Source: an uncultured Bacilli bacterium
GTDB lineage: Bacteria; Bacillota_I; Bacilli_A; RF39; UBA660
Assembly (NCBI GenBank): GCA_944358415.1
Contig: CALVRA010000006.1
Coordinates: 4,142 to 68,141, forward strand
Length of the DNA stretch: 64,000 bases
Reading direction: 5' to 3'
This document shows, piece after piece, positions 1 to 64,000 of the stretch. Within the stretch, counting starts at the first letter, position 1; each line of letters opens with the position of its first letter. The translations under genes were made by a program, and so were the position numbers. The notes under the pieces were generated by a model that saw only the letters and a program-made list of their open reading frames with translations, did no database searches and had not been told where the DNA came from.

Positions 1-286
1 TAAGGAGGCTACAGTGTGTATGCTTGTAACACTTATATTTTTAAGCTGTTTGTTTACTTCTTTAGGCTTTTTTGATAAATGGGTTAATTTTTGTAAATGC
101 GGATTAATTATACCGATTACTGGTTTTGCGCATGCGACGATGAGTGCGGCTTTAGAGTATAGAAAAGAAGGTTTAGTTACAGGTATTGGTATGAATATGC
201 TTAAACTTTCTGGGGCAGTGATTATTTTTGGAGTTGTCAGCAGTTTTGTGTTTAGTTTGATTAGGATGGTGGTGGGACTTATATGA
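1..286 (+). CDS. spoVAC: Stage V sporulation protein AC (5'-truncated by window edge)
   Basis: PITGFAHA...ALEYRKEGLVTGIGMNMLKLSGAVI is typical of SpoVAC; frame is open to the window start; precedes spoVAD. Confidence 0.9.
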   Translation, partial: KEATVCMLVTLIFLSCLFTSLGFFDKWVNFCKCGLIIPITGFAHATMSAALEYRKEGLVTGIGMNMLKLSGAVIIFGVVSSFVFSLIRMVVGLI

Positions 287-1269
287 CATTTAAATTTAAT
301 AATGTTTATATATATTCTACATCTACGGTGACAGGACCTTATGAAGGAAATGGACCACTAGGTAAATTTTTTGATTTATGTCATAAAGATTTATATTTTG
401 GAAAGAGGAACTGGGAAGAGGCAGAAGAGTGTTTAATTAAAGAAAGTGTTAATATTTTGGCTAAAAAAGGTGATTTTAATTTAGAAGATGTGGATGTTTT
501 TATTGGTGGTGATTTACTTAATCAGATCGCTCCTTCTAATTATGCGATGAGTAATTTTGATAAGAGTTTTATTGGGATATATGCGGCATGTGCGACATCG
601 ACTTTAGGACTTATTTTAGGAGGGAGTTTGATTGAAAGTGGTTTTGTAAAAAAAGCTGTAACTTTTACTTCTTCACATAATATGTCAGCGGAGAAACAAT
701 ATCGTTATCCGACTGAATATGGTGGTCCAAAACCTAAAACAACGACCTTTACTTCTACTGGGGCAGCCTCATGTTTACTTATGAGTAGTGGTGATATTAA
801 GCTTGAAAGTGGAACAATTGGAGTGGCTACCGATTCTATGATAAAAGATGTTTTTAATATGGGGGCAGTGATGGCTAAGGCAGCTGCTGATACAATAGTT
901 AAACATTTAAAGGATACTGGAAGAAATATTGATTATTATGATTTGGTTTTGACTGGTGATCTAGGAATTTATGGTAAGAAGATTTTAAAGGAGTATATGT
1001 TTACAGAATATGGGATTAAACTAAAAAAATATAATGATACGGGGGTTATGCTTTATGATAGAAAAGAGCAACCTGTTTATGCAGGAGCTTCTGGTCCAGC
1101 GTGTGCACCTTTAGTTACTTATAGTTATATATTTGATGAGATGCGAAAAGGAAAATATAAAAAAGTATTATTGGCAGCAACTGGGGCACTTATGAGTCCT
1201 ACAATGGTTAATCATAAACTTAGTATTCCAGCTATTTGTCATGCAGTTAGTTTGGAGGCGATGATATGA
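283..1269 (+). CDS. spoVAD: Stage V sporulation protein AD (dipicolinate uptake, thiolase-like fold)
   Basis: GPYEGNGPL, GGDLLNQ, SAEKQYRYPTEYG, TGDLG, TGALMSP motifs; operon position. Confidence 0.95.
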   Translation: MTFKFNNVYIYSTSTVTGPYEGNGPLGKFFDLCHKDLYFGKRNWEEAEECLIKESVNILAKKGDFNLEDVDVFIGGDLLNQIAPSNYAMSNFDKSFIGIYAACATSTLGLILGGSLIESGFVKKAVTFTSSHNMSAEKQYRYPTEYGGPKPKTTTFTSTGAASCLLMSSGDIKLESGTIGVATDSMIKDVFNMGAVMAKAAADTIVKHLKDTGRNIDYYDLVLTGDLGIYGKKILKEYMFTEYGIKLKKYNDTGVMLYDRKEQPVYAGASGPACAPLVTYSYIFDEMRKGKYKKVLLAATGALMSPTMVNHKLSIPAICHAVSLEAMI

Positions 1270-1616
1270 TATATTTAAATGCTTTTATATTTGCAGGGAT
1301 AGTATGCGCTTTAGGACAAATTATTTTAGATACGACTAAATTAACACCTGGTCATATTACGGTTATATTTGTGGTTGTTGGAGCTTTTCTGGATGTTTTT
1401 AATATATATGATAGACTTGTTTTGTGGGCAGGTGGTGGTGCACTTGTACCAATTACAAGTTTTGGTCATAATTTAATTCATGGGGCAATTCATGGATATA
1501 ATACAGAAGGGGTTTTAGGACTTTTTAGCGGAACTTTAGATTTGACGGCGGCTGGTATTAGTGCGGCTATTATCTTTGCCTTTTTTATGTCACTTATTTT
1601 TGAACCGAGAGATTAG
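1266..1616 (+). CDS. spoVAE: Stage V sporulation protein AE (SpoVAEb-type)
   Basis: Hydrophobic 116 aa; KLTPGH, GGGALVPITSFG motifs; follows spoVAD. Confidence 0.9.
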   Translation: MIYLNAFIFAGIVCALGQIILDTTKLTPGHITVIFVVVGAFLDVFNIYDRLVLWAGGGALVPITSFGHNLIHGAIHGYNTEGVLGLFSGTLDLTAAGISAAIIFAFFMSLIFEPRD

Positions 1617-1643
1617 ATGTCTAGTAAGAGCTAGATGTTTTTT
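1615..1643 (+). terminator. Intrinsic terminator of spoVA operon
   Basis: AGATGTCTAG-taagag-CTAGATGTTT stem followed by T run. Confidence 0.65.
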
Positions 1644-1644
1644 C

Positions 1645-1673
1645 TTGACAAACTTTTGTTCGTTTAGTAGAAT
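1645..1673 (+). promoter_or_regulatory. SigA promoter with an embedded LexA (Cheo/SOS) box
   Basis: TTGACA(1645-1650)-17 bp-TAGAAT(1668-1673); CAAACTTTTGTTCG (1649-1662) resembles the Bacillota consensus CGAAC-N4-GTTCG; lies upstream of the uvrA operon. Confidence 0.75.
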
Positions 1674-1725
1674 GTTTATAGTGATTAAAAGTGTTGACAG
1701 TAATGATATAATAATTTTGGATGTG

Positions 1726-2211
1726 ATGAAAATGTTTGTTGTTGGTTATAAGGCTTTTAATAAGGATTTGACTAATAGATATGGTGATAAATTTGAGGTT
1801 GGTAAGAGTTACTGTGTTTTAGGAGATATTAAGTGGGGGAATGACGGTAATGGCTTTCATTTGTGCATTAATATTGAGGATTGTTTTAGATATTTTGATT
1901 CTAAGGAGTCGGTAATTGCAGAAGTTATTGGCTTTGGAGAATTAAAAAAATATGATGATGAGTATTATGGATATTATGATATGTATGTTTGTGAAAAGTT
2001 AAAAGTTGTAAGGCTTGTTTCTAGAGAAGAGATATTTAGTATGGTTAAGAATTTTTCAGAAGATAGGCTTTATAGATTTGTTCAAACTTATGATATGACT
2101 GATGAGGAAAGTGCGAAGGTAGAGGCGGCATCTAAGGGTAAACAAAAGGTTTTGAAAGCGATTAGATTTTATCATTATGGTGATAAAGATGTATATAAGG
2201 AGGATTATTAA
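1726..2211 (+). CDS. Hypothetical protein with phage-type GYKAF...FEVGK...GFH.C domain (DUF7666-like)
   Basis: The ORF track start (1561) runs through the terminator and promoter, so ATG 1726 or 1732 is more likely; stop codon overlaps the uvrA start. Confidence 0.65.
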
Positions 2212-5030
2212 TGGATGAGATTATTATAAAAGGGGCGAGGGAAAATAATTTAAAAAATATTAATATTACTTTACCTAAGAATAAATTAATTGTGATGACA
2301 GGAGTTTCTGGAAGTGGTAAAAGTAGTTTAGCTTTTGATACGATTTATGCGGAAGGTCAAAGAAGATATATTGAGAGTTTGAGTGCTTATGCAAGGCAGT
2401 TTTTAGGTGGGTCTGAAAAGCCTGATGTCGATAGTATTGATGGGCTTTCACCGGCGATTAGTATTGATCAAAAAACGACTAATAAAAATCCGCGTAGTAC
2501 GGTTGGAACAGTTACAGAAATTTATGATTATTTAAGGCTTTTGTTTGCGCGTATTGGAGTACCATACTGCCCTAAACATCATATTCCAATTAGTAGTCAA
2601 AGTATTGAAGAGATGTGTAATGATGTGATGAAGCTTCCTGAGAGAACAAAAATTAGAGTTTTAGGACCAGCTGTTTCTTTAGAAAAAGGGACGCATAAGG
2701 ATTTACTTTTAGACTTAAGAAAAGATGGATATGTAAGAGTTATTATTGATGGGAAAGAGTATGATTTATCAGAGGATATTGATTTAGAAAAAAATAAAAA
2801 ACATACAATTGAGGTTGTTGTTGATAGATTAGTTATTAAGCCAGATATTAGAAGTAGGCTTTATGAGAGTATGGAAGTAGCTTCAAAGATTGGCCATGGT
2901 AAGTTATTAATAGATGTTATAGGTGGGGAAAAGATGTTGATGAGTGAGACATATGCTTGTCCAGAGTGTGATTTTTCTTTACCTGAACTTGAACCTAGAA
3001 TGTTTTCATTTAATGCACCTTGGGGAGCTTGCCCGGAGTGTAAGGGACTTGGAGTTAAGTATAAGATAGATGAGGATTTGATTATTCCAGATAAAAGTTT
3101 AAGTATTAATGAGGGGGCTATTTCGGCTATTAATACTTCTGATGAGAGCAATATTACTTATACTAATTTGGAAACAGCGTGCAGGCATCACTCTATTGAT
3201 ATGGATAAACCGGTTCGTGATTTATCTAGAGATGAACTTGATATTGTTTTATATGGTTCACCTGATTTGCTTACTTTTAATTATGTTTCTAAAAGTGGTA
3301 ATAAGAGAACGACTAAGGGTTATTTTGAGGGTATTATTACTAATTTAGAAAGACGTTATATGGAGACTAAGAGTACTTGGATTAGGGCTTGGATAGAAAA
3401 TTATATGACGGAGCTTAAGTGTCCAAAATGTCATGGAGCAAGGCTTAATGATGATGTTTTGTCAGTTTTAATAGGTAGCAAGAATATTTATGAAGTGACA
3501 CAACTTAGTATTAAGGATTTATATTCATTTTTAAGTGATTTGAAACTTACTAAAGAACAAAAGGAAATATCTGAGCTTATTATTAAGGAAATTAGTTCTA
3601 GGCTTTCATTTTTGATTAATGTTGGACTTGAGTATTTAACTTTAGATAGAGAGGCGAAGACTTTATCTGGTGGTGAGGCTCAAAGAATTAGATTAGCTAC
3701 GCAAATTGGTTCACAGCTTACAGGTGTTTTATATGTTTTAGATGAACCTAGTATTGGTCTTCATCAAAGGGATAATCAAAGATTAATTAATTCTCTTTTG
3801 AAGATGCGTGATTTGGGTAATACACTTATTGTGGTTGAGCACGATACTGATACGATGCTTGAGGCGGATTATTTAGTAGATATTGGTCCGGCTGCTGGTG
3901 TTCATGGTGGTGAGGTTGTAGCTGCAGGTACACCTAAAGAGGTTATGGCTAATCCAAACAGTTTGACTGGTAAGTATTTGACTGGTGAGATGAAAATTGA
4001 GGTACCTTCAAAAAGAAGGAAGGGAAATAAGAAATATTTAGAAATAGTGGGAGCTAAAGAGAATAATTTAAAAAATATTAAGGTTAAGTTTCCACTTGGT
4101 AAGTTTATTTGTGTGACTGGGGTATCTGGAAGTGGTAAAAGTACTTTAGTTAATGAGATTTTATACAAGGTTGTTTCTAATAATTTGTATAAGTCTAAGG
4201 AAAAACCTGGGGCTTATAAATCAGTTAAAGGACTTGAGAATATTGATAAGGTTATAGATATTTCTCAGGCACCGATTGGAAGAACACCTCGTAGTAATCC
4301 AGCTACTTATACATCTGTTTTTGATGATATTCGTGATGTTTTTGCAGAAACTAAAGAGGCAAAAATGAGAGGTTATGATAAAGGAAGATTTTCATTTAAT
4401 GTTAAAGGTGGAAGATGTGAAGCGTGCTGGGGTGATGGTGTTAAGAAAATCGAGATGCATTTTTTACCTGATGTTTATGTACCTTGTGAGGTTTGTCATG
4501 GAACACGTTATAATAGCGAAACTTTACAGATTAAATACAAGGGTAAGAATATTTATGAAGTTTTAGAGATGACAGTTGAAGAGGCTTTAAAGTTTTTTGA
4601 AAATGTTCCAAAAATTAAGAATAAATTACAAATGCTTTCTGATGTTGGACTTTCTTATATAAAACTTGGTCAAAGCGCACCAACACTGTCTGGTGGTGAG
4701 GCAGCTAGAATTAAGCTTGCAAAAGAGCTGCAAAAGAAGCCTACAGGTAAGAGTTTGTTTATTTTAGATGAACCAACTACTGGACTTCATTCTGATGATA
4801 TTAAGAAGTTACTTGTTATTTTAAATAGGATAGTTGATAATGGAGATACAGTTTTGGTTATTGAACACAATTTAGATGTTATTAAGCAAGCTGATTATAT
4901 TATTGATTTGGGTCCAGAAGGCGGCGATGGTGGCGGTGAGATTGTTGTTATTGGAACACCTGAGGAAGTTGCTTTATGTGAGAAAAGTTATACTGGTAAG
5001 TTTTTAAAACCTTATTTGACTATAGATTAA
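2211..5030 (+). CDS. uvrA: Excinuclease ABC subunit A
   Basis: Two ABC ATPase modules ([17 protein letters not shown]) and CxxC zinc fingers; 939 aa. Confidence 0.99.
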
Positions 5031-5046
5031 TTTCTATAGTTTTTTT
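5018..5046 (+). terminator. Intrinsic terminator after uvrA
   Basis: GACTATAGA-ttaatt-TCTATAGTT followed by T run. Confidence 0.75.
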
Positions 5047-5096
5047 GTGATTTTTAAAGGAAAATTTCTAAAAAAATCGTATGTTTATATATAGAG

Positions 5097-5711
5097 GTGA
5101 AAATTATGAATTACTATGATGAAATAAAAGGTGTTTATGGTATTGATATGTCTGTTAGCACTATGGAAGATTTATTAGATTTGGATATTAACTATTATAT
5201 GAGGGTTAATTTTACCTCATTAATGAAACTTGTAGATGCAATTGGTGGGGTAGATGTTGAAAGTGATTATAGTTTTAGAGCTATTAGTGGTGAGAGATTT
5301 GTAAAAGGAATTAATCATTTAAATGGTAAACAAGCTTTAGCATTTTCACGTGAGCGTAAAGCTTTTAGTGATGGTGATCGTCAGCGTGGAAAGAACCAAC
5401 AAAAAGTTATAATAGCTATTTTAAATAAGACTTTAAGTTCTACTACATTAATTACTAAATATACGGACATTTTAGATTCTTTAGGTGGTAGTTTTCAAAC
5501 AAATATGCCAACAAGTAAAATTTATAATTTGGTTAATATGCAGTTAGATAAAATGCCAACTTGGACTTTTGAATCTATTAGTGTTAATGGAAAGGGTAGT
5601 AATGATTTCACTTATACGTATCCTAATCAGAAGTTATATGTTATGGTTCCTGATATGAATACAGTAAATGAGGCTATCAATAAAATAGATGCAGTAGAGA
5701 AGGAAAAGTGA
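5097..5711 (+). pseudogene. N-terminally truncated LCP (LytR-CpsA-Psr) family protein
   Basis: INYYMRVNF, LVDAIGGVDV, ALAFSRER, GDRQRGKNQQKVI are LCP motifs; the transmembrane anchor and first part of the domain are missing. Confidence 0.7.
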
Positions 5712-5721
5712 TTAAATAATG

Positions 5722-5755
5722 AAAAATATTCTTAAATGTTTTTGGAATATTTTTT
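5722..5755 (+). terminator. Terminator-like hairpin after the LCP fragment
   Basis: AAAAATATTC...GAATATTTTT inverted repeat. Confidence 0.5.
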
Positions 5756-5789
5756 CTTGTACAATAAGAAAGTCATACTTTTTTAATAA

Positions 5790-6095
5790 AGTTTGTAAAA
5801 AGTTATTTACAAATATAACTGTTCGTGATATATTTAGCTAAACAAAAATTAGAAAGTGATGGCATGAATATTTTTAAAGGCTATGTATTTAGGTTTTATC
5901 TAACAAAAGAGTGAGAAGAGTTAATTAATAAAATTATAGAATGTACAAGGTTTATATATAAATTTTGAAAAATAAATATATAGTAGTGTGGTTACCACAC
6001 GAAACTGGTTTATGGAAGAGTTTTAGATTCCTATGAAGTATAAATAGTTTACCGTGAGGTAAGCTAATGTCAAATTTATTTGACATTTTGTTCAA
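5790..6095 (+). mobile_element. Internally deleted IS200/IS605-family (tnpB) remnant
   Basis: 5864-5968 translates MNIFKGYVFRFYLTKE*EELINKIIECTRFIYKF (TnpB N-terminal HTH motif); followed by an omegaRNA-like tract, hairpin 6066-6087 and terminal TTCAA at 6091-6095; possible left-end hairpin near 5792-5813. Confidence 0.65.
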
Positions 6096-6123
6096 AAATA
6101 GTATTATAAAAGTGTGGTGATTT

Positions 6124-6792
6124 ATGATGATAAATTGGGATAAAATGCTTGAGAAAGAGCTTAAGATTGCTACTGAAATTAGTAAGAGAAAATATATTGT
6201 TACATATGATGAAAAATTTATAAATAATTTAAAAAGATATCAAAAGATTTTATCATTATATATGGATAATAAGTCTTATATTAGAATGAAATTATTATTT
6301 GATAAATTAATTTTAATTTTGGATGATTCAGGTAAAGTAATTATGAATTTTGAAACAAAAACTAAAATATTAGATAGTGTGGTTGAATTTATGAACCAGT
6401 TTTCAATATTTGATTTATCAAAAGATTTTTTATCAGATTCAGTATATGATAATTTAAAAGATTTTTTAAGTTATTGTGATAATGATGAGAATAAAATACG
6501 ATTGTTAATAGAAAAAATTTGTAACTGTGACGATTGTCCTAATAGGGGAATTATGCTTTTTGTTTTAGGAAATTGCTTAGATGAAATTGTTTATGGAAAT
6601 GGTCGTTGGGCTGTTAAATCTGATTTTTGTGATAATAATTTTAATGATTCTTTCGAACCTTTTATTATGGATGTACCAAAAAAATATAGAAAGACATATC
6701 AGGAAAAGCGTATTTCAAGAGAAGTATTTGCAGAAAGGGTATCCGAGAATGCAAGAATCCAATTTGAAACAATTAGAAGGCTTCAAATATAG
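6124..6792 (+). CDS. Hypothetical protein (222 aa)
   Basis: Long ORF with GTGGTGA RBS and upstream TTGACA/TATTAT; no motif recognised. Confidence 0.65.
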   Translation: MMINWDKMLEKELKIATEISKRKYIVTYDEKFINNLKRYQKILSLYMDNKSYIRMKLLFDKLILILDDSGKVIMNFETKTKILDSVVEFMNQFSIFDLSKDFLSDSVYDNLKDFLSYCDNDENKIRLLIEKICNCDDCPNRGIMLFVLGNCLDEIVYGNGRWAVKSDFCDNNFNDSFEPFIMDVPKKYRKTYQEKRISREVFAERVSENARIQFETIRRLQI

Positions 6793-6899
6793 TATAGTGT
6801 AATTTGTTATAGATAATAAATATTGGTTTTTATGTGATAAATTTTATAATTTTAATTATTTATCAATTAAGTAAAGTGTTTGTTAAAAGAAGATAATTT

Positions 6900-7295
6900 A
6901 AAAGCTAAAATTTATGTATAAAATAATAATTCTTTTAAATTATATTTAAGTGATGTTGGTTTTAAATTACTTAAAGTATCAATGAGTGATATTTTGCAAG
7001 ATAATATTTCATTTTATAATGGTGTGATTGTAGAAAAGCATGTTGCAAGCCAATTTGTATGTTAGTGGCTTTGATTTATTTTATTATCAAAATAATATTT
7101 CGAAAATTGATTTTTTACTTTATACAAAAGATGGAATTATTACAGCATAAGTAAAGGCAAGTGATAATGTTCGTTCTAAAAGTTTAAGTGTTTATTTTGA
7201 AAAATATAAACCAAAATATATGATTAGAAAATGATAAAACTATGATAAAGTCAGTGTCTCTTTATGCGGTATTTTGTATAGAAAATGATTTTTAA
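6900..7295 (+). pseudogene. Decayed AAA_14/DUF4143 ATP-binding protein, C-terminal part
   Basis: Fragments SFKLYLSDVG, GVIVEKHVASQ, KIDFLLYTKDGIITA*VKASDNVRSKSL, KSVSLYAVFCI, broken by stops and frameshifts. Confidence 0.75.
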
Positions 7296-7326
7296 ACAAT
7301 TATACAGTTTTGTGTAGTTGTTTTTT
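7294..7326 (+). terminator. Terminator hairpin after the DUF4143 pseudogene
   Basis: AAACAATTATACA...TGTGTAGTTGTTT stem (with G-U pairs) and T run. Confidence 0.6.
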
Positions 7327-7327
7327 A

Positions 7328-7347
7328 TTTAACCTTGTATGGTTAAA
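7328..7347. promoter_or_regulatory. Palindromic operator 1 (TTAACC-N6-GGTTAA)
   Basis: TTTAACCttgtatGGTTAAA just upstream of the XRE gene; same motif recurs at 7652-7669. Confidence 0.65.
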
Positions 7348-7391
7348 CGATATGCGTTTAATATTGTTAAACTTAATATAAGGTGAGGCTT

Positions 7392-7631
7392 GTGAAGTTA
7401 AGCGAAGCAATGTCAAAAAAATTACTGAAAATTTGTGATGAATGGAATATTTCAATAAATAAACTAGCAACTACTTGCTTACTTACACAAAGCACGGTTC
7501 AAAATATTATTGAATGTAATTCATCTAATCCAAAATTACTTACTATTGTTAGGATATGTGATGGACTGGGTATGACCTTAGAGGAATTTTTTTCTGATGA
7601 GTTATTTGTAAATATTGATAGGGAAGATTAA
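7392..7631 (+). CDS. XRE/Cro-family HTH transcriptional regulator
   Basis: ISINKLAT...TQSTVQNI...NPKLLTIVRICDGLGMTLEEFF; GTG start after AAGGTGAGG (track start is 7383). Confidence 0.9.
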   Translation: MKLSEAMSKKLLKICDEWNISINKLATTCLLTQSTVQNIIECNSSNPKLLTIVRICDGLGMTLEEFFSDELFVNIDRED

Positions 7632-7651
7632 AAATATTTACTTTTAATAAT

Positions 7652-7669
7652 TTAACCTTATGCGGTTAA
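7652..7669. promoter_or_regulatory. Palindromic operator 2 (TTAACC-N6-GGTTAA)
   Basis: TTAACCttatgcGGTTAA, 20 bp upstream of TATAAT (7690-7695) of the next gene. Confidence 0.65.
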
Positions 7670-7727
7670 GCCATTTTAAAATGTTTTTTTATAATTAATA
7701 TGTAAGATAGAAATAGGATGGGTATTT

Positions 7728-8096
7728 ATGAAAGAAAAATTAAAAAGTAGAATATTTATATTTGTATTAGGAGGGTTAATATTTAGTTCAGTGAGTGTGT
7801 ATGCTATGACTTATTTTCCTAGCAATCAAGTAACGTATGACAATAAAGCAAGTGGCTTAAAAGCTACGCAAGTTCAAGCTGCCATAGATGAACTATATAA
7901 TACATGTAAAAATAATACGTCTGGTAGTTGTGGTTCTGGAAATAATATATATTTTCATTATCAAGGTAGTAGTGGTGATGGCTCTGGAATATATAAAATG
8001 CCGGTAAATGGAGGAAGTTTAACCAAGATATCTGTTCAAGGTAGTTCAAATACTATAAGGCCTTATGAAGAGGCTAAGAATATTTTTATATATTAA
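7728..8096 (+). CDS. Small secreted hypothetical protein
   Basis: Signal peptide ending VYA; SNQVTYDN...TQVQAAIDELY helix; Gly/Ser-rich C-terminal part. Confidence 0.75.
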   Translation: MKEKLKSRIFIFVLGGLIFSSVSVYAMTYFPSNQVTYDNKASGLKATQVQAAIDELYNTCKNNTSGSCGSGNNIYFHYQGSSGDGSGIYKMPVNGGSLTKISVQGSSNTIRPYEEAKNIFIY

Positions 8097-8206
8097 TGTT
8101 ATAAATCATATAAAATAAATAGTGTGTATTTTAAAATAATTACATTATATTATTTTTAATAAAGGAATAAAAATCTACGTGCTGCCAAAAAAATGAAATA
8201 AAATTA

Positions 8207-8235
8207 TTGACATTCATATAATGAAATGATATATT
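8207..8235 (+). promoter_or_regulatory. SigA promoter of the str operon
   Basis: TTGACA(8207-8212)-17 bp-TATATT(8230-8235) with an extended TG. Confidence 0.7.
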
Positions 8236-8331
8236 ATTTATGCATTTAATTTTAGATTTACTTTTTAGTAAATCTTTAATTAAGGATAGAAATGAAACAC
8301 CTGGGTATGTGTAATGAGAGGAGGTTAATTT

Positions 8332-8748
8332 ATGCCAACTATTAATCAACTTGTTAGAAAAAGAAGAGGTTCTAAAACTAGAAAAAGTAAATCACCAATG
8401 TTAAATATTGGATATAACAGCAAAGATAAAAAAGAGACAGTAAGTAATTCTCCACAAAAACGTGGTGTATGTACTCGTGTTGGAACTAAAACACCAAAGA
8501 AACCGAACTCAGCTTTAAGAAAATATGCGCGTGTTAGACTTTCAAATGGTAAAGAAGTAGATACTTATATTCCAGGAGAAGGACACAACTTACAAGAACA
8601 CAGTGTTGTACTTGTTCGTGGTGGACGTGTTAAAGACTTAATCGGTGTTCGTTATCACATTATTCGTGGTACTATGGATACTGCTGGAGTTGACGCTAGA
8701 AGACAAGGCCGTTCTAAATACGGTGCTAAAAAACCAAAAAGTAAATAG
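8332..8748 (+). CDS. rpsL: 30S ribosomal protein S12
   Basis: [28 protein letters not shown]; Bacilli-type insert. Confidence 0.99.
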
Positions 8749-8779
8749 TTTTTAAAATATAATTGGAAGGAGGATTATT

Positions 8780-9247
8780 ATGCGTAAAAGAAGAGCTGAA
8801 AAAAGAGATGTTTTACCAGATCCAATTTACAAATCTAAAGTGGTTACTAAGTTAATTAATCAAATTATGTTAGATGGTAAAAAAGGAACTGCACAAACAA
8901 TTCTTTACAATGCATTTGATATGGTTAAAGAAAAAACTGGTAGTGAACCAGTAGAAGTATTTAACAAGGCTTTAGAAAATATCAAACCAGCTTTAGAGGT
9001 TAAAACAAGACGTGTAGGTGGAGCAAATTATCCAGTACCTATTGAAGTTAGACCTGATAGAGCTCAAGCTTTAGGATTACGTTGGCTTGTTAATTATGCT
9101 AGATTAAGAGGCGGACATTCTATGGCTGAAAATTTAGCTAATGAAATAATTGATGCTTCTAACGGTGTAGGAGCTGCAGTTAAAAAACGTGAGGAAACTC
9201 ATAGAATGGCAGAAGCTAATAAAGCATTTGCTCATTATAGATGGTAA
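8780..9247 (+). CDS. rpsG: 30S ribosomal protein S7
   Basis: [23 protein letters not shown]. Confidence 0.99.
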
Positions 9248-9268
9248 TTATAAGAAAGGAAATAAAAT

Positions 9269-11341
9269 ATGGCTCGTGAATATAGTTTAGAAAAAACTCG
9301 TAATATTGGAATCATGGCCCACATCGATGCAGGTAAAACTACATGTACTGAAAGAATTTTATTCCATACTCATAAGATTCATAAAATCGGTGAAACTCAC
9401 GATGGTGAATCACAAATGGACTGGATGGAACAAGAACAAGAACGTGGTATTACTATTACATCAGCTGCAACAACTGCATATTGGAATGGCTATAGATTAA
9501 ATATTATCGACACTCCAGGACACGTTGACTTTACTGTTGAAGTTCAAAGAAGTTTACGTGTACTAGATGGTGCAGTTGCTTTAATCGATGCCCAAGCAGG
9601 TGTTGAACCACAAACTGAAACAGTTTGGAGACAAGCAACTGAATATAATGTTCCTAGAATGATTTTTGCCAATAAAATGGATAAAATGGGAGCAGATTTT
9701 GAATTTAGTTTAAAAAGTATTGAAGAGCGTTTAGGTGTTAATGCTAAACCAATTGAATGGCCTATTGGAGCTGAAAGTGATTTCAATGGTGTAATTGATT
9801 TAGTTACTAAAACTGCTTATAAATATGATGGAAAACCAGAAGAAAATCCAGAAGTCATTGATATTCCTGCTGATTTAGTAGATATAGTTGAAGAAAAACG
9901 TAATGACTTAATCGAAGCGGCTGCTGAATTTGACGATGATTTAATGAATAAATATTTAGAAGGTGAAGAAGTTTCAGTAGATGAAATTAAAGCAGCTATT
10001 AGAAAAGGAACTTTAGCTGTTAAATTCTTCCCAGTTATGTGCGGTACAGCACTAGGAAATAAAGGTATTAAATTATTACTTGATGCAGTTGTTGATTATT
10101 TACCAGCACCTACTGATGTAGAAGCTATCGAAGGTGTTGATATGAATGGTAATGAAATCAAAAGAGCACCTAGTGATAAAGAACCTTTCTCAGCTTTAGC
10201 ATTTAAAGTTATGACTGATCCATTTGTTGGACGTTTAACTTTCGTTAGAGTATATTCTGGTCATTTATCTAATGGTTCATATGTACTTAATTCTAATAAA
10301 GATAAAAAGGAAAGAGTAGGACGTATCTTACAGATGCATGCGAACCACAGACAAGAAATTACAGATATTTATACTGGTGATATTGCAGCAGTTGTCGGAC
10401 TTAAGAACACAACTACTGGAGATACTTTATGTGATGAAAAACATGCTTGTATTTTAGCTCCTATGGAATTTCCTGAACCAGTTATTGAACTTGCTGTTGA
10501 ACCAAAATCTAAAGATGACCAAGATAAGATGGCTTTAGCTTTACAAAAATTATCTGAAGAAGATCCAACATTTAGAGCTACTACTGATCATGAAACTGGT
10601 CAAACAATTATTGCTGGTGTTGGTGAATTACACCTAGATATTATTATCGACAGAATGAAAAGAGAATTCGGCGTTGAGGCTAATGTTGGTAACCCACAAG
10701 TTGCTTATAGAGAAACTATTAAACAAAAAGGTGACTGTGAAGGAAAATATATCAAACAATCAGGTGGACGTGGACAATATGGACATGTTTGGGTTGAGTT
10801 TGAACCAAATCCTGGTAAAGGATATGAATTTGTCGACGCTATTGTTGGTGGAGTTGTTCCAAGAGAATACATCCCAGTAGTAGATAAAGGACTTCAAGAA
10901 GCTATGGAATCAGGTATTTTAGCAGGATTCCCAGTAATCGATGTAAAAGCTACTTTACACGATGGTTCATATCATGATGTTGACTCATCAGAAATGGCTT
11001 TCAAAGTTGCGGCATCACTCGCTTTAAAAGAAGCTAAAAATAAATGTAATCCTGTTATTTTAGAGCCAATCATGAGCGTTGAGGTAACTGTTCCAGATGA
11101 ATTTTTAGGAACTGTTATGGGAGATATTACAGCTAGACGTGGTAGACCAATGGGACAAAGATCTCGTGGCAATGCATTAAGTATTGATGCTATGGTACCA
11201 CTTTCAGAAATGTTTGGTTATGTAACAAGTTTACGTTCTAATACACAAGGTAGAGGTAACTTCTCAATGAAGTTTGATCACTATGAAGAAGTACCTAAAA
11301 ATATCGCTGAAGATATTATCAAAAAAAATGGTGGAAACTAA
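9269..11341 (+). CDS. fusA: Elongation factor G
   Basis: [31 protein letters not shown]. Confidence 0.99.
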
Positions 11342-11351
11342 ATTAAAACAG

Positions 11352-11380
11352 TTGAAATTTTAGTTTAGACATGCTAAAAT
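11352..11380 (+). promoter_or_regulatory. Internal SigA promoter for tuf
   Basis: TTGAAA-17 bp-TAAAAT with an extended TG between fusA and tuf. Confidence 0.7.
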
Positions 11381-11414
11381 GTTTAATGAAATAAGAAAAA
11401 GGAGGAAATAAAAA

Positions 11415-12605
11415 ATGGCAAAAGAAAAATTTGACCGTTCAAAACCACATGTTAATATTGGTACTATTGGACACGTTGACCATGGTAAAACAACATTAAC
11501 TGCGGCTATTACAAAATATTTATCAGATCAAAACCCTAGCTGGGCTAAATTCGAAGCTTATGCTGATATCGATAAAGCTCCAGAAGAAAGAGAAAGAGGT
11601 ATTACTATTAATACTGCTCATATCGAATATGAGACAGCTAATAGACACTATGCTCACGTTGACTGCCCAGGCCACGCTGACTATGTTAAAAACATGATCA
11701 CTGGTGCTGCACAAATGGATGGTGCTATCTTAGTTATTGCGGCTACAGATGGACCTATGGCACAAACTCGTGAACACATCTTACTATCTCGTCAAGTTGG
11801 AGTACCTCGTATGGTTGTATTCTTAAACAAATGCGATATGGTAGATGACGAAGAATTATTAGACTTAGTTGAAATGGAAGTAAGAGAACTATTAACTGAA
11901 TATGGTTATGATGGTGACAATACTCCAATCATCAGAGGTTCTGCTTTAAAAGCTTTAGAAGGAGACGCTAATTACGAAGCTAAAATTGGTGAATTAATGG
12001 AAGCTGTTGATTCTTGGATTGAAACTCCAGTTCGTGATAATGACAAACCATTCTTAATGCCAATTGAAGATGTATTCACTATTACTGGACGTGGTACAGT
12101 TGTTACTGGACGTGTTGAACGTGGTGAATTAAAATTAAATGAAGAAGTTGAAATCGTTGGTCTTAAACCTACTAAGAAAACAGTTGTTACTGGTATCGAA
12201 ATGTTTAGAAAACAATTAGACTTCACTGAAGCTGGAGACAATACTGGTTTATTACTGCGTGGTGTTTCACGTGACGAGGTTGAAAGAGGACAAGTTATTG
12301 CTAAACCAGGATCAGTTACTCCACATACTAAGTTCAAAGCTCAAGTTTATGTACTTAGTAAAGAAGAAGGTGGAAGACATACTCCATTCTTCAGTAACTA
12401 CCGTCCACAATTCTACTTCCGTACAACTGATGTAACTGGTGTTATTGAACTACCTGAAGGTGTTGAAATGGTAATGCCTGGTGACAATGTTGAAATGACA
12501 GTAGAATTAATCGCACCAATTGCTATTGAAAATGGTACTAAATTCTCTATCCGTGAAGGTGGTAGAACAGTTGGTGCTGGTAACGTTTCAGAAGTTATCG
12601 AATAA
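11415..12605 (+). CDS. tuf: Elongation factor Tu
   Basis: [23 protein letters not shown]. Confidence 0.99.
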
Positions 12606-12620
12606 TAATTGTTTATTAAA

Positions 12621-12646
12621 ATCAGAGATTTATTCTCTGGTTTTTT
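12621..12646 (+). terminator. Terminator of the str operon
   Basis: ATCAGAGA-tttat-TCTCTGGT followed by T run. Confidence 0.75.
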
Positions 12647-12696
12647 CTTGCTTTATTTTTGTTTTTATTGTATATTTATAATAGGGAGGAATAAAG

Positions 12697-13065
12697 ATGA
12701 ATAAAAAGGGACTTAATAAAGAATTTAAGAATTATGAGAGAAATGTAACAATTGTTTTAGTTGTTTTAACAGCTATTAGTTTAATAATTGATTTTATTGC
12801 ATATACTGGTATGGTATATAGTGATGGAACTTTATATAATACTGATGCAATAAGGGTTATTATGAATAGCGGTTTATTTATGTTATTAATTTGGGTAGAT
12901 AATATTGCTATTTATATAACTAATTTATTTTATTTTGCTGGTATTATCTCTTCTAAACGTGATATGATTGTTAAAATTGCTTTTATGATTTTCTCTGTTC
13001 TTTCAACAATTTTAATTAATCTTCAAATTGTTAATTTAATAGCTGATTTGTTTGGAATATTTTAA
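12697..13065 (+). CDS. Hypothetical membrane protein (about 3 TM)
   Basis: Strong GGGAGGA RBS; hydrophobic segments. Confidence 0.7.
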   Translation: MNKKGLNKEFKNYERNVTIVLVVLTAISLIIDFIAYTGMVYSDGTLYNTDAIRVIMNSGLFMLLIWVDNIAIYITNLFYFAGIISSKRDMIVKIAFMIFSVLSTILINLQIVNLIADLFGIF

Positions 13066-13236
13066 AAGATAATATGTTAAATAACGTGTGGCGTAAATTT
13101 AAAATAGCACTGTAAATTTACGCTATTATATTACTATTTTTCTGATTGATAGAAGAAATTTTTATGTTACAATAAGCGATATTTGATATTTGTCACTTGT
13201 GAATTTTTACAAGTGCTTTTAATATTGGCTATTTTA

Positions 13237-13265
13237 TTGACTTTTATCTTTAAAACCAATATAAT
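13237..13265 (+). promoter_or_regulatory. SigA promoter of the hisS-aspS operon
   Basis: TTGACT-17 bp-TATAAT. Confidence 0.7.
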
Positions 13266-13290
13266 TTTAAATAGTGAAAGGGTGTTTATT

Positions 13291-14571
13291 ATGTTACAAA
13301 AACCAAAAGGAACTTATGATATATATGGAGATAAAGCGGAAACTTATCTTTATTTTAGAAAATTAGTAGAGGCACTTATGGATAAATATAATGCGAAGTT
13401 TTTTGAAACGCCAATATTTGAAGCTAGCGAGCTTTTTCATAGAGGAGTAGGAGAGACTACTGATATTGTAAGTAAAGAAACTTATGATTTTAAAGATAGA
13501 GGAGATAGAAATTTAACTTTGAGACCAGAAGGAACTGCTGGAATTGTTAGGGCTTTTATAGAAAATAAATTATATGCAGGAAATTTGCCTTTAAAAGCTT
13601 GGTATTTGGGTCCAATGTTTAGATATGAAAGACCGCAAGCTGGTAGATATAGAGAATTTTATCAGTTTGGATTTGAGGCTTTTGGGTCTTTTGATGCAAT
13701 GATGGATGCGGAAGTTATTGGAATTGTCTATAATTTATTTAAAATACTTGGTTTAAAAGGTGTGAGTGTGAATATAAATACTTTAGGTGATAAAGAGTCC
13801 AGGGAAAATTATAGAAAAGCTTTACTTGAGTATTTCAAGCCGTATTTAAATGATTTATGCGATGATTGCAGAAGAAGATATGAAAAAAATCCACTTCGTA
13901 TTTTAGATTGTAAAGTTGATAGTAATAATGAGATTATGAAAGATGCTCCAAAAATGGTAGATTATTTGAATGAGGAAAGTAAAGAACATTTTGAAAAAGT
14001 TTTGAAGTATTTATCTGATATGGGTATTAGTTATAAGGTAAATTCTAATATTGTCAGAGGTCTTGATTATTATACACATACAGTTTTTGAAGTAGTGGCT
14101 GATATTGATGGTTTTGGAGCTCAAAATACTTTGGCGGCAGGTGGAAGATATAATCATTTAGTAGAGTTTGTTGGTGGACCTAGTATGCCTGGCGTTGGTT
14201 TTGCTTTGGGAATTGAAAGGTTATTTTTAGCTTTAGAAGCTGAGGAAATTGATATTAGGGAAAAGATTAATCCTGATGTTTATATTTTCAGTGTAGGTGA
14301 TGAATTTAAAGGAAATGTTTTAAGTTTAGCTAATGATTTAAGGATGGCTGGGTTTAATGTAGATATTGATTATAATAGTAAAAGTTTTAAAAGTAATTTT
14401 AAGAAAGCTGATAGTCTTTTAGTACACTTTATTATAATTATTGGTGAAGAGGAAGTTAAATCGAAGATTTTAACTATAAAGAATAATATTACAAAAGAGG
14501 AATATAAAGTTAAGTTAGATGAAATAATCGAATTTTTAGATGAAAAAATAGGTGATGAGGATGAAGATTAA
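13291..14571 (+). CDS. hisS: Histidyl-tRNA synthetase
   Basis: LRPEGTA, FRYERPQAGRYREF, VRGLDYY, GGRY; start moved to ATG 13291 (RBS GAAAGGGTG, MLQKPKGT). Confidence 0.98.
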   Translation: MLQKPKGTYDIYGDKAETYLYFRKLVEALMDKYNAKFFETPIFEASELFHRGVGETTDIVSKETYDFKDRGDRNLTLRPEGTAGIVRAFIENKLYAGNLPLKAWYLGPMFRYERPQAGRYREFYQFGFEAFGSFDAMMDAEVIGIVYNLFKILGLKGVSVNINTLGDKESRENYRKALLEYFKPYLNDLCDDCRRRYEKNPLRILDCKVDSNNEIMKDAPKMVDYLNEESKEHFEKVLKYLSDMGISYKVNSNIVRGLDYYTHTVFEVVADIDGFGAQNTLAAGGRYNHLVEFVGGPSMPGVGFALGIERLFLALEAEEIDIREKINPDVYIFSVGDEFKGNVLSLANDLRMAGFNVDIDYNSKSFKSNFKKADSLLVHFIIIIGEEEVKSKILTIKNNITKEEYKVKLDEIIEFLDEKIGDEDED

Positions 14572-16285
14572 TAATACTAGTTTAAGCAAAAAAAATGAGG
14601 GTGAGATAGTTACTCTTTATGGCTGGGTTAATAAAAAAAGAGATTTAGGTGGACTTATTTTTATTGATTTAAGGGATAGAAGTGGAATTATTCAATTAGT
14701 CATTGATCCAGCAAGTGATGTTTATGAAAAGGCCAGTGAGCTTAAAAGTGAATATGTTATAAAGGTAAATGGTAAGGTTGTTTTAAGAAAGGAAGCAAAT
14801 TCTAATTTAAAAACAGGGGAGGTTGAGGTTGAAGTTTCTTCATTAGAGATTTTGAATAAGTGTTTAGATTTGCCATTTGATTTAAATAATGTGACAGCTT
14901 TAGAAGAGACTAGATTAAAATATCGTTATTTAGATTTAAGAAGAGAAGAAATGAAAAATAATTTATTAGTAAGGCATAGGGTTTTACAAAGTGTGCGAAA
15001 TTATTTGAATTCTTTAGATTTTATGGAAATTGAGACACCAATACTTTGTAAGTCGACTCCTGAGGGGGCAAGAGATTATTTGGTTCCATCTAGGGTAAAC
15101 AAGGGATGTTTTTATGCATTGCCACAGTCACCTCAACTTTTTAAGCAAATTTTAATGATGGGTTCTTTGGAAAAATATTATCAAATTGCGAGATGTTTTA
15201 GAGATGAGGATTTAAGAGCGGATAGGCAGCCAGAATTTACACAGATAGATATGGAAATGAGTTTTTTATCGCAAGATGAGATTATGAGTATTACTGAGGG
15301 TTTGCTTTATAATTTGTTTAAAGATGTGAAAGGAATAGAAATTAGCCTACCTATTAATCGAATGACTTATGATGAGGCAATCAATTTATATGGTTCAGAT
15401 AAGCCTGATTTGAGATTTGAAAATAGAATTTATGATATTACTTTAGATTTTAAGGAAAGTGATTTCAGTTTATTTAATAATATTATTAATGAGGGTGGAA
15501 TTATTAATGCTTTAGTTTTTAATGCGGCAGATAAGTATTCTAGGAAAGATATTGATAAGTTAGGTGAATATGTAAAAACTTATGGGGCTAAGGCACTTGC
15601 TTTTCTTAAATATAATGGGGAGTTTTCTGGAAGTATTTCAAAGTTCGTAGATGAGAAAATAGGAGATAGTTTAGTTAAAAAGTTAGATTTAAAAGATAAT
15701 GATTTGATTTTAATTATTGCAGGCGATAAGAAAATGGTTAAGACATCTTTAGGGGCTTTAAGAATTAAGATGGCGAGAGATTTAAAAATGATAGATAATA
15801 ATAAATTTGCCTTTACTTGGGTTACGGATTTTCCAATGTTTGAGTATAGTAGTGAGGAAGAGAGATATATTGCTTGTCATCATCCATTTACTTTACCAAA
15901 GGATATTAATAGTTTATCTGATAAAGAAAATGCGAAAGCTTATGCTTATGATATTGTTATAAATGGGTATGAAGCTGGAGGTGGAAGCCTTAGAATATAT
16001 GACCCTGATATGCAGGAAAAGGTTTTAGAAGAGCTTGGATTTAGTAAGGAAAGTGCGGAGAAGCAGTTTGGTTTTTTAATTAATGCTTTGAATTATGGAT
16101 GTCCACCTCACGGCGGACTAGCACTTGGGCTTGAGAGATTAGTTATGATTTTATGTGGGACGGAGAATATTCGTGATGTGATTGCTTTTCCTAAGACTAC
16201 TAGTGCTTCTTGTTTGATGACTGATGCACCAAGTGAGGTTTCTTTAAAACAGTTAGAGGAGTTACATATAAAACTTAATGATTAG
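14561..16285 (+). CDS. aspS: Aspartyl-tRNA synthetase
   Basis: FIDLRDRSG, TPEGARDY, LPQSPQLFKQ, CFRDEDLRADRQPEFTQ, PPHGG; alternative start 14552. Confidence 0.98.
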   Translation: MKINNTSLSKKNEGEIVTLYGWVNKKRDLGGLIFIDLRDRSGIIQLVIDPASDVYEKASELKSEYVIKVNGKVVLRKEANSNLKTGEVEVEVSSLEILNKCLDLPFDLNNVTALEETRLKYRYLDLRREEMKNNLLVRHRVLQSVRNYLNSLDFMEIETPILCKSTPEGARDYLVPSRVNKGCFYALPQSPQLFKQILMMGSLEKYYQIARCFRDEDLRADRQPEFTQIDMEMSFLSQDEIMSITEGLLYNLFKDVKGIEISLPINRMTYDEAINLYGSDKPDLRFENRIYDITLDFKESDFSLFNNIINEGGIINALVFNAADKYSRKDIDKLGEYVKTYGAKALAFLKYNGEFSGSISKFVDEKIGDSLVKKLDLKDNDLILIIAGDKKMVKTSLGALRIKMARDLKMIDNNKFAFTWVTDFPMFEYSSEEERYIACHHPFTLPKDINSLSDKENAKAYAYDIVINGYEAGGGSLRIYDPDMQEKVLEELGFSKESAEKQFGFLINALNYGCPPHGGLALGLERLVMILCGTENIRDVIAFPKTTSASCLMTDAPSEVSLKQLEELHIKLND

Positions 16286-16309
16286 AGGCTTAAAGATAAG
16301 GTGGTTTAT

Positions 16310-17254
16310 ATGCAAGATTATTTAATTTATGAATTACTTAAAGATGAACTTAGAATTCAAGATAAAGCTTTAAGAAAATTGATTTGGCTTTTTAATAAAA
16401 TATTTTATTCAGAATGTGATTTTAAACAGAATATTTTACTTATTGGAAAAAGAGGAAGTGGTAAGACGACAATGCTTAAAAAAGTAGCAGAGTTGATGAA
16501 AATTCCAATGGGTGAAGTTTATAATATGTTTGGAATGGATGGATATAATGGGGATTTATTTGTAAATGGAATTTATCAAATGATGAATGATAGTAGTGAT
16601 GGACGTGGAATTTTGCTTCTGCACGATTTTCAGAATAATTTTATATATGATACTAGTGATGGCTTTAATTCTATGATTGCATCTGGGATTATGCAAATTG
16701 GTGATGGGGCATTTTATAATACTTCTAATATTACTATTGTAGGTGAGATTGATACTAATAATGTGACAGATTTGTTTCCTAAAGATAGAGATTATCTAGC
16801 AGATTTTGAAAATTATAGATTTATGTCACCTACGCTTAATCTTTTACACGATTATATTTCTGATGATAATAAGATTTATGTGGATGAGAATAATAATAAA
16901 GTGGCTAGTTTAGGTCTTGAGAAGTATGTGGCTGATAGAATTAGAAATAGTTTTTTGTCTACATGTACTCAAAATGCTTTTGGGGAAAAAATTTATATGG
17001 ATGATATGAATATGGAGGTAATATTAAGTGCTTTAAAGTCTCCTTTATCTGATTTAAACTTATACCGTGATGATTTAAGTAAGGATTATTTGTTATCTGA
17101 TGCTTTTGTTAAAGAAATTGCCTATCAAATTATGGAAAGTGGTGAGGGACTTCATTATGTTCGAAAGGCGGCTTTGGATACTATTTTTCGTGATTTTAAG
17201 TATAATAATAAAATTTTAAAAAAAGATTCTTTATTTAGTGTAAATAAAAAGTAG
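16310..17254 (+). CDS. Divergent ClpX-like AAA+ protein 1, catalytic motifs degenerate
   Basis: KQNILLIGKRGSGKT Walker A; Walker B position reads GILLLHDF; no Zn-binding domain; alternative start 16301. Confidence 0.7.
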   Translation: MQDYLIYELLKDELRIQDKALRKLIWLFNKIFYSECDFKQNILLIGKRGSGKTTMLKKVAELMKIPMGEVYNMFGMDGYNGDLFVNGIYQMMNDSSDGRGILLLHDFQNNFIYDTSDGFNSMIASGIMQIGDGAFYNTSNITIVGEIDTNNVTDLFPKDRDYLADFENYRFMSPTLNLLHDYISDDNKIYVDENNNKVASLGLEKYVADRIRNSFLSTCTQNAFGEKIYMDDMNMEVILSALKSPLSDLNLYRDDLSKDYLLSDAFVKEIAYQIMESGEGLHYVRKAALDTIFRDFKYNNKILKKDSLFSVNKK

Positions 17255-17264
17255 TGGTGATTTT

Positions 17265-18194
17265 ATGAATACAAAAGATATTTATAGTGAGCTTTCTAGT
17301 TTACTTTGTAATCAAGATAGAGTTTTAAAAGATTTGATTTTGACTTTAGCTAATAACAGAAAAGTAGCTAGGCCTAAGAATGTGTTATTGGTGGGACCGC
17401 TTGGAAGTGGTAAGACAACAATGGTTCAATTGGTGGCAAATAGAATGGATATTCCTTTGGCTGAGGTTTCTGGATTTTGTACTTTTAATGGAGTGAACAA
17501 TAAAGTTTTATATGATGCTTTTTCGAAGTTATATGTTTTGAACGAAAGTGAGAATTGCTCTGGGATTGTTTTAATTCATGATATGCGAGAATGCTTTTTA
17601 TATGGGGGATTTTCTGCTTTGGAGTCTTTGATTACCTCTGCAATGTTTACTTATGAAAATCATTTTTTAGATTTATCTAAAACGATGTTTATTGGTGAGG
17701 TTGACAATAATGGCTTTGAGGACTGTTTTTTACCTAAACCAGAATATACGCTTGATAGGTTAGAAGAGGCTATAATGACTTTGGATTATTCTGGTGATGA
17801 GGTTAAGAAAATTATTGAGGATTTGGTTTTATTTGGGAATGAGAATGATGATGCGGAAGAGGTTTATACACCAAAATATAGGACAGCTTTAAGGAATACT
17901 TTTTTATCGGTGGAATGTAATAAAGTTTTTCATAAGAAAATTTTTATGGATAATATGAAGCTAGAGGATATTAAAAAAGCTTTGAATTCACCAATTTCTG
18001 AACTTAAAGTATATTCAGATGATTTATGCGAAGAATATATGACCTCGTCTAGATTTATTAATTCGGTTGCTAGTCATATAAAGGAAAGTATGGTAGGACT
18101 TCATGATTTAGATGCGGCAGTGACAGAAGTTGCTGATTTCGATAATAGTAGAAAGGTTAAAGTTTATAAAGATAATTCTTTAATGAGATTATGA
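17265..18194 (+). CDS. Divergent ClpX-like AAA+ protein 2, paralog of the previous gene
   Basis: KNVLLVGPLGSGKT Walker A; Walker B position GIVLIHDM; shares FxGExDxN, RNxFLS, KIxMDxM, ALxSPxSxLxxYxDDL and GLH with paralog 1. Confidence 0.7.
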   Translation: MNTKDIYSELSSLLCNQDRVLKDLILTLANNRKVARPKNVLLVGPLGSGKTTMVQLVANRMDIPLAEVSGFCTFNGVNNKVLYDAFSKLYVLNESENCSGIVLIHDMRECFLYGGFSALESLITSAMFTYENHFLDLSKTMFIGEVDNNGFEDCFLPKPEYTLDRLEEAIMTLDYSGDEVKKIIEDLVLFGNENDDAEEVYTPKYRTALRNTFLSVECNKVFHKKIFMDNMKLEDIKKALNSPISELKVYSDDLCEEYMTSSRFINSVASHIKESMVGLHDLDAAVTEVADFDNSRKVKVYKDNSLMRL

Positions 18195-18994
18195 ATATGG
18201 AAAAAGTTAAGGAAATAGAGCGTAGTATTATTAAGAAGTTTAGACCTTCTATTTGGCATCCTTTTGTGAAAGCTATAAATGATTATAATTTGATTGAAGA
18301 AAATGATAAGATTGCAGTGTGTATAAGTGGTGGTAAAGATTCATTTTTATTAGCTAAATGTTTAGAAGAACTTCAAAGACATGGAAAGGTTAATTTTGAA
18401 CTAAAATATATTATTATGAATCCTGGTTATACGGATGATGTTTTAAATAAATTAAAGGAAAATTTGGAAATTTTAAAAATATCTGCAGATATTTTTAAAA
18501 GTCCTATTTTTAACTTTATTGATGATAAGAAAAATCCATGTTATTTGTGTGCAAAAATGAGAAGAGGTTATTTATATAGTTATGCGGAAAAGTTAGGGTG
18601 TAATAAGATTGCTTTAGGTCATCATTTTGATGATGCTTTAGAAACTATTTTAATGAATTTAATTTATAATGGGATGTATGCTGGTATGCTTCCTAAGTTA
18701 AAAAGTGATAATTTTGAAGGAATGGAGTTAATTAGACCTTTGTTTTTAGTTAGGGAAAAGGAAATAAAGGAGTGGGCCAAATATAATAATCTATCTTTTG
18801 TAGATTGTGGATGTTTTGTAGCACAGAAGAATAGTGGTAAACGTATTTTGATGAAACAGTTAGTTGATGAATTAAAAGACTACTATATTGATGCGGATAG
18901 AAATATTTTTAATTCTCTTAGTAATGTTAAACTTAATAAAGTTATTAAATATTATGAAAATGGTGAAGAAAATAGTTTTTTAGATAAGTATTAG
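18191..18994 (+). CDS. ttcA: tRNA 2-thiocytidine biosynthesis protein, TtcA family
   Basis: PP-loop SGGKDS, CYLC, GHHFDD, LIRPL, CGC. Confidence 0.85.
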   Translation: MNMEKVKEIERSIIKKFRPSIWHPFVKAINDYNLIEENDKIAVCISGGKDSFLLAKCLEELQRHGKVNFELKYIIMNPGYTDDVLNKLKENLEILKISADIFKSPIFNFIDDKKNPCYLCAKMRRGYLYSYAEKLGCNKIALGHHFDDALETILMNLIYNGMYAGMLPKLKSDNFEGMELIRPLFLVREKEIKEWAKYNNLSFVDCGCFVAQKNSGKRILMKQLVDELKDYYIDADRNIFNSLSNVKLNKVIKYYENGEENSFLDKY

Positions 18995-19099
18995 TTATGA
19001 TTTAATTGTTATAGTTTTTAATAAGTAAATTTTAAGAAAATAATGTGAAGTTTTGTAAAGATACTGTTCAAAAAGATATATATATGGTATAATTTAATT

Positions 19100-19266
19100 G
19101 TCTAAAAGAAGAATACCATTATGAAAAACCTACTAAGTATAACGATTGGGAATCTAATTCACTGATGGTGTAGAATACTTTAATTTATTAAAGGATCCTA
19201 AAATTGGTGATGTGGTGCCCACCTGGGAGATCAGGTTTTTAATTCGTTAAGGTTTCTCTTTTGGAC
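19100..19266 (+). ncRNA. ssrS: 6S RNA
   Basis: 167 nt; ends pair (GTCTAAAAGAAGAATACC / GGTTTCTCTTTTGGAC); CCCACCTG...CAGGTT motif typical of Bacillota 6S; extended -10 TGGTATAAT at 19085-19093; downstream of aspS, as for B. subtilis 6S-1. Confidence 0.75.
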
Positions 19267-19277
19267 TTTTCTTATTT

Positions 19278-19306
19278 GAAAAGTTCTTGAAATTCAAGGG
19301 CTTTTC
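19278..19306. terminator. Hairpin between 6S RNA and the convergent rnhC
   Basis: GAAAAGTTCTTGAA-a-TTCAAGGGCTTTTC. Confidence 0.6.
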
Positions 19307-19331
19307 TTTACTTTGAATAAAAATAAAAGAA

Positions 19332-20282
19332 TTAGTTTTTAGCTAATTCTTTTATTTTTTCCGTATTTTTAAAGCTTATTTTGGCAATGTCATTTAATAT
19401 ATTTTCGCCATATTTGTTTATTAACTTTGCGCCTATTTCATCAACATTATGACCGGCTCCTTTTGGTAAGATTTGATTGTACTGTTTTGATAGTTTATCC
19501 ATTTCTTTGATAAAGATGTATCTACTGATGATGGCTGAACAAGCTACTGATAGGCACTGATCTTCGGCTTTGGTTATGAATGTTATATTTTTTTGAACGT
19601 TTGGCGAGCTTTTTAGATAATTGTAATAGATATATTTTTCAGCGAACTGGTCAACAACGATGAAATCATAATTTGAATACTTTTTTGTCATTTCAAGCAA
19701 TGCTTTATTATGAAGTATTGCTTTCATAGCATTCATATTGTATTTTTGATGTTTTTGATTATATTCTTTGTTTGATAAGGTCATGGTGTAGTAAGGTATT
19801 TTTTTGATAATTTGCGGAGTGATTTTTAGTATTTGTTCGTCAGTTAGTTTTTTTGAATCTTTTATTTTTAAGTTTTCTAGGAATGGTATATTTTCTTTAG
19901 TTACATATGATGCAGTGACAACAATTGGTCCAAAATAATCACCTGTTCCAACTTCGTCAGAACCAATGGTATTGGCAAAATAGACTTTGTTATTTATTTT
20001 ATTTTCTTTTTTTTCTCCGGCTATTTTCATATCAATTTTTTTATTTGGATTTAAATTTTTTTCCATTTGCGACCATAGATTTGCGTCGATATCAGCACTT
20101 ATTCCTTGAAAAACTACTTTACCAGATTCATATAGGGTGACGACAGTATCAGCTTCATCGGCTTGAAAAATAGCGTAAGGTGGTGTTTTTAATCTTTTTT
20201 TATCACTAAAATATTTATTCATTTTATCCATGGTATTTTTACTAACTTTTAAAGTTATTGTTTTTGTTTTTTCTTTTTTCAT
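19332..20282 (-). CDS. rnhC: Ribonuclease HIII
   Basis: N-terminal TBP-like domain (LYESGKVVFQG), IGSDEVGTGDYFGP, DSKKL, KAE, VACSAIISR; likely start ATG 20282. Confidence 0.95.
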   Translation of the reverse strand: MKKEKTKTITLKVSKNTMDKMNKYFSDKKRLKTPPYAIFQADEADTVVTLYESGKVVFQGISADIDANLWSQMEKNLNPNKKIDMKIAGEKKENKINNKVYFANTIGSDEVGTGDYFGPIVVTASYVTKENIPFLENLKIKDSKKLTDEQILKITPQIIKKIPYYTMTLSNKEYNQKHQKYNMNAMKAILHNKALLEMTKKYSNYDFIVVDQFAEKYIYYNYLKSSPNVQKNITFITKAEDQCLSVACSAIISRYIFIKEMDKLSKQYNQILPKGAGHNVDEIGAKLINKYGENILNDIAKISFKNTEKIKELAKN

Positions 20283-20378
20283 GCTTTTCACCTGTAAATA
20301 TTTTAACATATTTTATTTATTGCTTCAATAATGCTTTACTTTATTTACTTTAATGTAATATAATTATTATAAAGGGGA

Positions 20379-21104
20379 ATGAATATGAATATTGTTGATA
20401 TTTTAATTGTTATTTTTATTTTACTTGGAGCTTTTGTTGGAGCAAAACAAGGCTTTACTAAGGCTTTTGTTAGTTTTTTAGGTATTATTATTGTAGTGAT
20501 TGTTGCTTATTTTTTGAAAAATCCAGTCAGTGAATTTTTGATGAATTTTTTACCTTTTTTTAAATTCGGCGGAATTATAAAAGGGGTTACTGTTTTAAAT
20601 ATTGCTGTTTATGAGATTATTGCTTTTATATTAGTATTTATAATTTTGATAGCTATTTTAAATGCACTTTTATTCGCAACAGGGATTTTTGAAAAACTAT
20701 TAAAGTTTACAATTGTACTTGGAGTTCCTTCTTCAATATTTGGTGCAATTATTGGAACTATCAAGAATTATGTTATTGCGTTTTTTGTACTTTATATTTT
20801 ATCGATGCCAAATTTTGTGGATGTTGATTTTGTTAAGAATTCAGAGTTTAGGGAACCTATTTTAAGGAATACTCCGTTTCTTTCAAATATTGCTGGTTCT
20901 ACTTTGGAAGTTTTAGATGAATTTAAGGGTCTTGCTGATAAATATACAGATAGTGAAGATGTTAATGCATTTAATTTAGAAACTTTGGATGTGTTTTTGA
21001 AATATAAAGTTGTGACTGTAGATGCTATAGAAAAATTAGTAGAAAATGGTAAAATAAATATTGATGGAATTGATACAGTGTTAAATAAATATAAGGAGGA
21101 ATAG
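20379..21104 (+). CDS. CvpA (colicin V production) family membrane protein
   Basis: IVDILIVIFILLGAFVGAKQGF; divergent from rnhC, like B. subtilis yshB. Confidence 0.85.
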   Translation: MNMNIVDILIVIFILLGAFVGAKQGFTKAFVSFLGIIIVVIVAYFLKNPVSEFLMNFLPFFKFGGIIKGVTVLNIAVYEIIAFILVFIILIAILNALLFATGIFEKLLKFTIVLGVPSSIFGAIIGTIKNYVIAFFVLYILSMPNFVDVDFVKNSEFREPILRNTPFLSNIAGSTLEVLDEFKGLADKYTDSEDVNAFNLETLDVFLKYKVVTVDAIEKLVENGKINIDGIDTVLNKYKEE

Positions 21105-21106
21105 TT

Positions 21107-21403
21107 ATGGAAATAATTAATGGAAATGTAGATAATTTTGATAGTGTTGTAAGTAAAGGTGATGTTTTAGTAGATTTTTATGCATCTTGGTGTGGACCAT
21201 GTAAGATGCTTGCACCTGAACTTGAAGAAATTAAAGACAAGGTTCAAATTATGAAAATTGATATTGATGATAATTTGGAACTTTGTAAGAGATTTGGGGT
21301 TATGAGCGTTCCAACTCTTGTGTATTTTAAAAAAGATGGTAGTTATATTACAAATATTGGTTATATGACTAGCGATGAAATTTTAAAATTTATTCAAAAA
21401 TAA
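21107..21403 (+). CDS. trxA: Thioredoxin
   Basis: DFYASWCGPCK, SVPT. Confidence 0.95.
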   Translation: MEIINGNVDNFDSVVSKGDVLVDFYASWCGPCKMLAPELEEIKDKVQIMKIDIDDNLELCKRFGVMSVPTLVYFKKDGSYITNIGYMTSDEILKFIQK

Positions 21404-21434
21404 AAGGCTATTAGGGTTTTCTTTAATAGCTTTT
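21402..21434. terminator. Bidirectional terminator, trxA / dCMP deaminase
   Basis: AAAAGGCTATTAGGG...CTTTAATAGCTTTTT. Confidence 0.7.
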
Positions 21435-21934
21435 TAATTGTTTTTAATTTTTAAATTTATTTCTTTGTCTATTTTTAATTTATGGTATTTTACTCCGCAT
21501 TTATCAAAGAGGGTTCTTGATGCGATGTTGTTTTCTGAGTTTGCATATTTATCATTTAGATAGATAACTTCTTTAATACCGGATTGGATGATTAGTTTTG
21601 CACATTCATTACATGGAAATAAATCAATGTAAATTTTCGCATTTTCTAAATCTTTTTTATTACCACGGTAGTTTAAAATGGCATTTAATTCGGCATGGCA
21701 AACGTAAGGATACTTGGTGTTTAGATTTTCTCCTTCGCGGTTCCATGGGAAATCATTATCATCAAAACCATTAGGTGCGCCATTATAACCGATTGATAGT
21801 ATTCTATTATTATTACTTACAATGCAAGCACCAACTCTAGTAGATGGGTCTTTACTTCTTAATGCGCTTAATTCAGTGATGGCAATAAAGTATTCATCCC
21901 ATGTTAGATAATCTGTTCTCTTCATATTTTTCAC
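21434..21934 (-). CDS. dCMP deaminase
   Basis: [30 protein letters not shown]. Confidence 0.92.
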
Positions 21935-22010
21935 CTCTATTTCATTGTATCATAATTTTGGTATTTTGAATAATGTAGTTTTTTTGGTATAATATGTGGT
22001 GGGTGAGATT

Positions 22011-22484
22011 ATGAAAAAGTTTTATGGAGTTACTTTGGGAATTATTTTACTTGATCAAATTATTAAAAATGTTCTTTTGTTTTTAATGGGTTTAGGAAAT
22101 TCTTTTACTGTAATTTCAAATTTTTTCAATATCACTTTAATAGGAAATACTGGAGCTGCTTTTAGTATTTTAAGTTCTAATACGCTTTTTTTAATCATTA
22201 TTTCGATTGTGGTTTTAAATTTAATATATTTTCTTTTTATAAAAGGGAAAAAGTTAAGTGGTTATGAACAGATCTCTTATGGTGTTTTAGTAGGTGGAAT
22301 TATAGGAAATTTGATTGATAGAGTGGTGCATGGCCAAGTTATCGATTATTTAGATTTTAATATATTTGGATATAATTTTCCAGTATTTAATTTAGCAGAT
22401 ATTGCAATTGTTATTTCGATGATTTTTATTGCAATTTTAGTTATAAAAGGTGATAAAGATGGAGTATCAAGTAAAGGAAAATGA
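22011..22484 (+). CDS. lspA: Lipoprotein signal peptidase II
   Basis: DQIIK, NTGAAFS, GNLIDR, VIDYL, FNLAD. Confidence 0.95.
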   Translation: MKKFYGVTLGIILLDQIIKNVLLFLMGLGNSFTVISNFFNITLIGNTGAAFSILSSNTLFLIIISIVVLNLIYFLFIKGKKLSGYEQISYGVLVGGIIGNLIDRVVHGQVIDYLDFNIFGYNFPVFNLADIAIVISMIFIAILVIKGDKDGVSSKGK

Positions 22485-23334
22485 TATAAGGTTAGATATT
22501 TTTTTAGCTTCTTCTATGGATATGAGCCGAAGTCAGATAACTAAAATGATTAAATCTGGTGAGGTTTTGGTTAATGGTAAAAAGGTTAAAACAGGATTTA
22601 TGCTTAAAAATGGTGATAAGGTTTTAGTGAATCATGAGTCTATAGATGGTGTTTTACCAGAGAAGATGAATTTAAATATTGTCTATGAAGACGATGATGT
22701 AATTGTTGTTAATAAGCCTAATGGGATGGTTGTACATCCTGGGGCAGGCAATAAGATTGGAACTTTGGTTAATGGTCTTTTATATCATACAAATTTAAGT
22801 GATGTGAATGGTGAGGTAAGACCTGGTATTGTTCATAGAATTGATGCTTATACGACAGGGCTTTTAATGGTAGCTAAAAATAATAAGGCTCATGAGTTTT
22901 TGGCTAAAGAACTGGCATTAAAAAAAACTTATAGGAAATATGTGGCTTTAGTTTGGGGAGTTATTCCAAATGATACTGGTGAGATAGATGCGCCAATAGG
23001 TAGGAGTAATAGTGACCGTAAAAAAATGGCGATTAGAGCAGATGGTAAGAAAGCAGTGACACATTTTAGAGTTTTAAAAAGGTATGAAAAAGCTACTTTG
23101 ATTGAACTTAGATTAGAGACAGGAAGAACTCATCAAATTAGGGTGCATCTTGATTATATTGGGCATCCAATAGTTAATGATCCAGTGTATGGAAATAGGA
23201 AATTATTTGATGATAGTGGGCAATGTTTACATGCGAAAGAGCTTGGCTTTGTACATCCTAGAACTTTAAAATATATGCAATTTGATAGCGAACTTCCTTT
23301 ATGTTTTACTAATATATTAAAAAAATTTGAGTAG
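22459..23334 (+). CDS. RluA/RluD-family pseudouridine synthase
   Basis: S4 domain, NKPNGMVVHP, HRIDAYTTG, GRTHQIRVH; follows lspA. Confidence 0.95.
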   Translation: MEYQVKENDIRLDIFLASSMDMSRSQITKMIKSGEVLVNGKKVKTGFMLKNGDKVLVNHESIDGVLPEKMNLNIVYEDDDVIVVNKPNGMVVHPGAGNKIGTLVNGLLYHTNLSDVNGEVRPGIVHRIDAYTTGLLMVAKNNKAHEFLAKELALKKTYRKYVALVWGVIPNDTGEIDAPIGRSNSDRKKMAIRADGKKAVTHFRVLKRYEKATLIELRLETGRTHQIRVHLDYIGHPIVNDPVYGNRKLFDDSGQCLHAKELGFVHPRTLKYMQFDSELPLCFTNILKKFE

Positions 23335-23342
23335 GTGATATA

Positions 23343-24485
23343 ATGAATGAGATTGTTATTGATAAAAAAGAAGAACTAGTCATGAAGTTATTACACTATT
23401 TTATTACGGAAAGAGGATATAACCCAGTAATTATTAAAGGTGTGAAAGATGAAATATGGCTTGAAAATTTGGAAGATGATTATAAAATTATTCGAATTGT
23501 CTCAGGTTATATTCATAATAATGAGCAATTTAAATTTGATGTTTTTAAAACGAAAAGTTTACTTAAGAGTATAAAAAAGAAAACTTTATCTTTAAAGATT
23601 AATGCTTTAAGTATTTTTGTCAATTTAGGTGACAATGTGGATATTAGTAAGTTTGAGAATATTCCTAATATTAAGTTTGCGAATATTCATGAGGAGAAAG
23701 ATTTAAATAAGTATCGTTTTATGATTTCCGCGTTTCCGGATATTACTAAAGATATGAATTTTAAGGAAAAGGGTTTAGAGTTATTTCTTAAAATTACGAG
23801 TGATATTAACAAGAAAAATGAGGATGATGCGAGAATGAATGAAGACGTTTTTAAGCCTAAAAAGCCAATTATTACTTATGTTTTGATTGCAATAAATGTA
23901 ATAGTATTTATTTTGTCAATGTTTAACGAGACTGTTTTATATAATTATGCAGTTAATAGAGAACTAATTGTAAATTTTGGCCAATATTATAGATTATTGA
24001 CTGGTATGTTTTTACACGCTGGAATTCTTCATTTACTTTTCAATATGTATGCTTTATATATTATTGGTATGCAGCTTGAGAGTTTTCTTGGGAAATGGAA
24101 ATATTTAACAGTTTATTTACTTTCAGGATTAGGGGCTTCTATGCTTTCAATTTTCTTCAGTAATAGTTTTAGTGTGGGGGCTTCTGGAGCAATTTTTGGA
24201 TTGATGGGAGCTTTGCTTTATTTTGGTTATCATTACCGTGTTTATTTGGATAGTGTGGTTAAGTCACAGATTATACCACTTATTGTACTTAACTTGATTT
24301 TAGGTTTTACTTTATCAGGTATTGATAATTGGGCACATATTGGTGGCTTGGTTAGTGGCGTTTTAGCAACTATGGCGGTAGGTGTGAAGTATAAATCAAC
24401 GAAGTTTGAAATGCTTAATGGAGTTATTCTTTATTTAATTTATATTGGTTTTATTATATATATGGTATTTGTTCGCGGTATATAA
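23343..24485 (+). CDS. Rhomboid intramembrane serine protease (GluP/YqgP-like)
   Basis: YYRLLTGMFLH, HLLFNM, GASG, AHIGG; soluble N-terminal domain. Confidence 0.92.
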   Translation: MNEIVIDKKEELVMKLLHYFITERGYNPVIIKGVKDEIWLENLEDDYKIIRIVSGYIHNNEQFKFDVFKTKSLLKSIKKKTLSLKINALSIFVNLGDNVDISKFENIPNIKFANIHEEKDLNKYRFMISAFPDITKDMNFKEKGLELFLKITSDINKKNEDDARMNEDVFKPKKPIITYVLIAINVIVFILSMFNETVLYNYAVNRELIVNFGQYYRLLTGMFLHAGILHLLFNMYALYIIGMQLESFLGKWKYLTVYLLSGLGASMLSIFFSNSFSVGASGAIFGLMGALLYFGYHYRVYLDSVVKSQIIPLIVLNLILGFTLSGIDNWAHIGGLVSGVLATMAVGVKYKSTKFEMLNGVILYLIYIGFIIYMVFVRGI

Positions 24486-24493
24486 AAAAGTCC

Positions 24494-25297
24494 TTAGTGT
24501 TTAGTTTCTAAGGGCTTTTTTGTTAGGATTTTTCCTTTTTCTTTGGTTTGGGGTTTTTCTAATTCATAAAATATAGCTTGATGATTTTCTTTATTTAGTT
24601 TTAACTTTGGGATGTTTGTTTTTTCTTTATTTTTGCTTAATTGTTTTTCTATATTATGATGATTTTCATTTATTGGTTCATTTTGTTTATGTTTTGCTTG
24701 TGTTTTGTATTCTTGATAATATTGTTTAATATTTCCGACTTGAAGAGGTATGGTTCCAAAACTTAATATATTACTTAGTGTTAGTAAAGTTTCGCCAGTA
24801 ATGCCAATAATATTTAAATTTTGAATGGCAAGAGCTACATATCCTAAAATAAGAGCAATTGATAATGGCCAGATTTTTACCTTACCAAGAAAATTACTTT
24901 TAGGTGATCCACCACTTGCTAATAATTTACCATTTATAATGGCGATGGTACCTTCTAGTATTCCGCTGATGGCAAATATAGGTAAGGTTGGTAAAATGCC
25001 AATAATTAATAAGATTGAGAAAATTTTATCAGAAATAGCATCTAGCATTGCGCCTTCTTTGGTTTCTTCTTTGGCAATTAATCTAGCGGTTAGACCGTCT
25101 AAGAAGTCTGACAATGATAGAAAAGTGATGGTTCCAAAAAGAAGGGGAAGCGGAGATGATGTATAGGCCATGATTGGTATAGCTATGCCACCTATTACTC
25201 TTGAAAATGAAAGCCAATTTGGAATTAATGATAATTTGTTATCAGGGTTTAATAATCCTTTGACAAATTTTTTGGTTGTATTTTTTATTGCATCCAT
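24494..25297 (-). CDS. CDP-alcohol phosphatidyltransferase family protein with a long basic C-terminal tail
   Basis: IPNWLSFSR and intact DxxDGxxAR...GxxxDxxxD motif; start ATG 25297 after GGAGGG RBS. Confidence 0.85.
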   Translation of the reverse strand: MDAIKNTTKKFVKGLLNPDNKLSLIPNWLSFSRVIGGIAIPIMAYTSSPLPLLFGTITFLSLSDFLDGLTARLIAKEETKEGAMLDAISDKIFSILLIIGILPTLPIFAISGILEGTIAIINGKLLASGGSPKSNFLGKVKIWPLSIALILGYVALAIQNLNIIGITGETLLTLSNILSFGTIPLQVGNIKQYYQEYKTQAKHKQNEPINENHHNIEKQLSKNKEKTNIPKLKLNKENHQAIFYELEKPQTKEKGKILTKKPLETKH

Positions 25298-25451
25298 GAA
25301 ATCCCTCCAACAATTTATATATTTTAGCACATTTTTATATATAAGTAAATTGTTTTGTAATGTCAAATACTGTCTAATTATGTTTTGAAAATAGTGCCTT
25401 TGATTAGTATTTTTGGTATAATTATATTAGAGTAAATAGGAGGCATAGAAT

Positions 25452-28400
25452 ATGAAAAAAGGTTTTAAAATTGTTATTATTTTATTATTTTTAATGTTTA
25501 ATTTTATGCCCTTTGTGAAAGTAGAGGCAGCTTCTAGTTATACGGTAGAAATGGTGGCTAATCAGACTGGCAATAAAGTTATTGGTAAATATAGTAGTTA
25601 TAGTGCGGCTTTAAATGCAATGAATGCTCAAAATTCTACGTCTAGTAGTGTGGCAACTATTTATAGAGATGGTGTGCCTGTAGATAGTAAGTATGCGATT
25701 TTTAAGTTTAAACCAGGCGCTACTTATAGTTTATATACATCTAGTACTTCTAATACGGCTTATACTTCTGTTCATGGTTCTTATGGTACTGATGCGGCGG
25801 TACTTGGATATAGTGATAATGGTCGAATTAAAATTATGATTAGTGGGTTTACTGGTTGGACAAATATTAATAATGGTATTGTAACACCTATTTCTTTGAT
25901 GGGTGTGAATGGTAATATGATTAATGTGCCTGGAGGGTTAGGTATTAGAATTAGAAAAAGTCCATCACTTTCTGGAGCGGTGATTACACAGGTTGCTTCG
26001 ACGACTAATTTTAATTATACAGAAACTAAACAATCTGATGGATATACTTGGTATAAAGTTAGTTATAATGGTAGTGCGGCATGGATTGCGAAGACTGATA
26101 GCGTGACAGTTCTTACTGGTATGAATGGACTTGGAACTTATTATGAACGAAATACTAGTACTAATAATTTAATCCATCATTTTACTTATTATAATGGTAG
26201 CGGATATGGTGATACTTTTTCTAATTTAGGAACGGCGCCAACTTATTTAACACCAGGTGTTAGATATTATAGTTTTGACGGTAATTATTTCTATTCATCT
26301 ATTACTACAATGCTTGATGATTATAGAGCTGGAAAATATAGTTCTAGTGTAAATTCAAGTAGTCCACATTATGCTTATTATTTATATTTATCAAGTCATT
26401 CGGTGACGGGTTATAGTGCTTCTGATTTTGATAATATTATTGCAGGTAAGGGATATACAGCATCAACTTCTAAGATGTATGGTACTGGTAAGTATTTTAA
26501 AGAAGCAGAAGCTACTTATGGACAAAATGCTTTAATGATGTTTGGTACAGCGATGAATGAAAGTGCTTATGGTACGAGTAAGATAGCTATGGATAAGAAT
26601 AATTTATTTGGTTATGGAGCGGCTGATAGCTGTGCTTATGATTGCGCTTATTCATATAATAGTCCGCGTGATTCTATTATGGATTATGCACAGAAAACTG
26701 GCTCTAGTTATTCGCTTGCGACAGGTAAATATTATTATGGTAGTCATTATGGTAATAAGGCAAGTGGACGTAATGTGAAATATGCGACTGATCCATATTG
26801 GGGTGAAAAACAAGCTAGTAATTCTTTTAATAATGATAAGAGTTATGGTGGTAAGGATTTTAATTCAAGTACAATTGGGGCGGTTAAGAAAAATATTGCA
26901 AGTCCTTGGGTATTTGATGAACCATTACAAACTAGTGAAGGACATATTTATACTTTAAAAAATCCTAATAGTAATGATGTGGTTAATGATTTAGCTGTTA
27001 ATGTAATTGATAAAGTTGTTAATTCTTCAGGAATAGAATTTTATAAAATTTATGCGGATTTACCTGGTACTTCTAATATTTTATATGGTTATGTAGTAGC
27101 ATCTGAGATTAATGTTTCTAATAATCAACCGGTTATAACAGCTTCAGATAAAACTATTAAAGAGGGAGATGTGTTTAATCCTTTGGATGGAGTTAGTGCA
27201 TCTGACACCGAAAATGGAAATTTAACTAATAAAATTACATATGAAAGTAATGTAAATCCTAATAAAGAAGGTACATATAAAGTTACTTATACAGTAGTTG
27301 ATAATAGCAATTTTCACGCGAGTAAAACTATTACAGTTAAAGTTGTTTCAGCAGAGCTTCCTATAATTAGCGCGAGTGATAGAGAAGTTAAACAATTTGA
27401 AGAGTTTGATTATATGGATGGAGTAAGTGCGAAAGCATATGATGGAACAGATTTAACTGATAAAATAACGTATGAAAAAACTGTAAATACTGATGTAGCT
27501 GATACATATGAGGTTACTTATAAAGTTAAAGATTCTAAAGGTAAAGAAGTAAGTAAAACAATTAAGGTTACTGTTATTCCTAATGAAAAACCAGTTATAA
27601 ATGTTTCAGATAAAGAAATATATTTAAATAGTGAATTTGATCCATTAGAAGGCGTTACAGCATATGATGCAGAAGATGGAGAAATTAAAGATATTGAATA
27701 TAAAGGTGAAGTAAAAACTGATGAAGTAGGGGACTATAAAATAACTTATACAGTTACTGATAAAAATGGTCAAAAAACAGAAAAAACTATAACAGTAAAA
27801 GTTATTGTAAATCAGCTTCCAGTGATTAATGCTTATGATAAAACTATAACTGTTAATACTGAGTTTGATCCATTAGAAGGTGTGACAGCTTATGATGTAG
27901 AAGATGGGACAATTAAGGATATAACGGTTGTAAAAAATGATGTTAAAACTGATACTTTAGGTAAATATGAAGTAACATATGAAGTTACTGATTCATACGG
28001 TCAAACTGTTACTAAAACAATTACTATTACAGTTAGTGAAAAAGTATTAATAGAGAAAACTGGTTGGTTTCACATTGAAGAAATTTCATTTAAAGATGAT
28101 ACTTTAAAAATAAGTGGTTTTGAGATAATTAAAGGTATTTCTAATAGTAAAGATGATAAAATAAATTATGAGCTAATTTTAAAAAATCAAAATACTAATG
28201 AAAAAATTACTTATGATTTAAATCGTTGGCTTGAAAATGTTCCCTTTGTAGCTAATGATGGCAGCTTTAATGATTATAGTGGTTCTTGGTTTACTGGTGA
28301 TATTGATTTAAGTAAAATTGAAGATGGTGATTATACAATGTATGTCAAAGCTTCTGGAGAGGATTACTATAGTGAAAATACTGTTTCAAATGTGGAATAT

Positions 28401-28982
28401 AATGATAACATTGAAAGAAAACATGAAGGAGTATCTGGTAGAGGATATATGATTCGTGAAAATAAAACATTGTCTAATGTTGATTTAGAATTATTTGTTA
28501 GAAATGATGGATTGATTAGTTATGGAACAACACCTGTATGGTCAGGAATTTATAGTGATTTATTTAGCTATGATTTAGATGGTGACAATTTAAATTTATC
28601 TGGTACATCTTATGCATTAAAAACAAATTATAAGGCATCTGATAAAGTTGAAAGAGAAGTAATTTTTGAGAATAAAAAAACACATAAAATTTCTTATAGA
28701 GAAGATATTGGCTCTATAACGGATGGTCCATATAAGATTACTTCAGCTACTGGAAATGATATGACTAGAGCTTGGTTTAATTCTGATATTGATATTTCTT
28801 CTTTAACTAAAGGTACTTATATTATTTATATAAGAACTAAAGTAGGAAATGTCGATGATCATAGTGAACTTGCTGATTCAGCATATTCTGATTTATCTGA
28901 AACTTCAGAATTTGATGGCAAGAAAGTATCTTTAAAAAGAAATAATGATCAGAGAATAAGATTAGAGTTAGTTATTGAATAA
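25452..28982 (+). CDS. Secreted peptidoglycan hydrolase: SH3b + GH73-like glucosaminidase + 4 Ig-like (DUF5011-type) repeats
   Basis: Signal peptide (VEA); GIRIRKSPS/DGYTWYKV SH3; NESAYG...KNNLFGYGA...YATDPYWG. Confidence 0.85.
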   Translation: MKKGFKIVIILLFLMFNFMPFVKVEAASSYTVEMVANQTGNKVIGKYSSYSAALNAMNAQNSTSSSVATIYRDGVPVDSKYAIFKFKPGATYSLYTSSTSNTAYTSVHGSYGTDAAVLGYSDNGRIKIMISGFTGWTNINNGIVTPISLMGVNGNMINVPGGLGIRIRKSPSLSGAVITQVASTTNFNYTETKQSDGYTWYKVSYNGSAAWIAKTDSVTVLTGMNGLGTYYERNTSTNNLIHHFTYYNGSGYGDTFSNLGTAPTYLTPGVRYYSFDGNYFYSSITTMLDDYRAGKYSSSVNSSSPHYAYYLYLSSHSVTGYSASDFDNIIAGKGYTASTSKMYGTGKYFKEAEATYGQNALMMFGTAMNESAYGTSKIAMDKNNLFGYGAADSCAYDCAYSYNSPRDSIMDYAQKTGSSYSLATGKYYYGSHYGNKASGRNVKYATDPYWGEKQASNSFNNDKSYGGKDFNSSTIGAVKKNIASPWVFDEPLQTSEGHIYTLKNPNSNDVVNDLAVNVIDKVVNSSGIEFYKIYADLPGTSNILYGYVVASEINVSNNQPVITASDKTIKEGDVFNPLDGVSASDTENGNLTNKITYESNVNPNKEGTYKVTYTVVDNSNFHASKTITVKVVSAELPIISASDREVKQFEEFDYMDGVSAKAYDGTDLTDKITYEKTVNTDVADTYEVTYKVKDSKGKEVSKTIKVTVIPNEKPVINVSDKEIYLNSEFDPLEGVTAYDAEDGEIKDIEYKGEVKTDEVGDYKITYTVTDKNGQKTEKTITVKVIVNQLPVINAYDKTITVNTEFDPLEGVTAYDVEDGTIKDITVVKNDVKTDTLGKYEVTYEVTDSYGQTVTKTITITVSEKVLIEKTGWFHIEEISFKDDTLKISGFEIIKGISNSKDDKINYELILKNQNTNEKITYDLNRWLENVPFVANDGSFNDYSGSWFTGDIDLSKIEDGDYTMYVKASGEDYYSENTVSNVEYNDNIERKHEGVSGRGYMIRENKTLSNVDLELFVRNDGLISYGTTPVWSGIYSDLFSYDLDGDNLNLSGTSYALKTNYKASDKVEREVIFENKKTHKISYREDIGSITDGPYKITSATGNDMTRAWFNSDIDISSLTKGTYIIYIRTKVGNVDDHSELADSAYSDLSETSEFDGKKVSLKRNNDQRIRLELVIE
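27120..28040 (+). repeat. Four tandem ~79-aa Ig-like repeats inside the autolysin
   Basis: Repeated PVIxAxDK...FDPLEGVxAxDxEDG...GxYxVTYxVxD...KTITV; near-identical DNA at 27635-27680 and 27865-27910. Confidence 0.85.
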
Positions 28983-28993
28983 CTAGCTTTTTT
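28965..28993 (+). terminator. Terminator after the autolysin gene
   Basis: GAGTTAGTTATT-g-AATAACTAGCTT followed by T run. Confidence 0.65.
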
Positions 28994-29018
28994 CTTTTAA
29001 AAATGTTATAATTTTCCC

Positions 29019-29534
29019 ATGAATGAAATTGATTTAAATACTAAAGATAAACCAATATTAATAGATAGCAGTGGAATTTTGGTTAAATATGGCTTTGATA
29101 AAGTTCCAATAGTTATAAATTATAGTACCTTGAAAAAGATTTTTTTAAAACATGGAATTCCTAAAGAAGACTTGATTTTATTAAAAGAGCAGATTGAAAA
29201 TAATTTGTTAATTGCTTCATCTTTAACACGTAGTGATTCTATTATTTTATTTATTGGTCAGTGGGATTTTAAAAATAGACCTATTATGGTTGCTTTAAAT
29301 TTAGAGAAAATGGTAAATGAAACACCTATTTATAAAATTACGAGTATTTATGGTAGAGATAATTGTGAAAAATTTATACGGAGATTGTATGAGGCCGGTA
29401 AAATTATTTACTATAATGAGAATGCTTATTTATGGTTTAAAATTTTAGGATATGAAGTTCCAAATAATGTTATAGCTGACGAAGTATTTTATATAGGAAA
29501 ATATTTTGTGTCTTTATGTATAATAAAAAACTAA
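29019..29534 (+). CDS. Stand-alone MuF-C-terminal/PBECR-like putative nuclease domain protein
   Basis: PIVINYSTLKKI..KHG...SLTRSDSII...DFKNRPIMVAL...ITSIYGRDN...IIYY...WFKILGYEVP pattern; ATG 6 nt after extended -10 TGTTATAAT, no RBS (leaderless). Confidence 0.55.
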   Translation: MNEIDLNTKDKPILIDSSGILVKYGFDKVPIVINYSTLKKIFLKHGIPKEDLILLKEQIENNLLIASSLTRSDSIILFIGQWDFKNRPIMVALNLEKMVNETPIYKITSIYGRDNCEKFIRRLYEAGKIIYYNENAYLWFKILGYEVPNNVIADEVFYIGKYFVSLCIIKN

Positions 29535-29578
29535 CTCTCCCCATAGAGCTATAATTGCTCAAGGACTTCGTTAGTTCT
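29525..29578 (-). ncRNA. Candidate ~55 nt structured sRNA, antisense to the 3' end of the MuF-C-like gene
   Basis: Minus-strand TTGATT(29612-29607)-17 bp-TACAAT(29589-29584); bulged hairpin ending in a U run. Confidence 0.4.
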
Positions 29579-29614
29579 TTTTTATTGTATCAAATTTTAT
29601 TTTTTAAATCAAGG

Positions 29615-31660
29615 CTATGATACTATGATAAATGTATATGTTTTTCCTTCAGTAAAGGAGTAACTTTTATTTACTTGATATGGAGAATCTTCATGAAGTT
29701 TTCCTGTTCCACGGCCTTCTGCTGATGCTTTATATGAACACGTGATATTAACTTTATTTGAAGTTTGACCTTGAATACCAGCTTTTATTTTATTACAATT
29801 TGCTGTTGGATTTGCTTCAGCATTAACCCAGTCTGATTGAACATATATATTATTGAATGTTTTTGGTGGAGTAGAAGGGGTTGTCGATCCACTTGTGCTT
29901 CCTCCAGAAGAACTAGAATTATTTGATGAACTTCCATTAGATGGTCTAGAAGATGAGCTAGAAGTAGATGTTTTATTTGAATTATTTGGTTTTTTATTAG
30001 TAGAAATGGTTATAACGATTGTATCTCCTTTGGAAATTTGTGTTCCTTCAGCAATACTTTGATTAATTACTTTACCAGAAGATTTAGTAGAGTATTCTTC
30101 TTTAAAAGTACATTTGATACCTAGTTTGTCGCATTCATTTTGTGCTTCTTTTTTAGTCATTCCATTAAAGTTTGGAATAGTTACAGCAGTACCTTTAGAG
30201 ACATATACAATAATAGTATCTTCTAAATTAATATTTTTTCCTTCTTCTATAGAGGTTTTAATTATTTTATCTTTTTCTAGGTTTTCATTAAATTCTTCTT
30301 TTATTTCATATTTGATGCCGTTAGTGTCAGCCCAACTTTTGAAATCATTTATGTTATCAAATTTTTTCATAGTAAGTGGTCCTTTTGAGAAGACAACGTC
30401 GACAGTAGTTCCTTCTTCGATGATATCGCCTTCTTTATAATTACTTTCAATAACTCTACCTGATTTAATATTATTGTCATATCTATCTGAATAATTAATT
30501 TGTAGGTTATTTTCAACCATCCATTTGGTAATTTCAGACATGTTTTTGTTTTTTAAATTAGGTACTTTAATTTCTTTACCTTTAGAGATGGTTAGGATTA
30601 TTAATTCGTCTGGTTTAACGGTAGTGCCTGCTTTAGGACTACTACTTATGACATGTCCTTTTTCTATTTGATTTGAAAATTCATATTTTAACTGATATAA
30701 AATGCCATTTCTTCCTAGATAGACTGAGGCATTTAAAAGACTTTCATTTTTTAAATTTTTAAGTTTAATAGGGGATAGAGCTGCTTTATCACCTAAGGAA
30801 ACTGTAAAGATTATTGGTTCATTTCTTTTTATTTGGCCGGTTTTATTTTGACTTATGATGGTATCTTTTTTGATGTTTAGATTTTCCTCAAAGTTTATAG
30901 ATACATTATTTAGAAAATTTTCATTTATAAATTTTAAAACGTCATCAATGTTCCAACCTGTCATATCAGCTAGTATAATTTCTTTATTATAGTCTGGACC
31001 ATTTGAAACAACAAAGTCAACAGTGTCAATATTTTTAGTTAATGTTTCAGCTTTTTCACTTTGACTAATTATATTATATTTTTTAGTAGTATCACTATAT
31101 TCAAAGTCTTGATTTGTTTTAATATCATTTTTTTCAGTCCAGTTAATAGCTTTTGTTAGGTTTTTACTTTCAAAGTTTGGTAAGTAACTTTGAGTTGGAA
31201 GCTTTATTATGTTTGTCATATAAAGACCATTGAAAATAGTAGCTGATATAACAAGTAAAGATGTAATCACGGTTGGAGCGGTTTTATTTTTGAAAAATGA
31301 ATTTTTAAAACTGATAAGGAACCCAGTTACGATGATTAGAAGAAGTGATGCATTGACGATTTGATAAATTTGGTTAATTTTATTTGTGGAGTCAATTACT
31401 AAATAGATAAATGCAATGATGGTAATAAGATAGGTTAAAGAAAGAATGATGTTAGTTTTAAAAGGTTTTGAATTTTCATTTTTTTTAATTTCTGCTTTTC
31501 TTTCTTTTTTATAAACGTTTTTTTTGTCATCAAAGATTATATCTTTTAGTTCTTTTCTTTTTTCTTCTAATTTTTTTTCTGTTTCTATTTGTTTTGTTTT
31601 TAAATTTTCTTCAATTTGTTTTCTTTCAGTTCTTGTTTTATATGTATTATTGTTTTCCAT
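29615..31660 (-). CDS. Multi-PASTA membrane protein without a kinase or PBP domain
   Basis: Charged N-terminus, about 3 TM, repeated PNFx...EYS...IISQ...VSxG PASTA units, Ser-rich linker. Confidence 0.85.
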   Translation of the reverse strand: MENNNTYKTRTERKQIEENLKTKQIETEKKLEEKRKELKDIIFDDKKNVYKKERKAEIKKNENSKPFKTNIILSLTYLITIIAFIYLVIDSTNKINQIYQIVNASLLLIIVTGFLISFKNSFFKNKTAPTVITSLLVISATIFNGLYMTNIIKLPTQSYLPNFESKNLTKAINWTEKNDIKTNQDFEYSDTTKKYNIISQSEKAETLTKNIDTVDFVVSNGPDYNKEIILADMTGWNIDDVLKFINENFLNNVSINFEENLNIKKDTIISQNKTGQIKRNEPIIFTVSLGDKAALSPIKLKNLKNESLLNASVYLGRNGILYQLKYEFSNQIEKGHVISSSPKAGTTVKPDELIILTISKGKEIKVPNLKNKNMSEITKWMVENNLQINYSDRYDNNIKSGRVIESNYKEGDIIEEGTTVDVVFSKGPLTMKKFDNINDFKSWADTNGIKYEIKEEFNENLEKDKIIKTSIEEGKNINLEDTIIVYVSKGTAVTIPNFNGMTKKEAQNECDKLGIKCTFKEEYSTKSSGKVINQSIAEGTQISKGDTIVITISTNKKPNNSNKTSTSSSSSRPSNGSSSNNSSSSGGSTSGSTTPSTPPKTFNNIYVQSDWVNAEANPTANCNKIKAGIQGQTSNKVNITCSYKASAEGRGTGKLHEDSPYQVNKSYSFTEGKTYTFIIVS

Positions 31661-31765
31661 GATATCACCTATAATAATTATACATTAAATATAATTTTAA
31701 CTAAATATTTTGGTGGTTATTTGTTTTTTATTTGACTATTATTTTACAAAAAAAGATGATTATTT

Positions 31766-32413
31766 TCATCTTATATGTTTTTTGATTAAACGCATGACTT
31801 TTTCTTTTTCATTTTTATTTTTTAATGGATTATGCATTTTGGTTTGAACAGTAGCTATTTGTATGTTGTTTTTTCTTTGAGCTAAATCATCTAAATATTC
31901 TTTGGCAATAAAAGCATCATCTTTTGAGTAGATAATTAATGTTGGAACATTTATTTTTTCAATAGCAATTTTAGCTAGAGATTGAGTTTTGTTTGAAAGG
32001 ATTAGCTTTTTAATTTTTTCTTTACTTAGCTTAGTTTTTTCTTCGCCATAAGGTCTAGCAATTTTTTCGTCACCTTTTTCATAATCGATTTGTTTTTGTT
32101 CATCTGCTGTGTAGTTTCCAAATTCTGGGGCAATTAAAGTTAAACTTTTGATTCTTTTGTTTTTGTAGGCTGTTAGAATACCTAGATTACAACCCATAGC
32201 ATTACAAATTAAATTTGCCTTTTGTCCCATTGGGTTTGCGTGTCTAAAGGCATCAGTTAAGGTACTATTTAAGGTTTTAACTGATGTGAGTGGAAGATTA
32301 GCATAGTGTTCAAAAACAATGTTTAGATCTAATCCATTTTCATTAAAAAGTTTTTTTGTTTCATTAAGTTCATCTAAGTTTGCAGAGAAATCTTTATAAT
32401 ATAAGTTATACAT
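31766..32413 (-). CDS. Alpha/beta-hydrolase-fold protein lacking the nucleophile Ser
   Basis: LICNAMGCNLG at the nucleophile elbow, IKSLTLIAP, INVPTLIIYSKDD, MHNP. Confidence 0.65.
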   Translation of the reverse strand: MYNLYYKDFSANLDELNETKKLFNENGLDLNIVFEHYANLPLTSVKTLNSTLTDAFRHANPMGQKANLICNAMGCNLGILTAYKNKRIKSLTLIAPEFGNYTADEQKQIDYEKGDEKIARPYGEEKTKLSKEKIKKLILSNKTQSLAKIAIEKINVPTLIIYSKDDAFIAKEYLDDLAQRKNNIQIATVQTKMHNPLKNKNEKEKVMRLIKKHIR

Positions 32414-32470
32414 TTTTACCTCCTTTGGTTATTTCATTATAACACATATTTTTAAAAATATGTGATGATT

Positions 32471-33529
32471 TTAGAAAATTGTCTTTCTTTTGATATTTAT
32501 TTTTTTAATTAGATAGGTAAGTAGTAGAGAAATAATAAATACTATGATAGTGATGATTGGAACTGATAGAATTTGAGTAAAACTATTTATTTGAATAATA
32601 TTAAAGTGTAGTAAGGAATTTAATATTAGTATATGAATAATATAAATACCTAGTGTACAGTTTGATATGATTTTAATTTCTTTTTTATATATGCTTTCTG
32701 ATTTGAAGCGATGATGTTTAAAAAATAAGAATATGGCGCAGGCTTCAAAGAAAGTGAAAATTGAAAAGTTGTCATAAAAATAGTCAATGTTTTTTGCTTC
32801 GTAGTTTGATACTATGAAAGTTAAAAAGGCACATATGACAACACTTAAAATGCCCAATATATATATTATTTTTCTTTTTTTTAGCGGAATGTCAAAGTTA
32901 TGCATATAGTATCCTAGTAGAAAATAACTATAGTACTGACATATTATATTAATTGGCATTTTATTTATAATATTTTTTAAGTGTTCAATATAAGGTATAA
33001 ATGAGATGGAAGTTATTGTTTTTAGAGTGCATGAAATCATAAATATAATAAATAAATATTTAAATATTTGATTTGCATTTTTGTTTTGTGTTATTTTGAT
33101 TAAGATTGGAGATATTGTATATAATCCAATTATGACAGGGATATACCAAAAATGATATGGACCATTTATTGTTGATATAATAAAACTAGTTAAATTTAAT
33201 TCTTTGGTGTGCTGAATAAAGACATCATAACAATAGTAAATTATGGACCAAAGAATATATATTAAAATGAGTTTAAGAATGTTTTTTGAAAAAATTTCTT
33301 TTATTTTCTTTTCTTTTTGTGGGTTTAAGAAAAAGACGCCACTTAACATAATAAAAATTGGAACTGCACTTCTTACTAAACTATCATAAAAATTGTAGAT
33401 GTTAAATGTGAATGTGTTGCTTGGGGTAATGTACCAGTTTTGAGCGGATACATGAATTAAGACTACCATGAAAGCAGCAAGAATTCTAAGTAAATCTAGA
33501 TTATAATTTCTTGTTTTTGTGTTAGTCAT
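32471..33529 (-). CDS. Acyltransferase-3 family O-acyltransferase
   Basis: LDLLRILAAFMVVLIH, AVPIFIMLSG, HFWY, LGIYIIH. Confidence 0.9.
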   Translation of the reverse strand: MTNTKTRNYNLDLLRILAAFMVVLIHVSAQNWYITPSNTFTFNIYNFYDSLVRSAVPIFIMLSGVFFLNPQKEKKIKEIFSKNILKLILIYILWSIIYYCYDVFIQHTKELNLTSFIISTINGPYHFWYIPVIIGLYTISPILIKITQNKNANQIFKYLFIIFMISCTLKTITSISFIPYIEHLKNIINKMPINIICQYYSYFLLGYYMHNFDIPLKKRKIIYILGILSVVICAFLTFIVSNYEAKNIDYFYDNFSIFTFFEACAIFLFFKHHRFKSESIYKKEIKIISNCTLGIYIIHILILNSLLHFNIIQINSFTQILSVPIITIIVFIISLLLTYLIKKINIKRKTIF

Positions 33530-33638
33530 TTTTCATCCCTCACTTTCAGTATAGCATATTTTTTGATTTTAATGAATTTTTTGGTGATTTAACTTTTTAT
33601 TTGCTTTGTTTTTTGTTATACTTATTTTGGTATAAGGA

Positions 33639-35306
33639 GTGTATATAATGGTTAAATTTTTGAAGGAAAATAAGTTTTGTTTATTAATTATTTTTTTAAT
33701 TTCTTTAGTTGTTGCTGGTCCATATATTTTTACTAATCAGTTCACTTGGACTCATGACAGTTTATATCATTATATTAATATTGCAGCTATGAATGAAAAT
33801 ATCGATTTATCCTTAGGGAAAATTTTTTCTGATAAAGTAATTGGAACGATTGCTTATGATTTTGGTTGGGGAAGTGGGATATTTTATCCATCTTTTGCAT
33901 ATTATATTGCTGTTTATATGTTTAAAATTTTAAATGTATTTGGAATATCTAGCATTTTTACTATTTTAAAATTATGTGATTTTTTGGCTATTTTTTTAGC
34001 TGGATTTTTCATGTATGTTTTTTGTAAAAAAGTATTAAAAAATAAGACGGCTGCTTTGGTTTCTTCTATTATTTATATTACGTTTCCTTATTTTTTTATC
34101 GATATTTTTGTTAGGGGAGCATTGGCAGAAATGTTTTTATTTATGTTTGTACCAATGGTGTTTTTAGGGCTTGAATATTTATTTGAAAAGGATTATTTGT
34201 ATTTTTATATTTGGTTTATAATTGGTTATGTTGGTGCAATTAATTGTCATTTGGTTTTATCTGTTTATTTAACTATTTTTGTACTGCTTTTTTTACTTTT
34301 TAATATTAAGAAAATATGGGATAAAAATGTAATAAAAAAATTATTTGTCGGTGGTTTAGTTATTTTAGGTATTTGTGCGCCTTTTGTTATTCCTTTATGT
34401 TTTCATACTTTGTTTGGGGATTATACTATTTATATTGATGGGCTTTCTTATACAGTGGATAAGGTTTTGGATACAACTGTTGGTTTGAAAGATTATTTTT
34501 CTTTAGAAAAACCGTTAGCTTGGACTGGCGAGATTGTTTTTACAATTAGTATTACGGCACTTCTTTGTTTGATTGGTACTTTGCTAAAGTTTAAGAGGAT
34601 TGAAAAGGGGTCAACTTTAAAAATTTATTTGGTGCTTATTTTAATTACGTTATTTATGTTATCACCACTTTTTCCTTGGAAATATGTGCCAGGAATGCTT
34701 TTAAATATTCAGTTTGTTTGGAGACTTGGTCTATTTTTGGCATTTTTTGTTTCTGTTTGTGCAGGTTATATGTTTGTATCTTTGAGATGGCCTAAAGTTT
34801 TTGCTTCTTTAGTTGTTGGGATTTCACTTGTTTGGGTATTTACTTTTGATAAAATGGTAATTATGCATAGTTATGATGAAAGTGAAATAGATATGAGCAG
34901 GCAAGGGCCAGCTACATTATTTTATATTCCAGCAGCAAGTTATAAGCATTTGGATTATGTAGAAAAAAGAAGTAAGGATATTTATGTTTTAAAAGGTGAA
35001 GCTAAAATTGATAATGTAATTTCTAAAACTCCTTATTTAGAGTTTGATGTAAAAACTAAGGGAGCAGTTTTAGAATTGCCTCGGTATTATTTTTTTGGAT
35101 ATGAGTTAACTTTAAATGGTGAGAGGCTTAATTATAAAGAAAATGAGAAAGGTTTTATTGAAATTAAAGTTAATGAAAGTGGGAAAGTTATTTTGAAATA
35201 TACTGGTGGGGCAGGTTATAAAATAGCGCTTTGGATTCAAATGCTTACGCTTTCATTTAGTTTAATATATGTTATTAAGAAATGGGAGATGGAGTGCCGT
35301 GGATAG
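33639..35306 (+). CDS. GT-C-type membrane glycosyltransferase (PTPS-related/YfhO-like)
   Basis: HDSLYH, GIFYP, RGALAE, IQFVWR and a C-terminal ELPRYYFFGY domain. Confidence 0.7.
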   Translation: MYIMVKFLKENKFCLLIIFLISLVVAGPYIFTNQFTWTHDSLYHYINIAAMNENIDLSLGKIFSDKVIGTIAYDFGWGSGIFYPSFAYYIAVYMFKILNVFGISSIFTILKLCDFLAIFLAGFFMYVFCKKVLKNKTAALVSSIIYITFPYFFIDIFVRGALAEMFLFMFVPMVFLGLEYLFEKDYLYFYIWFIIGYVGAINCHLVLSVYLTIFVLLFLLFNIKKIWDKNVIKKLFVGGLVILGICAPFVIPLCFHTLFGDYTIYIDGLSYTVDKVLDTTVGLKDYFSLEKPLAWTGEIVFTISITALLCLIGTLLKFKRIEKGSTLKIYLVLILITLFMLSPLFPWKYVPGMLLNIQFVWRLGLFLAFFVSVCAGYMFVSLRWPKVFASLVVGISLVWVFTFDKMVIMHSYDESEIDMSRQGPATLFYIPAASYKHLDYVEKRSKDIYVLKGEAKIDNVISKTPYLEFDVKTKGAVLELPRYYFFGYELTLNGERLNYKENEKGFIEIKVNESGKVILKYTGGAGYKIALWIQMLTLSFSLIYVIKKWEMECRG

Positions 35307-36171
35307 ATTAAAAAACTATTTAAGTTTAATTAGGGTTAAGCATTATATTAAAAATATACTTATTTTTGTACCTTTAGTGTTTAGCGGTTTATACAAAGAT
35401 AGTTTTAATGTAGGTATAACTATTTTAGGTTTTATTTTATTTTGTTTAGTTTCTTCTTTGGTGTATGTTATTAATGATATATGTGATATTGAAAAAGACA
35501 GGTTACATGAGTTAAAAAAATATAGACCTCTTCCATCTGGGAAGGTTAGCATTAAAGAGGCTTTATTTATTATCTTGTTTTTAAGTTTTGTTTGTATTAT
35601 TTTGTCATTTATTATATATAGATATGTTTCTGTTTATCCAATAATATTAGCCTTAGGTTATATTTTAATTAATATTTTATATAGTAAGTGGCTCAAAAAT
35701 ATAGTTTTAGTTGATGTTGTAATATTAGTGGTTGGATTTTTGATTAGAGTGTTTTTTGGCTCACTTTTAATAGAAACATTTATTTCTAATTATTTATATT
35801 TAACGGTAATGGCTGGAGCTTTTTATTTAGGTTTTGGTAAAAGACGTAATGAAATAATTAAAAATAGTGATAAATCAAGAAAAGTGTTGAAATATTATAA
35901 TAAGGATTTTTTGGATAAGAATATGTATGTATGTTTAGCTTTAACTATAGTGTTTTATTCTATGTGGGCAACAGATCCGGTTATATCTTTAAAAAATAGC
36001 AATTTATTTATTTGGACGGTTCCAATTGTGATGCTTATATTTTTTGAATATAGTTTAGTGATTGAAAGTGGTAGTTATGGTGATCCAGTTGAGGTTTTAA
36101 CGCATAATAAAGGCCTTTGGTGGACAGTTATATTTTATATTTTTGTTTTATTTTTGATTATATTTATATAA
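35299..36171 (+). CDS. UbiA-family polyprenyl-phosphate phosphoribosyltransferase
   Basis: RVKHYIKN, YVINDICDIEKDRLHELKKYRPLPSG, GKRRNE, GDP; GTG start at 35299 likely. Confidence 0.85.
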   Translation: MDRLKNYLSLIRVKHYIKNILIFVPLVFSGLYKDSFNVGITILGFILFCLVSSLVYVINDICDIEKDRLHELKKYRPLPSGKVSIKEALFIILFLSFVCIILSFIIYRYVSVYPIILALGYILINILYSKWLKNIVLVDVVILVVGFLIRVFFGSLLIETFISNYLYLTVMAGAFYLGFGKRRNEIIKNSDKSRKVLKYYNKDFLDKNMYVCLALTIVFYSMWATDPVISLKNSNLFIWTVPIVMLIFFEYSLVIESGSYGDPVEVLTHNKGLWWTVIFYIFVLFLIIFI

Positions 36172-36256
36172 GTTATTTATCTTTTTAAACATTTAATATT
36201 TGACTGATTTATTTGGAATTTTGTAATAATTTTGTTATACTTGTATATAGAATTGG

Positions 36257-37795
36257 TTGGTGATTATTTTGCGAACATTAAATTCTTTAAAAAATATTAT
36301 AGGAAATTTTGCGAATAATATAGTTTTAAATTTACTTAAGTTTGTATCTAGGATTATATTTGTTAAGGTTTTAGATGAAGTATATTTAGGTGTGAATGGT
36401 CTTTTATCTAATGTACTGGGCATTTTAGCTTTAGCTGAGCTTGGAATTGGCACGGCTATTAATTATAGTTTATATAAACCACTTGCTGATAATGATACAG
36501 ATAAATGTAAGAAACTTATGAAATTTTATAGGTTTGCTTATAGGATAATTGCTTTGGTAGTACTTGTATTAGGTCTTGTATTACTTCCATTTTTACCTTG
36601 GTTTATTAAAGATACATCAGGTATTGAAAATCTTAATATTATATATTTGATTTTTCTTGCGAATATGGTTATAGGTTATTTATTTTCTTATAAAAGGACT
36701 TTGATTACGGCTGATCAGAAGAACTATAAAATTACACCGTTTTTGATTTTGTCTAATTTGATAATGACGGCTGGTCAGATTATTATTTTACTTGTATTTA
36801 AAAATTACATTTTATATTTACTTGTTCAAACGTCATGTATCTTTTTAGAAAATATTTTAGTAAATAGATATATTACAAAGTCTTATCCTTATTTGAGGGA
36901 AATTAATGAGGCTGGTAAGTTAGAGAAAAATGAGTTAAAGGAAATTAAAGTTAATATAAAGTCATTAATGTTTCATAAGATTGGAAGTTATGTATTAACG
37001 GCGACAGATAATTTAGTTATTTCTAAGTTTATTGGAATTGTAACAGTTGGTATTTACTCTAATTATGTGATGATTCATAGTGCGATTAGTAGTTTTATAT
37101 ATGTTTTTGTAAGTAATGTGACGGCTTCTTTTGGAAATCTGATTGCGGAAGGCGATAAAGAAAAGCGGTTTAAAGTATTTACAGAAATGGATTTTATTAC
37201 TTACTGTTTATATGGGGTTTCGGCTATTTGTTTATTATTTACTTTTAATCCATTTATTGAATTTGTGTTTGGTTATAAGTTTGTTTTACCTTTTATAGTA
37301 GTTTTACTTATAATGATTAATTATTATTTAGTTGGATTAAATCAGGTTCCTATTATTGTTCAATCGGCAGCTGGGGTTTATAAATATGATAAGTATGTGC
37401 CTTTAATTGAGGCTTTTGTAAATCTTGTTTTAAGTATTATTTTTGTTCAATTTATGGGAATTTCTGGTATTTTACTTGGAACTTTAGTTAGTTATTTGTT
37501 ACCTTTAATTATTAAGCCTTTTGTAGTGTTTAAATATGTTTTATTTAAAGATATTAAGCTTTATTTTAAGTCATTTTTTAAGCAGCTATTTACTTTAATT
37601 TTAGCTGGGACACTTGTATTTTTAATAATTAGCTTTATTAAAGTTCCGGTGCTTGTTCAAGTAATTATTAATTTCTTAATTTCACTTATTATTCCTACTT
37701 TAATAATTATTTTAGTTTATAGGAAAACTGATGAATTTAATAGTGCGAAAGATAGAGTTATGTTTTTATTTAATAAAATAAGAAAGAGAGCGTAA
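36257..37795 (+). CDS. Wzx-type polysaccharide flippase
   Basis: RTLNSLKN, LAELGIGTAINYSLYKPLA, TDNLVIS...VGIYSNY; multi-TM. Confidence 0.88.
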   Translation: MVIILRTLNSLKNIIGNFANNIVLNLLKFVSRIIFVKVLDEVYLGVNGLLSNVLGILALAELGIGTAINYSLYKPLADNDTDKCKKLMKFYRFAYRIIALVVLVLGLVLLPFLPWFIKDTSGIENLNIIYLIFLANMVIGYLFSYKRTLITADQKNYKITPFLILSNLIMTAGQIIILLVFKNYILYLLVQTSCIFLENILVNRYITKSYPYLREINEAGKLEKNELKEIKVNIKSLMFHKIGSYVLTATDNLVISKFIGIVTVGIYSNYVMIHSAISSFIYVFVSNVTASFGNLIAEGDKEKRFKVFTEMDFITYCLYGVSAICLLFTFNPFIEFVFGYKFVLPFIVVLLIMINYYLVGLNQVPIIVQSAAGVYKYDKYVPLIEAFVNLVLSIIFVQFMGISGILLGTLVSYLLPLIIKPFVVFKYVLFKDIKLYFKSFFKQLFTLILAGTLVFLIISFIKVPVLVQVIINFLISLIIPTLIIILVYRKTDEFNSAKDRVMFLFNKIRKRA

Positions 37796-37796
37796 T

Positions 37797-38696
37797 ATGA
37801 AGCATGCATATTTGATTATGGCGCATAATGAGCCTTATATTTTAGAAAGACTTTTAAAACTTATTGATGATGAACGTAATGATATTTATGTTCATATTGA
37901 TAAAAAATGGAAGGATTTTAATTTTGAATATTTTAGAAAAATAGTTAATAAAAGTGAACTTATTTTTACTAAAAGATTAGATGTTAGATGGGCAAGTTAT
38001 ACGCAAATAGAGTGTGAAATGGTTTTGTTTGAAGAGGCTTCTAAGAAAAAATACAAATATTATCATTTAATTTCTGGTGTGGATATGCCGCTTGTTAGTC
38101 AAAATGTTATGCATGATTTTTTTGATAATTCTAATAAGGAATTTGTGTGTTTTGATAGACATGATGCTATTTTGGATGGTGCATTAGAAAGAGTTAAGTT
38201 TTATCATTTTTTTGTTCCATGGGCTAGAAGTAATAGTAAAATAAAGCGTTTATTTTTTAATAAATTTCATTTTTGGAGTATAAAAATTCAAAAGAAATTA
38301 AAGGTAAATAGAGTAAAAAAATATAATTTAGATTTTAGAAAAGGAGCAAACTGGGTTAGTATTACTGATGAGTTTGTAAGATATGTTTTGAGTAAGAAAA
38401 ATGAGTTTAAAAAAATATTTAAATATAGTTATTGTGCGGATGAATTATTTATCCAAACTTTACTTTATAATAGTGAATTTTATAAAAATGTAGTTAGTTT
38501 AAAAAATGATGATTATGTTTCTATAAAAAGATTTATAGATTGGAATAGGGGACAGCCTTATACTTTTAGATTAGATGATTATGATTTGATTATGAATAGT
38601 GGATGTTTTTTTGCAAGAAAATTTTCTAGTAAATTAGATAAAGATATTATTGATAAAATATATACGAAGGTAGCTGGTAAAAATGACAAAAGTTAG
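37797..38696 (+). CDS. GT14 (core-2/I-branching type) glycosyltransferase
   Basis: HAYLIMAH, YVHIDKK, YHLISGVD, GANWVSIT, ADELF, FARKF. Confidence 0.88.
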   Translation: MKHAYLIMAHNEPYILERLLKLIDDERNDIYVHIDKKWKDFNFEYFRKIVNKSELIFTKRLDVRWASYTQIECEMVLFEEASKKKYKYYHLISGVDMPLVSQNVMHDFFDNSNKEFVCFDRHDAILDGALERVKFYHFFVPWARSNSKIKRLFFNKFHFWSIKIQKKLKVNRVKKYNLDFRKGANWVSITDEFVRYVLSKKNEFKKIFKYSYCADELFIQTLLYNSEFYKNVVSLKNDDYVSIKRFIDWNRGQPYTFRLDDYDLIMNSGCFFARKFSSKLDKDIIDKIYTKVAGKNDKS

Positions 38697-39627
38697 TATT
38701 ATTGTACCATTTTATAATTCAAAGAAATATTTAAAAAGATGTTTAGACAGTTTGGTTAAGCAAAGTTTAAATGATATTGAAATAATTTTTGTGAATGATG
38801 GTTCAACCGATGGTAGCGAAGAAATTATTTATGATTATTTAAAAAAAGATAATAGAATTAAACTTTTTAATAAAGAAAATGGTGGGCAAGCATCCGCACG
38901 TAATTTAGGGTTATCTAAGGCAACAAGTGATTATGTAATTTTTATTGATAGTGATGATTATGTAGAAGAAAATTTATGTGAGGAACTTTATAATAGTGTT
39001 AAAAATGGGTATGATATAGTTATTAGTGATTATTATATTGTATCTAATGAGGTTAAAAGTTATCATAAAATTTCTAAATGCGTAGAGGGAGAGATTTCTT
39101 TAAAAGAATATTTACTTACAGCGGTGTGTCCTTGGAATAAAATTTATAGAAAAGAATTTTTAATTAAAAATGGTTTTGTTTTTCCTGAGGGAATTATATA
39201 TGAAGATTATGCTTCTATTCCGACGCTTGTTAATTATAATCCGAAGGTTTATTATTTACCAAAAGCTTTTGTAAATTATATTCATACTGAAGTGTCTACA
39301 ATGAGAAGTGATGAATATAAGGAAAAATACGAGAATATTTTTGAGGCAACTGATTTTTTATATGAGCATTTATATAAAGGTGAATATATTGAAGAGCTTG
39401 AATATTTGATAAGTTATCATTTTCTTTATTTGGGTTCACTTAATTTTTACAAATTTGAGAAATTTGAACAGTTAGATAAAATATCTGATTTTATGAAGAA
39501 AAAATTTCCAAAATATTTTAAAAATAAATATGTTAGGAAGATGAGTTTGAAAGAAAAAGCACTTATGCGACTTTTTTATCATAAAAGGTATAATGTAATT
39601 AAATTTATTCAAAAAATTAAGAGGTGA
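38683..39627 (+). CDS. GT2 glycosyltransferase
   Basis: VSIIVPFYN, VNDGSTD, ARNLG, FIDSDD, YED. Confidence 0.92.
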   Translation: MTKVSIIVPFYNSKKYLKRCLDSLVKQSLNDIEIIFVNDGSTDGSEEIIYDYLKKDNRIKLFNKENGGQASARNLGLSKATSDYVIFIDSDDYVEENLCEELYNSVKNGYDIVISDYYIVSNEVKSYHKISKCVEGEISLKEYLLTAVCPWNKIYRKEFLIKNGFVFPEGIIYEDYASIPTLVNYNPKVYYLPKAFVNYIHTEVSTMRSDEYKEKYENIFEATDFLYEHLYKGEYIEELEYLISYHFLYLGSLNFYKFEKFEQLDKISDFMKKKFPKYFKNKYVRKMSLKEKALMRLFYHKRYNVIKFIQKIKR

Positions 39628-39631
39628 AAGA

Positions 39632-41146
39632 ATGCGTGAGAAGATAACAAAAGATAATATAATTAAGGTTTTGATTACAATTTTATTAATTCAATTACCT
39701 TTTTTAGATATGCTTAGAACGACCGCTTTTAAGGATATTGAAATATTTGGTATTGCTTTGATTGAACTTGGTAATATTATTTTAATCGGGATTTCATTAA
39801 TTATTACTTTTACAAAAATAAAATTAAAAGATATTTTAAAATATATTGGTTTTATTTTAATTGTTATTATTTATATTGTTTTACATTATTTTAATATTAT
39901 TAAGTTTGATACTAATATTTTTCCGGATGCTGATTTTAATTTTATTACAGAAACATTTTATATTTTAAGGGTATATGTTTTACCTTTAACGTTATTGTAT
40001 GTTTTATTTTATAATAGACAAATTTTTAATAAGGAATATTATTTTAAAATTATAAAAGTGATTATTGGTATTATTTCTTTTAGTATTATTATTTTAAATA
40101 TTTTGAAACTTTCTTATATTTCATATAGTGCGGAAAAAAATCATGTACTTTATAATATATTTGATTATTTCTTATATCAAGGTGATTATAAACAATTATC
40201 ATCTAGGGGCTTTTTTGATTCGGCAAATGAACTTTCAGCAATACTTTTTATGCTTATGCCTATAAATATTTATTTGTTATATAAGGAAGGTAAAAAAAGT
40301 AATGTGGTATTATATGTATGTCAATATATTGCAATGGTACTTTTAGGTACTAGAACATCGGCTTATGGAGCGTTTTTGATTAGTATAGTGTCTTTTGGTG
40401 CTTATGTATTGCTTGTTTTGATGAAAAAAGAAAAGATAAGTGAGTCGTTTAATGTGAATTTTATAGTGGCATCTTTGGCTTGTACAGCATTTCTCTTTAT
40501 TTCACCTTTTACATTTGGAAGGATGAATGAGGGGACTCCTGATTTTTCTATTAAGGATCAAACAGCTTATACTGATTTGGAAAATGTAAAGATTGAAGAT
40601 TTAGATAAGTTAATTGAAAAATATAAAAGTGAATATTTGATTAATGATGCTTATTTAAAAATGTATCCTTTAAAAAATGACCCAGAGTTTTGGCTTTCAA
40701 TGGCTAAACGTGATAAAGCGCTTAATAATGATAATAGAAGAATGAAAATTGATATTATTAATAGAGTAGAGGAACGTAATAATAATTCTTATGATAAATG
40801 GCTTGGTATGGGATACACACTTAATTTTATGGATTTAGAGCGTGATTATGTTTATCAATATTATATTTTTGGAATTGTTGGATTGTTGCTTTTAATTGGA
40901 CCATATTTTATAGTTTTAATATATTTAGCAGTTAAAGGGCTTAGAAATTTTAATAAAAATTTTAAATTTATAACTATTTTAGGATGTATGAGTGTGGTGC
41001 TTGGACTTTTAATTGCTTATTATTCTGGTCATGTGTTTGGCTGGGTTAGCCCAATGATGTATTTGGTAATGTTTTTAGCTTTACTTATTTGTATTATTTA
41101 TGATAATTGTGAAGTTTTGAAAAAAGTTAAGAAGGTGAAAAAGTGA
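39632..41146 (+). CDS. Wzy polymerase / O-antigen-ligase-like membrane protein
   Basis: Multi-TM; GFFDSANELSA, LLGTRT, WLGMGY, ERDY..YYIFGIVG, SGHV. Confidence 0.75.
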   Translation: MREKITKDNIIKVLITILLIQLPFLDMLRTTAFKDIEIFGIALIELGNIILIGISLIITFTKIKLKDILKYIGFILIVIIYIVLHYFNIIKFDTNIFPDADFNFITETFYILRVYVLPLTLLYVLFYNRQIFNKEYYFKIIKVIIGIISFSIIILNILKLSYISYSAEKNHVLYNIFDYFLYQGDYKQLSSRGFFDSANELSAILFMLMPINIYLLYKEGKKSNVVLYVCQYIAMVLLGTRTSAYGAFLISIVSFGAYVLLVLMKKEKISESFNVNFIVASLACTAFLFISPFTFGRMNEGTPDFSIKDQTAYTDLENVKIEDLDKLIEKYKSEYLINDAYLKMYPLKNDPEFWLSMAKRDKALNNDNRRMKIDIINRVEERNNNSYDKWLGMGYTLNFMDLERDYVYQYYIFGIVGLLLLIGPYFIVLIYLAVKGLRNFNKNFKFITILGCMSVVLGLLIAYYSGHVFGWVSPMMYLVMFLALLICIIYDNCEVLKKVKKVKK

Positions 41147-42609
41147 AAAAGAAGATTTTGTTATTTATTTCAATTTTTAGTGTTGGTATTTTAGTTACTT
41201 ATCCGGCTTTTGCACCTTCGCATGCTTTGGATAGTTATTGCACTATTTTTAATGGTTATAATAATACTGCTTCTATATTTTTACAAAATGGAAGAATTTT
41301 TAGTGCGTTTTTAATGTGTTTTTATGATTTGATAAGTTTACCAGTTGATTCGATGAATTTTGTTGCTTTATTTTTCTTTAATTTGTTTTTGACTTTAGCT
41401 ATTTTGAAATTATATTTAGTATTCAGTAAAAATAGAGAAGATAAAGCTTCTTTGGCTATTTTATTAGTTAGTACGTTTATGATGTTTTATGGGCCACTTA
41501 TTACAGAAGTATTGTTTTTTAATGAAGCAATGATTTTTGCTTTAGGTATTTTATTAGTTGTTTTAGCTGCGGATAAGTGTGTTTTAGGTGGTATCAAAAA
41601 TTATATTATATCTTTGATATTAATGATTTTAGGAGTAACTTGTTATCAAGGAATCGCTTGTTATTTCTTTGTGATTTTATTGTTAATACTTATGAGTTTA
41701 AAAATAGAAAGTAAAGAAAGCTTTATCAATTTATTTAAGAAGATTGGTATAGGAATTATTATATATGGAATATCATTTTTAACGTCATTTGGAATAGTCC
41801 AAGTGGTTAATACTGTTTTTGATAGTCAAGTAGCTAAATTTGGAGAATTTGATATAATTTCGAATTTGGTTAAAGTATTTACTGATTTACTTCCAACATC
41901 TTTAGAAAATTTATTTGGTTTTATAAATGTTAAATATTATTATATTTTAGTATTTATAATTTTAGGATTAGCAATTTATCTATTTATTAAGAATGACAAC
42001 AAGGTTATTAAAGGAATTCTTTTATTTGGTGTTTTATTTGCAGCAATTGTAATGCCTTTTGTTCCTAATTTGGTTATGGCATCGGATAGTAATTATACGG
42101 CCGCTCGCATGACTTTAACAATAGGTAGTTTACCTAGTATATTAGTTTTATATTTGATTTTTAATTATGAGTTTAATGTTAAATTGAATTATGTTTTTAT
42201 AGGAACTATTTTAATATTTATGTTATTATCTTTTTATAGTATTCATCAAAATACGATGATTAGTTTTAGAAGATATAAAGAAGATGTGAAATATATTAAT
42301 TCTATTGTTCAAGAGATAAATTCTTATGAAAATGATACTGATATAAAGATTAAAAGGATTTATTATGCAAAAGATACTAGTGTGAATTATTATTATAGTT
42401 TTGGGCATGCGAATGGAGCAAATATAAGGTTGCTTGCTGTTGATTGGGCTTTAGATTGTGCATTTCCAGTCTATACTTATAATAAGTATGGATTTAAGAA
42501 AATGAGTGATAAAGATTATAAGAAATATTTTAAAGATAAAAATTATGATGAATTTGACGATGAACAATTAGTGTTTGATGATGATACATTATATTTGCTT
42601 TTATATTAA
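41143..42609 (+). CDS. GtrII-like GT-C glycosyltransferase
   Basis: HALD...FLQNGR, TCYQ, ARM; multi-TM with a C-terminal extracellular domain. Confidence 0.65.
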   Translation: MKKKILLFISIFSVGILVTYPAFAPSHALDSYCTIFNGYNNTASIFLQNGRIFSAFLMCFYDLISLPVDSMNFVALFFFNLFLTLAILKLYLVFSKNREDKASLAILLVSTFMMFYGPLITEVLFFNEAMIFALGILLVVLAADKCVLGGIKNYIISLILMILGVTCYQGIACYFFVILLLILMSLKIESKESFINLFKKIGIGIIIYGISFLTSFGIVQVVNTVFDSQVAKFGEFDIISNLVKVFTDLLPTSLENLFGFINVKYYYILVFIILGLAIYLFIKNDNKVIKGILLFGVLFAAIVMPFVPNLVMASDSNYTAARMTLTIGSLPSILVLYLIFNYEFNVKLNYVFIGTILIFMLLSFYSIHQNTMISFRRYKEDVKYINSIVQEINSYENDTDIKIKRIYYAKDTSVNYYYSFGHANGANIRLLAVDWALDCAFPVYTYNKYGFKKMSDKDYKKYFKDKNYDEFDDEQLVFDDDTLYLLLY

Positions 42610-42624
42610 CGAAAGTAGGGAATT

Positions 42625-44148
42625 ATGATGAGGATTTTAAAAAATAAAGTTAATATTTATATTGTTTTAATTTTTGTATTTACTTTAATATTTAGTTTGC
42701 TTATTCCTATGGGTGGAGATGATTGGGGTAATTATTTACGTAAAGGTGCTTCATTTTCTAATATTATTAGTACGGCTCAGTCATTTTATATGACTTTTGA
42801 AGGACGGTTTTTTAGTCGAATTTTTGATTTTTTGTTAGTTCCTAATGGAGTATTACTGGCTATAGTAAAAGCAAGTTTGATTTCTTTATTATTTTATTTA
42901 ATGTATAGGCTTTTTAAGGTAGAAGAGAAACATTTACCTTTGATTTTAATGGGTATTTTGTTTGTTGATTTTGAGACTTTTGCGCAAGTTTATGTTTGGA
43001 GAACTGGGTGTGTTACTTATTTGTTTCCTTTAGTTTACGCATTTGTATTAATTTTTATTAGAAGAAGAAATATATTTGAAGATGATAGTAAAATTAAATG
43101 GTGGAGTTATTTATTTATTCCTTTAACGTTTGTTTTTTCCATGTTTACTGAGAATACAGCGATTGCAATTATTTTTATTTGTTTACTTAATCTTATATAT
43201 TATTTTGTTAAATATAAAAAGATTGATATTCCTATGCTTTTGTGTTTAATAAGTGCAATTATAGGTTTTTGTTTAATGTATTTTAGTCCTGGTACACAAA
43301 ATAGAGCTAATACTAACGATGTTTTTATGACACTTTCTTTTGTGGGGAAAATTTTATATAATATTCCAAATTTAGTAAATTATACTTTTATAAAAAATTC
43401 ATTTATTACTATTTTATTAATTATATTAATGAGTATAATTGTTTGGAAGAATTTTAATAATAAAGTTTTGAAATATTTGTTTTTAGGATTTATTATTATT
43501 CCGGCTGGATTTACATGTTTAATTTATACTATTTCTTCTTTTTTTACTTTGCCTAATCTTTTTTTAAAAATTTTAAATTCTAAGAATATTTTTATTGATA
43601 TATATTGGATTTTATTTGTAGTTTTATTCTTGTTTTTAGTATTTAAATATTTGAAATTTGATAAAGAAATTATTTACTTTTTAATTATTGCTTTGGTTAC
43701 TGGTGGAGCAATGATGATGTCACCAATATGGGGTGGAAGAACAGCTTCTATAACGTCATTTATGCTTTTTATGGTTATTGGCTTTTGCTTTAAAAGAATG
43801 AATTTGTTTATTTTTAATAAGAAATGGATATTTATTTTAGGCAAGATTTTATGTTTTTCATTTATGATTTTGTTTACTATTTACAGCATTTATATTTATA
43901 ATTTAAATATTGATAGAAATAAGTATATAAATTATCAACTTGAAAATAGGGCGAATGAAATAGAAGTTATAATACTTCCTGGTTATTATACATGGAATTT
44001 AAATACTTGGGGATCAGATGGTGATTTTGCTTATAGTTTTAAAGATGCTTATGGAATTGATAGAGATATGGAATTAATTTATGTTAGTAAAAATGATACT
44101 GCAGTTGATGTTGATAAAATAAAATCATCTAGTAAGTTGAAAGGTTAA
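42625..44148 (+). CDS. GT-C-like membrane protein (DUF6056-like)
   Basis: GDDW...FEGRF, WRTGCVTY, TEN, SPGTQNR. Confidence 0.65.
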   Translation: MMRILKNKVNIYIVLIFVFTLIFSLLIPMGGDDWGNYLRKGASFSNIISTAQSFYMTFEGRFFSRIFDFLLVPNGVLLAIVKASLISLLFYLMYRLFKVEEKHLPLILMGILFVDFETFAQVYVWRTGCVTYLFPLVYAFVLIFIRRRNIFEDDSKIKWWSYLFIPLTFVFSMFTENTAIAIIFICLLNLIYYFVKYKKIDIPMLLCLISAIIGFCLMYFSPGTQNRANTNDVFMTLSFVGKILYNIPNLVNYTFIKNSFITILLIILMSIIVWKNFNNKVLKYLFLGFIIIPAGFTCLIYTISSFFTLPNLFLKILNSKNIFIDIYWILFVVLFLFLVFKYLKFDKEIIYFLIIALVTGGAMMMSPIWGGRTASITSFMLFMVIGFCFKRMNLFIFNKKWIFILGKILCFSFMILFTIYSIYIYNLNIDRNKYINYQLENRANEIEVIILPGYYTWNLNTWGSDGDFAYSFKDAYGIDRDMELIYVSKNDTAVDVDKIKSSSKLKG

Positions 44149-44203
44149 AATATAGTTTTTAATCTTTTTATTTGTGTGATATAATAATTATGGAGGTATA
44201 GAT

Positions 44204-44677
44204 ATGCCTAAGAAAAAAGTGATGTTTATATCTAGTACTGGTGGTCATTTGGAAGAATTACTTAGATTAAAGACTTTATTTAAAGATTATAATTATTCTT
44301 TGATAACAGAGAAAACTAAATCTAATTTAAATTTAAAAAATAAATATAAGAATGTTTCTTTTTTAGTTTATGGAACCAAAGATCATTTGTTTTCTTATAT
44401 ATTTAAGTTTATTTTTAATGTTTTTAAAAGTTTTTTTCTTTATTTTAAATATAAACCTAAATATATTGTGACAACTGGAACACATACAGCGGTACCAATG
44501 TGTTATATTGGTAAACTGTTTAGAAGTAAAATTATTTTTATTGAAACATTTGCGAATAGAGAGACTTGTACATTAGCAGGAAGAATGATTTATCCAATTG
44601 CCGATAAATTTATTGTACAGTGGGAAGAAATGCTTAAATTTTACCCTAAAGCTGAATGTTGGGGGTGGATATTTTGA
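44204..44677 (+). CDS. Alg14/PssD/CpsF-like glycosyltransferase subunit
   Basis: SSTGGHLEEL, VTTG, FIETFA, FIVQWEE. Confidence 0.9.
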   Translation: MPKKKVMFISSTGGHLEELLRLKTLFKDYNYSLITEKTKSNLNLKNKYKNVSFLVYGTKDHLFSYIFKFIFNVFKSFFLYFKYKPKYIVTTGTHTAVPMCYIGKLFRSKIIFIETFANRETCTLAGRMIYPIADKFIVQWEEMLKFYPKAECWGWIF

Positions 44678-45153
44678 TTTTTGTTACTTTGGGAACTCAA
44701 GATAAAAGCTTTGAAAGATTACTAGATGCAGTTCAAAAACAAATTGATTTAGGCAATATAAAAGATGAAGTAATAGTTCAGTCAGGTTATACAAAATTTA
44801 AAAGTAAAGATATGAAGATATTTGATTTGGTAAATCGTGATAAATTTGATGAATATATGTCTAATTGTAGTTTATTAATTACGCATGGCGGCGTAGGATC
44901 TATTATTGGCGGACTTAATCATGGAAAAAAAGTTATTGCAGCAGCAAGACTTAAAAAATATAAAGAGCATACCAATGATCATCAGATTCAAATTATTGAA
45001 GCTTTTTCTAATGAAGGATATATTTTATCTTTAGATGATTTTGATAAACTAGATACGGTTTTAAAAGAGGCAGAGTCCTTTAAACCAAAAAAATTTATTA
45101 GTAATACTAATAAATTTGCAAGTAAATTAAGTGAATATATTGATAATCACTAA
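44674..45153 (+). CDS. Alg13/PssE/CpsG-like glycosyltransferase subunit
   Basis: IFVTLGTQDKSFERL, ITHGGVGSI, EHTNDHQ; TTG start overlapping the previous stop. Confidence 0.9.
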   Translation: MIFVTLGTQDKSFERLLDAVQKQIDLGNIKDEVIVQSGYTKFKSKDMKIFDLVNRDKFDEYMSNCSLLITHGGVGSIIGGLNHGKKVIAAARLKKYKEHTNDHQIQIIEAFSNEGYILSLDDFDKLDTVLKEAESFKPKKFISNTNKFASKLSEYIDNH

Positions 45154-45171
45154 GAGCTATTTTAGCTCTTT
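45152..45171. terminator. Bidirectional terminator
   Basis: AAGAGCTA-tttt-TAGCTCTT between convergent genes. Confidence 0.65.
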
Positions 45172-46190
45172 TAAATTTCCCATTTCATGATTGTTTTAAA
45201 TTCGTTATTTTGATCTTCTTTGAATGCTTTATGAATATCATTGACACTTTTTACAACAATTTCACTAGAAATAATATTATTTAGATAGTCTTTTGCTTCT
45301 GGGTAATTATTTAAAAAATTGATTGCTGCTTCGAAGTCTTCATAACCACTTCGACTGTTACCTAGAACTGTGAGACCTTTTTCTAATATTATTCTAGTAT
45401 TAATTGGAATTTTGTTTTCTGATACTCCAAGTAAGGCAATACTGCCTTCTGGATTAATATAATCAATAATTTGGTTAATGGCTGATTCGGCATTTGGCCC
45501 TCCAACACATTCAAAAGCGTGATCTACAGTTAAGTTTTCTGGAATATCTGAAATTGTGTAAGTTTGGTCTGCAAAACCGAAATATCTTAGTTTTTCTTCA
45601 GTGGTTCCAAATACGATTATAGTTGCATTTGGAAATGTTTTTTTAAGAATTAGAGAAGTAACAAAACCTAAATTGCCATTGCCCCATACACCAATTGTTT
45701 GTTTTCTTAAATGACTGTAGTGATTGAAGTGTTCTAACGCATTCATAGCAACGCTCATGAGTTCTAAAAGTACGGCTATTTTGTCTTGAATGTTTTTGTA
45801 TGGAATGATTCTATTTCTGTTTATATATACAAGATTTTGCATGAATCCATCATAGCCGCTTGATTTAAAGTAGCTACCTTGACGATAGTTTTCTTTAATT
45901 ATATCATCTTTGGTAGTAGGAGTATTAGGGATTAATACTACTTTGGTTTTCGGTTTATATTCACCTTTAGGGTCATATATGATTTCTCCTACAGCTTCAT
46001 GAATTAGAGCCATTGGGAGTTTATTTTTTAGGGCTTCTTTGCTTCGATTTCCTGTATAGTATCTTTGATCGGCGGCACATATTGATAAATATGTCGGTCT
46101 TATTATGACTTCATTTTCTTTTAATTTTTCTTCTATTAAATCAGTTCTTATTTGTTTTGGTGAAAATAAGCGATATGATTGATTAATCAT
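45171..46190 (-). CDS. tarJ: Ribitol-5-phosphate dehydrogenase
   Basis: MINQSYRL, LSICAADQRYY, PMALIHE, SSGYDGFMQ, DHAFECVGG. Confidence 0.9.
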   Translation of the reverse strand: MINQSYRLFSPKQIRTDLIEEKLKENEVIIRPTYLSICAADQRYYTGNRSKEALKNKLPMALIHEAVGEIIYDPKGEYKPKTKVVLIPNTPTTKDDIIKENYRQGSYFKSSGYDGFMQNLVYINRNRIIPYKNIQDKIAVLLELMSVAMNALEHFNHYSHLRKQTIGVWGNGNLGFVTSLILKKTFPNATIIVFGTTEEKLRYFGFADQTYTISDIPENLTVDHAFECVGGPNAESAINQIIDYINPEGSIALLGVSENKIPINTRIILEKGLTVLGNSRSGYEDFEAAINFLNNYPEAKDYLNNIISSEIVVKSVNDIHKAFKEDQNNEFKTIMKWEI

Positions 46191-46897
46191 TTTGTGCGCT
46201 CCATCAATATGGCATTAGCAATTTTTAAATCGTGCATAGTTGTTATTTTTATATTAAATACTTCACCGGGAACTAATTTTACAGTTTTATTTTTAAGTAT
46301 GTATATTTTACATGCGTCTGTTAGGACTTGTTTTTCTTCTTTATTTAATTCGTTATACAATGTCATTAATTCTTTTATTTTAAAACTTTGTGGTGTTTGT
46401 CCTTGGTACATGGTGTCTCTTTTAGGAATGTTTGAAATTGTATCATTATTTTTTGATTCAACAATGGTGTCAATTGCTGATATTACTGTATCGGTTGCTC
46501 CAAATTTTTTACATGTTTCAATATTATTTTCGATAATTTTTTGGGTGATGAATGGTCTTACAGCGTCGTGGGTGACAATTATATCGTCATCTTTTAAACC
46601 GAAGTTTTTCTCGATATATTTACATCCGTTCATAATTGTTTCATTGCGGTCACTGCCACCAGCAACTAAGATAATGTTGCTTTTTTGGGGAAAATATTTT
46701 TCTATAAGGTCATTAGCATAAGTTAGCCATTTACTTGGACAACAAACTAATATTTTATCGAATTTTCCTGATATAAAAAACTGTTCTATTGTATGAATTA
46801 TAATAGGTTTTGAGCCTAACATCATAAATTGTTTGGGTAAGTCTGTATTACCCATTCTAGTACCGGATCCACCGGCTAAAATTTCTGCATAAATCAT
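46187..46897 (-). CDS. tarI: Ribitol-5-phosphate cytidylyltransferase (IspD/TarI family)
   Basis: LAGGSGTRMG, PKQF, THDAVRPF, QTPQ, NIKITT; coupled to tarJ. Confidence 0.9.
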   Translation of the reverse strand: MIYAEILAGGSGTRMGNTDLPKQFMMLGSKPIIIHTIEQFFISGKFDKILVCCPSKWLTYANDLIEKYFPQKSNIILVAGGSDRNETIMNGCKYIEKNFGLKDDDIIVTHDAVRPFITQKIIENNIETCKKFGATDTVISAIDTIVESKNNDTISNIPKRDTMYQGQTPQSFKIKELMTLYNELNKEEKQVLTDACKIYILKNKTVKLVPGEVFNIKITTMHDLKIANAILMERTK

Positions 46898-47000
46898 TTT
46901 TTTACCTCCAAATTAATTATAACATTAATATTTTGAAGTGTAAATTTTAAATTTGTAGTATCTAGTATTTATATTTTAATTTTGATATAATTATTTATAG

Positions 47001-48047
47001 GTGGTAGTGATGCATCAGTGTGATAGAATAGCTTTTTATGATAATTTGAAATTTATTTTAATATTATTAGTTGTTTTTGGTCATGTACTGGGGTGTAATC
47101 TTGATGGTGGATATATTACAGGAATTTATCTGTTTATTTATGCTTTTCATATGCCGTTATTTGTTTTTATTACGGGCTTTTTTTCAAAAAGATTGGAAGA
47201 TGAAAATGGAAATTTTAGATTAAATAATGTTATTAGTTATGTTTTACTTTATTTAGGATTTAAAGTTTTACTTTTTATTTTTATGCGATTTATTTTACAT
47301 CAAGATATAGCTTTTTATTTGTTTACTGAACACGATGCCCCTTGGTATTTACTAGCCTGTGCATTATGGTTAAGTATTACTTATTTGGTTAGGAATGTTA
47401 AATCTAAGTATATGTTTGTTTTTAGTATTTTGTTTGCTTTGATAATTGGTTATGATTATTATGTTGAAGATGTATTTGTGTTATCTAGGGTTATCGTATT
47501 TTTTCCATTCTTTTTGTTTGGATATTATTTATCTGATAAGAGGCTTAATATGTTTATTAATGTTTTGCATAAGCGTAAAAATCAAGTTTTATCTTTTTTG
47601 TTTTTAGTTATTCTTTTGATTACTTTTATATGTTTTGCAGAAAATCTTGATTTTTTAAGACCTTTTGTTTTAGTATCTTATTCTTATGGTTTTACAATTC
47701 CGTTTATTGATAATGTTTATTTTGTATTAATTAGATTATTTTGTATGTGTTTGGCTTTTTTAATGATGTGGGCAGTTATTTCTTTAGTTCCTAGAAGAAA
47801 AATGTTTTTTTCAAAAATTGGACGGAGAACATTACAGATTTATATTTTGCATTTGTTTTTTGTTTATTTGGTGTTTTATACAAGAATTGAGGGTTATTTG
47901 GCAAACTTTTTTGGAAATATTTGGCCGTTTGTGTTATTTGTTTTACCTATTTTATTGACATTTTTGTTGTCATTTAGGTTTTTAGGTAAGCCTTTTAATA
48001 AAATAATGGGTTTAGAATATAAAAAAATTTTTAATAATTTAAAGTAG
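47001..48047 (+). CDS. Acyltransferase-3 family protein
   Basis: [38 protein letters not shown]. Confidence 0.88.
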
Positions 48048-48055
48048 GTGATAGA

Positions 48056-48886
48056 ATGTATAAGAAAATAGATGATGCAGTTATGAAAAAATTACATGCT
48101 GTTCAGGTGGAAATATTAAACGAAATTGTACGTGTTTGTGATGTACTTAATATTGATTATTATTTAATAGGTGGTACTTTACTTGGAGCGGTGAGACATA
48201 AAGGATTTATTCCATGGGATGATGATGTTGATCTTGGTATGCTTAGAGATGATTATGATTTGTTTATAGCAAAAGCTCCTAGTATTTTAAGTGATAAATA
48301 TGATTTACAGTGTTACGAAACAGATGAAAAGTGTTATTTTCCATTTGTTAAAATTCGAAAGAAAAATACTATTTTCAATGAAGAAGAAATAAAGGATTTA
48401 GATGTTAATAAGGGCATTTTTGTTGATATTTTTCCGATGGAGGTAATTGATAATCCAAATAGTAAAAAACTTAGAATAGATGCAATGTTTATTAAAAATA
48501 TTTGGGAGGTAGTGCTTTTAAAGACCGGTGTTTATCAAAGCGTAAAAGAAACTAGGCATCATATTTTATCTAGATTTTTGAATATATTTAGTTTAAAATG
48601 GCTAAAAAAATGGCAAATGAAATTATTAAAAAGTCAGAATAAAAGTGATGGTAAATATATTTCTATTTTAGTTGGGGCTTATAATTATAGAAAAGATACT
48701 TATGAAAAGGATAAACTAATTCCGCCTTCTTTCGTTTGGTTTGAAAATCAAAAGTATAAAAGTTTTGCGGATTATAATTATTATTTAGAGCATTTGTATG
48801 GTGATTATATGAAACTTCCGCCAAAAGAAAAAAGGGTTAATCATGCACCAGATGAGATTGTTTTTGATGTAAATAAACAAGAGTAA
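48056..48886 (+). CDS. LicD-family phosphotransferase
   Basis: [35 protein letters not shown]. Confidence 0.92.
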
Positions 48887-49027
48887 AATGTGAATATAGT
48901 TTTTAGTAAGATAAAGTTAGGTTTTTCCTAGCTTTTTGTTGTAAAAATTTATTTATTAAGATATAATAAATATTAGCAAAAGTTGTTTTGTATTATTTAA
49001 AAGCATTATAGAAAAGGTTGATGATTA

Positions 49028-49840
49028 ATGAATAATTTTATTTTTTGTTTTATTTTATTTTTTATTGTTTGTATTTTCATAATTTATACTTTTAATTTAC
49101 AACAATATTTCTTTAAATTAAAAGTAAATAGGAAAAGTTTGATATGTATTGGTGTTTTATTTGTTTCTGTATTTTCTATTTTAACGGTTACAGCTGGTGA
49201 AAATGAAAAAAGTACTCAGGTAAAAAAGATGTCATTTTTAGATGATAATTCTAATGGTATGATTCAAGACATTTCATTAAATAAAGTAGTAATTGTTGGA
49301 GATTCACGAATGGAACTTATTGCTTCTAAGGAAGATGAACTAGATATTCCAAATAATTTTATTTTTGATGCTTTAAGTGGGGCTAGAAGAAAATGGCTTA
49401 TTGATTCTGGCAGGCCAAAGTTAGAGAAAATACTTGATAATAAAGATAATAATTATACTTATCATGTTGTTTTTAATTTGGGAGTTAATGATTTAAATTC
49501 ATCTGATAATCCTAAGACGTTAGCTGATAAATATTTTGATATTTATAAAGAAATTATTTTTGAATATTCTGATGTTTATTTTTATTTCCTTTCTGTTAAT
49601 CCGATAGATGAGGATGTTATTGAAGAAAAATTTTCTCCTAATGAAAGAACTAATGATAAAATTGAAGTGTTTAATGCTAGAATGTATGAAAATATGGTTG
49701 ATTTAAATAATAAGCGTGTAAATTATTGTGATGCATATAATAGATTAAAATTCGGACTTCCTGATGGTTTACATTATGATGATGAAACAGACCAACGTAT
49801 TGTTGATTTTATAGCTAGAGATTGTATAAATTTTAAGTAA
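49028..49840 (+). CDS. Membrane-anchored SGNH/GDSL hydrolase
   Basis: VGDSR, LGVND, DGLHY blocks; two N-terminal TM segments. Confidence 0.8.
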   Translation: MNNFIFCFILFFIVCIFIIYTFNLQQYFFKLKVNRKSLICIGVLFVSVFSILTVTAGENEKSTQVKKMSFLDDNSNGMIQDISLNKVVIVGDSRMELIASKEDELDIPNNFIFDALSGARRKWLIDSGRPKLEKILDNKDNNYTYHVVFNLGVNDLNSSDNPKTLADKYFDIYKEIIFEYSDVYFYFLSVNPIDEDVIEEKFSPNERTNDKIEVFNARMYENMVDLNNKRVNYCDAYNRLKFGLPDGLHYDDETDQRIVDFIARDCINFK

Positions 49841-49855
49841 TTTAGGGGTGATTTT

Positions 49856-50800
49856 TTGACAAAGGTGAGTATCATTGTACCAGTTTATAATGTTTCAAAG
49901 TATTTAAGAAAATGTTTGGATAGTTTGGTTGATCAAACTTTAAAGGATATAGAAATTATTGCGGTTAATGATGGGTCTACTGATGATAGTTTATCTATTT
50001 TAAAAGAGTATGAAAAAAAATATTCTGGTATTTTAAAGTGTTATACTAAAAAAAATGGTGGTCTTAGTGATGCAAGAAATTATGGTTTAAAATATGCGAA
50101 AGGAAAGTATGTTGCTTTTGTTGATAGTGATGATTATGTAAAAAAAGATATGTTTTTAAAAATGTATAATTATGCAGTTAAGAATAATTTAGATGTTACT
50201 GTAGCTGATACAATTATAAAAGACGAGTCATCAGAATATGTTTTGAAATCTAATTTGAATTATTCTTCTGATGTTTTGAAAAATTATGTTATTGCTTATC
50301 CAATGGCATGTATAAGATTAATAAATAGAAATATTTTAAAAGATTTTTCATTCAAAAAGGGAATATTTTATGAGGATTTGGAAGCGATGCCTTCATTTGT
50401 ATTAAAAACGAAAAAAATAGGTTTTATTGATTATGCAGGATATTTTTATGTTCAAAGATCAGGTAGTATTATGAAACAAAAGGACTTTAATTCTAAACTT
50501 TTGGACATTTTTGATGTACTTGATATTAATAAAAAAAGATTATATGACAAATATCCTTTGGAAATAGAGTATTTATATATTACTCATTTACTTAGAAGTG
50601 CGACACTTAGATTTTTGGATTATAAAAATAGTAGTGTGTATTTAGAAAAAATAAGAAAAATTATGAAAAGTGAATTTCCTAATTTTAGAAAAAATTTATA
50701 TTTTAAAAAATCTAGTTTTAAATTAAAAATGGTATGTAATTTAGCTTATGGTGGACATTATAATATACTAAAATTGATTAAAAGAATATTTGATAAGTAG
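49856..50800 (+). CDS. GT2 glycosyltransferase
   Basis: VSIIVPVYN, NDGSTD, NGGLSDARN, FVDSDD. Confidence 0.92.
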   Translation: MTKVSIIVPVYNVSKYLRKCLDSLVDQTLKDIEIIAVNDGSTDDSLSILKEYEKKYSGILKCYTKKNGGLSDARNYGLKYAKGKYVAFVDSDDYVKKDMFLKMYNYAVKNNLDVTVADTIIKDESSEYVLKSNLNYSSDVLKNYVIAYPMACIRLINRNILKDFSFKKGIFYEDLEAMPSFVLKTKKIGFIDYAGYFYVQRSGSIMKQKDFNSKLLDIFDVLDINKKRLYDKYPLEIEYLYITHLLRSATLRFLDYKNSSVYLEKIRKIMKSEFPNFRKNLYFKKSSFKLKMVCNLAYGGHYNILKLIKRIFDK

Positions 50801-50810
50801 GGTGATTTAT

Positions 50811-51947
50811 TTGAAAAAAATTTTGTTTTTACAAATAAAAGGTAATTCTTTAGGTGGTGTTTGGTTTGTAAATAAGGCTTTAGGTGAGGAGTTTATTAAA
50901 AGAGGTTATCATGCTGAAGTTTTAGCTATTCGTAATAACCATCCTGGGATTGAGATTAATGATACACCTTTAAAAATTAATGTTATTAATAATGATGATT
51001 TATGGGAAATTGTTCATCGAAGAGATGTGTTAAAGTCTTTAGGTAAAAATTTTTGGAAAACTTTCAAACAATATAGAATAGATAAAGAAAAACTAAATGA
51101 AGATTACAGTAAAATGAGTGAATTTATTAAAAGTTATAGGCCTGATTATATTATTGCATCACATTATCAAACTTTATTTGGTGTTCCTTTAGAATATTTA
51201 TCTAAGGTTATATTTGTACAGCATTCTTCTTTTAAATATTTACTTGATGATAAATATGGTGTGAAAGTTTTGAAAAAATTTAATGATAAAATTGGAAAAA
51301 TGTGCTGGCTAAGTGATTCTACGATGAAATTAGCTGAGAAATTTGGGTTTAAAAATAATACTTTTATTTATAATCCAAATAAATTTACTACTTTTAAACA
51401 AGCTGATGTTGTTAATAACAAAAAAATAGTGGTAATAACAAGAATTCATCCAGAAAAGAGAATTGATTTGATGATTTCAATGGTTAATGATATATTTATG
51501 AATAGTAAGTTTCGTGATTGGAAGTTTGAAATATATGGTACTGGAAGCTTTAATGAGAAATCTCAAAATATTTTAAAAGATAGTAAACAGATTTTTTATA
51601 AAGGTGTGACTAACGATGTTAGTAGTGTGCTTTTGTCTTCGTCAATTACTTTGAATACCTCTATTTATGAAGGATTTTCACTTAGTATTATAGAAGGATA
51701 TACATGTGGTATTCCAGTAATTTCTTTTGATTTTGGTGAATCTGTATATGAAGAGATAAGAGATGGTAAGACTGGATTTGTTGTAAAGCAAGGAGATATT
51801 GAAACTTTTAAATTAAAATTGATAAATGTATTAAGTAATTTAAAATTATTAAAACAGATGAGTGATGAGTCTAAAAAATTTTCTAAAGAGTTTAATATTA
51901 AGGTGATTGTTGATAAATGGGAGGATTTATTTAAGATAGTTAATTAG
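50811..51947 (+). CDS. GT4 (GT-B fold) glycosyltransferase
   Basis: GGV, RIHPEKRID, TSIYEGFSLSIIEG; TTG start likely (track start 50790). Confidence 0.88.
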   Translation: MKKILFLQIKGNSLGGVWFVNKALGEEFIKRGYHAEVLAIRNNHPGIEINDTPLKINVINNDDLWEIVHRRDVLKSLGKNFWKTFKQYRIDKEKLNEDYSKMSEFIKSYRPDYIIASHYQTLFGVPLEYLSKVIFVQHSSFKYLLDDKYGVKVLKKFNDKIGKMCWLSDSTMKLAEKFGFKNNTFIYNPNKFTTFKQADVVNNKKIVVITRIHPEKRIDLMISMVNDIFMNSKFRDWKFEIYGTGSFNEKSQNILKDSKQIFYKGVTNDVSSVLLSSSITLNTSIYEGFSLSIIEGYTCGIPVISFDFGESVYEEIRDGKTGFVVKQGDIETFKLKLINVLSNLKLLKQMSDESKKFSKEFNIKVIVDKWEDLFKIVN

Positions 51948-51961
51948 AAAGTAGGGAGTTT

Positions 51962-52918
51962 ATGCCTAAAATAAGTGTGGTTGTACCTGTTTATAATACT
52001 CAACAATATTTAGATAAATGTTTAAACAGTTTAGCATATCAAACTTTAAAGGATATTGAAATTATTGTTGTAAATGATGGATCTACTGATGATAGTCAAA
52101 AAATTATTGATGAATATGTGAAAAGATTTCCTAATAAATTTTTAAGCTTTGTTAAGCCAAATGGTGGTCTTAGTGATGCAAGAAATTATGGTATTAAAAA
52201 AGCTACTGGTGAGTATATTGGTTTTGTGGATAGTGATGATTATGTTAATTTAGACATGTATGAAAGTATGTATAAAAAAGCTAAAGAAGGAAATTTTGAT
52301 ATTGTTGTTTGTGATGTTAGATATGTTTATAATGATTTTTCTAAAGAAGTTTCATCTTTGGTTTTGAATGACATTTATAATAAAGATGATGTAAAAAAAC
52401 AGATGGTTAGTATTTATCCAGCTGCTTGGAACAAAATTTATAAGAGAGAATTTTTTGATACTGTTTTATTTAAAAAAGGAATTTGGTATGAGGATGTTGA
52501 ATTTTTGTATAAATTACTTCCTTATGTGAATACTATTGGAACTGTTCAAAAGCCTTTTGTTAATTATGTACAAAGAGAAGGTGCAATAACAAGTACTTTT
52601 GATAGTAGAGTTTACAATTATATTGATAATTTTAATGGTTTAGTTGAATTTTACAAGAAAAATGGTTTGTATGATGAATATTATTTTGAATTAGAATATT
52701 GTTATGTTAGGTATTTATATATGACTTTTATTAAATCAGCTTGTCATTTTGATAAAAAGGAATATAAAAAAGCGTGTATAATTGCTAAAAAAAATGTGTT
52801 AGAAAAATTTCCTAATTATAAAAAAAATAAATATATAAATGGTTTGTCTGGGTTTTATTTGAAACATTTTAATTTTGTTACACAAAAATTAGTTTATTTA
52901 TATTATAATAAGCGTTAA
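51962..52918 (+). CDS. GT2 glycosyltransferase
   Basis: ISVVVPVYN, NDGSTD, NGGLSDARN, FVDSDD, WYED. Confidence 0.92.
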   Translation: MPKISVVVPVYNTQQYLDKCLNSLAYQTLKDIEIIVVNDGSTDDSQKIIDEYVKRFPNKFLSFVKPNGGLSDARNYGIKKATGEYIGFVDSDDYVNLDMYESMYKKAKEGNFDIVVCDVRYVYNDFSKEVSSLVLNDIYNKDDVKKQMVSIYPAAWNKIYKREFFDTVLFKKGIWYEDVEFLYKLLPYVNTIGTVQKPFVNYVQREGAITSTFDSRVYNYIDNFNGLVEFYKKNGLYDEYYFELEYCYVRYLYMTFIKSACHFDKKEYKKACIIAKKNVLEKFPNYKKNKYINGLSGFYLKHFNFVTQKLVYLYYNKR

Positions 52919-52936
52919 TATAGGAGGACTTTTTGA

Positions 52937-53272
52937 ATGAGAAAATTAAAATTATATTGCCAAAAATTAAAAGATATGAATATTTTTGAAAATAAATATT
53001 TTTCTTTTATTATTATTTTCTTTTTTGCTGTTTTACTTATGTGGCCTACTATTAGAGGAAGTGTTAGAATAGGGGATGATGGCTTTTTTCATTTAGCAAA
53101 TATTAAAGTGATTGCTGATGGATTGCCATTTTCTATTTTTAGTAAAATTTTACCTGATATTGCAAATAATTTTGGTTTTGGAGTGGGAATTTTTTATCCG
53201 CCTTTGCCACATATTGTTGGAGCGTTTATTTATAAATTTATAAAGTATAATACTGGTGGTTCTCATGTATGA
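52937..53272 (+). pseudogene. Truncated N-terminal fragment of a paralog of the 33639-35306 GT-C gene
   Basis: DDGFFHLANI...FGFGVGIFYPP aligns with HDSLYHYINI...FGWGSGIFYPS, then ends after 111 aa. Confidence 0.65.
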
Positions 53273-54860
53273 AATATTTTCTAACGTTTTAGTAATTTTA
53301 GCTATTTTATTAATAATTTTAGCTTTATTTAAAAAAGAAAAAAATAATAATGTGGTATTTGATTTTGTTAATAAACATTATAAACTTTGTTTAATGTTTG
53401 TATTTATATTATTTTTGTTTTCAAGATTGTATTTATTTGGAATGGTACCTAATACTATGCATATTGATGAGGCTTCTTTGGCATATAATGCATATAGTAT
53501 TGTGACTGATGGAGTGGATAGATATACTAATCTTTTTCCAATCTATTTTATGAATTTTGAGGGTGGACAAAGCGCACTTTATACTTATTTAGCTGCTTTA
53601 TTTATTAAATTATTTGGTTATAGTGTTATTACTGTGCGACTTCCTGCTTTAATTTTTGGTTTTTTAACTTTAGTATTTGGTTATTTACTTGCAAAAGAAG
53701 TTGCTGGAAGGAAGATGGGAATTTTAGTGGCATTTTTAATTACAATTTGCCCTTATTTTATTCAAGCTTCAAGATGGGGTCTTGATTGTAATTTAATGCT
53801 TGGGATGTTTACTATGTCTAGTTATTTGTTATTAAAGGCAATTAATAGTGAAAATAAATTTAAATTTTTACTAGCTGGATGTATGTTTGGTTTAACTTTT
53901 TATTCTTATGCACTTTCATACTTATTAGTTCCACTTTGTTTACTTTTGGTATTGATTTATTTAATTTATACGAAAAAAATCAATTTTAAAAATTTTCTAT
54001 GTTTTGTATGTCCATTGATTATTTTGGCATTACCACTTATTTTAAATGTTCTTATTAATATGGGACTAATCGGTGAAATTCATACAAGATTTTTTTCTAT
54101 TCCAAAAATGAGAAGCGATAGGGTAAGTGAGATTGGGTTTTCAAATTTGTTGGAAAATTTATTTGATTTAAAGAATTATTTAATAGGTGATGGTATTTTG
54201 TTTAATGCTATCCCAACATATGGACCTTTATATTTATTTTCAGTACCGTTTGTTTTATTTGGAATATTTATTTGTTTTAAAAAATTAATTATTTCGTTAA
54301 AAGAAAAATATTTTTGTAATTATAGTTATATTTTAATTTTATTTTTTTCTTTTGTTTTAGGTTTACTTTTGATATTTAATGCGAAATATTTAAATAAAGG
54401 GAATGCATTATTTATTGTTTTAGTTATTTTTTTAGCTATTGGACTTGCTTTTTGTTTTAAACGGTTAAAATATTCTTTTTTAATTTTAATTTTATATTTA
54501 ATTTATTTTGGGAGTTTTTTAAATAATTATTTTTATGTAAGTTATACCCCATCTTCATTTGCAAAAGAAATAAATTATATGAATGCTTTAGAAGATGCGG
54601 ATTTAAAAAATAAAGAAATTTATTCTATTAATTTAGATGTTCTTAGATGGACTAATGTATGGGCCGGACTTGGTTTAAAGATTGCTCCATGGTATTATAG
54701 AGAAGATGCTAAATGTTTTGATAAAATATGTTTTTATGTTCCATTTGAAAATGAGGATGATAAAATATATATTGTGTTAGAAGAAAGGGCATATAATTTA
54801 ATTGATGATGGCTTTACTTGTAAAAAATATGGAAATATTTATGAATGTTTTAAAGAATAA
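53265..54860 (+). CDS. ArnT/PMT-like (GT39/GT83) GT-C glycosyltransferase
   Basis: HIDEASLAYNAYSI, GQSALYTYL, VRLP, SRWGLDCN. Confidence 0.8.
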   Translation: MYEIFSNVLVILAILLIILALFKKEKNNNVVFDFVNKHYKLCLMFVFILFLFSRLYLFGMVPNTMHIDEASLAYNAYSIVTDGVDRYTNLFPIYFMNFEGGQSALYTYLAALFIKLFGYSVITVRLPALIFGFLTLVFGYLLAKEVAGRKMGILVAFLITICPYFIQASRWGLDCNLMLGMFTMSSYLLLKAINSENKFKFLLAGCMFGLTFYSYALSYLLVPLCLLLVLIYLIYTKKINFKNFLCFVCPLIILALPLILNVLINMGLIGEIHTRFFSIPKMRSDRVSEIGFSNLLENLFDLKNYLIGDGILFNAIPTYGPLYLFSVPFVLFGIFICFKKLIISLKEKYFCNYSYILILFFSFVLGLLLIFNAKYLNKGNALFIVLVIFLAIGLAFCFKRLKYSFLILILYLIYFGSFLNNYFYVSYTPSSFAKEINYMNALEDADLKNKEIYSINLDVLRWTNVWAGLGLKIAPWYYREDAKCFDKICFYVPFENEDDKIYIVLEERAYNLIDDGFTCKKYGNIYECFKE

Positions 54861-54882
54861 GTTTTATGTGATAAAATAGTAG

Positions 54883-55833
54883 ATGAGGTGGAGTATGAAA
54901 AAGATTTCATTAGTAGTTCCTTGTTATAATGAGGAAGAAGTTATTGAACTATTTTATAAGGAAATTCAAAAGGTAAAAAAAGACTTTGATAATGTTTTAT
55001 TCGAAATTATATTTGTGAATGATGGAAGTAGTGATAATACTCTTAAGTTGATGCGTGAGCTTTCAAAAAATGATGATGTGAGATATATTTCTTTTTCTCG
55101 TAATTTTGGCAAGGAGGCAGCAATGTATGCAGGGCTAGAAGCTTCTACTGGTGATTATGTAGCCATCATGGATGCAGATTTACAAGATCCACCAGCTTTG
55201 CTTAAAGAAATGTATGAAATTTTAGAGTCAGGTGAGTATGATAGTGTAGCTACTAGAAGGGTAAGCCGTAAAGGAGAACCTTTAATTCGTAGTTTTTTTG
55301 CGAGGAAGTATTATAAACTAATTAATAAAATATCAAAGACGGAAATTGTTGACGGAGCAAGAGATTTTAGATTGATGACTAGGAAAATGGTTAATTCTGT
55401 TTTATCTTTGAAAGAGTATAACCGTTTTTCAAAAGGGATTTTTTCTTGGGTAGGTTATAGAACTAAATGGCTTGAATATGAAAATGTTGAAAGAGCTGCC
55501 GGAAAAACTAAATGGTCTTTCTTTAAACTATTTTTATATTCTTTAGAAAGTATTGTTGCTTTTTCAACAGCTCCACTTTCTATTGCCTCTGTTTTTGGTA
55601 TATTATTTTGTTTTATAGCATTTATAATTATAATTTTAATTATTGTTAGGACTTTGATTTTTGGTGATCCTACTAGTGGTTGGCCAAGTATGGCGTGTAT
55701 TATGTTTTTGATTGGAGGAGTACAATTACTTTGTACGGGAATTATTGGACAGTATTTATCTAAAACTTATTTGGAAATAAAGAAAAGACCTATATATATA
55801 GTGGCTGAGACTGATGAGGATTATAAAGATTAG
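54883..55833 (+). CDS. GtrB-like polyprenyl-phosphate glycosyltransferase (GT2)
   Basis: VPCYNEE, FSRNFGKEAA, DADLQDPP, DFRLM, two C-terminal TM, RPIYIV. Confidence 0.9.
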   Translation: MRWSMKKISLVVPCYNEEEVIELFYKEIQKVKKDFDNVLFEIIFVNDGSSDNTLKLMRELSKNDDVRYISFSRNFGKEAAMYAGLEASTGDYVAIMDADLQDPPALLKEMYEILESGEYDSVATRRVSRKGEPLIRSFFARKYYKLINKISKTEIVDGARDFRLMTRKMVNSVLSLKEYNRFSKGIFSWVGYRTKWLEYENVERAAGKTKWSFFKLFLYSLESIVAFSTAPLSIASVFGILFCFIAFIIIILIIVRTLIFGDPTSGWPSMACIMFLIGGVQLLCTGIIGQYLSKTYLEIKKRPIYIVAETDEDYKD

Positions 55834-56943
55834 GTGGTTTTTATGAAGGATAGAAATATTGGATTAGATTTGATTAGGTGTATTGCAGTTTTATTTGTTA
55901 TTTTTGTCCATTTCTTTTTACATAGTTCATTTTATTCTACTAACTTAGGCGGTATAGGTGGTTTTTTATTAAATATTTTTAGATGGTTATTTTTTATTTG
56001 TGTGCCTTTATTTTTATTACTTACTGGATATTTAAATAATAATACTAAATTGGATAAAAATTATATATATAAATTATTTAAAGTTTTAATTAGTTATACA
56101 ATTATTGGAATAATATGTTTAGTATTTAAAAAACTATATTTAAATCAAGATATTACAATTATTCGTGGGATTATTAGTTTATTTAATTTTTCAGCGGTTG
56201 ATTATGCTTGGTATGTTGAAATGTTTGTTGGTTTATTTTTGTTGATTCCTTTTTTAAATATTTTATATCAAAGGTTGGAGACAAAGGAAAATAGAATCAA
56301 GCTTATTGTGGTTTTATTTATTGTATGTTCTTTAACGACGACGTTTAGGGTATTTCATCCAGCAAGATATACGTTAAATTTATTTTCTAATTATTGGGCT
56401 TCAGCTTATCCACTTTTATATTTTTACATAGGAAAATTTTTAAAGGATTATCCAATTAATATGAAAAAAACTAAGATGTTTTTCATATTAATATTTTTAT
56501 TAATTTTGCAGTCTACATTGGTTTATGTAAATTATCGTAATCATACAGACTTGTTTTTTGGGATAGATTATTCTAATTTATTTACTGTTTTAATATCAGT
56601 TTTATTATTTAGTATAGTGCTTAAAATAAATTTGAAAAATAGAATATTTATGAGAATTATTACTTTAATTTCTTTAGTATCATTTGAAATGTATTTAATG
56701 TCATTTATTGTTGATACTATAGTATATACTGAACTTAATTTTTCTTTTAATAGTACTTTAGATTATTTTAAGAATTTTGTTATTTCAGCGCCTATTATAT
56801 TATTTTTTACATTTGTATTATCATTTATCGTTAATAAATTTTCAAATTTAATTTATAAAAAGTTTAGAAGTGTATATGATAGAATATGCTTATTTATAAG
56901 CAGTAGTTTTAAGAAAGTTATAAAAAAAATAAATTCACATTAA
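55834..56943 (+). CDS. Acyltransferase-3 family protein
   Basis: GLDLIRCIA...H, CVPLFLLLTGY, YAWYVEM. Confidence 0.88.
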   Translation: MVFMKDRNIGLDLIRCIAVLFVIFVHFFLHSSFYSTNLGGIGGFLLNIFRWLFFICVPLFLLLTGYLNNNTKLDKNYIYKLFKVLISYTIIGIICLVFKKLYLNQDITIIRGIISLFNFSAVDYAWYVEMFVGLFLLIPFLNILYQRLETKENRIKLIVVLFIVCSLTTTFRVFHPARYTLNLFSNYWASAYPLLYFYIGKFLKDYPINMKKTKMFFILIFLLILQSTLVYVNYRNHTDLFFGIDYSNLFTVLISVLLFSIVLKINLKNRIFMRIITLISLVSFEMYLMSFIVDTIVYTELNFSFNSTLDYFKNFVISAPIILFFTFVLSFIVNKFSNLIYKKFRSVYDRICLFISSSFKKVIKKINSH

Positions 56944-56952
56944 TCCGTGAAT

Positions 56953-57375
56953 TTATTTTTTAAATACAAGTAGTTTTGCAAGTACATAATTGGCGATGGT
57001 TACAAATACTTGGACAATTAATTTACTTATGGTATCGTCTATATGCATTAGACTATATAGTATATACATTAGGATCATATCCATGATTAATGAGGCAATT
57101 CTTGATGAATAGAATTTTATAGCTTCTTTTAATTTTTCTTTGTTTTGAGATTTACTTTTAAAAACAAATATTCTATTAGTAAAATAGGCAAAGGTGACGG
57201 CACATATCCAAGATAAAACGTTTGATATTTGAATGCTTAAATCTGATTTATTTGGGAATAGAGCATTTACAAATATTAAATAACTTCCTAATGAGACAAA
57301 TGTTGTTAGGAATCCTACTATTAGATAATTTAATATTTCCTCGTGTTTTGAATAAATATTTTTAATTTTCTTCAT
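56953..57375 (-). CDS. GtrA-family lipid-sugar flippase
   Basis: YLIVGFLTT, FAYFTNRIFVFK, NYVLAKLLVF; likely start MKKIKN (track start 57399). Confidence 0.88.
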   Translation of the reverse strand: MKKIKNIYSKHEEILNYLIVGFLTTFVSLGSYLIFVNALFPNKSDLSIQISNVLSWICAVTFAYFTNRIFVFKSKSQNKEKLKEAIKFYSSRIASLIMDMILMYILYSLMHIDDTISKLIVQVFVTIANYVLAKLLVFKK

Positions 57376-58333
57376 GTTTTTTCTCCTTTTGATTATCAAT
57401 TATTTCTTTGGCAATATATATTGGCCTTTTTTTAGTTTCAACATAAGTTCTAGCTAAATATTCACCAATTATACCAATGCATAATAACTGAATTCCGCCT
57501 AGTAATAAAATTAAAGCGACAATAGTGGCATATCCTTCAATGTTGATTTGGAAAAATATTTTTTGAATAATTACAACGATTAAATATATTATTGAAAGTA
57601 GTGAGAAGAATAGTCCTAGGATTGTTGATAACCTTAGTGGGGAAGTGGTAAAAGAAACAATACCGTTGATGGCGTATTTGAATAGTTTCCAAAATGACCA
57701 TTTTGAACTTCCATTAATTCTTTGATGTACTTCATAAGGCATATAATATACATTATATCCTACCCAGGAGAAAATTCCTTTAGAAAATCTATAATATTCA
57801 GTTAGTTCTAAGATTGAATTAACGACGTTTTTTCTAAATGTTCTAAAGTCACTAGCACCATTTACAAATTCTATTTCAGACATTTTGTTAATTATTTTGT
57901 AAAATGATTTTTTGAAAAAAGCAAGCACTTTACTTTCGTGACGCTGTTTTTGATAAGCTGTTACAATATCATAGTCTGGATTTTTTTCTAAAAATTCAAC
58001 CATATCTAAGGTGAATTTTGGGTCTTGCTGCAGGTCTGCGTCAATGATATTTATATAATCACCTTTGGCTTCTTTTAGACCAGCATAAATACCAGCTTCT
58101 TTACCAAAATTTCTTGAAAAATTAATTATTTTTATATTTTGATTATGATTTTTAGCTATTTCTTTTAATTCATTTAAAGTATTATCTTTGCTGCCATCGT
58201 TTATAAAAATAATTTCGTAAGAATACTTATTTTTAAAAATTTCTTCTACTTTTTTTGCAAATAATTTTACATTTCCTTCTTCATTATAACAAGGAACTAC
58301 TAATGATACTTTCATATTTACGACCTCTTTCAA
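57362..58333 (-). CDS. GtrB-like polyprenyl-phosphate glycosyltransferase (GT2)
   Basis: VPCYNEE, FSRNFGKEAG, DADLQQDP, SDFR, RPIYI; coupled to gtrA-like gene. Confidence 0.9.
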   Translation of the reverse strand: MKEVVNMKVSLVVPCYNEEGNVKLFAKKVEEIFKNKYSYEIIFINDGSKDNTLNELKEIAKNHNQNIKIINFSRNFGKEAGIYAGLKEAKGDYINIIDADLQQDPKFTLDMVEFLEKNPDYDIVTAYQKQRHESKVLAFFKKSFYKIINKMSEIEFVNGASDFRTFRKNVVNSILELTEYYRFSKGIFSWVGYNVYYMPYEVHQRINGSSKWSFWKLFKYAINGIVSFTTSPLRLSTILGLFFSLLSIIYLIVVIIQKIFFQINIEGYATIVALILLLGGIQLLCIGIIGEYLARTYVETKKRPIYIAKEIIDNQKEKKHEEN

Positions 58334-58408
58334 TTTAATTATATCTTATATGGATTAAAATTTCTAGAGGTTTTATGAAAAGAAGAAAAAAAGGAAGTAA
58401 TTTTCCTT

Positions 58409-59401
58409 TTAATTTTCAGCTTCTTCTAACATATTTGTAATGAAAATTCCATAACCTTTATGTGTGTCATTTACAACGACATGAGTGACGGCGCCTATAA
58501 TATTGTCTCCTTGAATAATAGGAGAGCCACTCATACCTTGGATGATTCCGCCTGTTTTATCAAGTAATGTTTGGTCGGTTATTTCAAATACAAAATTTTT
58601 GGTTTTTTGATTTTTATCATTAATTTGAATAATATTAATTTCATATTCTTTTACATTGGTGTCATCTAAAACTGTTAATATATGTGCTTTCCCTTTTTTT
58701 ATTTCATTAGGTTTGGCAACATGATAAGTTTTGTTGTGGTTTATTTTAGATGTATATTCCCCAAATATTCCTCTAACTGTATTTTCATCTACTGTTCCTT
58801 TGGTATCGCTTTTGTTATATTCAGCTTTTTTTTCACCTGGTGATCCATCGGTACTTGGAAGAATACCAGTAACTTTGGATGCGAAGATTGTACCATCTTT
58901 AGTTTCAAAGATTTCACCAGTTGTTTGTTCTTGTATTTCATGACCTAATGCACCAAATTTTTTGGTTTCTGGATCGATGAAAGTTAATGTTCCTATGCCG
59001 GTAACACTATCTTTGACATATAGTCCTGTTTTGTATATATTATTTTCATCTTTATAAAGGGTTAAAGTTGTGTTTTTTTCTTTATTATTATCGTTATAAG
59101 TTATTTCAATATTTTCATTTTGTGCTTTGTTTATTTCAGTGGCCATGTCTTCAATACTAGAAACTGAATTACCATTTATTTTTTTAATAATATCTCCTTT
59201 TTTTAAGCCGGCTTTTTGGGCAGGAGATGTATTATTTACGTCATAGGTTCCAACAATTAGAATACCATCTGATTTCAAGGATATACCAATATTTTGTCCA
59301 CCAGCAATAATTCTATCTGAATAAGCTAGGGCATTTATTGGTATAATAGTAAGTAATAGAAGAAGCACGAAGATAGATTTTTTAAATTTTTTTAAAAACA
59401 A
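58409..59401 (-). CDS. spoIVB: SpoIVB peptidase (PDZ + S55)
   Basis: GGQNIGI, PAQKAGL, GIGTLTF, FGALGH, TGGIIQGMSGSPIIQ, GAVTHV. Confidence 0.93.
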   Translation of the reverse strand: MFLKKFKKSIFVLLLLLTIIPINALAYSDRIIAGGQNIGISLKSDGILIVGTYDVNNTSPAQKAGLKKGDIIKKINGNSVSSIEDMATEINKAQNENIEITYNDNNKEKNTTLTLYKDENNIYKTGLYVKDSVTGIGTLTFIDPETKKFGALGHEIQEQTTGEIFETKDGTIFASKVTGILPSTDGSPGEKKAEYNKSDTKGTVDENTVRGIFGEYTSKINHNKTYHVAKPNEIKKGKAHILTVLDDTNVKEYEINIIQINDKNQKTKNFVFEITDQTLLDKTGGIIQGMSGSPIIQGDNIIGAVTHVVVNDTHKGYGIFITNMLEEAEN

Positions 59402-59485
59402 ATAATCATCTCCTATATATGAATCAGACTACATTATTATTATGGTTTAATATTTTAAAAAAAGTATTAGAAGTTTATGGAATTT

Positions 59486-59517
59486 AAAAACGTCTACTAA
59501 TTTAGTAAACGCTTTTT
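59486..59517. terminator. Terminator of the small peptide gene
   Basis: AAAAACGTCTACTAA-t-TTAGTAAACGCTTTTT. Confidence 0.65.
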
Positions 59518-59605
59518 ATACATATACGAATAAACCAGCGATGAAAAATGCAATTATACCAATAAGCATTATCCATACGGCTATTTTTTGAACTTTAGGA
59601 CTCAC
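59516..59605 (-). CDS. 29-aa single-TM mini-protein (Prli42/DUF4044-like)
   Basis: GTG start after AAGAGGTGA RBS; MSPKVQKIAVWIMLIGIIAFFIAGLFVYV*; below the ORF-track size cutoff. Confidence 0.75.
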   Translation of the reverse strand: MSPKVQKIAVWIMLIGIIAFFIAGLFVYV

Positions 59606-59694
59606 TTAAATTCACCTCTTATTAATTATATAATATTTTTTTTATTTTTGGAATATTTTTTCTTTAAATGAGTATAATTTGATGAGGGATAAAT

Positions 59695-60324
59695 ATGAAA
59701 AAAATTTTAAGCAAGATAAGAAGTAATATACGAATTAATAAAAATTTATTTATTTTTTTATTAGTTATTGTAATGGTTGGACTAGCATCTGGAAGTGTTT
59801 TTGTGACAATTTTAAATAATGATGATAAATTGATGGTTAGTGAATATTTAAATAATTTTTTAACTAATTTGAATGGAAATAATTTAAATTATAGTGGTAC
59901 TTTTGTAAATACTTTGATTTTTACGATTGGCGCGGTTATACTTATTTGGTTACTTGGAATATCAGTTATTGGTTTTGCTTTGATTTTGATATTTTTATTT
60001 ATTAAAGCATTTTCTTTGGGGTTTTCGGTAGCTAGTATTATTGTTAATTTTAATTTTAAGGGTGTTTTGATTTCACTTGCGTATACGATACCACATCATG
60101 TTATAAATATGATGGTTTATATTTTAATTTCTTCTTATGCTTTGGTTTTATCTTATAAGTTAATAAGTAGTTTTACAAAAAAGAAAAATTTTAATTTTAA
60201 AGATATTTTTAATAGATATTCGTTTATTCTTTTATTTTCGGTTATTATTTTATTTATAAGTAGTTTATATGAGGTTTATGGTGCGCCAATTGTTGTGAAA
60301 TTTGTGGTTTCTATTTTAAATTAA
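59695..60324 (+). CDS. spoIIM: Stage II sporulation protein M
   Basis: IWLLGISVIG...FIKAFSLGFSV...IPHH...YEVY pattern; multi-TM. Confidence 0.85.
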   Translation: MKKILSKIRSNIRINKNLFIFLLVIVMVGLASGSVFVTILNNDDKLMVSEYLNNFLTNLNGNNLNYSGTFVNTLIFTIGAVILIWLLGISVIGFALILIFLFIKAFSLGFSVASIIVNFNFKGVLISLAYTIPHHVINMMVYILISSYALVLSYKLISSFTKKKNFNFKDIFNRYSFILLFSVIILFISSLYEVYGAPIVVKFVVSILN

Positions 60325-60365
60325 ATATAGCATTTTAGCTATTTTTTTTGTATAATATCTAGTAG

Positions 60366-60728
60366 GTGATTTATGTGTTATATGCTGTTATTGCAATTCT
60401 TTTGCCAAGTGTTTTTGGTTTAAAATTACTTGATTATTTAAAGAGGGGAATTAGTTTAAAAAATTCTTTTTATTATTATATGATTTTACTTTTGGGTTCA
60501 TCTTTTATTAATAATATTTTGTCATATTTTTTCTTTGATATTAATAGTAATCTTATTGATAATTTTATTTATCCGATATTTTTTAGTAAGTATGTATTAA
60601 TGTCTGTCTTTGTTAATACGATTATTGTTTTGATTATTATTGTTTTACAAAATAATATTCAACTTGAAGTAAAGGTTAAAAAAGTTGGTGATTTAAATGG
60701 AAAAAGTAAAAAGAAAAAGAATTCTTAA
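60366..60728 (+). CDS. Hypothetical membrane protein (3 TM)
   Basis: Hydrophobic ORF overlapping the start of the next gene. Confidence 0.6.
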   Translation: MIYVLYAVIAILLPSVFGLKLLDYLKRGISLKNSFYYYMILLLGSSFINNILSYFFFDINSNLIDNFIYPIFFSKYVLMSVFVNTIIVLIIIVLQNNIQLEVKVKKVGDLNGKSKKKKNS

Positions 60729-62235
60729 AATATTTGGGTTTCTTATTATAAATATATGTATTATTTTAATATTACTTACAATGTATATTAATAATTCTTT
60801 TTCTAATGTTTCTTTTGAACAGCTTTTATTTAGTGCACAAACGGCTGAAGGTACTGATAGTGATATGATTATGAATGGTGTTATTTATATTGTGCCTAAA
60901 CTTTTATTAATTGATTTTTTAATTATTATTTATATATTTTTGAAAAAGAAATTTTTAAAAAATGAAGTTGCACTTAATTTTTATTTTAAAAGAAAAAGCA
61001 TTTCTTTTAATATTTTTCCAATTTCATTTAAGATGAAGGGTTTTTGTTTAATTGTTTTTATCTTTATATCTTTAGTTTATACTTGTAATGGTATTGGGCT
61101 TACTAATTATTTATTTTTTAGTAAAGATACACATTTTTTTGAAAAGTATTATGTAAATCCTAGCTCCGCTAAGATAAAAGCTCCTTCTAAAAAACGTAAT
61201 TTGATTTATATATATGTTGAATCTTTGGAAACATCTTTATTTTCTAAAGAAAATGGTGGCAATTTTAATGAAAGTATTATACCAAATTTAGAAAAAATAG
61301 CTAGAGATAATGTAAATTTTAGTAGTTCTGAGAAACTTGGTGGGGCAGTAATGCTTCCTGGAAGTACTTGGACGATTGCTGGAATTATTGCCCAGTCAGC
61401 AGGAATACCTTTAAAATTAGCTACATCTGATGGAAATGTTTATTGGAATTATGATAAGAATTTTTTACCTGGAGCTTATACTTTAGGAGAAGTTTTAGAA
61501 GATAGTGGGTATAGAAATTATTTTCTTTTGGGATCTAATGCCGGTTTTGGTGGTAGAAATTTATATTTTTCTCAGCACGGAAATTATACAATATATGATT
61601 ATTTATATGCTTTAAATCATAATTGGATTGATAAAGATTATAATGTTTGGTGGGGATATGAAGATAGTAAACTTTATAGTTTTGCGAAAAAAGAGCTTTT
61701 GAAAATTGCTGAATCTGAAGAGCCTTTTAACTTTACAATGCTTACTGCAGATACGCATCCTACTGATGGGTATTTAGATTCTTCTTGTTCAAAGAAATTT
61801 GATGAAAATTATTTGAACTCTTATGCATGTGCGGATAAAATGTTATCTGAGTTTGTTTCATGGATTAAAAAACAAGATTTATATGAAAATACTACTATTG
61901 TTATAGTTGGTGATCATTTAAGCATGCAAAGTAATTTAACTGATATGTTTGATATAGATAACGAAAGATATATTTATAATGCTTTTATTAATTCTAAGGT
62001 ACAAAAGAACAATAAAACAAGGTTATTTTCTTCGATGGATATTTATCCAACCGTTTTAGCGTCTTTAGGATTTAATATTGATGGCGATAGACTTGGTATT
62101 GGTACTAATTTATTTAGTGATAAAGAAACAGTTGCAGAAGAGATTGGCATAGATAAGCTTAATGATGAAATTAGCCATAAGTCTGAATATTATAATCAAA
62201 ATATTGTAATGGATGAGAAAATTAGTGAGAAATAA
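60697..62235 (+). CDS. LTA synthase/OpgB-like phosphoglycerol transferase (sulfatase fold)
   Basis: NLIYIYVESLE, WTIAG (catalytic Thr), TADTHP, VGDH; N-terminal TM segments. Confidence 0.85.
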   Translation: MEKVKRKRILKIFGFLIINICIILILLTMYINNSFSNVSFEQLLFSAQTAEGTDSDMIMNGVIYIVPKLLLIDFLIIIYIFLKKKFLKNEVALNFYFKRKSISFNIFPISFKMKGFCLIVFIFISLVYTCNGIGLTNYLFFSKDTHFFEKYYVNPSSAKIKAPSKKRNLIYIYVESLETSLFSKENGGNFNESIIPNLEKIARDNVNFSSSEKLGGAVMLPGSTWTIAGIIAQSAGIPLKLATSDGNVYWNYDKNFLPGAYTLGEVLEDSGYRNYFLLGSNAGFGGRNLYFSQHGNYTIYDYLYALNHNWIDKDYNVWWGYEDSKLYSFAKKELLKIAESEEPFNFTMLTADTHPTDGYLDSSCSKKFDENYLNSYACADKMLSEFVSWIKKQDLYENTTIVIVGDHLSMQSNLTDMFDIDNERYIYNAFINSKVQKNNKTRLFSSMDIYPTVLASLGFNIDGDRLGIGTNLFSDKETVAEEIGIDKLNDEISHKSEYYNQNIVMDEKISEK

Positions 62236-62286
62236 ATATAGCTTTTTAGCTATATTTTCTGTATAATTATTAGTGGAAGTGATGAA

Positions 62287-63375
62287 ATGAAAAAAGTTGT
62301 AGTTGGAATGAGTGGGGGAGTAGATAGTAGTGTAGCGGCTATTTTACTTCAAAAGCAAGGATATGAAGTTATAGGTTTATTTATGCGAAATTGGGATAGT
62401 ACTATTAATAATGATTTTTTAGGTAATCCTAATGATTTAAATGATATTTGTCCGCAGGAAAAAGATTATAATGATGCTTTAAAGGTTTGTAATAAATTAG
62501 GCATTCCTTTAAAAAGAGTGGATTTTGTTAAGGAATACTGGGATTATGTGTTTACTTATTTTTTGGATGAGCTTAAAAAAGGAAGAACACCTAATCCAGA
62601 TGTTATGTGTAATAAATATATTAAGTTTGATATGTTTGCGAAAGAAGCTTTTAAGTTAGGTGCAGATTATATTGCGACTGGTCATTATGCAAGGTTAATT
62701 GATGGAAAGCTTTATAAAGGATTAGATAAAAACAAAGATCAAAGTTATTTTTTATCACAAGTTTCTAAAAAACAATTGGAAAAGGTTTTGTTTCCGGTAG
62801 GAGAAATGGAAAAAAGCGAGGTTAGAAAAATAGCTCATGAATATGATTTGATTACTGCTGATAAAAAAGATTCTACTGGTATTTGTTTTATTGGTGAGAG
62901 AAATTTTAAGAAGTTTTTAGAGAATTATTTACCAAATAATCCTGGAGATATTGTAAATGTTGATACTGGTGAGGTATTGGGTAAGCATATAGGTTTAATG
63001 TATTATACAATTGGTCAAAGACGTGGCTTGAATGTTGGTGGAACTAAGGATAGATTATTTGTGTGTAAGAAAGATTTAGATAAAAATATTTTATATGTGG
63101 CTATGGGTGATGAAAATAAATATTTAATGAGCTATGCGTGTGAGATTGAAAAAGTTAATTTACTTGATGATTTACCTAGTAAGTGTATGGCTAAATTCAG
63201 ATATAGACAAGCTGATAATGAGGTTTATACTGAAAAATTAGAAAATGGCAATATTTTAGTTAAGTATCCACAAGGAGTTAAAGCGGTTACTGAGGGTCAG
63301 GCGTGTGTTTTATATAATGGTGATGAATGTTTAGGTGGAGGTATTATAAAAACAGTTTATAAGGAGAAAAGGTAA
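62287..63375 (+). CDS. mnmA: tRNA 2-thiouridylase
   Basis: [45 protein letters not shown]. Confidence 0.98.
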
Positions 63376-63378
63376 GTT

Positions 63379-64000
63379 ATGAAATCAAGGGTTATTTATT
63401 TTGATTTGATTAAAATTTTGGCTATTATAATGGTGGTGATTAATCATTCATATTGGTATGTTTCTAATGTGAGTGAAATAGGAGTTTATATTAATCAATT
63501 TTTACTTATGTTTAGTAAAGCAGCAGTTCCTTTGTTTTTTATGGTTTCTGGGGCTTTGCTTTTGAAAAAGAAGACTAGTTATAAAGAAATTTTTTGTAAA
63601 AGAATTTTTAGAATGGTTATTGCTTTAGTTTTAATTTGTATTTTATGGACTTTATATAATAATCAGAGTTTGATATCGCTTATTCCTTATTTGTTTAATG
63701 GCAGTAGTGAGGATTTTATTCCTTACTGGAGCTGGTATTTATATGCAATGATAGCACTCTACTTAATGACGCCCTTTTTACAGAAAATGCTTAAAAATTT
63801 TAATAATAATGATTATCTTGTTTTTATTGGATTATTTTTGCTTTTGCCATCTTTTTTAAAGTTTGTTAGTGCGATTTTACCTATTTTATTAGGTAAGAGT
63901 ATTGTGTTTAATTCTGAAGTTTTAGATATTATGTTTCCAATACAGATTGGTTATTTTGTGACAGGTTATTATTTATCTAATTTAGAGATTAAAAGTAAAT
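63379..64000 (+). CDS. Acyltransferase-3 family protein (3'-truncated by window edge)
   Basis: MKSRVIYFDLIKILAIIMVVINH...AVPLFFMVSGALLL...WYLY read directly from the sequence. Confidence 0.85.
   Translation, partial: MKSRVIYFDLIKILAIIMVVINHSYWYVSNVSEIGVYINQFLLMFSKAAVPLFFMVSGALLLKKKTSYKEIFCKRIFRMVIALVLICILWTLYNNQSLISLIPYLFNGSSEDFIPYWSWYLYAMIALYLMTPFLQKMLKNFNNNDYLVFIGLFLLLPSFLKFVSAILPILLGKSIVFNSEVLDIMFPIQIGYFVTGYYLSNLEIKSK

Follow-up and report, generated by a model that had tools for sequence, protein, structure and literature searches.

The main finding of this study is that two adjacent genes, A and B, in a 64,000-nucleotide stretch of DNA from an uncultured Bacilli bacterium (hereafter the window, meaning the whole stretch analysed) encode proteins in which the ClpX fold and the nucleotide-binding P-loop are kept under selection and the elements of a motor have been lost, namely those for hydrolysis, for substrate grip and, in B, also for ClpP docking. 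ClpX is among the best-studied protein-unfolding motors, and a natural family of this kind bears on what the ClpX module does when it is not a motor, although the weight of the finding is bounded by its origin in one genus of uncultured gut bacteria. Our tentative interpretation, to which we give slightly less than an even chance, is that both proteins derive, within this lineage, from a ClpX-type AAA+ unfoldase, being pared down to the nucleotide-binding module and acting as a non-catalytic ATP-binding switch or subunit. The new observations are a genus-restricted family with multiple forms at the hisS–aspS locus, its stepwise decay, and an invariant Glu at the tip of strand β4 that serves as the family's mark.

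The gene pair and its operon

Gene A was listed from a GTG at position 16301; an alternative ATG at 16310 is spaced 8 nt from an AAGGTGG ribosome-binding site, so that the ORF at 16310..17254 (+ strand, 314 aa) is the likelier gene. Gene B (17265..18194, + strand, 309 aa) follows it, and the two products are 32 % identical by BLASTP over 311 columns (E 3e-43), in agreement with the preliminary description of two intact paralogous ORFs at this place. Immediately 5′ of A lies the aspS ORF (14552..16285, + strand), preceded by hisS (13183..14571, + strand; an ORF labelled from BLASTP in related loci), the first gene of the predicted operon, for which the TTG listed as start probably lies 5′ of the true one. 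The stop codon of B overlaps the start (ATGA) of a gene immediately 3′ of it for a TtcA-like PP-loop tRNA thiolation protein (18191..18994, + strand), which scored 207.5 bits against the TtcA family NF007972, under the cut-off of 272, and matched PF01171 with an E-value of 5e-17. A 6S RNA is found at 19096..19271 on the + strand (Rfam RF00013, 54.5 bits vs a gathering score of 46.4). The terminator scan placed a terminator-like hairpin at 19278–19306, 3′ of the 6S RNA, and no such site between 13215 and 19221; these co-transcription signals suggest that A and B share one operon with hisS, aspS, the TtcA-like gene and the 6S RNA. No T-box or other leader was detected 5′ of hisS, nothing except the 6S RNA reaching its Rfam gathering score between 9000 and 24000.

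Relationship to ClpX

Structure and profile searches support the earlier proposal that both proteins are ClpX-like. AlphaFold2 models had a pLDDT of 81.7 and a pTM of 0.79 for A, and 86.1 and 0.83 for B. When the B model was compared with the PDB by Foldseek, the 26 matches listed (ranks 1–49) were all ClpX chains, with a best E-value of 4.2e-11, TM-scores of 0.55–0.63 and 15–19 % identity among the matches listed; the 25 matches listed for A were likewise all ClpX (best E 2.7e-9). The top PDB match of the family profile was Helicobacter pylori ClpX (1um8, E 6.8e-13), on which the family's Walker B region aligns to FIDEIDK and its lid to TGARGL. A and B share with ClpX the fold of both AAA+ domains, large and small, Walker A, an N-terminal helix in which a Gln is conserved, the strand order near Walker B and β4, and a lid helix bearing the sensor-II position. 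Solved ClpX chains include 3hte, 3hws, 1um8 and 6vfs.

In the curated libraries, by contrast with a cut-off of 370.75 (TIGR00382) and 359 bits (NF003745), the NCBIfam ClpX families gave 18.4 and 22.5 bits for A and 24.3 bits for B, in matches confined to the P-loop and its surroundings, about 30 residues in all. For PF00004 (AAA, gathering score 21.2 bits), B was above the threshold at 28.9 bits and A just below it at 20.0 bits. Matches to A and B in Pfam, NCBIfam, PADLOC and PHROGs were at the level of the P-loop only, and no library supplied a name for them. Nor was a natural counterpart found in the literature searched, which agrees with the initial impression that no system like this pair has been described. 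Look-alikes in the ESM Atlas, to be taken as leads only, were short clusters of the AAA/AAA_2 type, whose sources are Verrucomicrobiota, Bacillota and viruses.

Two other origins were considered and rejected. HslU belongs to the same AAA+ unfoldase clade and was matched by the family profile with E-values of 5.5e-9 to 1e-7; however, its profile score was below that of ClpX, it was missing among the Foldseek matches listed, and A and B are without an I-domain. Against the HslU family TIGR00390 (cut-off 362.45 bits), A scored 13.4 bits, and this family was not among the 25 listed for B. Weak NCBIfam matches to clamp-loader (RFC) and RuvB families span residues 16–70 only, whereas the fold and profile searches lead to ClpX.

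Outside the family, the sequences closest to A and B are a 466-aa ClpX-like protein encoded in the window's own genome, on a contig different from that of the pair (G000:C10:28393-29790), and its relatives of 450–580 aa in the order. The family profile gave 73–83 bits to ClpX-like proteins of 470–560 aa vs 44–52 bits to solved ClpX structures, and hhalign aligned the family with the 466-aa protein over 231 columns with a probability of 97.6 %. Like A and B, this protein and its relatives have no Zn domain and, by reading, no long IGF loop; unlike A and B, the 466-aa protein is extended by about 140 aa at its N-terminus and keeps canonical Walker A, Walker B (VIDEF), GYVG, the arginine finger (GRF) and GAR. 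Pfam recognized in the 466-aa protein only AAA_2, AAA and ClpB_D2-small.

Conservation and loss of functional motifs

In ClpX, hydrolysis of ATP depends on box II, on the Walker A and Walker B motifs, on the Arg of sensor II and on the arginine finger, and the substrate is contacted by the pore-1 residues Y153/V154, by pore-2 and by the RKH loop (PMC7112951). These positions were compared in 58 family sequences, including 17 orthologues of A and 18 of B. Walker A (GKRGSGKTT in A, GPLGSGKTT in B) was intact in 58/58, as had been claimed for the pair itself, and the invariant columns mostly line the nucleotide pocket. At the Walker B position, where 1um8 has FIDEI, the reported HD(F/M) was confirmed, A having LLHDF and B LIHDM. 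The further suggestion that the same substitutions are kept in both genes stood for A, in which LLHDF occurred in 17/17 orthologues, and not for B, the 18 orthologues of which have the form I[H/E/Q/K]DM with a variable first residue (H in nine, E in six, Q in two and K in one). The position of the catalytic Glu is occupied by Asp in all 35 orthologues of A and B. The tip of β4 reads VGEID in A and IGEVD in B; its Glu was invariant in 58/58 family sequences, including copies with a canonical IDEL Walker B, and an Asp/Asn at this tip is also conserved.

The arginine finger, present as R in the genome's own ClpX-like protein, is replaced by A in paralogue A (QNAF) and V in paralogue B (NKVF), and the alignment had Arg here in 0/35 orthologues. 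Its reported absence therefore holds, but B keeps a basic residue one position ahead (K/R in 18/18 orthologues, K in the window's B), as do 4/4 A-like single copies; a basic residue near the finger position was absent from 16/17 A orthologues. Sensor II, GAR in 1um8, is GLH in A and B and in all of their orthologues (17/17 and 18/18), so that the noted change to His is general. The first AAA+ helix forms the start of either protein, and position 5 of the family profile aligns to residue 69 of the full-length ClpX chains 8e91_A and 6vfs_E, which bears out the reported lack of a Zn-binding domain.

The substrate-gripping parts have also changed. GYNG, cited as a remnant of the GYVG pore loop in one paralogue, is indeed present in the window's A, but is unique to it (1/17 A orthologues); the pore-1 region is variable and its dipeptide unconserved. 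Sequence alignment by hhalign, which is not a superposition, against the genome's own ClpX-like protein places a gap of 12 residues after Walker B, where pore-2 would lie, and another of 6 residues in the hairpin that follows, at the place of RKH. The statement that neither protein has an IGF loop is correct for B and less certain for A, in which 13/17 orthologues have an [ILVF]G[FL] tripeptide where ClpX has this loop (LGL in the window's A). In the A model the tripeptide sits not on a long loop but at the junction of an A-specific β-hairpin (E189–191/E197–199), which ends in LGL, and a helix (201–215). The description of the pair as catalytically degenerate thus stands in so far as residues for hydrolysis and translocation in ClpX are lost, whereas 'dead' would say too much, since the Glu and the Asp/Asn of the β4 tip, the sensor-II His and the ED of six of the 18 B orthologues could together make up a rebuilt site.

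Selection, distribution and forms of the family

Both genes are under selection, as judged from dN/dS values (NG86, 12 genome pairs) of 0.14–0.36 for A and 0.08–0.37 for B; none of the 35 orthologues of A and B that were read has a broken reading frame, and the frames are intact in 17 pair-bearing species. These results agree with the view that the ORFs are kept by selection and are not pseudogenes. Both evolve faster than their neighbours, for which the same comparison gave 0.07–0.24 (ttcA) and 0.05–0.15 (aspS). Between genomes G011 and G021, identity was 57 % for B vs 91 % for A, 93 % for ttcA and 98 % for aspS. The trees of A and B are incongruent: the B data reject the clade of G011, G021 and G024 supported by A (p-AU 1.4e-5, for a group chosen after seeing the identities). 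Such incongruence is unexpected for an obligate, co-evolving pair.

A search of related genomes found the family in 34 of the 65 species genomes of the window's genus, from 31 of which it is missing, and in none of 198 genomes from 97 other genera of the same order; all 17 pair-bearing species belong to the window's genus. The family locus is in every case the hisS–aspS neighbourhood, with 0–3 copies per genome and at least five forms within the genus; aspS is 5′ of the family member in 28/33 loci read, the exceptions being G020, G044, G070, G019 and G023. Orthologues of aspS with 68–90 % identity were found in 59/64 other genomes of the genus, identity to the window's aspS being 80–90 % among the pair genomes and not above 78 % in the others. 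Four copies of multi-copy loci keep a canonical IDEL Walker B, four of six short forms keep the finger Arg, and some single-copy relatives carry a PIGFG or SIGFAG loop. Because relatives keep one or another of these canonical elements, we interpret the forms as stages in the stepwise decay of a ClpX-type gene. This graded series, at one locus in sister species, is a natural dissection of the passage from AAA+ unfoldase to pseudo-enzyme.

The pair is, as first noted, packed among translation genes, but the link looks positional. A functional tie to TtcA was rejected: ttcA directly follows aspS, with no family gene, in two of five family-less genomes checked (G043 and G060) and is located elsewhere in the family-less G076, G078 and G046, while the family gene is 3′ of ttcA in G044 and G070, and ttcA is non-adjacent in G015.

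Canonical ClpX above the curated cut-off was found in 0/65 genomes of the genus and 0/121 genomes of the order, and ClpP is present in 64/65 genomes of the genus. For the earlier idea that the pair is a decoy or inhibitor of host ClpX, no canonical ClpX to act on was thus found in these genomes, the sole candidate target being the 466-aa protein. The gene for the latter occurs in 17/17 pair genomes, 4/4 A-like single-copy genomes, G064 and G057, and altogether in 25 of the 34 family-positive genomes, leaving nine without it.

Discussion

Our preferred, tentative reading starts from an ancestral ClpX-type AAA+ unfoldase. In A and B the Zn domain and pore-2 stretch are lost and the hairpin at the RKH place is shortened; what remains is a module of one large and one small AAA+ domain with an intact P-loop and the Gln of the N-terminal helix. 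Since it is the nucleotide pocket that most of the invariant columns line, A and B would still bind ATP; they would hydrolyse it slowly or not at all and be unable to translocate polypeptide. Retention of the ATP-binding loop with loss of catalytic and substrate-gripping parts makes it probable, from sequence, that they bind ATP without unfolding proteins, and a protein that binds ATP, hydrolyses little or none and does not translocate may be expected to act as a switch or as a non-catalytic subunit of an AAA+-type oligomer, which could be made up of A with B and possibly the 466-aa ClpX-like protein. A prediction of the A–B complex, run without controls, scored 0.01, the mark being 0.32, and has no bearing either way on binding. 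Degenerate AAA+ subunits are known in mixed assemblies, including δ/δ′ of the clamp loader, the D1 rings of Pex1/Pex6 and chloroplast FtsHi, and usually work alongside active paralogues. A and B resemble these in having an AAA+ fold under selection and lacking canonical hydrolysis residues; they differ in having known partners and roles and in not being derived from ClpX.

One argument against this reading is that the active site may have been rebuilt and is not dead. A and B would then be working ATPases, divergent but active ClpX-like chaperones, in which the acidic residues of the β4-tip GE-x-D, with the Asp that occupies the former Glu position, activate metal and water, His stands in for the sensor-II Arg and, in B, the K/R beside the old finger position acts in trans. 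We regard this as unlikely, with perhaps one chance in several. The invariance of the β4-tip Glu even alongside a canonical Walker B, the constant Asp, the ED of some B orthologues, the K/R of B and the A-like single copies and the concentration of invariant columns in the pocket all speak for it, but nearly all A orthologues lack a basic residue near the finger, no precedent was found in the literature searched and, with pore-2 deleted and pore-1 unconserved, hydrolysis would have no obvious thing to drive. Of similar, rather low probability is that A and B, in parallel with the inactive subunits of other AAA+ assemblies, are non-catalytic subunits of mixed rings with the 466-aa ClpX-like ATPase, which they would tune or retarget. 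That protein is the nearest full-length relative and keeps its catalytic motifs, and its gene accompanies the pair throughout; its lone family-less carrier, G063, is 63 % complete and has no orthologous aspS locus in its assembly, and the triple-copy genomes G050 and G023, without the 466-aa gene, have at the locus a copy with canonical Walker B. Against this, co-occurrence is confined to one sub-lineage and, given the aspS identities in pair genomes and elsewhere, may be a single event; the 466-aa gene and the pair are unlinked, a canonical-Walker-B copy coexists with the 466-aa gene in G056, both are missing from G015 and from the short forms, and nine family-positive genomes do without the 466-aa gene.

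The patchy distribution, the variable copy number and forms, the rapid divergence relative to neighbours and the incongruent trees could also be read as marks of a locus in genetic conflict (phage defence or counter-defence) or another fast-changing interaction, which we think improbable. The best PADLOC matches (BrxF and IetA, E 7e-5 to 8.5e-5) cover about 30 residues and, like those in PHROGs, only the P-loop; B had no tblastn match among 50,697 phage records, a scan of viral contigs gave 83 pattern matches of which none was confirmed, and fold matches in BFVD were generic Clp/AAA proteins. There is moreover no effector gene, the setting is a housekeeping operon and not an island, and mean dN/dS is well below 1. 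That A and B are functionless, decaying duplicates is very improbable: the family is missing from nearly half of the genus and constraint is relaxed relative to the neighbours, but frames are intact, dN/dS is low and motif columns are invariant.

A more speculative proposal, which we consider improbable though attractive, takes up the tripeptide of A. In a lineage that keeps ClpP and in which no canonical ClpX was found, a ClpX-derived ring of A and B without pore loops or hydrolysis could dock ClpP through an IGF-type remnant on the A hairpin, as a cap that binds ATP without burning it and opens or blocks the ClpP gate. If true, bacteria would have in it a counterpart to the proteasome activators that work independently of energy. 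Relatives present in single copy, with PIGFG or SIGFAG loops, would be intermediate stages; the form in G015 has PIGFG within an IGF-like loop.

Gene order and ClpX-like fold

The preliminary description had placed two adjacent ORFs, A and B, in the hisS–aspS–ttcA–6S region, and both are present there on the + strand. The more likely start of A (16310–17254, 314 aa) is the ATG at 16310 rather than the GTG at 16301 given in the ORF listing, because that ATG comes 8 nt after the end of an AAGGTGG ribosome-binding site. The ATG of B (17265–18194, 309 aa) is preceded by a GGTGA site, and its stop forms an ATGA overlap with the start of a TtcA-like PP-loop gene (18191–18994; NF007972, 207.5 bits, below the cut-off of 272). 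The full order is hisS, aspS (14552–16285), A, B, the TtcA-like gene and, directly 3′ of the latter, a 6S RNA gene (19096–19271, + strand; Rfam RF00013, 54.5 bits). A terminator scan found no terminator-like sites within 13215–19221, and a terminator-like hairpin (19278–19306) follows the 6S RNA. The order hisS–aspS…6S…rnhC, the last on the − strand, recurs among related genomes. Between tuf (11415–12605) and hisS is an ORF (12697–13065, + strand) whose 122-aa product has several hydrophobic stretches. In one related genome, G008, the ttcA-like frame (L004:2631–3227) is open for only 199 aa versus about 267 elsewhere, possibly through truncation or a frameshift at its 5′ end.

Alignment of A with B (311 columns, 32% identity, E 3e-43) identifies the two as paralogs. 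Family libraries recognized the P-loop alone in them: PF00004 scored 28.9 bits for B and 20.0 for A (cut-off 21.2), ClpX equivalogs reached 18–24 bits against cut-offs of 359–371, and PADLOC and PHROGs matches spanned about 30 residues. The predicted structures of B (pLDDT 86.1, pTM 0.83; 24-row alignment) and A (pLDDT 81.7, pTM 0.79; 27-row alignment) are confident and, as models, decisive for a ClpX fold. Among the Foldseek PDB matches listed, those of B (26 rows, ranks 1–49; best E 4.2e-11, TM 0.55–0.63, identity 15–19%) and those of A (25 rows; best E 2.7e-9) were exclusively ClpX chains. A profile of the family, i.e. A, B and their relatives at the hisS–aspS locus, had Helicobacter pylori ClpX (1um8) as its top match (E 6.8e-13), followed by E. 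coli-type ClpX (E about 1e-10) and by HslU (E no better than 5.5e-9). The ClpX likeness proposed from the sequence is thus confirmed, far beyond chance, by the Foldseek matches listed and the family profile.

Degenerate motifs in A and B

A published account of ClpXP structures (PMC7112951) names what ATP hydrolysis requires: box II, the Walker A and Walker B motifs, the sensor-II Arg and an arginine finger supplied by the adjacent subunit. According to the same account, substrate is contacted by pore-1 residues Y153/V154 and the pore-2 and RKH loops. When the family profile was aligned to 1um8, G-I-V-L-I-H-D lay on G-I-V-F-I-D-E, and E-S-x-x-G-L-H on E-R-K-T-G-A-R. The same Walker B register was obtained by hhalign (97.6% probability, 231 columns) against a 466-aa ClpX-like protein with canonical motifs encoded on another contig of the same genome, outside the window (G000:C10:28393–29790; L011:1120–2520). 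In that alignment B has V opposite the arginine of GRF, and the family has a 12-residue gap after Walker B, at the place of the pore-2 loop, and a 6-residue gap in the next hairpin, at the place of the RKH loop.

We tabulated these motifs in 58 family sequences from 33 genomes. Walker A is intact in all 58. The preliminary description had read HD at Walker B in both proteins of the window, which is correct there; across orthologs it holds for A (LLHDF in 17/17) but not for B, which reads I-x-D-M (n=18) with x being H in nine, E in six, Q in two and K in one. The GYNG reported in A is present but confined to the window's genome. Arg is absent from the finger position (the site of the ClpX arginine finger) in all 35 A and B orthologs, with K/R one residue ahead of it in 18/18 B and 1/17 A, and every one of the 35 has the sensor-II His. 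The hallmark of the family is a Glu in the beta4 strand tip (G-E-[IV]-[DN], or A-E-G in short forms), found in 58/58 sequences; the 466-aa protein reads L-G-A-F there.

Relatives at the same locus retain features absent from A and B, which makes a ClpX-type protein with an IGF loop the probable ancestor of the family. Walker B is canonical (IDEL) in four copies from multi-copy loci; Arg is retained at the finger position in four of six short forms (about 253–278 aa); the copy in G015 retains Glu (IHEM) and a PIGFG loop; and the short forms read SIGFAG (G044) or TGF, SGF or AGF. The tripeptide [ILVF]G[FL], present in 13 of 17 A orthologs (LGL in the window), may be a remnant of the IGF loop; in the model it follows an A-specific beta-hairpin at the start of the next helix and is not on a long loop, and its central Gly is substituted in 4/17.

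Range and history of the family

Of the 40 proteins returned by a word-indexed search, 38 are close to full length and share 54–95% identity with B. When 1.84 billion representatives were searched exhaustively with a profile, only 17 clusters reached E ≤ 1e-30; ClpX-like proteins of 470–560 aa (73–83 bits) came next among the full-length matches. Within the window's genus, 34 of 65 species genomes carry a member at E ≤ 1e-15, and 17 have the A+B pair. B stands alone in G064 (the G057 locus is cut), a single A-like copy occurs in four genomes and a distinct single copy in G015, G019 has two copies, G023, G050 and G056 have three, and six genomes have the short form. No family member of about 310 aa was found in 198 genomes from 97 other genera of the order, where matches were limited to 47–70 bits in frames of 437–782 aa. 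The tandem copies of the triple loci (L032, L033 and L035, in G050, G056 and G023 respectively), between aspS and ttcA, measure about 335, 372–380 and 293–296 aa, the middle one combining canonical IDEL with a long acidic stretch inserted at the position of the IGF loop.

All family loci adjoin hisS–aspS and most precede ttcA; in five family-less genomes ttcA lies directly after aspS (two) or elsewhere (three), a gene order that points to insertion of the ClpX-like genes into, or their loss from, a housekeeping operon. TtcA is independent of them.

None of the 65 genus genomes and none of 121 order genomes (73 genera) yielded a canonical ClpX above the curated cut-off, control genomes behaving as expected. 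ClpP is present in 64/65 genus genomes, and the genome of the window contains two frames of Hsp100 type (707 and 779 aa). Walker A and Walker B are canonical in the 466-aa protein, as are GYVG, GRF with the arginine finger, and GAR; its N-terminus is extended by about 140 aa that match nothing in Pfam, and it lacks the Zn domain and a long IGF loop. Relatives of 450–850 aa occur in 40/121 order genomes. The protein itself occurs in 26/65 genus genomes, 25 of them family-positive, among which are the 17 pair genomes without exception; the remaining one, G063, is 63% complete and its assembly lacks the orthologous aspS locus. The nine family-positive genomes without the protein are G015, G023, G050 and the six with short forms. 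Judged by aspS, whose identity to the window's is 80–90% in the pair genomes and no higher than 78% in others, those genomes belong to a single sub-lineage, so the co-occurrence may be one event. G043, G046, G060 and G076 have a second aspS-like gene (40–42% identity) in addition to the orthologous aspS; a gene of this type is the sole aspS found in G063.

Across 12 genome pairs (NG86), many near saturation (dS near 1), dN/dS was well short of 1: 0.14–0.36 for A and 0.08–0.37 for B, compared with 0.07–0.24 for ttcA and 0.05–0.15 for aspS. The least saturated pairs gave A 0.17 and B 0.08 (G041–G077), A 0.14 and B 0.18 (G008–G022), and A 0.22 (G011–G021). A and B are under purifying selection, weaker than that on their neighbours. 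Between G011 and G021, B is only 57% identical (dS 0.93) versus 91% for A (dS 0.20), 93% for ttcA and 98% for aspS. The A tree unites G011, G021 and G024 (support 99), a clade that the B data reject (p-AU 1.4e-5, an optimistic value because the clade was named after the identities were seen). Alleles of A and B have accordingly been reassorted.

Possible roles of A and B

The most likely reading, which we favour tentatively, is that A and B are ClpX-derived modules predicted to have retained nucleotide binding and lost translocation, with slow or no ATP hydrolysis, and that they would serve either as a switch or, within an AAA+-type oligomer, as subunits without catalysis. A site that has been rebuilt but is active, to which the invariant beta4-tip Glu and the sensor-II His could contribute, seems unlikely to us. 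Mixed rings with the 466-aa protein, which accompanies every A+B pair, we rate as similarly unlikely, the shared occurrence being possibly one event. A role in genetic conflict, with which the reassorted alleles would fit, we regard as improbable. That A and B are decaying and functionless is barely credible beside the purifying selection on both.

Degenerate AAA+ subunits are an already known kind. What is new here is a pore-less variant, derived from ClpX and restricted to one genus, whose members form a graded series of decay; a full-text literature search, judged from titles and abstracts, gave no natural counterpart. The anatomy of A and B is clear and unusual, and their range is narrow (one genus). 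Near-identical DNA to window positions 14600–19300 (at least half of sampled words) is present in 13 public runs from five studies, which carry the labels chicken gut, feces or metagenome; the source sample may be among these runs.
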